64,000 nt of DNA from Dictyostelium discoideum (Eukaryota). The notes under the pieces were generated by a model. The model ran no database searches. It worked only from the letters and a program-made list of their open reading frames with translations, and was not told the DNA's origin. Where the stretch lies: positions 2,528,001 through 2,592,000 of the forward strand of contig CM000153.2 in the NCBI GenBank assembly GCA_000004695.1, given 5' to 3'. Positions within the stretch are counted from its first letter, which is position 1; the number at the start of each line of letters is the position of its first letter. Positions 1-64,000 of this stretch are shown piece after piece. The translations under genes and the position numbers were made by a program.

Positions 1-27000: not shown

Positions 27001-27903
27001 ACTAGTAAACGTCCACTCTTAACACCAGATCGTATCACTCAAATCTTCTCTACCATTGAAAACATTCAAAATCATAATTCCATCTTCTCTGATGGTCTTA
27101 CCTCTCGTATTAAGAGATGGTTGGCCGATAATAAAAAGGATCATTTAATCATTGGTGATATTTTCCAAAAGATTGGTGGTTTCATGCAAGACTATAGTAA
27201 ATACATCAACAACTACAATCAATCCATTAAAACCTACAATGAAACTAAAAAGACCAATCTTCCATTCGCTCAATTCATTAAAAAGGTTGAGTCCGATCCA
27301 GAATTGAATGATCGTGAATTGGAGAATCTTTTAATTACACCAGTTCAACAGCTACCACGTTACATTATGTTAATTCAAGATTTAATTCGTAATACTCATG
27401 ATGATCATCCAGATTATAAACCATTGACTGAAGCTTTGGATAAGATTAAACATATTACCACCATCATCAATGAAAAGAAGAGAGATGCCGAAGACGCTTT
27501 TGCAATGTTACAAATTCATCAACAAGTTCACGGTAAAGTACCAAATAATTTCGTTACTCCACATCGTAAATTCATTCGTGAAGGTGCCGTTCATTTCGGT
27601 TCTTCAAGTGGTTCTTTCAAAGATAAAGATCCAATCGTTTTCCTTTTCAATGATATGGTAATGATGACAATTAAACATCCAAACAAACCAAATGAATACA
27701 AATATCGTTACTCTTGTCAATTCTCTACCACTACCACCATCGAAGAACTTCCAAGTGTTAACAATGGTTTCATCATTAAATCAAACCAATGGTGGTCTTT
27801 CTCTTGTTCAACTCCACAAGAAAAAACTTCTTGGATGGAAACAATTCAAAAATCTTTAACAAATTTACCAAAAGAATCAAAAGTTTTAACTTCAAAAAAA
27901 TAA
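24011..27903 (+). CDS. Armadillo-repeat, coiled-coil, Dbl-homology/PH RhoGEF (Rac/Rho guanine-nucleotide exchange factor), about 1215 aa. Exons: 24011..24326, 24469..24783, 24887..27903
   Basis: Introns run GTAAGT (24327)…aaatAG (24468) and GTAAGT (24784)…ctttAG (24886), both phase 1. ARM-like repeats are present (…REAARALANATPYYDDV…KQAARALVNLARNT…). An E/R/K-rich coiled coil spans 26100-26900. The DH domain is present (IVQEIMQVEVNYVKNL…LLITPVQQLPRYIMLIQDLIRNT). A C-terminal PH-like region is present (…REGAVHF…FLFNDMVMMT…WMETIQKSL). Stop TAA at 27901-27903. Confidence 0.8.
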
Positions 27904-28089
27904 ATTAATTAATCAATAATAATAATTTTAATATTTTTAGTTCAACTTTTTTAAAAAAAAAATAAAATATAAATAAAAAAATAAACATGTAGTTTTTATC
28001 TATAAATAAAAAAATAAACACAATCTTTTTTTTTTTTTTTATAATTATGTATATATATTGGTTTTATTTATTTATTTATTATTTTAAAT

Positions 28090-28496
28090 TTATTTTTCAT
28101 CAAAATAAATTCCTTCTTCAGTTCTCCATTTAGTATCTTCATTTTTAGATTTACCACCAGAGATTTCGATTTGACCAGGAATTGGATTTTGATATTTTGC
28201 GCTTTCAATTGCTTGTAAATAAGTTTTTGTATCTGCATGTTTGAAACGAACGACTTGACCTCTCATCCATTCTTTTCCACTTTCAGTTTCAACGATCCAA
28301 TTATCACCTGTATCACCTTCTCCATTTTCACCAAAACAACTAACTTCATTTTGTTTGGTTAATGGTGAAACTGCTAAATGACTATGTAAATTCTTTTTAG
28401 TATTTGAATGAACCAATCTAATTATATCTCCATTCTTAACAACAGTGCTGTATATATTTTTTTTTAATGAATTAATTTTATAATTAATAACTTTAG

Positions 28497-28588
<92 letters not shown>

Positions 28589-29087
28589 CCTTGTAATACA
28601 CGATTACCATGTGGTCCTTTGATAACCCAAAGACTATTTGTATCATCATTTTCTGGGAAACCAGTAACAGATTGTTGGCCACTACCACCACCACTACTAC
28701 CATAACTAACTTTATGTGAATGGAGTCTGAAATTAGTTGGAACATGAGCTAATTTAACCATACTTCCATATGTTACTTTGGTTACTATTAAATGATAATG
28801 GTAATGGTAATGATAATGATAATGATGAAAATGAAATGATAATGATCCAAATTAATACAGTTTTGATGATTTTTTTTAATTGTAAATGAATGTTTGAAAA
28901 TAATGTTTAATAGTAATAATAATAAAAATAATAATAATAAAAAATTGAGTTAGTGAATAATTTTACTTTTTTTATTATTTTTTTTTTTTTTTAATTACTC
29001 ACTTGGATGGTCTTCATATTGTGATTCGTTTGCAAAAATTAATGGAATAGTAATACATAAAATTAAAATTAAAAATAAACTCTTCAT
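28090..29087 (-). CDS. Stromal-cell-derived-factor-2 (SDF2)-like MIR-domain ER protein, about 209 aa. Exons (minus strand): 29087..29003, 28775..28589, 28447..28090
   Basis: Signal peptide MKSLFLILILCITIPLIFA. The spliced product (…TYGSMVKLAHVPTNFRLHSHKVSYGSSGGGSGQQSVTGFPENDDTNSLWVIKG…GTVVKNGDIIRLVHSNTKKNLHSHLAVSPLTKQNEVSCFGENGEGD…VRFKHADTKTYLQA…) follows the human SDF2 sequence as I remember it, motif by motif. Donors are GTGAGT and GTATTA (29002, 28588). Acceptors are ccaaAG and tacAG (28777, 28449). Phases are consistent (1, 2). Confidence 0.8.
28500..28586. repeat. (AAT)n/(ATT)n microsatellite of about 29 units within intron 2 of the SDF2-like gene
   Basis: Direct read: taataataataat… for 87 nt. 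Confidence 0.9.
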
Positions 29088-29152
29088 TTTTAAATTAATT
29101 TGTTTTTTTGTTAAAAAGAAACTTTTTTATAAAAAAAAAAAAAAAAAAAAAA

Positions 29153-29183
<31 letters not shown>

Positions 29184-29644
29184 TTAAATCCCAAAAAATT
29201 TTTTTGGGTGACGAAGCTCCAATTTTTTAAAAATGTTTGGAAATAATATTTCTTTTTTTTTTTTGTTTTGATTCTAATTACCAAAATAAGTTCAGATTAT
29301 TTTTAAACTTAGTTAGTACTTAAAAAAAAAAAAAAAAAAAAATCAAATATTAAATATCAAATCTTTATCTTATCACCTTTTTTTTATCTTAATCACCTTC
29401 TTTGTGTAATATATTATTATAAAAAAAAAAAAAAAAAAAAAATCAAATATCGAATATCATATCGAATATCAACATTTACCATAATAAAAATAAAAATAAA
29501 ATAAAATGACATCATCACTCTTTATTTTTATTTAAACCAAAAACTAAAAGAAGGTTGACACAAAGGCTGAATAAATTAATTCCCACCATAGTATTTTTTC
29601 CTTCCTACAAGCAAAAAGGTGGGATTTTTTTATTTGTTTAATTT

Positions 29645-29698
<54 letters not shown>

Positions 29699-29757
29699 AA
29701 AATAAAATTTTTTTTTTTAATCACATTTATTAATTTTGGTTGGTTTAAACTAAAAAT

Positions 29758-32700
29758 ATGATCACATCAGGTGGCAACGAAGAAATTGGTGAAAATGAAC
29801 TTGAACCATTATTGGTTAATAATGGGTCAGGGGATTTATCATATTTAAAAAAGTTTGAAAAACAAGAGAATATTGATGAAAATGGAGGAGATGATATGCT
29901 ATTGGTTGATAAAATGGTCGGATACCAATCAATATCATCTAGAGAATTAATTTATTGGTTATCTATACTATTTTCATGTGGAGGTATCTTATTGATATTT
30001 TATTGGTTTGAATCATTTTACATCAACACTCGATTCAAAAAATCTTCAATCTCAAGTGCTAACCACGTTTTAGTTTATTCAAAAGATTCAAGAACTGAAT
30101 TTTGTAAAGTTAATTATTTGGTGGTATATATTTTTTTTTTTTTTTTTTTTTTTTTTACCAATATATTAATAGTATAATTTTTTTTTTTTTTTTTATACTA
30201 ATATATTTTATTGTTGTTATTATTTTAATTTTATTTTTTTTTATTTTTAAAGGAAGAAAATGAAAAATATATAATTTATAGATTTTCAAGATTTTTTTTC
30301 AATGAAAAACTTCAAGAATATGAAAAGACTAAATTAATTAATCAATATGAAAAGATTGATTTTTTAAGATTGGTCGAGAATGGATTAAGTGAAAACAATT
30401 TACAGAGAATGAAACAAAGATTTGGAAGTAATGAAATTAATTTTCCAGTTAAAAATATACCAAGATTATTAATGGAAGAAGTATTACATCCATTCTTTAT
30501 TTTCCAAATTTATAGTGTTTGTTTATGGATAGCAGAAGAGTATTATTATTATGCAGGTGCAATCTTTATAATTGCAACTGTAAGTGCAGTTTTAAGTTTA
30601 AGAGAGATTCGTGGAAATTTATTATCATTACAAAAGATAGCCCATTTTGTATGTCCAGTTAGAGTTGTTAGAAATAATGGTAGAATTGAAACTATTCCCT
30701 CAACAGATTTGGCACCTGGCGATATTATCGAGTTAAAACAAGATTTCATTATGCCATGTGATGCTATCTTATTATCTGGTCAAGCAATTCTTAATGAATC
30801 AATGTTAACAGGTGAATCAATTCCAGTAAATAAATATAGTATCTTAAGTGATGAAGAGATTAAATCATTTAAACAACGTAATAATAATAATCAACAACAA
30901 CAACAAAATATTATTGATATTAGTGATAAAGAAATTAAAGATTTATCAAAAGAAAAACGTTCATTAGTTTTTGGAGGTACAGTTGTTGTTAAACTTTTAT
31001 CATCACCAAGTACAAATGATAGAATTTTATGTATGGTACGTGATACATCATTTCAAACCACCAAAGGTAAACTCATCCTTAGTATTTTATATCCAAAGAA
31101 ATCTCATTTCAAATTCTTTATGGAAAGTTTAAAATTTGTAGGTTTTTTATGCTTTTTAGCTGTTATTGGTTTTTGTATTTCAGTTTGGAAATTAAATTCA
31201 TTAGGTATTGATTTTGGTACTATTGCAATTCGTGCTCTCGATTTAATTACCATTGTTGTTCCACCAGCATTACCAATGGCAATGACAGTAGGTACTGGTT
31301 TTGGTTTATCACGTTTACGTAAAACTAAAGTATTTTGTATTTCACCACCACGTTTAAATATGGCTGGTAAAATTCAAGTATTTTGTTTCGATAAAACTGG
31401 TACTTTAACTGAAGAAGGATTAGATTTATTAGGAATAATTTCAACTTTACAAAGTACAGTAAAACATGTCGATAATATCAATAGTACATCAGAGTATAAA
31501 TTTAATGAACTAAATGATCCAAAGATAACATTCTTTAGTAATACCACTGCAATGTTTAGAGTATTGATGGCATCATGTCATTCTTTAACCGTTATTAATG
31601 GTTCAGTTTCTGGTGATCCATTGGAGATTAAAATTTTTGAATCAACAAATTCAACCATTTTAGATGCTGGTACAATCGGTGGTAGTGGTCAAGTAATTTC
31701 ATTGGTAGCAACAGCATTTTCCTCTCAAGATACTATCTCCTATTTAGAGAATTTCGATTTCCAATCAAAACTTCAAAGAATGAGTGTAATAGTTCAATTA
31801 AAATCTGATAATGCATGCTATAGTCTTGTTAAAGGTAGTCCAGAAATGGTGAAGGGCCTATGTTTCCAACATACAATTCCAAACGATTATGATAGTCAAT
31901 TGGCAATGTATACAGAGAAAGGTTATAGAGTTTTGGCCTGTGCTTACCGTAGTTGGGATCCAACAGTTTTATTCCCAAAAAGAGAACTCCTTCGTAAAGA
32001 ATCAGAATCAAATCTTCATTTCTTAGGTTTTATCATTATGGAGAATAGAGTTAAACCTCAATCACCACCAATCATTCAAAGATTACAAAGTGCAAACATT
32101 AGAACCGTTATGGTAACTGGTGATAATGGTTTAACGGCTACTAGCGTTGCAAAGCAATGTGGTATAATTAAAAGTGATACATTATTATTTATGGGCTTAA
32201 TTCAACCATCATCATCTCCATCACCAACCAATGGTATTGAGGATGAGATTATTTGGGAACCTGTTTCTCAAGATGGTAGAGGTAACATTCATAAATTAGA
32301 TCCAACCACTTTATTATTGGATGAAATGAATCGTGATTATAATTTGATTGTCAGTGGACCTGTTTTCAAACAAATCTACAATCATTATTTAGCAACTGGT
32401 TCACCTAGATTCATTAATATGTTGAGACGTGGTATTGTTTACGCAAGAATGACACCAGATGAAAAACAAAGTTTGATCGAAGAGTTACAACGTATTGGAT
32501 TATATGTTGGTATGTGTGGTGATGGTGCAAATGATTGTGGTGCATTAAAGGCTGCCCATGTTGGTATATCTTTATCAGAGAGTGAAGCATCAATAGCTGC
32601 ACCATTTACATCAACCATCACCGATATCAGTTGTTGTCCAAATTTAATTAAAGAAGGTAGAGCATCATTGGCAGTTTCTTTCAAACTCTTTCAATTTATG

Positions 32701-33551
32701 GGAATATATTCATTGATTCAATTTACTTCGGTAATCTTTTGTTATTTCCATGCAAGTGTTTTGGGTAATTGGCAATATCTTTACCAAGATCTCATAGTCA
32801 TCTTTCCATTGGTAATCTTTTTAGGTATGACTGAACCATGTGAAAAACTTTCTGTCAAACGTCCATCTGGGAGATTGATAAGTTTAAATATGATTGGTTC
32901 ACTATTATCTCATATCACTGTATGCTTTGTATTCTTACTTGTTGTTTTCCATTTGGTTCAAAGCAAATCTTGGTTTGACGAGCCCTTACTCGATCCAGAT
33001 AATATTTTTAATTATATCACTACCTCTCTTTTCATTTTTGGATGCTTCCAATATTCAATTATGTTATTTGTATTTTCATTTGGTAAACCATTTTTAAAAG
33101 CAATTTATACAAATAGTAAGTTTTTTTTTTTAATATCTATTTTTAGTTTACATTATTACATAATTACTAATATAGTTTTCTTTTTTTTTATTTTTTTTTT
33201 TTTTATTTATTTTTAAAAGGATATTTATTTTTAGTTTACATTGTTACATTAATTGCAAATTTAATAATACTATTTGGTGGCTTTGAGAAACTTTATAATT
33301 TCTTACAATTAAGAGTTATCCCAGTTAGTTGGAGAAGTACAATGTTTGGTATGATAATAGGAAATTTAGTTGCCAATTGTCTTATTGAGCTTTCCTTCTA
33401 TTTCTATAAATCTAGATCAAAGAAGAAAAAGATTTTAAATATAAGAATTATTTTCTCAAAGAAAAACAATGAATTACCAAAAGACCCAAGAGTCTTTAAT
33501 ACTAATTCAGTTTCAATTCCAATTTATCAAGATTATTATGATACCTTTTAA
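29758..33551 (+). CDS. P5B-type P-type ATPase (ATP13A2-5-like cation/polyamine transporter), about 1150 aa. Exons: 29758..30120 (donor at 30121 or 30124), 30253..33115, 33220..33551
   Basis: The P-type motifs are present: DKTGTLT (CFDKTGTLTEEGLD), TGES, MVTGDN and GDGANDCGALKAAHVGISL. The P5B-diagnostic PPALP is present in M4 (IVVPPALPMAMTVG). The N-terminal membrane segment typical of P5 pumps is present. Introns run GTGGTA or GTATAT…ttaaAG (30252), phase 0, and GTAAGT (33116)…aaaAG (33219), phase 1. Stop TAA at 33549-33551. Confidence 0.8.
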
Positions 33552-33671
33552 TAAATTTATTTTTAACACGCAAAAAAAAAAAAAGAAAATGGTTTTGGGT
33601 GGCTTGTTTGGTTTTTTTATAATATTGATTAATTAATTAATTTATCCATCAACATTAATTAATAGGTTTAT

Positions 33672-34637
33672 TTAAGGATTTTTAATTTTTGAGTTATGGT
33701 TGGATGACAGCTCCCTTGAATAATCGTTAAGTAGGAAGTCTATTTTCTTAAGCATTATGCTTGAGAGGGTTGAGGATTTTTTTAATCTCCATCTGCGCTT
33801 GTTCATCTGTATGTTGGGTAGAGTGAAGGTGGTTGATAGGAAGTTGTGATCTGATAGAGGTATGTCATTAATTTTTGGGGGGATTAGGTTCCTTAAGTAT
33901 AATTGGCTGTAGTTGATTATGCTATTGTTAAGGTATATTCTGTCTAGTCTCCTTTCCAAGATTCTTGTGAGGTTATTGTTTGTGTTGTGTATCGTTCTTG
34001 AGAAGGTGGGTCTTTTATTTAGTTGGTCCATATCCATTAGGTTATTTGAAATTCTGATGGCTTCAATTACTGTGGCCATCTCATCTGGGGATTGTGTTGT
34101 CAAGTTGCCTTGGTCGTCATTTGATGTGTGATTGTCATTGAAGTCTAAACAATTGAAGTCACCTGCTATGATGTCGATGTTTTTATTAGGGTTAGACGTT
34201 AGGTTGTGGTATTGGTTGTTGAAGAGTTTGTTTAGTGTTGAAGCTAGTATTTTTCTTTTATCAGGTTGGGCCGGGGCGTATATGGCCAAGATTCTCGTTG
34301 TGGTATCTTTTATTAGAATGTCTGATATTATTAGTCTACCTTCTATTATGAATATTGGTGAGAGTTTTATGTTTTGGTTGTTGTGGTTTAGTATTCCTAT
34401 TCCGTTGCCTCTGTTGGTTGCGCTAATGATGAAGCCAGGAAATAGCTGGTGTGCTTGTGTTGCGTCAGCATTGAGTTCATTGACTATGGTTAGTGCCAAT
34501 GAGTTTGGGGGGNNNNNNNNNNNNNNNNNNNNNNNNNNNNNNNNNNNNNNNNNNNNNNNNNNNNNNNNNNNNNNNNNNNNNNNNNNNNNNNNNNNNNNNN
34601 NNNNNNNNNNNNTTTTTAAACGCGGCTTTAAATTCAA
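33672..34637 (-). CDS. Retroelement ORF2 N-terminal fragment: apurinic/apyrimidinic (L1-like) endonuclease domain, interrupted by the assembly gap
   Basis: EEP-family signatures are present: …IAGDFNCLDFNDNH… and …PLSDHNFL… (the catalytic D and SDH). Expected reverse-transcriptase motifs downstream are absent. Confidence 0.65.
   Translation of the reverse strand: MNLKPRLKXXXXXXXXXXXXXXXXXXXXXXXXXXXXXXXXXXPPNSLALTIVNELNADATQAHQLFPGFIISATNRGNGIGILNHNNQNIKLSPIFIIEGRLIISDILIKDTTTRILAIYAPAQPDKRKILASTLNKLFNNQYHNLTSNPNKNIDIIAGDFNCLDFNDNHTSNDDQGNLTTQSPDEMATVIEAIRISNNLMDMDQLNKRPTFSRTIHNTNNNLTRILERRLDRIYLNNSIINYSQLYLRNLIPPKINDIPLSDHNFLSTTFTLPNIQMNKRRWRLKKSSTLSSIMLKKIDFLLNDYSRELSSNHNSKIKNP
34513..34612. 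other. Assembly gap (100 N) within the retroelement, preceded by gggggg
   Basis: A direct run of n characters. Confidence 0.95.
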
Positions 34638-34665
34638 TTTAAATCCAATTTAAATCAACTTTTCT

Positions 34666-35088
34666 TTAAATTTGCTTTAAAGGTGCATTTTTCTTTGCTG
34701 TGGATTTAATTAGTTTACATCCTTCATTTTCTATTACCCATTCTATTTCTGTGAGTGATTTATACCAATCGAAATCCGTATACATATTTTTTGGTCTTAG
34801 AGTGGTTATAAATTGTCCTTTTAATTCTGCATCGAACATATTTACAAAATAGATTACTGTACTAATACTGTCTGTGAGAATTTTGAATGTATTATTACTT
34901 TTGATTAAAACATCTTTTTTGTCCAAACTTTTTTCTAAATCTTTTTTTATTTTATCGTCTGGTTCGTGATTGATGTTTATGACGTATTTGAATTGTTTTT
35001 TTTTTAATTGAGTTTTATCCACAATTTCGCTTATTTTTTGTAGGCATTTGTGTTGCTTAATATTTGTGGTGTTGTTTGTGATTTTCAT
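34666..35088 (-). CDS. Retroelement ORF1-like protein (140 aa)
   Basis: An intact ORF (MKITNNTTNIKQHKCLQKISEIVDKTQLKKK…) immediately 5' (on the minus strand) of the endonuclease ORF, inside the TRE-like element. Confidence 0.5.
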   Translation of the reverse strand: MKITNNTTNIKQHKCLQKISEIVDKTQLKKKQFKYVININHEPDDKIKKDLEKSLDKKDVLIKSNNTFKILTDSISTVIYFVNMFDAELKGQFITTLRPKNMYTDFDWYKSLTEIEWVIENEGCKLIKSTAKKNAPLKQI

Positions 35089-35163
35089 TTTATTTTCTTT
35101 CTATTTTTTATATTTTTCTTTAAAAAGTTAAAAATCTGGAAATTTTCTGATTAACTTGGTTCC

Positions 35164-35214
<51 letters not shown>

Positions 35215-35536
35215 TCTTTTTTATATGAAAAATGAAATAATCAAAAAAAGAGATTGTTGTTGTTGTTTGTTTTTTTTCGATCTGATTATTTTTTGCTTTT
35301 TTTTGAAAATTTTGCTACGCAAAATTCTCAAAACGAAACAAATAATAAATTACAATAAAGTAAAAAGATGGCTTTTTAAGATAGTTTATTTATTTATTTA
35401 TTTGTTTTTTAAGTCTTTTTTATATGAAAAATGAAATAATCAAAAAAAGAGATTGTTGTTGTTGTTTGTTTTTTTTCGATCTCAAAATTTATCCCAAGGA
35501 ATTGAAATACGGCGATCATTACAAGAATCCCATAAA

Positions 35537-35610
35537 GCCTTAGTAGCTCAGTTGGTACGAGCGTGAGACTGAAGATCTTAAGGTCGCTGGTTCGATCCCG
35601 GCCTGAGGCA
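35537..35610 (+). tRNA. tRNA-Phe(GAA): tRNA-Phe (anticodon GAA)
   Basis: gccttagtagctcagttggtacgagcgtgagactGAAgatcttaaggtcgctggttcgatcccggcctgaggca. The 7-bp acceptor stem GCCTTAG/CTGAGGC has one G-U pair. The D arm is GCTC…GAGC with AGTTGGTA. The anticodon loop is CTGAAGA. The T arm is GCTGG-TTCGATC-CCGGC, with discriminator A. Internal A and B boxes are present. Confidence 0.9.
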
Positions 35611-35642
35611 AATATTTATCAAACATTCAATAAAAAGCGCAA

Positions 35643-35656
35643 GTTCGATTCTCGGT
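35643..35656 (+). promoter_or_regulatory. External B-box-like element (gcaagTTCGATTCtcgg) about 35 bp downstream of the tRNA, followed by a T9 tract (35664-35672) as a likely Pol III terminator
   Basis: GGTTCGANTC-like match outside the tRNA body. Dictyostelium tRNA genes commonly carry such an extra B box, established knowledge as I recall it. The T-run ggtcacttttttttt follows. Confidence 0.45.
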
Positions 35657-35664
35657 CACTTTTT

Positions 35665-36317
35665 TTTTAAAATGAAAACTGGTCAATATTATAAAAAACA
35701 ACTAAATCATACTCAATCACCAAACCGTGTGAGATACAACACAGCAATACCCAAAGTATTCAAAACATCAACAGCATTTCTCACCAAAAAGGTAGAAACA
35801 CCCTCTTCAGATTCTTCTCAAGATCACTTCCAGGTATCAACCACGAAAGAGACACCAGATGCAAGATCTGTGGCCACCTATTCAGAGACCCTTATTCTCA
35901 CCTCTTCACTCTATGCCAAGATATCCTTGATATTGAAAAAACCATCATATCAACAGTTAAAAAATTATCATTCATCAAAATCCACAGATGGTCAATGGAT
36001 ACCTTAGACATATCAAAATACAACAGAACTGAGAGAATCTTCCCCAATCTCATAGGAATAATAGCACACCAATTATGGAAGATAATCTGTCACAAATTGT
36101 TCAACACTGATGAAAGCAAACCAGAGCCAAAATTCGAACAAAAGGTCATAGAAACAGAATTACTAAATCTCATCGAAACTGAAAAATTCATCACACTAAA
36201 GAAAATCAAACACGACGAAGCAATACTAAAAAACACCAATCAAGATCTTCACAAATACAAATTCAACAAAGCCTGGCAAACCCCAGCAGCTCCGAACCCT
36301 CTTCCAATTTAAGTAGT

Positions 36318-36400
<83 letters not shown>
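35665..36400 (+). mobile_element. 5'-truncated non-LTR retroelement 3' fragment with a ~78-nt poly(A) tail (36323-36400), within about 60-100 bp downstream of tRNA-Phe (TRE3-like position)
   Basis: Two overlapping decayed ORFs (35672..36007 and 35995..36312; …IAHQLWKIICHKLFNTDESKPEPKFEQKV…NKAWQTPAAPNPLPI) end in a long pure A tract. Position downstream of a tRNA and the plus orientation are consistent with the TRE3 class. Confidence 0.5.
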
Positions 36401-36408
<8 letters not shown>

Positions 36409-36696
36409 GTTTAAAAAAATTAATACAATTGAATAATAAAAATAAAACCGTTTAACAAACACCGCCGAAAAGACAAAAGGACATTCCTTGAAGGTCTGAT
36501 CACAGGTAAAAAAAAAAAAAAAAAAACAATCACCAAACCGTGATAACAAAAAAAAAGGCCAAATAAAAGAAAAAAAAATCATTGATCAAATTAAAAAAAA
36601 GATTGGAATAAATTTTATTTTAATAATTTAAGCCATTTAATAGTTGGTATTATAGAAATAATTTAAATGATAATGAAAACAATTTAAAACACCTTT

Positions 36697-36979
36697 AAAT
36701 GTGTATTTGGACATCAATACCAAGGATAAAGATTAATTAAATGAGAATCTGTATTTGTTTGAACCTTGTTACCACTTTGTTGTGTTTGATTAGACATTTG
36801 ATTTAATGATTTGAAACTTCTTTTGCTTGATTTAACATTACCTAAAGATGAAATTGATTCTTTTACATAATGTTTTGTAAAATTAAATTTTTTTTTTTTT
36901 TTTTTTTTTGTTAGTTTTTTTTTTTTTTTTAAAATTCAAAAAAAAAAACTTTTAAAATTTTATTCTTATTGTATAACAT
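36697..36979 (-). pseudogene. HssA/2C/7E-like unit 1, decayed: the splice donor is mutated (ACAATAAG instead of ACAGTAAGT) and an 8-bp deletion frameshifts the C-terminus
   Basis: An alignment to units 2 and 3 shows both lesions. The exon-2 reading ends …SHLINLYPWY*. Confidence 0.55.
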
Positions 36980-37557
36980 TTTGAAATATAAAAGAAATTA
37001 AATTGATATTGAATTTGTATTTGAAATGGAGTAGTTTAGAATTTTTTTAATTTCATATTTATACTTTTTTTTTTCAATTTTTTTTTTTCTCCTTATGTAT
37101 TTTAAATTACTATATTAGATATTCAAATTGAATATAAATCAATAATTTTAAAAAATCGCCTTTAAATAATTTTATTTTTTCAAAAAATCTTCTCCTAAAT
37201 ATTTTTTATTTTTAAAATCTAAAAAAAAAAAGCAGATCCTTGGATTTGTAATCATCTCTATTGGGAAAACAAAACTAATCCCTATATAAGATTGGATAAA
37301 AGAAAAAAAATTTAGTTTAAGATGTAGAACTCACAAATAATTGATTGAAAATAAAAAAAAAAAAAAAAAAAAAAATTTCTATCATGTTTGGTCATATTGG
37401 AAAAAAAGCTAAATCTTTGGCCAAATAAAAAAGAAAAATCTTTGATCAAAAAAAAAGAAATTAAATTTTTTTAAATTTATTTTATAAAAAAATATTGGAT
37501 AAAATTTTATTTAATCAATTAAGACTTTTAGTGTTTTGTATGATACAAAAAACACCT

Positions 37558-37841
37558 TTAAATTTGTAATTGGACATCAATACCAAGGATATTTGCAGAA
37601 AGATCTATTAAATGAGGATTTGTATTAGTTTGAACATTGTTACCACTGTGTTGTGTTTGATTGGATAATTGATTTACTGATTTGAAATTGTTTTGGCTTG
37701 ATTTAACATTACCTAAAGATGAAATTGATTCTTTAAAAATGTTGTTATGTAAAAAAAAAAAGTTTTTTTTTTTTTTTTAATTTTTTTTTTTTAATTATTA
37801 TTTAATTCAAATTTTAAAATTTTAAACTTACTGTATAACAT
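37558..37841 (-). CDS. HssA/2C/7E-family-like small protein (about 60 aa), unit 2. Exons: 37841..37832, 37730..37558
   Basis: Exon 1 is ATGTTATACA followed by a GTAAGT donor. Acceptor tttaaAG (37732/37731), phase 1. Product MLYKSISSLGNVKSSQNNFKSVNQLSNQTQHSGNNVQTNTNPHLIDLSANILGIDVQLQI*. The SISSLGNVKS motif and a C-terminal LGIDVQL resemble the HssA/B-like (sigN) small proteins. The family assignment is from memory. Confidence 0.5.
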
Positions 37842-38568
37842 TTTGAAAAATTAATGGAAAAGTTGGAATTATTGTAAATGTTTTAATTTGAATTGAAGTG
37901 GTTTACAATTATTTTTCATTTCCTATTTATACTCTTTTTTTTTTTTTTTTTCATATTTTTTTTTTTCTCAAAACATTAGTATAATATTATATGCAAATAC
38001 TAAATACTAAATAAATAACATAGATATTCTATTATCAAATCGTTAATTTTTTGTTGATTTTTATTTTAAAAAATCGCCTTAATTTTACAGATTTAAAAAA
38101 TCTAACATAAAAAAAGGCATATATTTGGATTTGTATTCAACTCTTAAGTGATAAAAATTCGGGATTTCGCGCCATGACAAGTTATTTTAATAAATGATAT
38201 ACTCCGCAACAAAGATTACGTAAACAAAAATAAAAAAAATCCATATTTTACACAAGCGTAAAAAAAAAAAAATTACAATTCAATTAGGAATTAATTTTTT
38301 TTTTATAAAAAAACCAACTGCCATCTTCAAAACTTTTAAAACCCAAAAACACTGGGTGATATTTGAAAAAAAAAAAAAAAAAAAAAAAATTGTTCTTTTT
38401 AGCAATAAAAGGAAAAAAAAAAATTGTTCTTTTTAGCAATAAAAGTAAAAAAAAAAATTCTATTTATAAAAAAAATTATTATTGTATAAAAATTTTATTT
38501 AATCATTTAAACCATTTAATGGCAGATACTATATAGAAAAATTTCAAATGATACCATTAAAATCACCT

Positions 38569-38856
38569 TTAAATGTGTAATTGGACATCAATACCAAGGA
38601 TATTTAGAGAAAGATCAATTAAATTAGAATCTGTATTTATTTGAACATTGTTTCCACTTTGTTGTGTTTGATTGGATAGTTGATTTACTGATTTGAAGTT
38701 GTTTTGGCTTGATTTAACATTACCTAAAGATGAAATTGATTCTTTAAAAATATGTTTTTGTAAAAAATATTTTTTTTTTTTTTTTTTTGTTAGTTGTTTT
38801 TTTTTTTTTTTATTATTTAAATCAACTTTTAAAATTTTAAACTTACTGTATAACAT
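38569..38856 (-). CDS. HssA/2C/7E-family-like small protein (about 60 aa), unit 3. Exons: 38856..38847, 38741..38569
   Basis: Same structure as unit 2. Product MLYKSISSLGNVKSSQNNFKSVNQLSNQTQQSGNNVQINTDSNLIDLSLNILGIDVQLHI*. An alternative acceptor at 38725/38724 is also in frame. Confidence 0.5.
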   Translation of the reverse strand: MLYSKFKILKVDLNNKKKKKQLTKKKKKKYFLQKHIFKESISSLGNVKSSQNNFKSVNQLSNQTQQSGNNVQINTDSNLIDLSLNILGIDVQLHI

Positions 38857-39469
38857 TTTGAAAAATTAATGAAAAAATTAAATTGATACTTGTTTTAATT
38901 TGTATTTGAATTGAAGTGGTTTAAAATTATTTTTCATTTCCTATTTATACTCTTTTTTTTTTTTTTAAATTTTTTTTTTTTTTTTTTACTTATATTAGCA
39001 TAAAATAATATCCAAATACCAAATACTGGTAATTAAAACAATTTAGATATTCTATTATAAAATCGAAAATGTTTTGCTTATTTTTTTTTAAAATAATCGC
39101 CTTTAAATAGTTATAATTTTACAGAATTTTTTTACTAAGAAATGGTATAAGATTAAAAAAAAAATTCTAGATCCAGCAAATTATTGATTTTTAAAAAAAA
39201 AAAAAAAAAAAATTTTGATAAATTTTAAAAATAAATACATTAAAATTTAAGCCTTTAAGGTGAAAAGTAATTTATGCTGCGCAAGTGGGTTGTTGTAATA
39301 AAAAAAAATCTTTATTGTTCAAGAGCTAAATCCACTAACAAATAATAAAATAATCTAAAAAAAAAAAAAAAAATCTAAAATAAAAAAATAAATAAAAAAA
39401 AAAAATTCGATGAAATTTTATTTCATTTTATCATTTAAGATATTTAATGTTTTATATTATAGAAATGAT

Positions 39470-39640
39470 TTTAATGATACCATTTAGAGCACCTTTAAAC
39501 TCGTAATCCAATACCAACACCAAGGATATTTGCAGAAAGAAAAATTAAATCTGTTATTTTTTTAATTTGTATTTGAATTGCAGTGGTTAACAATTTTTTA
39601 TTTCCTATTTATATTCTTTTTATTTTTTTTCTCCCTATAT
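39470..39640 (-). pseudogene. HssA/2C/7E-like unit 4 remnant: only the 3'-terminal coding bases fused directly to the promoter block, with an internal deletion
   Basis: …cacctttaaactcgtaatccaataccaacaccaaggatatttgcagaaag… is followed immediately by tttaatttgtatttgaattgcagtggttaacaatttttta tttcctatttatattc. Confidence 0.5.
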
Positions 39641-40201
39641 GTTAGTATAAAATAAAATAGCAAATACCTAATTAATATATTTTACTTAGATATTAACAAA
39701 TCGAGAATTTTATGTCAGATTTTTTTTTTTTTAAAAAAAAAAAAACGCCTTTAAATAAACCACTTGCACCACCTTTTTTTAAATTAATTATTATCAATAA
39801 TCTACAAAAATAAAATAGATAATTAATTAAACAATATTAATAATTAATAAATAATTATTAATATTATTTATGATAAAATACATTTCTTTCAACAAATCCC
39901 AATATCATATGTAATAATAAAAAAAAAAAAAAAAATCTTACTTAAGAACTGATATGCAATACTAAGAATTCAGAAGTCAAATAATAACCAATAACAATAA
40001 TTACCTTAAGATTTGCCAAAACTTCAAATTACTTTCCACAGAAAGTTTACATGTTTTTAAAAAATAAATAAATTTATTACACCCATTTAACTTTTCCTTC
40101 AAAATAAAAATGAGATGACTGAATAAATTTATCATTATATTTTATTTCAATTAATTATCTTATCTTATTTTATTCTATTTTATTTTAGAGTTTTTTTAAA
40201 A

Positions 40202-43160
<2,959 letters not shown>

Positions 43161-43518
43161 ACATTATTGTTACTTTTTAATTGGTGATATTGATATAAAA
43201 AAAAAAAAATAAAAAAATAAAAAAAAAAAATAAAAAAAAAATGAAAATAAAAAATAAAAAATAAAAAAAAAAAATAAAAAAAATAAAAATAGAACAAAGA
43301 AATAATTTTTTTTTTTTTTAATGTTTTTTTTTTTTTATTTATAAATATACATATCCAAAAAAAAGAAGGAAAAAAAATAAATAAAAAAAATAAATAAATA
43401 AATAATTGGTTTAAATTTAAAAACCAATAATTTTTTTTTTTTTGTTTTTTTTTTTTTTTTTTTTTCTTAATTCCCTTTCTATTTCTATCTTCTCACATAT
43501 ACCATTAAAATCGCGTTT

Positions 43519-44097
43519 TTACTTGGCATATTTTTTAGTCCATTCTTTGGCGGTTTTATTGAATGCATTTCTATCAGTTTTGAATTGTTGAGCGATTTCA
43601 GTTTCCAAAGGATTATCTGGGTTTGGATCAGTAAGAATTGAACGAATTGTTGTAAGAACATCAAGAATCTTTAATTGAGGACTCCATGTTGAGAATACTT
43701 CTGCACAAATTGCTCCATCAGATGTTTTAATATTTGGATGATAGATTTTAGTTGTAAATTTTAATGTTGGTGGTTTGAATGGATAATCAGCTGGAATATC
43801 AATATCCATACTAAATACACCTTTTTCGAATGGAGATCCTTCCTAAAGAAATTTTAAAATTTTAATTGAATTAATAAATTTATTATTAATATTATTTAAT
43901 TTATTTTTAATTATTTATTTCTTATTAATTTAAAACTTACTGGTCCTTGAACAGTTGCTTTCCATTTTTGTAAATTATCATCTACAAGATGAGCTGAACA
44001 CCATGATGGTGGAGTTTTGAGCATATCGGTGATTTCCTAAATAATTGAAAAAAAAAAAAAAAGTAATTAATATAAAAAATAAATGGTAAATAGTTTA

Positions 44098-44131
<34 letters not shown>

Positions 44132-44240
44132 CATATGTCCACTTTTTGTTTTTTTTTGTTTTTTTATTCTATTTTATTTCCTTTTTAATAATGTTTATCA
44201 TTTTAAGACTTACTTTTTGTAAACGTTTGTGAGCTGCCAT
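43519..44240 (-). CDS. Ubiquitin-conjugating enzyme E2, divergent UBC4/5 (UBE2D)-like, about 148 aa. Exons: 44240..44214, 44036..43941, 43842..43519
   Basis: Spliced product MAAHKRLQKEITDMLKTPPSWCSAHLVDDNLQKWKATVQGPEGSPFEKGVFSMDIDIPADYPFKPPTLKFTTKIYHPNIKTSDGAICAEVF…WSPQLKILDVLTTIRSILTDPNPDNPLETEIAQQFKTDRNAFNKTAKEWTKKYAK has the UBC fold motifs (YPFKPP, HPN…C, WSP, DPNPD.PL, EWT.KYA). Donors are GTAAGT (44213, 43940). Acceptors are ttAG (44038/37) and ctttAG (43844/43), all phase 0. Confidence 0.8.
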
Positions 44241-44393
44241 TATTTTGTTTCTGTTATACAAATTATCTATTTATTAAAAAAAGTTTTTATGTGTTTGTGT
44301 GTTTGTATATATATAAATAATATATGATAATAAAACTATGCGAATAAAGTGGTGAAAATTTGTGAAAAAAATTAAAAATTAAAAAAAGTGGGG

Positions 44394-44458
<65 letters not shown>

Positions 44459-44885
44459 TTAAAAAATTAATTAAATTGAAAATAAATAAATAAAATTATT
44501 ATATATCTTTAGAAGTAAACTATACTAAAAAAATATATAAAATTTTTTTTGTGATTGAGAATACACCAGAATAAAAGAAAAAAAAAAAAAAAAAAAATTA
44601 ATTTAATTTTATAAAAAAAAAAAAAAATAAATAAAAAAAATAGAAAAAAAAAAAAAAAAAAAAAAACAAAAAAAAAAAAAAAAATTAAATTTAATTTAAT
44701 GATTTTCAAAAAAAAAAATTATAAGAAAAATTTTAGAATGTGACAGTTCTTAAAATAGTTTGCAAAGATTTTTTGTCATATGAAAAAATATTACTTTTTT
44801 TTTTTTTTTTTTTTTTTATTTTATATTTTTTGTTTATAGTTGTTTTTATTATTATTAATATTATTATTATTATTATTATTATTAC

Positions 44886-44929
<44 letters not shown>

Positions 44930-45153
44930 TAAAATAAACTAATCCAAAATAAAAATTAAAAAAAAAAAAAAAAAAGAAAAAAAAATATCCAAAATAAAAA
45001 TAAAAATAATTGTGGTGAAGTGTTTGTTATTTGCAACCTTTTTAAAGAATTTTATTTTATTTTAATTTTTTATTTTTACAAGTTATTATTATTTTTATTT
45101 TAATTTTTATTTTTATTTTTAATAATCTATTTTTATTTTTTTTTTATTTTTTA

Positions 45154-48100
45154 TTATTTTTTTTTATCCATATGAATAGTTTTATTTCTTACAAATAACC
45201 TAAATTTAGCATCAGTCCTGTTCTTATGTATACAAAAAGCAATTGAAATAATTATAACAGCAGCAAAACCAACTGAACCAATAATAATACCAACAAGTTG
45301 AACAGTTGACAAACCAGATTTACTATTGATATTTGAACAAATAGAGTTATTGTTATTTGATGCTGATTTACTATCGATTAATATAGAAAAATCTATATAA
45401 AAAAAAAAAAAAAATTAAAAAAAATAAAAATTTTTTAAAAAAAAAGTTAGAACCCCAAAGTTTTAAAATTCAATAAAAAAAAAATAAAAAAAAAACATAC
45501 CTGGATCAATAATAATTGAATCACTATAATATGGTAATTGAATACCAATATAAGTTTGAGAAGATGCAGCATTTGTAATTAAATTCATTGATGAATCTAA
45601 TAAAATATTTGAAATTGTTTGAACTGTTGAATCTACGATTGCCCTCTTAATGAATCTACCATATAATGAAACAGTATCAACTTGAAGTTTAATATAATTT
45701 GAAATATCATCATCACTATCACTCGTTACACCAAACTCTTTACTTGAACAAATATCATCACTTTTAGAAGCTGATATTGATGCAGACATAATTAATTGTA
45801 ATTGATTTAATTTACTTGAGAAATCATAATTTGAAATATCGATTGTATATTTTATACTTGATGGATTCATTACCAATTGTTGATTTGCAAATTTAATAAT
45901 TGATTTCTCTTTAAACCATTGTAATGTTGCTGTGATTGTAGTTGTTGTATTTGATTTTGGTATGGTGATATTTGTAACATACTGATTTGTATTACTATCA
46001 ATTTGATTATAAACCCATTTTTCAAATGTATATGTATTAACTATATTTGATTGAAAATCTAATTCTCTTAATGAAACTAATGAAATTAATGATTTAAATA
46101 ATATTGTTTCAGTGTTTGTTTCATTATTATTATTACCACCACCACCACCAATTACTGGAATTTCAGTTGATGGATTTGATGTATTTGTACTTGGTTGTGG
46201 TACAATGATGACTTGAGATGTACAATCAATTCCAACCCATGGTGAATAACAAATACAACCATAGTTTTCTTTACAATATCCATTTTTTGAACCACCACAT
46301 TCTGGTGTACCAGCACATGGAATTCTTGGTTTTATTGGTGGTTTTGGTGATGGATCAATAAAATTATAAACTACTGGATAAACTGTAAATTCATTTGATT
46401 GATTAAGATTATTTAAACTTACGACTTTGATAATGAATGGGTTTGTAGTTGGTTTAATATCATTAATTATTATTGATGTTGAATATGATATAGTTGGTGT
46501 TGAAACTTGTGGAAATACTAAATTACCATCTAAATATTTTATATGAACTTTATAATCAGTTTGAAAATGTTTACCAATAATTAATAATTTACCACCACTT
46601 GATGTAATAATTGAAACTTTTGAAATTAATAACTTTTTAATTAATGGAATATTTGACATATAATAAGAGTTTGGTGAAATACTCATTAATCTCTCACTTG
46701 AGTAACCACCAAAATAACCACCATTATTAATTAAACCATAAACACTAAATAGTATATCAGATTGGTACCCGAATCCATAAGGAAGATCAATTTGGCATTT
46801 ATAATCAATTGTATTATTATTAACAATAGTTTTAATTTCTGAAGTATTAAAAATACCTTCAAGTTGTTTCGAAGTAGCATAAACTATTGGTAATTGATCA
46901 GATTTCAATCCACTTTCTGGATCAGTTACTTGAAACTCGAATAATAAAGTTTGACTATTATCTTGAGATGAGACTACTCTTGAAGATTGGAATGATAATA
47001 ATACTGGTGGTGTTTGATCTTGATAATCATCACAATAAATTGTTATCTTATTAATAGTTGGGTCACCAAAATAATTAATGAAAGGATTCGAAGGTGCATC
47101 AAAACTTTTAGTCATATAAAATTCACATGAATAACCTTGTTTATCAAACAATTCAATTTCAATAATTGAATATGATTGAGTTGCACAAATATCTGGAATT
47201 GTTACAATGATATCATGCTGTCCTAAAAATTCATTACCACTAATAATTGTATTATTTGATAAATTAATAGTATATCTTGAGCCATCCATATCACCTCTTA
47301 CAATAACATGACCATAATCAAATCCATTAATTTCATCTTGAATTGTAACTGACCATTTAATTTGATTTGGATTTTGTGATATACTTTTATCTATTGTTTT
47401 AAAAATTGGTCCATATTGATCAAATCCTTTTTTTAAAAAAAATAAATAATTAGTATTTTTTTTAAAAAAAATAAATAAATAAATAATATTAAAAAACTTA
47501 CTTGATGAAGTTACATATAATTGATTCGATGCTGGAAGTAATTGACTATAAAAGTTTGTATAAATACTTCCTAGTTTAATATTATAATTAAAGTAACCAG
47601 TTTTAACATTTGCAGGTACTCTAAATTCAACTTGAAACAATTTAATTGTTGAATTCCATTTTGCAAAACATTGTTTAGATATTCTTCCATTTAATAATTT
47701 AAAATTGTTTAAAAAAACAACCTCTAGCTCAACATTAGTTTCTGTAACATCTGTAAAATTAAAGTACATTATATTATCAATTGATTTGTTTGTGGTGTTA
47801 AGATTATTATATAAAAATGATACATTTTGAATGAGGTATATATTATATATATTAAATGCAGTTGCATCATAAACAAATTTTGGGGGAATTGAAGAATAGT
47901 AACTTGGTTGACTTGTATAATATGGTGAACTTTTTCCACTTGAACCACGAATTTCAATTGTACCTACACCTGAATTTGTATTTTCGTAAACAAATTCATA
48001 CATTGATGGACCATTAATACCATCACCTTCAACTAATGATCCATATCCATATGGTTTATTATTAATTGTAATAATCCCATTTACAAAATCATCACTAGGT

Positions 48101-49699
48101 GCAATTCTAATTAAATAACAATTTGAATCTAAAATAATCATTTCATAATGTTTCATTGTTGGTGTCGCATCATTTAAAGATACAAGATCTGGAGGTAGAT
48201 TAAGAGGGTTTAAACTTGTCATACCATTATATGGAGTTATAACAAATGTATTCCAAGAACTACTCATTAAACTTAATAAGAATGCTACCTTAAATGAATA
48301 TTTATAGTTTGTACCACTCTCAAATCCAAATGGCCATGGTAAAACTGATTGTATATTATCGATTGAAAAACTATAATCAATAATATCGAAATAAATGGAT
48401 GAGTTAAAATATACTGTAAAATATGTCATATTATTAAATGTACCCAATGTAGTTTTAAGAATGTATATCGTTCCACTTGGAAAATAAGTTTCACTTGATA
48501 TTGCTTTATTAATTTAATATATTAGTAAAATATACAAAATAAAAAAATAAATATATAAAAATACTTACGAATAGATGATAATATTGTAGAGTTAATTTCA
48601 ACTAATGAGGAGCCATATTGTGAAACTACTGCAATTCTCTCATTTGTACCAAAATTTTGTAATGCTCCAAAATACACAGTTCCATTATCATTTTGATAGA
48701 AAGGTAACGTTAAAATACCTCCACTTGCTCGATATAAGAAAATTAGAGGATTAATACCTGTATAATTTGCAGTTATTGAAATAACATTTGAAGCAAAGTA
48801 TGAAAATTTTTGAAACATAGGACTGTCTGGGTAATACATAACCTGATTATCTGAATTACTTGAATCTAATAATTTTTTTTTTTTTTTAATTTATTAATAT
48901 GTGTATGTTAATTCTGATAATAATATTAAATGATAATAATATTTACAATAAAGATAAGATGATGGCACTGTAAAATTAAATTGGTAATCAATAAAATAAA
49001 TTGAACAGGTAACATCTTGATTGAAAATTGTGATATTTAAGGGTCTTAAGATAATATATGTTGCTTTATTTGAATCTGAATTAACTAAAACTGAATAACC
49101 ATTTGTTGATATAATTAAATTATTTGATTTATACTTTAAACCGCTTAATATAACATATCCACTATATGCTGTAGGATCAAGATCTGCTAATATATTTGGA
49201 ATATACTTTATTTTTATTGAATTCATATCATATACTAAATTAAATAAATTAATATTTATTTTTATTTTTTTTTTTTCTTATTTTTTTTTTTTTTTTTTTC
49301 CTTAAACATACATTCGCAATTAAAATTAATAATTGTTGACGCATTAATTAAACCTAAATTTGAAGTTAAAGAAATTGAATTTTGACCATTTGGTACATCT
49401 GAGACTAAAATTTTATCAATTTGAGTTATTTGATCATTAAAAACCTTTAAACTTGTTATGGATAATGAACTGTCACTTGAAATTGTAAAAAGGCCACCAG
49501 TACCATTAGATATCACAGAACGAATAAAGAAATCAAAATTACAAGTATTTTTATTTGAATCTATTGGATATTTATTGTATGTCAAAAATGATGGATCTGA
49601 TACATCTTTTACTTCAATTGATTGACCATTTAATAAATTAATTAATATAAATTGAAAAAATAATAAATAAATAATATATTTATTATTATCTCTCTTCAT
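45154..49699 (-). CDS. Large type I transmembrane glycoprotein with IPT/TIG-like repeats and one EGF-like module (Tgr/LagC-family-like), about 1404 aa. Exons: 49699..49312, 49234..48947, 48865..48569, 48503..45501, 45392..45154
   Basis: Signal peptide (MKRDNNKYIIYLLFFQFILINLLNGQS). IPT-like motifs are present (…VSIITSSGGKLLIIGKHF…). An EGF-like module is present (CAGTPECGGSKNGYCKENYGCICYSPWVGIDCTSQ). A C-terminal TM helix (LVGIIIGSVGFAAVIIISIAFCI) is followed by a short basic tail. All four introns keep phase 1 with GTATGT/GTAAAT/GTAAGT donors and AG acceptors. Total 4215 nt (1405 codons including stop). Confidence 0.7.
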
Positions 49700-50376
49700 T
49701 TCTTTATTTGTTTCTTCACTTTGATTTTTATTTTATTTTATTTTTATTTTATTTATTTTATTATTTTATTTTATTTTATTATTTTATTTTTTTTTTTTTT
49801 TTATTTTTTTATTTTTTTTTTTCTTGTGTATGAAGTAATGATATTTTTAAAGATATTTTTTGACGGTTTGTTTTTTTTTTGATTTTTTTGTTCAACCCAA
49901 AGTTTTTATATTATTGGAATTGATTTTTTTTTTTTTTTTTTTTTATTCGATTTGGAATATTTTTCATGAGTTACGATTATTTTATTGCACAACACTCTAG
50001 ATTTTTTTTTTAATCAATTTATTCGTTTTTAATTAAATTAATTCATTATTTTTTTTTTTTTAACATTTTTTTTTGGTGGCAGGGTTTAGATTTTTCTAAG
50101 ATATTTTTTTTAATCAATTTCTGAAGGTTGTGTGAAAGAAAAAAAAATATTTATAATTAATGATCTTTGGAAGGATAATTTTTTTTTTTTTTTTTACTAT
50201 AATATTTTTTTATTTTTAATAATTTATAAAAATAGTTTTTCTCTTTCTTTTTTTTTTTTTTTTACCTTTGGTTAAAACATATACAAAAAAAAAAAAAAAT
50301 TAGTTAAATTTATTGATTTTTATTTTATTTTTAATATTCAATTAATTGGAGTTATTTTGTTGGTATCATATTTTTA

Positions 50377-50408
<32 letters not shown>

Positions 50409-50441
50409 TTTTTTTATTTTTTTATTTTTTTTTTTTTTGAT

Positions 50442-50909
50442 TTATTTAATATTTCTTATAATTAATCTATTTTCATAAGTTCTAATTTCATTTAAAGCAG
50501 ATTCCAATTCATTACATAAATGTTTTAAATTATTTGGATCAGTTTGTAGTAAATGTTCAATTGGATTATCAGAACCACATTTTGTAATTAATTTTAATAA
50601 ATAGATTGGATTAATTGATGAACCTAAACTACGATTAGCTATTTGAGTATCTAATCTCCATTCTAAATTTTGATAATGATCTAAATGTGGATAAAACTCT
50701 TGTAATGTATTTCTAATATCTTTTCTATTATCAAAATAACTCTCTCTCAATATTTCTATAACTTCATCGCTTAATTTAATTGGTGCTAATGTATCATTAA
50801 AATCATTTTCATTTAACATAAATCTTGTACATTCTGAAAATAAATATGTAATTGAATCAACTAAACTTTCAATTTTATCTGCTGCTATATTTAGTTTCTC
50901 TAAAAAAAA

Positions 50910-50941
<32 letters not shown>

Positions 50942-51226
50942 AAAAACATATATATATATTAATAATTAAAATAAATAATATATAGATATATAATATTATA
51001 ACTAATTACATACGTGATGCTCCCATATATAATTTTTTATTTGAACCTTTTTTTATAAATTCTAATGCAATTTTACAAAATTCACTTATGACTATATTGG
51101 TTAAAAAAAAAAAATTAGTATTGACAAAATAAAAAAAAAGAAAATAAAAGTTATCATACTTTCAGCTGATAATGATCTTAATGATGATAAATCTTGTTTA
51201 TGTGTATTATCTAATTCTATAATCAT
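50442..51226 (-). CDS. Small protein with a C-terminal COMM-domain-like region (COMMD-like), about 200 aa. Exons: 51226..51160, 51091..51014, 50899..50442
   Basis: Product [64 protein letters not shown]…[29 protein letters not shown]…[17 protein letters not shown]. Donors are GTATGA (51159) and GTATGT (51013). Acceptors are atatAG (51093/92) and tttAG (50901/900), phase 1. Total 603 nt. The COMM assignment is tentative. Confidence 0.5.
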
Positions 51227-51688
51227 TTTTTTTTTTTTTTGAGTTTATTTATAAATATATAATTTTGTACAATGAGAGACTGAAAAAAGTTAAAAAAATA
51301 AAATAAAATTAAAAAAAAAAAAAATCAAAAAAATCTTTTTTTTTATTTTTTTTTTTTTTTTTTTTTCTTCTCCTTTTTCTAAAAACATAAATAATAAAAA
51401 ATAAATTCTAAATGAATTTATTTTTAAAATATACAATTAAAGAATCATATAATTTTAAAAAAACAATAAATTGCACACTGTGATTTTTAGTGATTAATTT
51501 TTTTTTTTTTTTTAATTTTAATAATAATAATAATTAATTATTTTTGCCAATTTTATTTGGGAATGGCCATTAGACAATAAAATTATTTTATTTTATTATT
51601 TTTAACTTTTTTTTATTTTTTTTTATTTTTATTTTAATTTTTATTTTATTATTATTTTAATAATAAATTAAAAATAAATATTTATATA

Positions 51689-51781
<93 letters not shown>

Positions 51782-51814
51782 GTTATATTATTTATTATTA
51801 TTATTTATTATTAT

Positions 51815-54800
51815 TTAATTTGATTCATCATCATTATCAATATTTTGTTTTGATTCACTTGCTTTAACTAAACTATAATAAATTGAATCTTGATTTTTTA
51901 ATAATTCAGAAGGAGAATCATATTCGATTAATTCACCTTTATCTAAAACCATAATTTTATCACTATCAGCGATAGTTCCAAGTCTATGAGCAATTGTTAA
52001 AACTGTACAATCGGCGAATTTAGTACGAATGGTTTCTTGAATTAAAGCATCACTTGCGATATCTATACTTGAGGAAGCTTCATCCAATACGATGATATTT
52101 GCTTTCTTTAAGAGAGCACGACCAATTACCAATAGTTGACGTTGACCAACACTGAAATTATCACCACCATCTTGAACCATAGCATCCAAACCACCATCTA
52201 AATCTTTGATTGCTTTCAAGAGATGAGCATTCTCAATGGCTTCCCAAATTTCATGATCATCATATTGATCGAATGGATCGAGATTGTAACGAACACTACC
52301 GGCGAATAAAACTGGATCTTGTGGAATGATAGCCATACGACTACGAAGTGGATTTAAACCCAACTCGGTGATATCGATGCCATCGATTTCAATGGTACCA
52401 CGTAATGGTTCAACCAAACGGAAGAGTGCTTGAGTTAATGATGATTTACCTGCACCTGTTCTACCAACGATACCAACTTTAGTTTTTGGTTCAATGGTAC
52501 AATTGATACCACGTAACACTGGATCTAATCCTTCACGATAAGTTAACCAAAGATTCTTGAATACTATCTTACCATGTGATGGCCAACTCATTGGTACTGA
52601 TTTATCATTGAACAATGGTGCTTCTGATGGAAGTAAACAATATTCTTGAATTCTTTCAATTGAAACTACACTATTCTCAAGATCACATGACATTCTAACC
52701 ATCCAATTCATATTACCAGTGATTGCCAATGCGTAGGTAATCACTAAACCAGCTGTACCAGCTTCAATTCTTGATCTTGCCAATACTGTATATAACACTG
52801 CGCAACTTACTAAACATGCACCAAGGAATTCCAAACGAATGGCTAACCATCTATTTGAGGAGATATTGATATAGTAACATTTTTGATTCTCATCCAATAG
52901 ACGTTCATTCTCTGTTACAAATCTTGCGACATCCTTGAATGCTCTAATTGTAGTTACACCTGCTAAAGTTTCACTGAAATGAGCATAGATTGGTGATCTA
53001 CTAACACCCTCTAAACGAGTTAATTCTCTTGAGGAATTTAAATAATACTTTTGAATGAAATAAAATAATGCTCCAACTGGCACCATTGCAAGTATAATGA
53101 ATGGTGATACCCATGCAATTACAATGATTGATCCAACCACTTGACAAAATGTATTTAAAAACATACCCAATGTACGTGCAATCGATTCATCAATAGTTAA
53201 TTGATCCTTTGAGAAACGATTTAAAATTCTTCCAATTGGTGTTGTATCAAAGAATGACATTGGTGAAAGAATGACTGCTTTAAACATTTTCTCATGGAAA
53301 AGTTTTGAACCTTTAATTGAACCAAATACCATTGAGAATGAACGTAAAAATGTTGCTGCAATTGTACCACAACTAAATGCCACATAAATACTAAGATAAT
53401 ATTTTGCTTTTTCATTATCTTCAACAGTTGATGATGATGATAAACTAATACTACCACTACCACTACCATTACCATTACCACCATAACTATTTGTCCAAAT
53501 TGATATCCACCAATTTGCTAAAATTGATAACAATTGTGTAAGAACATAGAAACCAATTATACAAGTTGCTAATAATACACCAATAGCTTTGAAATATGAA
53601 AGATATATTTTGAATGAAACTTTACCCTCTTGTTTAGTTTCAACTGAAATGATTTTATTCTTATCTTGTGGTTTAGCATTAACAGTTGTAATTGGTTTTA
53701 ATGAAACACCACTACCACTGTTATTTAATTTCTTATTAATTGAAGTTGGTAATTTCTTTAATAATCTTAATGGTTGTTTTAATACTGATGATTTCTCACC
53801 CTTTTGTAATGGTGTTTGAATATTTTCACCACCATCAATATCAATATCTTCCATTAATTCTCTTTCATCTTGTTCATCTTCTTCTGGTGTTCTAGTAGTT
53901 TGTAAAATACTACCAGATGCAATATCATCACCATCAATATTTCTATTTGATGATGGTGATGGTGATCTTGATCTTGATTTTCTTAAAACTTTTTCTAATA
54001 AATTTTCATTTTCACCTTCCTCTTCTTCATTTTGTTCTTCATTATTTTCACTTTCTTTATTATCGCCACCACCAATTTGTTCATTACTATCAGATGATTT
54101 ATCAGGAGCTTGTTGTTGTTGTAATTGTTGTTGTTGTTCATCATGTGACATTAATTCAGTGAAATGACTACCAGCTTCGATTAAAGTATTGAAATCACCT
54201 TCTTCAACAATTCTACCATCTTTCATTAAAATGATTCTATCGACATATGGTAAATAATGAACAGCATGAGTTACTAATATTCTAGTTTTATTACAAAGTA
54301 TACCATCTTGATTTGAGAGTACATTTTTAAAGATAGCTTTACCAACATGAGCGTCAACTGCTGATAATGGATCATCGAATATATAGATATCAGCATTGTT
54401 ATAGACTGCACGAGCTATTGAAACACGTTGTTTTTGACCACCTGATAAATTGATACCTTTTTCACCGATTTCAGTTTGATCACCACCTGGTAAAATTTTA
54501 ATATCAGGTTCAAGACAACATGCTTGAACCACTGATTGATATTTATCTTGATTTAATTCTTTCGCGAATAGGATATTATTCTTTAAAGTGGCATTTTGAA
54601 TCCAAGCTTGTTGACTAACCAATGCAACTGAACCATTGACAGCAACGGTACCCTTGGTTTTATCTAAATCACCAACTAAACTACTGACAATACTTGATTT
54701 ACCTGAACCAACTTGACCAACGATTGCAACTAATTCACCTTTTTTAATAGTTAAATTTATATCATGAAGTATTGGTTTATTTGGTTCCCATTCCAAGGTT

Positions 54801-64000: not shown

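Follow-up and report, generated by a model that had tools for sequence, protein, structure and literature searches.

Features of the locus

The window, a stretch of 64,000 nucleotides from Dictyostelium discoideum AX4 chromosome 4, contains a tRNA-Phe(GAA) gene with retroelement sequences on either side and an assembly gap (Table 1). A preliminary description of this DNA had proposed a canonical tRNA-Phe gene, and ARAGORN and Rfam agree on it. The gene corresponds to PheGAA-11, given at 2563537-2563610 in Table S2 of PMC5391098; these chromosome coordinates exceed those in the window by exactly 2,528,000, and the PheGAA primer of that study matches the gene. De novo integrations of TRE5-A(bsr) at PheGAA-11 have been recorded with 5, 1280 and 403 reads (PMC5391098). 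PheGAA-11 is a published in vivo target of TRE5-A and has already been catalogued.

Only two GTTCGA-type matches occur in the 64 kb, namely the internal and the external B box of this tRNA gene; in D. discoideum, ~80% of tRNA genes have such an external box (PMC5911963). Both the external B-box-like motif and the T-run described earlier were recovered, and the T9 run is likely to be the Pol III terminator.

Table 1. Features around the tRNA-Phe(GAA) gene, in window coordinates.
Feature	Position	Strand	Evidence or remark
APE-endonuclease part of putative TRE3-type non-LTR element (family X), ORF2 residues 59-332 of 1260	33691-34512	-	96% identity to ORF2 P0086
100-N assembly gap	34513-34612	.	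~19,013 bp in independent D. discoideum assembly GCA_054883475.1
First 90 bp of 761-bp terminal-inverted-repeat element (MITE-like), within TRE5-A ORF1 after codon 129	34613-34702	-	
TRE5-A, 5' portion (assigned by similarity)	34703-35484	-	98.5-99.7% identity to genomic TRE5-A copies in L003, L006 and L008
TRE5-A ORF1, codons 1-129	ending at 34703	-	
TRE5-A B-module/5' UTR	ORF1 ATG at 35088	-	
A44 tract in TRE5-A 5' portion	35168-35211	-	
Partial TRE5-A A-module, 72 bp	35212-35283	-	
Terminal TG and one 199-bp A-module of TRE5-A	35284-35484	-	199-bp repeat analysis
7 extra nucleotides at TRE5-A 5' junction	35485-35491	-	
13-bp target-site duplication (TSD) of TRE5-A, CAATTCCTTGGGA	35492-35504	-	minus-strand reading
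tRNA-Phe(GAA) gene, PheGAA-11	35537-35610	+	ARAGORN; Rfam RF00005, 62.5 bits
Internal B box, GTTCGATCC	35590-35598	+	B-box pattern search
External B box, GTTCGATTC	35643-35651	+	B-box pattern search
T9 run, first T-run past the tRNA gene; likely terminator	35660-35668	+	
16-bp TSD of family Y, CAATCACCAAACCGTG	35714-35729	+	right copy 36527-36542
5'-truncated putative TRE3-type element (family Y), 797 bp	35730-36526	+	alignments; L004 and L005 copies 90-93% identical
Family Y ORF2, C-terminal 193 codons with CX2C...HX4C motif	35731-36312	+	
Family Y internal A79 tract	36321-36399	+	
Family Y conserved 3'-UTR tail	36400-36507	+	
Family Y terminal A19	36508-36526	+	

The element upstream of the tRNA gene

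The minus-strand retroelement reported to stop about 54 bp upstream of the tRNA gene ends at 35484, which leaves a spacer of 52 nt to the tRNA start at 35537, and it runs in the opposite orientation. Judged by DNA similarity, the segment 34703-35484 is TRE5-A (formerly called DRE) in dictyBase naming, with identity (98.5-99.8%) scored against other genomic copies and not against a curated consensus (e.g. GenBank X57034). The matching copies encode an ORF1 of 444 aa and an ORF2 of 1047 aa (RVT_1); the latter is exactly the protein DDB_G0269056, which is listed as 'TRE5-A ORF2' (PMC12405889).

The published structure of TRE5-A is AB-ORF1/ORF2-BC, in which the B-module carries the ORF1 start and is duplicated in the 3' UTR; this duplicated module with the ORF1 start is absent in TRE5-B and TRE5-C (PMC3159450). 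In the window copy the A-module unit proper covers 35284-35482, and the terminus CGATCTCA is shared with the copy in L006, where the A-module unit is repeated ~7 times. The B-module sequence at 34878-35212 recurs behind ORF2 in the full-length copy of the orthologous locus (L008, 15522-15858), where a segment resembling the C-module comes next, then A10 and then the TSD, an arrangement also seen in L006. Spacers of other TRE5-A copies measure 47 nt at tRNA-Asp (L006) and ~47 nt at tRNA-Thr (L002), with opposite orientation in all, and TRE5 elements are known to insert with their 5' ends 44-54 bp upstream of tRNA genes in opposite orientation (PMC5911963, PMC5391098).

The window copy does not differ in kind from the TRE5-A family as a whole. 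Its 5' end faces the tRNA gene's own 5' end across the 52-nt spacer, and both share the 199-bp A-module, the B-module with the ORF1 start and its 3'-UTR duplicate, the C-module, the oligo(A), the TSD and the extra nucleotides at the 5' junction. An ORF1 of ~51 kDa and an ORF2 with APE, RT and zinc finger are present in the matching copies, while the window holds ORF1 codons 1-129 only, its ORF1 being broken past that codon by the 761-bp inverted-repeat element. The window has just the first 782 bp of TRE5-A because the sequenced reference contig ends there. A 140-aa ORF of the window is exactly the AX4 protein DDB_G0284873; in this 'hypothetical protein', truncated TRE5-A ORF1 is joined to sequence of a transposon.

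The inserted element runs unbroken with L008 10387-11147, and its remainder falls in the 100-N gap. Its ends are CACAGCAAAGAAAAA..CACCTTTAAA and the inverted copy, it contains a perfect B-box consensus (GTTCGAATC), and it might be of the 'thug' type. We also considered whether these 90 bp could be TRE5-A ORF1 spoiled by poor sequence at the end of a read and rejected this, since the alignment scored below shuffled sequence; no similarity of 34613-34702 to the TRE5-A continuation was found by alignment.

The endonuclease fragment left of the gap

The preliminary description had joined the ORF1 piece and the APE piece into a single unusual TRE5-like deletion derivative upstream of the tRNA gene, without RT and poly(A). 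The two fragments do lie on the minus strand and adjoin across the gap, and internally deleted TRE5-A variants, termed TRE5-A.2, are known (PMC3159450), with one example in L006. However, the APE piece shows 23% identity to TRE5-A ORF2 (E 0.07) as against 96% to the ORF2 of another family, here called family X. No DNA match of 33691-34512 to the TRE5-A copies that account for the ORF1 piece was found, whereas the same segment is 98.9% identical at the DNA level to copies in L001, which are located downstream of tRNA-Leu. Moreover, the ORF1 piece is broken by the unrelated inverted-repeat element rather than fused to the APE piece, and in an independent assembly the fragments stand 19 kb apart, with a second tRNA gene between them. 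A single deletion derivative is therefore almost certainly not what lies here, and the APE fragment belongs to a putative TRE3-type element, not to TRE5-A.

The 1260-aa ORF2 of family X (P0086) contains a weak Exo_endo_phos domain followed by RVT_1. When the three ORF fragments of the window were compared with Pfam, the APE piece matched Exo_endo_phos below threshold and the other two matched nothing. The fragment is truncated in 3' at 33691, presumably through deletion, and adjoins the 3' UTR of a host gene. At tRNA-Leu and tRNA-Asp, other copies of family X lie downstream and share the orientation of the tRNA gene.

The content of the assembly gap

The orthologous locus in the independent assembly GCA_054883475.1 was reached via the 272-aa truncated APE protein and then a 464-aa ORF1-like protein; L005 and L006 were rejected as orthologs because their flanking genes or tRNAs differ. 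On the merged orthologous locus (L008 and L007), window position 34613 corresponds to 10476 and 34512 to 29490, and the flanking alignments at the gap contain 0/10,869 and 0/1,736 mismatches. The sister assembly departs from the AX4 record in homopolymer lengths and in 4 substitutions in 8.8 kb. The ~19.0-kb equivalent of the gap holds the 761-bp inverted-repeat element, what remains of TRE5-A, which is full-length and has its 13-bp TSD, a second, inverted tRNA-Phe(GAA) gene (L008, 17198-17271; Rfam, 62.5 bits) and three nested TRE3-type elements. The TSD copies of TRE5-A lie at merged coordinates 9594-9606 and 16004-16016, the second directly where the full-length element ends in its C-module and oligo(A), and the nested insertions have the TSDs ACGAGAATT and TTCAATTCCTAT.

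What was regarded at first as a single unusual upstream element lacking RT consists of two unrelated fragments on either side of the gap, and in an assembly of essentially identical genotype a full-length TRE5-A lies hidden there. From the earlier choice between a deletion derivative and an assembly collapse, the collapse holds and the derivative falls away. The gap content was read from the sister assembly, a record distinct from that of AX4, and we infer that AX4 contains the same 19 kb. The order expected in AX4 is inverted-repeat element, TRE5-A ORF1/ORF2/B/C, a mini A+C element, inverted tRNA-Phe gene, family X, a further family Z and family X again. Alternatively, AX4 could truly differ, with a small gap and most of the TRE cluster lost through deletion or rearrangement. 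Transposon content can vary among strains, and the sequences are not byte-identical, an internal A tract measuring 79 nt in one and 28 nt in the other. Such a difference is nevertheless very unlikely: both gap edges continue unbroken into the sister assembly with 0 substitutions over 12.6 kb, the contigs stop within multi-copy repeats, the expected break points of a Sanger-era assembly, and a 90-bp piece of inverted-repeat element at the edge is sensible only if the remainder follows.

The sister assembly also bears on the idea that the family X fragment is an untargeted or mis-scaffolded stray, unrelated to any tRNA gene. The fragment is 3'-truncated, and within the window no minus-strand tRNA gene lies to its right. 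In the orthologous locus, however, it is the outermost member of the nested array, and its 5' end comes to lie ~105 bp downstream of the second tRNA-Phe(GAA) gene once two later insertions are subtracted via their TSDs. Its junction with host DNA at 33691 is, moreover, identical in L007 and hence in both assemblies. A stray is extremely improbable; the fragment probably serves the second, inverted tRNA-Phe gene inside the gap.

The element downstream of the tRNA gene

The plus-strand 3' fragment reported downstream of the tRNA gene is present and belongs to a second family (family Y), with boundaries that differ from those first drawn. Its start had been placed at ~35665, just past the external B box, but similarity to other copies begins at 35729/35730, exactly at the end of the 16-bp TSD, whose left copy begins 104 bp past the 3' end of the tRNA gene; the insertion site is thus 104-119 bp from the tRNA. 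What had been called a 78-nt poly(A) tail is a 79-nt A-run that lies internally, since in an alignment of four family Y copies the A tract is followed by a conserved segment of ~108 nt and then by terminal oligo(A). The length of this tract varies from 28 to 79 nt, the two extremes being the sister assembly and the window. TSDs were found both for this element and for TRE5-A. With its 16-bp TSD, its A19 tail and a 5' boundary that falls within ORF2, the family Y copy bears the marks of a non-LTR insertion made by target-primed reverse transcription.

Other family Y copies lie 96 bp past tRNA-Cys and 88 bp past tRNA-Phe, in the same orientation and each with a TSD. The C-terminus of family Y shows 26% identity to family X ORF2 (44 bits, E 2e-9), and its C-terminal 193 residues show 25% identity to TRE5-A ORF2 (32 bits). 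Families X and Y are probably TRE3-type, judging by where and in which orientation they lie at 2-3 tRNA genes for each family and by ORF2 homology, and we give them no subfamily letter (A-D). TRE3 elements integrate 40-150 bp downstream of tRNA genes (PMC5911963). Like TRE3-A to -D, the elements described here have insertion points 45-105 bp from the tRNA end at the six tRNA genes examined, together with TSDs, oligo(A) tails, 5' truncation, tandem or nested arrays and an ORF2 with APE, RT and a C-terminal Cys/His motif. Family Y differs in the variable internal A tract between the ORF2 stop and the conserved ~108-nt end.

Discussion

The element identities, boundaries, TSDs, orientations and distances observed here, together with the gap content of the sister assembly, lead us to read the locus as a standard TRE landing pad at a tRNA gene, viewed through a gap in the AX4 reference (probability about 0.9). 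The preliminary description had likewise seen a landing pad at a Pol III gene, with an oppositely oriented TRE5 upstream and a TRE3 downstream that runs the same way as the gene, and the measured positions fit the 44-54 bp and 40-150 bp rules (PMC5911963).

The targeting mechanism is taken from the literature. TRE5-A integrated upstream of tRNA-Phe(GAA) at a distance of ~50 bp, the 5' end pointing toward the tRNA gene; according to published work, such entry proceeds by target-primed reverse transcription, guided by TFIIIB/TFIIIC on the tRNA gene. The small inverted-repeat element landed later in TRE5-A ORF1, and the contig stops 90 bp into it. On the other side, family Y integrated ~104-119 bp downstream in the orientation of the tRNA gene, leaving a copy 5'-truncated to 797 bp with its 16-bp TSD. 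The APE fragment is probably the far end of a nested TRE3-type array downstream of the second, divergent tRNA-Phe(GAA) gene, which would lie within the gap alongside ~19 kb of repeats.

Ty3 of Saccharomyces cerevisiae likewise finds safe havens for integration at tRNA genes through the complexes of Pol III transcription factors there. Ty3, however, belongs to the LTR elements, integrates by means of an integrase and does so at the transcription start, targeted via TFIIIB, whereas TREs use target-primed reverse transcription and insert ~50 bp upstream or ~100 bp downstream.

Nothing at this locus is novel. The practical value of the analysis lies in the annotation of AX4 chromosome 4, where the 100-N gap probably stands for ~19 kb that include an unlisted tRNA-Phe gene. 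The long internal A tracts of family Y can pass for poly(A) tails if the ends of elements are judged by eye. The biological weight is small, as this is a textbook case of TRE5/TRE3 targeting, and the reference genome is that of the very species in which such targeting was discovered. It is a long shot, taken as a whole, that within the gap lie a second, divergent tRNA-Phe(GAA) gene and ~19 kb of nested TREs and that the 761-bp B-box elements seed landing pads; if these elements do recruit TFIIIC, they could create further landing pads for TREs at sites remote from tRNA genes.

The tRNA-Phe(GAA) Gene Is a Documented TRE5-A Target

ARAGORN found one tRNA gene in the 64-kb window (24% G+C), the tRNA-Phe(GAA) gene of the preliminary description. 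Only two GTTCGA-type matches to the B-box pattern GTTCRANYC occur in the whole window, and the first T-run 3' of the gene follows the second of them. Published coordinates of PheGAA-11 (chromosome 4 2563537-2563610; Table S2, PMC5391098) minus 2,528,000 give exactly the position of our gene, Table S2 holds no other chromosome-4 tRNA gene within 64 kb, and the PheGAA primer of that study matches the gene. Since the positions coincide and PheGAA-11 received de novo insertions of tagged TRE5-A, mapped in three libraries (5, 1280, and 403 reads) (PMC5391098), this locus is part of the reference genome and a documented TRE5-A target.

Coordinates of features in the window and in the orthologous sister-assembly loci L008 and L007
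Feature	Window	Sister assembly	Strand	Remarks
100-N gap	4537-4636
100-N gap	34513-34612
APE fragment, family X	33691-34512		-	left of gap
MITE-like element, 761 bp	34613-34702 (first 90 bp)	L008 10387-11147		remainder in gap; inserted in TRE5-A ORF1 after codon 129
TRE5-A A-module, 199 bp	35284-35482			plus one 72-bp partial unit
tRNA-Phe(GAA)	35537-35610		+	ARAGORN; Rfam 62.5 bits
Internal B box	35590-35598			GTTCRANYC
External B box	35643-35651			GTTCRANYC
T9	35660-35668			first T-run 3' of tRNA gene
Family Y element	35730-36526		+	downstream of tRNA gene
Family Y terminal tail, A19	36508-36526
Remainder of otherwise intact TRE5-A	in gap			99.8-99.9% identity to other copies
Mini element	in gap			A-module and C-module parts, plus diverged A-module remnant
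Second tRNA-Phe(GAA)	in gap	L008 17198-17271	inverted	Rfam 62.5 bits
Three TRE3-type elements	in gap			downstream of second tRNA-Phe(GAA)
Family Z, 5.3-kb non-LTR element, fourth family	in gap	L007 3201-8486		one of these three; TSD TTCAATTCCTAT

The gap at 4537-4636 has runs on its flanks (window 4500-4650), among them TTTTCCCCGGGGGGGGGGGGGGTTTTT and GGGAATTTTT, that resemble the low-quality ends of reads, and a ~50-bp stretch (TATCGAACCTAAAATCCATTTTAAAATT...) is duplicated at 3990 and 4326, just ahead of this gap. An exact 16-mer repeat scan also gave a unit of ~105-110 bp (AAATGAAAATATCTTGAGCTTTTTAGAAA...) in three tandem copies at 20663-20890.

Two Different Elements Border the Gap Upstream of the tRNA Gene

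The preliminary description had read the sequences on both sides of the gap at 34513-34612 as a single odd element with ORF1 and APE. The part adjoining the tRNA gene (34703-35484) is 98.5-99.7% identical to copies found at three loci in a further D. discoideum assembly. Their ORF1 is 444 aa long, and their ORF2, 1047 aa long, contains an RVT_1 domain. This ORF2 is identical to DDB_G0269056, entered as "TRE5-A ORF2" in PMC12405889. The published AB-ORF1/ORF2-BC structure of TRE5-A (PMC3159450) was recovered for the family: an A44 tract and the B-module carry the ORF1 start in the upstream element, and in full copies the B-module recurs 3' of ORF2, followed by the C-module and oligo(A). Judging from this structure and from the name that dictyBase gives the identical ORF2 protein, the element adjoining the tRNA gene is TRE5-A. 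Since its terminus ...CGATCTCA is common to an independent copy, the 5' end was placed at 35484, which leaves a 52-nt spacer to the tRNA gene; as proposed, the orientation is opposite, and the distance is inside the published TRE5 spacing of 44-54 bp upstream (PMC5911963). Elements of the same family lie 47 nt from tRNA-Asp in L006 and ~47 nt from tRNA-Thr in L002 (D. cf. discoideum). The TRE5-A(.2-like) copy upstream of tRNA-Asp (L006 8503-9849) has ~7 tandem 199-bp A-modules compared with one and a partial unit in the window, so that A-module number differs widely among copies.

A 140-aa ORF at 34666-35088 (minus strand) corresponds exactly to DDB_G0284873 (Q54P21) of D. discoideum AX4. It consists of TRE5-A ORF1 codons 1-129 and, by read-through, 11 codons from the inverted-repeat element inserted there; this "hypothetical protein" is an annotation artefact and no host gene. 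TRE ORF fragments also account for several other "hypothetical proteins" of AX4 that fall in the same clusters.

The APE fragment on the other side of the gap gave no DNA match to TRE5-A copies and 23% identity (E 0.07) to TRE5-A ORF2, whereas its identity to residues 59-332 of a 1260-aa ORF2, a protein with APE and RT domains, is 96% and, at the DNA level, that to copies in L001 is 98.9%. On sequence similarity, it belongs to a family other than TRE5-A, here called X (ORF1 of 359 aa). Family X copies lie downstream of tRNA-Leu(CAA) and tRNA-Asp genes in tRNA orientation, in tandems with TSDs, which is TRE3 behavior. Upstream of a plus-strand tRNA gene, a TRE3-type fragment on the minus strand is out of place, suggesting that the gap contains a second, inverted tRNA gene.

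The Gap Probably Contains a Second tRNA-Phe(GAA) Gene

Two loci of the sister assembly GCA_054883475.1 (CM142510.1 2,964,263-3,004,592), L008 and L007, overlap by 2,676 identical bp and are the orthologous region. Mismatches number 0 in 10,869 bp (23644-34512), 0 in 1,736 bp (34613-36348), and 4 in 8,823 bp (36372-45193), the other differences being homopolymer lengths. The gap edges are 19,013 bp apart in the sister assembly, from which, as an essentially identical genotype and not from AX4 reads, the gap content was read. These ~19 kb comprise, in this order, the remainder of the 761-bp element, that of the otherwise intact TRE5-A, the mini element with the diverged A-module remnant, the second tRNA-Phe(GAA) gene, and the three TRE3-type elements. 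Of the two earlier explanations for the odd upstream structure, a deletion derivative or an assembly collapse at the gap, this bears out the second. The hidden 3' end comprises B-module, C-module, and A10, and a 13-bp TSD (CAATTCCTTGGGA) flanks the element, with its second copy at window 35492-35504 and 7 extra nucleotides between this copy and the 5' end.

Terminal inverted repeats (CACAGCAAAGAAAAA..CACCTTTAAA) bound the 761-bp element, which also has arrays of ~12-bp TTTAAAGGTNATT repeats on each arm and an apparent 2-bp (TC) duplication at its insertion site. In its central part, one sequence (GTTCGAATC), on the minus strand at L008 10945, fits the B-box consensus perfectly, and another (GGGGATCGAATCCC) is a near-B-box. 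MITE-derived miRNA models match it weakly, and it may be of the "thug" type.

The second tRNA-Phe(GAA) gene, with its own external B box, lies 7.6 kb from PheGAA-11 and is divergent. Since it falls in the AX4 gap, it appears to be absent from the chromosome-4 list (Table S2, PMC5391098). The family Z element (gene model of 1596 aa, Exo_endo_phos and RVT_1; Cys/His region 47% identical to family Y) was inserted exactly at this external B box, and a full-length family X copy (TSD ACGAGAATT) 43 bp into family Z. The nested TSDs show that the elements inserted one after another, each at a distance then of 40-105 bp from the tRNA gene, and the APE fragment is the oldest, outermost member of this array. 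The fragment breaks off within ORF2 after ...NHNS; beyond the junction at 33691 (L007 10891) follow AAAAATTAAAAAT and the 3' UTR of a host P5-ATPase-like gene. Both assemblies have the identical junction, so this truncation is real. Target-primed reverse transcription would not be expected to truncate an element at its 3' end; presumably the truncation arose by deletion, internal priming at an A-rich site being another candidate.

The Downstream Element Is a Truncated TRE3-Type Copy

The four family Y copies compared (window, two in L005, one in L004) share one 3' structure: the ORF2 stop, a variable A tract, a conserved ~108-nt segment ending ...GATCACAGGT, and terminal oligo(A), past which they diverge. 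Since the conserved segment and oligo(A) follow it, the tract earlier described as a 78-nt poly(A) tail is internal to the 3' UTR, and A19 is the tail. The tract measures 79 nt in the window (36321-36399) and about 28-35 nt in the other copies. At the same locus of the sister assembly (merged L008/L007 coordinates 8750-8777) it has 28 nt, with otherwise no substitutions nearby; the difference reflects either microsatellite-like instability or a length error of assembly or sequencing in one assembly. Because similarity to a longer copy starts at 35729/35730 and the 16-mer CAATCACCAAACCGTG exactly flanks the element (35714-35729 and 36527-36542), this is a 797-bp 5'-truncated insertion in tRNA orientation. 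Its TSD begins 104 bp past the tRNA gene and 71 bp past the external B box; the proposed orientation, B box, and T-run were all found, while the element starts farther away than the "within ~100 bp", just after the B box, first given.

Of ORF2, the copy keeps the C-terminal 193 codons in frame, including a CX2C...HX4C motif; they are homologous to the C-termini of family X ORF2 (26% identity, E 2e-9) and TRE5-A ORF2 (25% identity, E 2e-5). Other family Y copies are found 96 bp downstream of tRNA-Cys (TSD GTTTGTTAGTTTGT) and, for a different tRNA-Phe, at a distance of 88 bp. [quoted passage not shown] Families X, Y, and Z are classed as TRE3-type only on their position, orientation, and ORF2 homology, and carry no subfamily letters.

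Integration at the Locus

TRE5-A requires a functional B box, its ORF1 protein binds TFIIIB subunits, and integration by target-primed reverse transcription leaves TSDs, 5' truncations, and extra 5' nucleotides (PMC3159450, PMC5391098); these footprints are all present here. TRE3 targeting is less well known than that of TRE5-A; the TRE3-type positions fit targeting measured from either the internal or the external B box (PMC5911963). The preliminary observation is largely real and its general interpretation right, the "unusual" upstream element being an artefact of the reference gap; the phenomenon, the element families, and PheGAA-11 as a target are already known.

Follow-up and report, generated by a model that had tools for sequence, protein, structure and literature searches.

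Four direct repeats on chromosome 4 of Dictyostelium discoideum (units U1–U4) carry two intact and two decayed copies of a very small two-exon gene, and the gene models annotated at this locus are wrong. We consider it probable that the array is a tandemly duplicated tiny gene from an offshoot of the HssA/B-related family (hssA/2C/7E, sigN; PF05710) that is divergent and lacks Cys, and in which U2 and U3 are intact and U1 and U4 are dead. The main value of this result lies in correcting the annotation: intact U2 has been fused to a pseudogene, and its paralogue U3 has been left without a recorded product.

We investigated the repeat structure of the window (the whole 64-kb stretch of DNA analysed) by self-BLAST, a repeat finder and multiple alignments. 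The four units lie on the minus strand with start-to-start spacings of approximately 871, 1011 and 926 bp, and show pairwise identities of 70–81% over 190–760 bp (E-values 1e-19 to 1e-176); no extra copies were found within the 64-kb window. The array and its repeat cores are positioned as follows.

36548..39790, minus strand: whole four-unit array with conserved upstream regions
36548-37259, minus strand: repeat core of U1
37404-38144, minus strand: repeat core of U2
38438-39125, minus strand: repeat core of U3
39358-39757, minus strand: repeat core of U4

A second, chromosome-level D. discoideum assembly (GCA_054883475.1), 99.5% identical to the window, has the same four units, with identical U2 and U3 peptides and the same U1 lesions, so that the copy number holds there as well. 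An earlier note on this DNA had described a four-unit tandem cluster of tiny two-exon genes, and this observation was confirmed in every structural detail. The locus, with two intact and two decayed copies, is ordinary biology.

In the window, there are exactly three occurrences of ATGTTATACA, always on the minus strand (36979-36970, 37841-37832 and 38856-38847); the bases that come next are GTAAGT in U2 and U3, and ATAAGA in U1. This 10-nt exon encodes Met-Leu-Tyr plus one base; it is followed by an AT-rich phase-1 intron of approximately 100 nt and by a 173-nt second exon, which in U2 and U3 begins 2 nt before a SISSLGNVKS module. The spliced products are Ser/Asn/Gln-rich peptides of 60 aa, MLYKSISSLGNVKSSQNNFKSVNQLSNQTQHSGNNVQTNTNPHLIDLSANILGIDVQLQI for U2 and MLYKSISSLGNVKSSQNNFKSVNQLSNQTQQSGNNVQINTDSNLIDLSLNILGIDVQLHI for U3. 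The gene structures are listed below.

37558..37841, minus strand: U2 gene, intact (gene structure; same peptide in the second assembly; dN/dS 0.36 against D. firmibasis)
37841-37832, minus strand: U2 exon 1 (ATGTTATACA), 10 nt
37831-37731, minus strand: U2 intron, GTAAGT...AAAG, 101 nt
37730-37558, minus strand: U2 exon 2, stop included, 173 nt
38569..38856, minus strand: U3 gene, intact (sequence structure), missing from all annotations examined
38856-38847, minus strand: U3 exon 1 (ATGTTATACA), 10 nt
38846-38742, minus strand: U3 intron, GTAAGT...AAAG, 105 nt
38741-38569, minus strand: U3 exon 2, 173 nt

Both the 10-nt first exon with its GTAAGT donor and the 173-nt second exon encoding a ~60-aa peptide had been claimed beforehand and are exact in U2 and U3; the description of these units as intact is borne out by a complete TATA box, exons, donor and AATAAA in each. 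The TATA-containing promoter block, likewise claimed, is conserved in all four units as GTATAAATAGGAAATGAAAAATAATTGTAAACCACTTCAATTCAAA in the alignment, and TATA lies approximately 85–90 nt upstream of the ATG in the intact units. Its U2 version, GAGTATAAATAGGAAATGAAAAATAATTGTAAACCACTTCAATTCAAA, is also found at both D. firmibasis loci described below. Downstream of U2, an AATAAA approximately 47 nt past the stop is a putative polyadenylation signal, with a counterpart, TTAAATAAAATTT, in U1 and U3. An upstream motif, AAGGCG(AT), occurs once per unit, and, together with TCGATTT.ATAATAGA.TATCTAA, we infer it to form a candidate cis-regulatory block common to the array and the D. firmibasis loci. 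A sigma-70 promoter/terminator scan, based on a model unsuited to a eukaryote, gave no enrichment.

37925..37931, minus strand: U2 TATA box (TATAAAT), 84-90 nt 5' of the ATG, within GAGTATAAATAGGAAATGAAAAATAATTGTAAACCACTTCAATTCAAA
38943..38949, minus strand: U3 TATA box
37057..37063, minus strand: U1 TATA box
39613-39607, minus strand: U4 TATA box
37506..37511, minus strand: U2 AATAAA, putative polyadenylation signal
38494..38499, minus strand: U3 AATAAA
37157..37162, 38075-38080, 39098-39103 and 39746-39751, minus strand: upstream motif AAGGCG(AT), one per unit

The two remaining units are damaged in different ways.

36698..36979, minus strand: U1 pseudogene, same lesions in the second assembly
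39358..39790, minus strand: U4 relic (repeat finder, alignments)

U1 keeps the ATG and exon 1 (36979-36970) and an intact acceptor (AAAAG) at 36860/36859, and carries both of the lesions that had been claimed for it: the donor at 36969-36964 is mutated from GTAAGT to ATAAGA, and 8 bp (TCTGCAAA) are deleted near 36729, shifting the frame to ...LINLYPWY* with a stop at 36716-36714, while the original C-terminal codons persist out of frame down to 36698. The claim that U4 retains only promoter and 3' end agrees with the alignments. This unit has no equivalent of U3 positions 38625-38872 (distal 5'UTR, exon 1, intron and approximately 117 nt of exon 2), and its upstream region and TATA run, at ~39550/39540, directly into the final ~50 nt of exon 2 plus the 3' flank (39535-39368). 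The array probably arose when a single very small gene was duplicated locally in tandem; U1 was then disabled through donor loss and the 8-bp frameshift, and U4 through an internal deletion of ~250 bp, the decay of the units representing birth-and-death turnover. The locus offers a compact, datable example of this process: within 3.2 kb, it holds two intact copies, one copy with point mutations and one relic left by a deletion.

We then compared these structures with the existing annotation. Both the AX4 protein DDB_G0284877 (Q54P19, 104 aa) and the second-assembly model KAM9942729 (100 aa) fuse U2 to U1.

36714..37841, minus strand: chimeric second-assembly gene model, joining U2 exon 1, U2 exon 2 to 37584 and U1 exon 2

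Joining these segments from the window gives KAM9942729 exactly, and the supposed intron is 724 nt long (37583-36860) with a GTATTG donor. Compared at the protein level, DDB_G0284877 has the same ANIL/E/SISS junction, and its N-terminus is MKKKKKKK. An exact look-up of the 60-aa peptides of U2 and U3 in the protein collection found neither; U3 has no gene call in the second-assembly annotation and no matching protein in the databases searched, and no mention of DDB_G0284877 was found in the literature or supplements searched.

Could the fusion be a real gene, with readthrough of U2 and splicing to the U1 acceptor yielding a protein with two SISSLGNVKS modules, and with U1 as a captured exon? 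The shared junction in two independent annotations, the exact reproducibility of the 100-aa product from the window and the U1 acceptor, still usable despite the lost donor, speak for such a gene, as does a score of 25.9–28.2 bits that passes the Pfam cut-off. This pass, however, is the sum of two N-terminal modules, and the fusion depends on GTATTG, a weak donor, and on an intron of 724 nt, whereas introns of the family span 38–147 nt. It also ends in the frameshifted LYPWY in place of the conserved ILGIDVQL.I tail that U2 and U3 share with both D. firmibasis genes, and each of the D. firmibasis homologues (57–58 aa) is a single unit standing on its own; in its AX4 form, the implausible MKKKKKKK start looks like an ab initio artefact. 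We therefore regard a genuine fused gene as unlikely, and these results show the annotated models of the locus to be in error. Expression tables and counts for the hssA/2C/7E family of ~100 genes may consequently mis-model this locus.

For U2 and U3 as separate genes, we investigated conservation and coding constraint. A profile search of 1.84 billion representative proteins recovered relatives only in D. discoideum and D. firmibasis, and a scan of metagenome contigs found none. The two D. firmibasis homologues, RB653_001377 (58 aa) and RB653_007237 (57 aa), are annotated as hypothetical proteins; each has a 10-nt exon (ATGTTAT(A/T)CA) followed by a GTAAGA donor, with introns of 90–97 nt, and they share 62–68% protein identity with the array, together with the C-terminal motif and the TATA block. 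No synteny between the window and either D. firmibasis locus was detected outside the gene itself (blastn and tblastx, ±10 kb). The D. firmibasis gene models came from a MAKER run with Trinity transcripts (PMC11193728), and transcripts are probably their basis, a point in favour of real coding genes. Furthermore, since the D. discoideum reference protein starts with MKKKKKKK, the MLYK start of these models does not derive from protein homology.

Exon comparisons gave dN/dS values of 0.29–0.40 (0.36 for U2 against D. firmibasis), and synonymous change exceeded non-synonymous change in comparison with D. firmibasis (P = 0.007 and 0.001). Exon 2 of the intact copies measures 173, 167 or 164 nt, with all differences being multiples of 3. 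At the level of sequence, these results show cross-species conservation under purifying selection, and they bear on the reading that none of the four units is functional and that U2 and U3 are young duplicates of a dying gene whose disabling mutations are yet to come. Half of the units are visibly dead, U3 is absent from every annotation examined, and dN/dS between U2 and U3 alone is not significantly different from 1 (P = 0.10), all of which would suit an array on its way out. Such an array is nevertheless hard to reconcile with an ORF, splice sites, TATA block and upstream motifs conserved at two D. firmibasis loci (dS ~0.5–0.7, dN/dS ~0.3), with indels between intact copies that all stay in frame, with two peptides identical in the second D. 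discoideum assembly, or with the probable transcript basis of the D. firmibasis models; we judge it improbable. It is more improbable still that the functional product is an RNA, as suggested for hssA: a frame-shifted hssA construct retained suppressor activity as summarised in PMC6198379, and the peptide is very short, low-complexity and predicted to be mostly disordered, but synonymous sites diverge 2.5–3.4 times faster than non-synonymous ones, the frame is kept across species, conservation is lower in the intron than in the exon (80% against 92% identity for exon 2 between U2 and U3), and Rfam places no RNA family in the array, tRNA being its only match. The activity of the frame-shifted construct (PMC6198379) does mean that one cannot take it for granted that the family acts at the protein level.

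We next return to the two intact genes as probable members of a divergent HssA/B-related offshoot. The only Pfam family matched by the peptides is PF05710 ('Coiled'), named the HssA/B-related domain (PMC13487327), and this part of the earlier assignment stood when examined by profile; against the gathering cut-off of 21.4 bits, U2 (16.9 bits) and U3 (19.8 bits) nevertheless fall short. Conceptual U1 (21.7 bits) and D. firmibasis P0002 (22.0 bits) lie above the cut-off, and P0003 scores 17.2 bits. All matches are limited to profile positions 3/6–37 of 90, approximately the first third of the domain, and residue 5 falls on profile position 6 in every case, in keeping with a first exon that is shorter than usual by one codon. 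Genes of the family open with a very short coding exon (PMC6198379); among 96 genes, it measures 13 nt in 89 and 10 nt in three, introns range from 38 to 147 nt, and the genes occur in tandem clusters (PMC2257962). The array shows the same architecture, with a 10-nt first exon, a single small intron (101 or 105 nt, GTAAGT...AG) and a 173-nt exon 2, along with a product below 120 aa (60 aa), a tandem cluster (four units) and relatives recovered in Dictyostelium only.

The intron provides a direct comparison with a true PF05710 gene. In a D. dimigraforme pair (68 bits), exon 1 measures 13 nt, the intron is in phase 1 and exon 2 starts 2 nt before SISSIGN; its junction reads ATGACAATCATGG/GTAAAT...AG/CT TCA ATC TCT TCA ATT GGA AAT, and that of the array reads ATGTTATACA/GTAAGT...AG/AA TCA ATT TCA TCT TTA GGT AAT, so that intron position and phase are identical. 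Through hhalign, the array-type group aligned with the canonical group, the latter consisting of two sequences only, at a probability of 91.8% (E = 7e-7, 39% identity, 44 columns). None of 400 column shuffles reached the observed score (maximum 23.3 against 35.7), although all similarity statistics are fragile for peptides this short and low in complexity. SigN1 is described as Ser/Cys/Gly-rich, with four Cys and a Gly/Val-rich hydrophobic C-terminal segment, features that the last two-thirds of the Pfam model cover. This pattern is absent from the array peptides, which have no Cys, three Gly and a maximum 15-residue hydropathy of 1.3–1.4, whereas the canonical D. dimigraforme relative reaches 2.15 and contains four Cys and 14 Gly.

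Judged by their primary structure, these results show the array genes to be homologous to PF05710 in the N-terminal SISS(L/I)GNVKS module and in intron position. Because they lack the Cys/Gly-rich tail, we file them as a divergent offshoot rather than as canonical members. The HssA/2C/7E-like label given earlier is upheld for the N-terminal module, gene architecture and hhalign alignment; the tail is missing, and the Pfam scores of the array and D. firmibasis peptides fall on both sides of the cut-off. No support was found for calling the products secreted, the peptides having no N-terminal hydrophobic segment; neither a signal peptide nor a transmembrane segment was detected in the 60-aa peptides. 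The Dictyostelium 'UPF0512' small proteins also begin ...FKSISSISN. A set of 57-59-aa prestalk proteins (G02835xx, PMC3640940) was considered as the same family and provisionally set aside: the published primer translates to KSLQSITS where the array peptides have KSISSLGN, and these proteins were missed by the profile search.

AlphaFold2 on the exon-2 alignment gave a pLDDT of 51 and a pTM of 0.17, too poor for a fold search. The 60-aa peptide is predicted to be largely disordered, and a beta-hairpin is possible in its short, amphipathic C-terminal part (L-x-x-LSxNILG-x-x-x-x-L-x-I). By analogy with the family (PMC2257962, PMC6198379), U2 and U3 would be transcribed in multicellular development and would have roles redundant with those of other members; the N-terminal module would carry a family-wide property and the variable C-terminus a specific one, which here might be self-association or partner binding via the hairpin in place of association with membrane or matrix via a Gly/Cys-rich tail. 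Tentatively, and with considerable doubt, the MLYK-SISSLGNVKS...NILGIDVQL peptides could form a distinct D. discoideum and D. firmibasis clade, which kept the HssA module and the intron and swapped the Cys/Gly-rich hydrophobic tail for a short amphipathic beta-hairpin. If this were true, and the genes expressed and functional, they would be natural minimal versions of the family that separate the role of the N-terminal module from that of the tail, in a family of ~100 genes so far resistant to genetics owing to redundancy. The array defines a short, Cys-free branch of the family and leaves the picture of how the family works unchanged.

Finally, we compared the array with known systems. The SigN Group 1/2 and HssA genes resemble it in their small size, in having two exons of which the first is coding and very short, in a ~100-nt phase-1 intron 2 nt before SISS(I/L)GN(V/I)KS, in forming tandem clusters found in Dictyostelium only, and in N-terminal ~45 residues that can be aligned, as in the hhalign comparison; they differ in the first exon (13 nt, against 10 nt in the array) and the product (87–99 aa, against 60 aa). 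SigN1 has four Cys, described as 'cysteine-knot-like', and a Gly/Val-rich hydrophobic segment predicted to be transmembrane, whereas the array peptides have none of the former and an amphipathic LIDLSANILGIDVQLQI C-terminus in place of the latter. Three members with 10-nt first exons are given in Additional file 1 of Vicente et al. 2008: sigN176 (chr 4, 10//178 nt, 62 aa), sigN183 (chr 3, 10//160, 56 aa) and sigN132 (chr 2, 10//220, 76 aa). By their listed lengths, they share with U2 and U3 the 10-nt first exon, a short product and introns of 85–102 nt, but all three depart from U2 and U3 in the lengths of intron, exon and product; an exhaustive profile search recovered no D. discoideum protein of the sigN176/183/132 type at E <= 0.001. 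RB653_001377 and RB653_007237 belong to the same subfamily as the array, with an MLY/FK start on a 10-nt exon, but are single copies at two chromosomal sites with no tandem array, neither being syntenic with the window. The cup-cell-specific hssA-like clade (e.g. DDB_G0276687/beiE) is similar by description: it groups tightly inside the same family, and its genes have the very short first exon. For these genes, late expression in cup cells is documented and extremely high (PMC6198379).

Self-BLAST of the window (G+C ~22%) resolved the four-unit tandem array described in the earlier note, on the minus strand and with all of its elements present. The direct repeats (U1–U4) are 70–81% identical (E 1e-19 to 1e-176), and no array copies beyond these four were found within the 64-kb window.

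36548–37259, minus strand, U1 repeat core (self-BLAST)
37404–38144, minus strand, U2 repeat core (self-BLAST)
38438–39125, minus strand, U3 repeat core (self-BLAST)
39358–39757, minus strand, U4 repeat core (self-BLAST)
37157–37162, 38075–38080, 39098–39103 and 39746–39751, upstream motif AAGGCG(AT), one per unit (alignment blocks)

The first exon, ATGTTATACA, is present in three copies in the 64 kb, one in register in each of U1–U3; the next six bases are GTAAGT in U2 and U3 but ATAAGA in U1. The acceptor (...AAAG/AATCAATTTCATC, slash at the splice site) is conserved; splicing to it removes 101 nt from U2 and 105 nt from U3 and yields a second exon of 173 nt and products of 60 aa, in agreement with the 10-nt first exon, GTAAGT donor, 173-nt second exon and ~60-aa peptide proposed previously. 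TATAAAT lies 84–93 nt upstream of the ATG in each unit and AATAAA 45–95 nt past the stop in U1, U2 and U3; U2 and U3 are complete units from promoter to poly(A). The decay described earlier was likewise confirmed: besides its lost donor, U1 lacks 8 bp (TCTGCAAA), so that its frame ends in LINLYPWY and a stop while the original C-terminal codons persist out of frame, and in U4, reported as promoter plus 3' end only, a deletion of ~250 bp took out everything from exon 1 through most of exon 2, intron included, fusing the TATA block directly to the final ~50 nt of exon 2. In the U3 gene (38569–38856, minus strand) the intron is itself open in frame, and an unspliced transcript would encode a 95-aa ORF (MLYSKFKILKVDLNNKKKKKQL...SISSLGNV...), which is probably due to chance since the U2 intron has no such open frame.

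Over 11.5 kb, the window is 99.5% identical to CM142510.1 of a chromosome-level D. discoideum assembly (GCA_054883475.1). All four units recur in this second assembly, lesions included, and their peptides are identical; the copy number is therefore not an assembly artefact.

Searches of 5.8 billion proteins, and exhaustively with HMMER over 1.84 billion cluster representatives, revealed only three relatives: one D. discoideum cluster (KAM9942729, 100 aa; AX4 DDB_G0284877/Q54P19, 104 aa) and two D. firmibasis proteins (58 and 57 aa). KAM9942729 was rebuilt exactly from U2 exon 1, U2 exon 2 to position 37584 and U1 exon 2, and the AX4 protein is fused at the same point. This fused model requires that 724 nt be spliced out from a GTATTG donor, drops the conserved C-terminus and ends with the frameshifted U1 tail; the second assembly's annotation calls no gene over U3, and the U3 product is in none of the databases searched. 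Two stand-alone 60-aa genes with two dead copies is therefore the likeliest reading, and it corrects the gene models in available annotations.

The conservation in other dictyostelids asked about earlier was found in the D. firmibasis genes, which have the same structure as U2 and U3: a first exon of ATGTTATACA or ATGTTATTCA, a GTAAGA donor, a 97- or 90-nt intron, and AG/AATC(A/T)ATTTCATC at the acceptor and exon 2 start. Their gene models come from MAKER, run with genome-guided Trinity transcripts as well as the D. discoideum proteome (PMC11193728); since the D. discoideum reference protein begins MKKKKKKK, we infer that the MLYK/MLFK starts on the 10-nt exon most likely derive from transcripts. 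Identity is 92% in exon 2 and 80% in the intron between U2 and U3, and 70–76% and 59–69%, respectively, across species. Exon-2 length differences among intact copies are all multiples of three, dN/dS is 0.29–0.40, and the synonymous excess against D. firmibasis is significant (P = 0.007 and 0.001). These comparisons show purifying selection on the 57–60-aa ORF.

The TATA block, AAGG(C/G)GAT, TCGATTT.ATAATAGA.TATCTAA and GTATTT(G/A)GTATTTG are all common to the two species, occurring in the units of the D. discoideum array and at each D. firmibasis locus. The last three lie about 150–250 nt upstream of the ATG and are candidate cis-regulatory elements.

PF05710, named the HssA/B-related domain in a 2026 paper (PMC13487327), was the only Pfam family matched, with scores straddling the 21.4-bit cut-off (U2 16.9, U3 19.8, conceptual U1 21.7, and D. 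firmibasis P0003 17.2 and P0002 22.0) and all matches confined to positions 3/6–37 of the 90-position model. Model position 6 pairs with peptide residue 5, an offset expected from a first exon one codon shorter. In sigN/hssA genes, which have introns of 38–147 nt and form tandem clusters, the first coding exon is 13 nt in 89 of 96 genes and 10 nt in three (PMC2257962; PMC6198379). A true member in D. dimigraforme scores 68 bits, and its partner gene at the same locus reads ATGACAATCATGG/GTAAAT...AG/CT-TCA-ATC-TCT-TCA-ATT-GGA-AAT, so that its phase-1 intron falls 2 nt ahead of SISSIGN, at exactly the position seen in the D. discoideum units. With hhalign, four subfamily peptides aligned to the two D. 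dimigraforme sequences at 91.8% probability across 44 columns, scoring 35.7, above all 400 column-shuffled controls (mean ~9.6, maximum 23.3); the alignment suggests that even ...NNVQ...P.L.....NILG matches up with ...NSIQCGCDGPTLGNTVGNLVG.

The HssA/2C/7E-like assignment thus held for the N-terminal module and gene architecture, which are homologous, but not for canonical membership: the subfamily has no Cys, only 2–3 Gly and no hydrophobic segment, and for these reasons we class it as an offshoot that is truncated and Cys-free. The earlier interpretation was essentially right, and what is new is modest, the subfamily being a divergent branch within a ~100-gene family that was already known.

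The D. dimigraforme locus (GCA_054859025.1, L004 9400–10730) holds two divergently oriented sigN-like genes, one with an apparent exon-2 frameshift and the other with a 14-nt first exon (with a T5 run) where 13 nt is expected, which would break the frame; each defect may reflect a homopolymer error in the assembly or mark a pseudogene. The annotated protein there (P0005, 105 aa) has 23 leading residues foreign to the spliced family product in place of the short first exon. A separate prestalk-specific cluster of 57–59-aa proteins (DDB_G0283501–G0283519), stated in the Mef2A paper to be unlike hssA (PMC3640940), is similar in size to the 60-aa peptides, but the primer sequence given there points to another family.

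The description of the products as secreted is unsupported, because the subfamily peptides have neither a signal peptide nor a transmembrane segment. A structural model (pLDDT only 51) hinted that the chain is disordered, with a beta-hairpin at its C-terminus. No molecular function is established for the hssA/sigN family; deletion of 13 sigN genes gave no phenotype, mounds were disrupted by antibodies to Group 2 proteins, and a frame-shifted hssA construct retained suppressor activity (PMC6198379). The product is proposed to be a small cytosolic developmental peptide and, by analogy with the family, would be developmentally induced and redundant. Any family-wide property would reside in the conserved N-terminal module, and the amphipathic tail might, very tentatively, mediate self-association or partner binding.

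The array lies between a tRNA-Phe gene and a long ORF.

30370–33213, plus strand, P-type cation ATPase gene (E1-E2_ATPase, Hydrolase, Cation_ATPase_N)
33675–34637, minus strand, ORF upstream of tRNA-Phe, weak Exo_endo_phos (AP-endonuclease) match
34669–35088, minus strand, 140-aa ORF upstream of tRNA-Phe
35537–35610, plus strand, tRNA-Phe
35672–36312, plus strand, two short ORFs downstream of tRNA-Phe, ending in a ~80-nt poly(A) run (36320–36400)
40205–43297, minus strand, 1031-codon ORF
45466–48447, minus strand, ComC-like gene (DUF7035, DUF7034, ComC_SSD)

A ComC_SSD gene also lies near one D. firmibasis copy (L003), and is no evidence of synteny since tblastx at the thresholds used detected no similarity between that locus and the window. 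The 1031-codon ORF has no Pfam match; inside it, 40453–40931 holds 22 densely overlapping copies of a direct repeat with 9/12-nt periodicity, probably a coding amino-acid repeat of a type common in Dictyostelium. Retroelement-like sequence flanks the tRNA-Phe on both sides (33675–36400), resembling the Dictyostelium tRNA-targeted TRE5/TRE3 insertion pattern. An assembly gap (N run, 34600–34613) adjoins the retroelement-like ORF; at this site the second assembly (L001 13168–18217) has ~5 kb extra, in which an RVT_1 (reverse transcriptase) gene encodes 1047 aa. The N run thus seems to mask a non-LTR retrotransposon; alternatively, the insertion would be polymorphic between strains.
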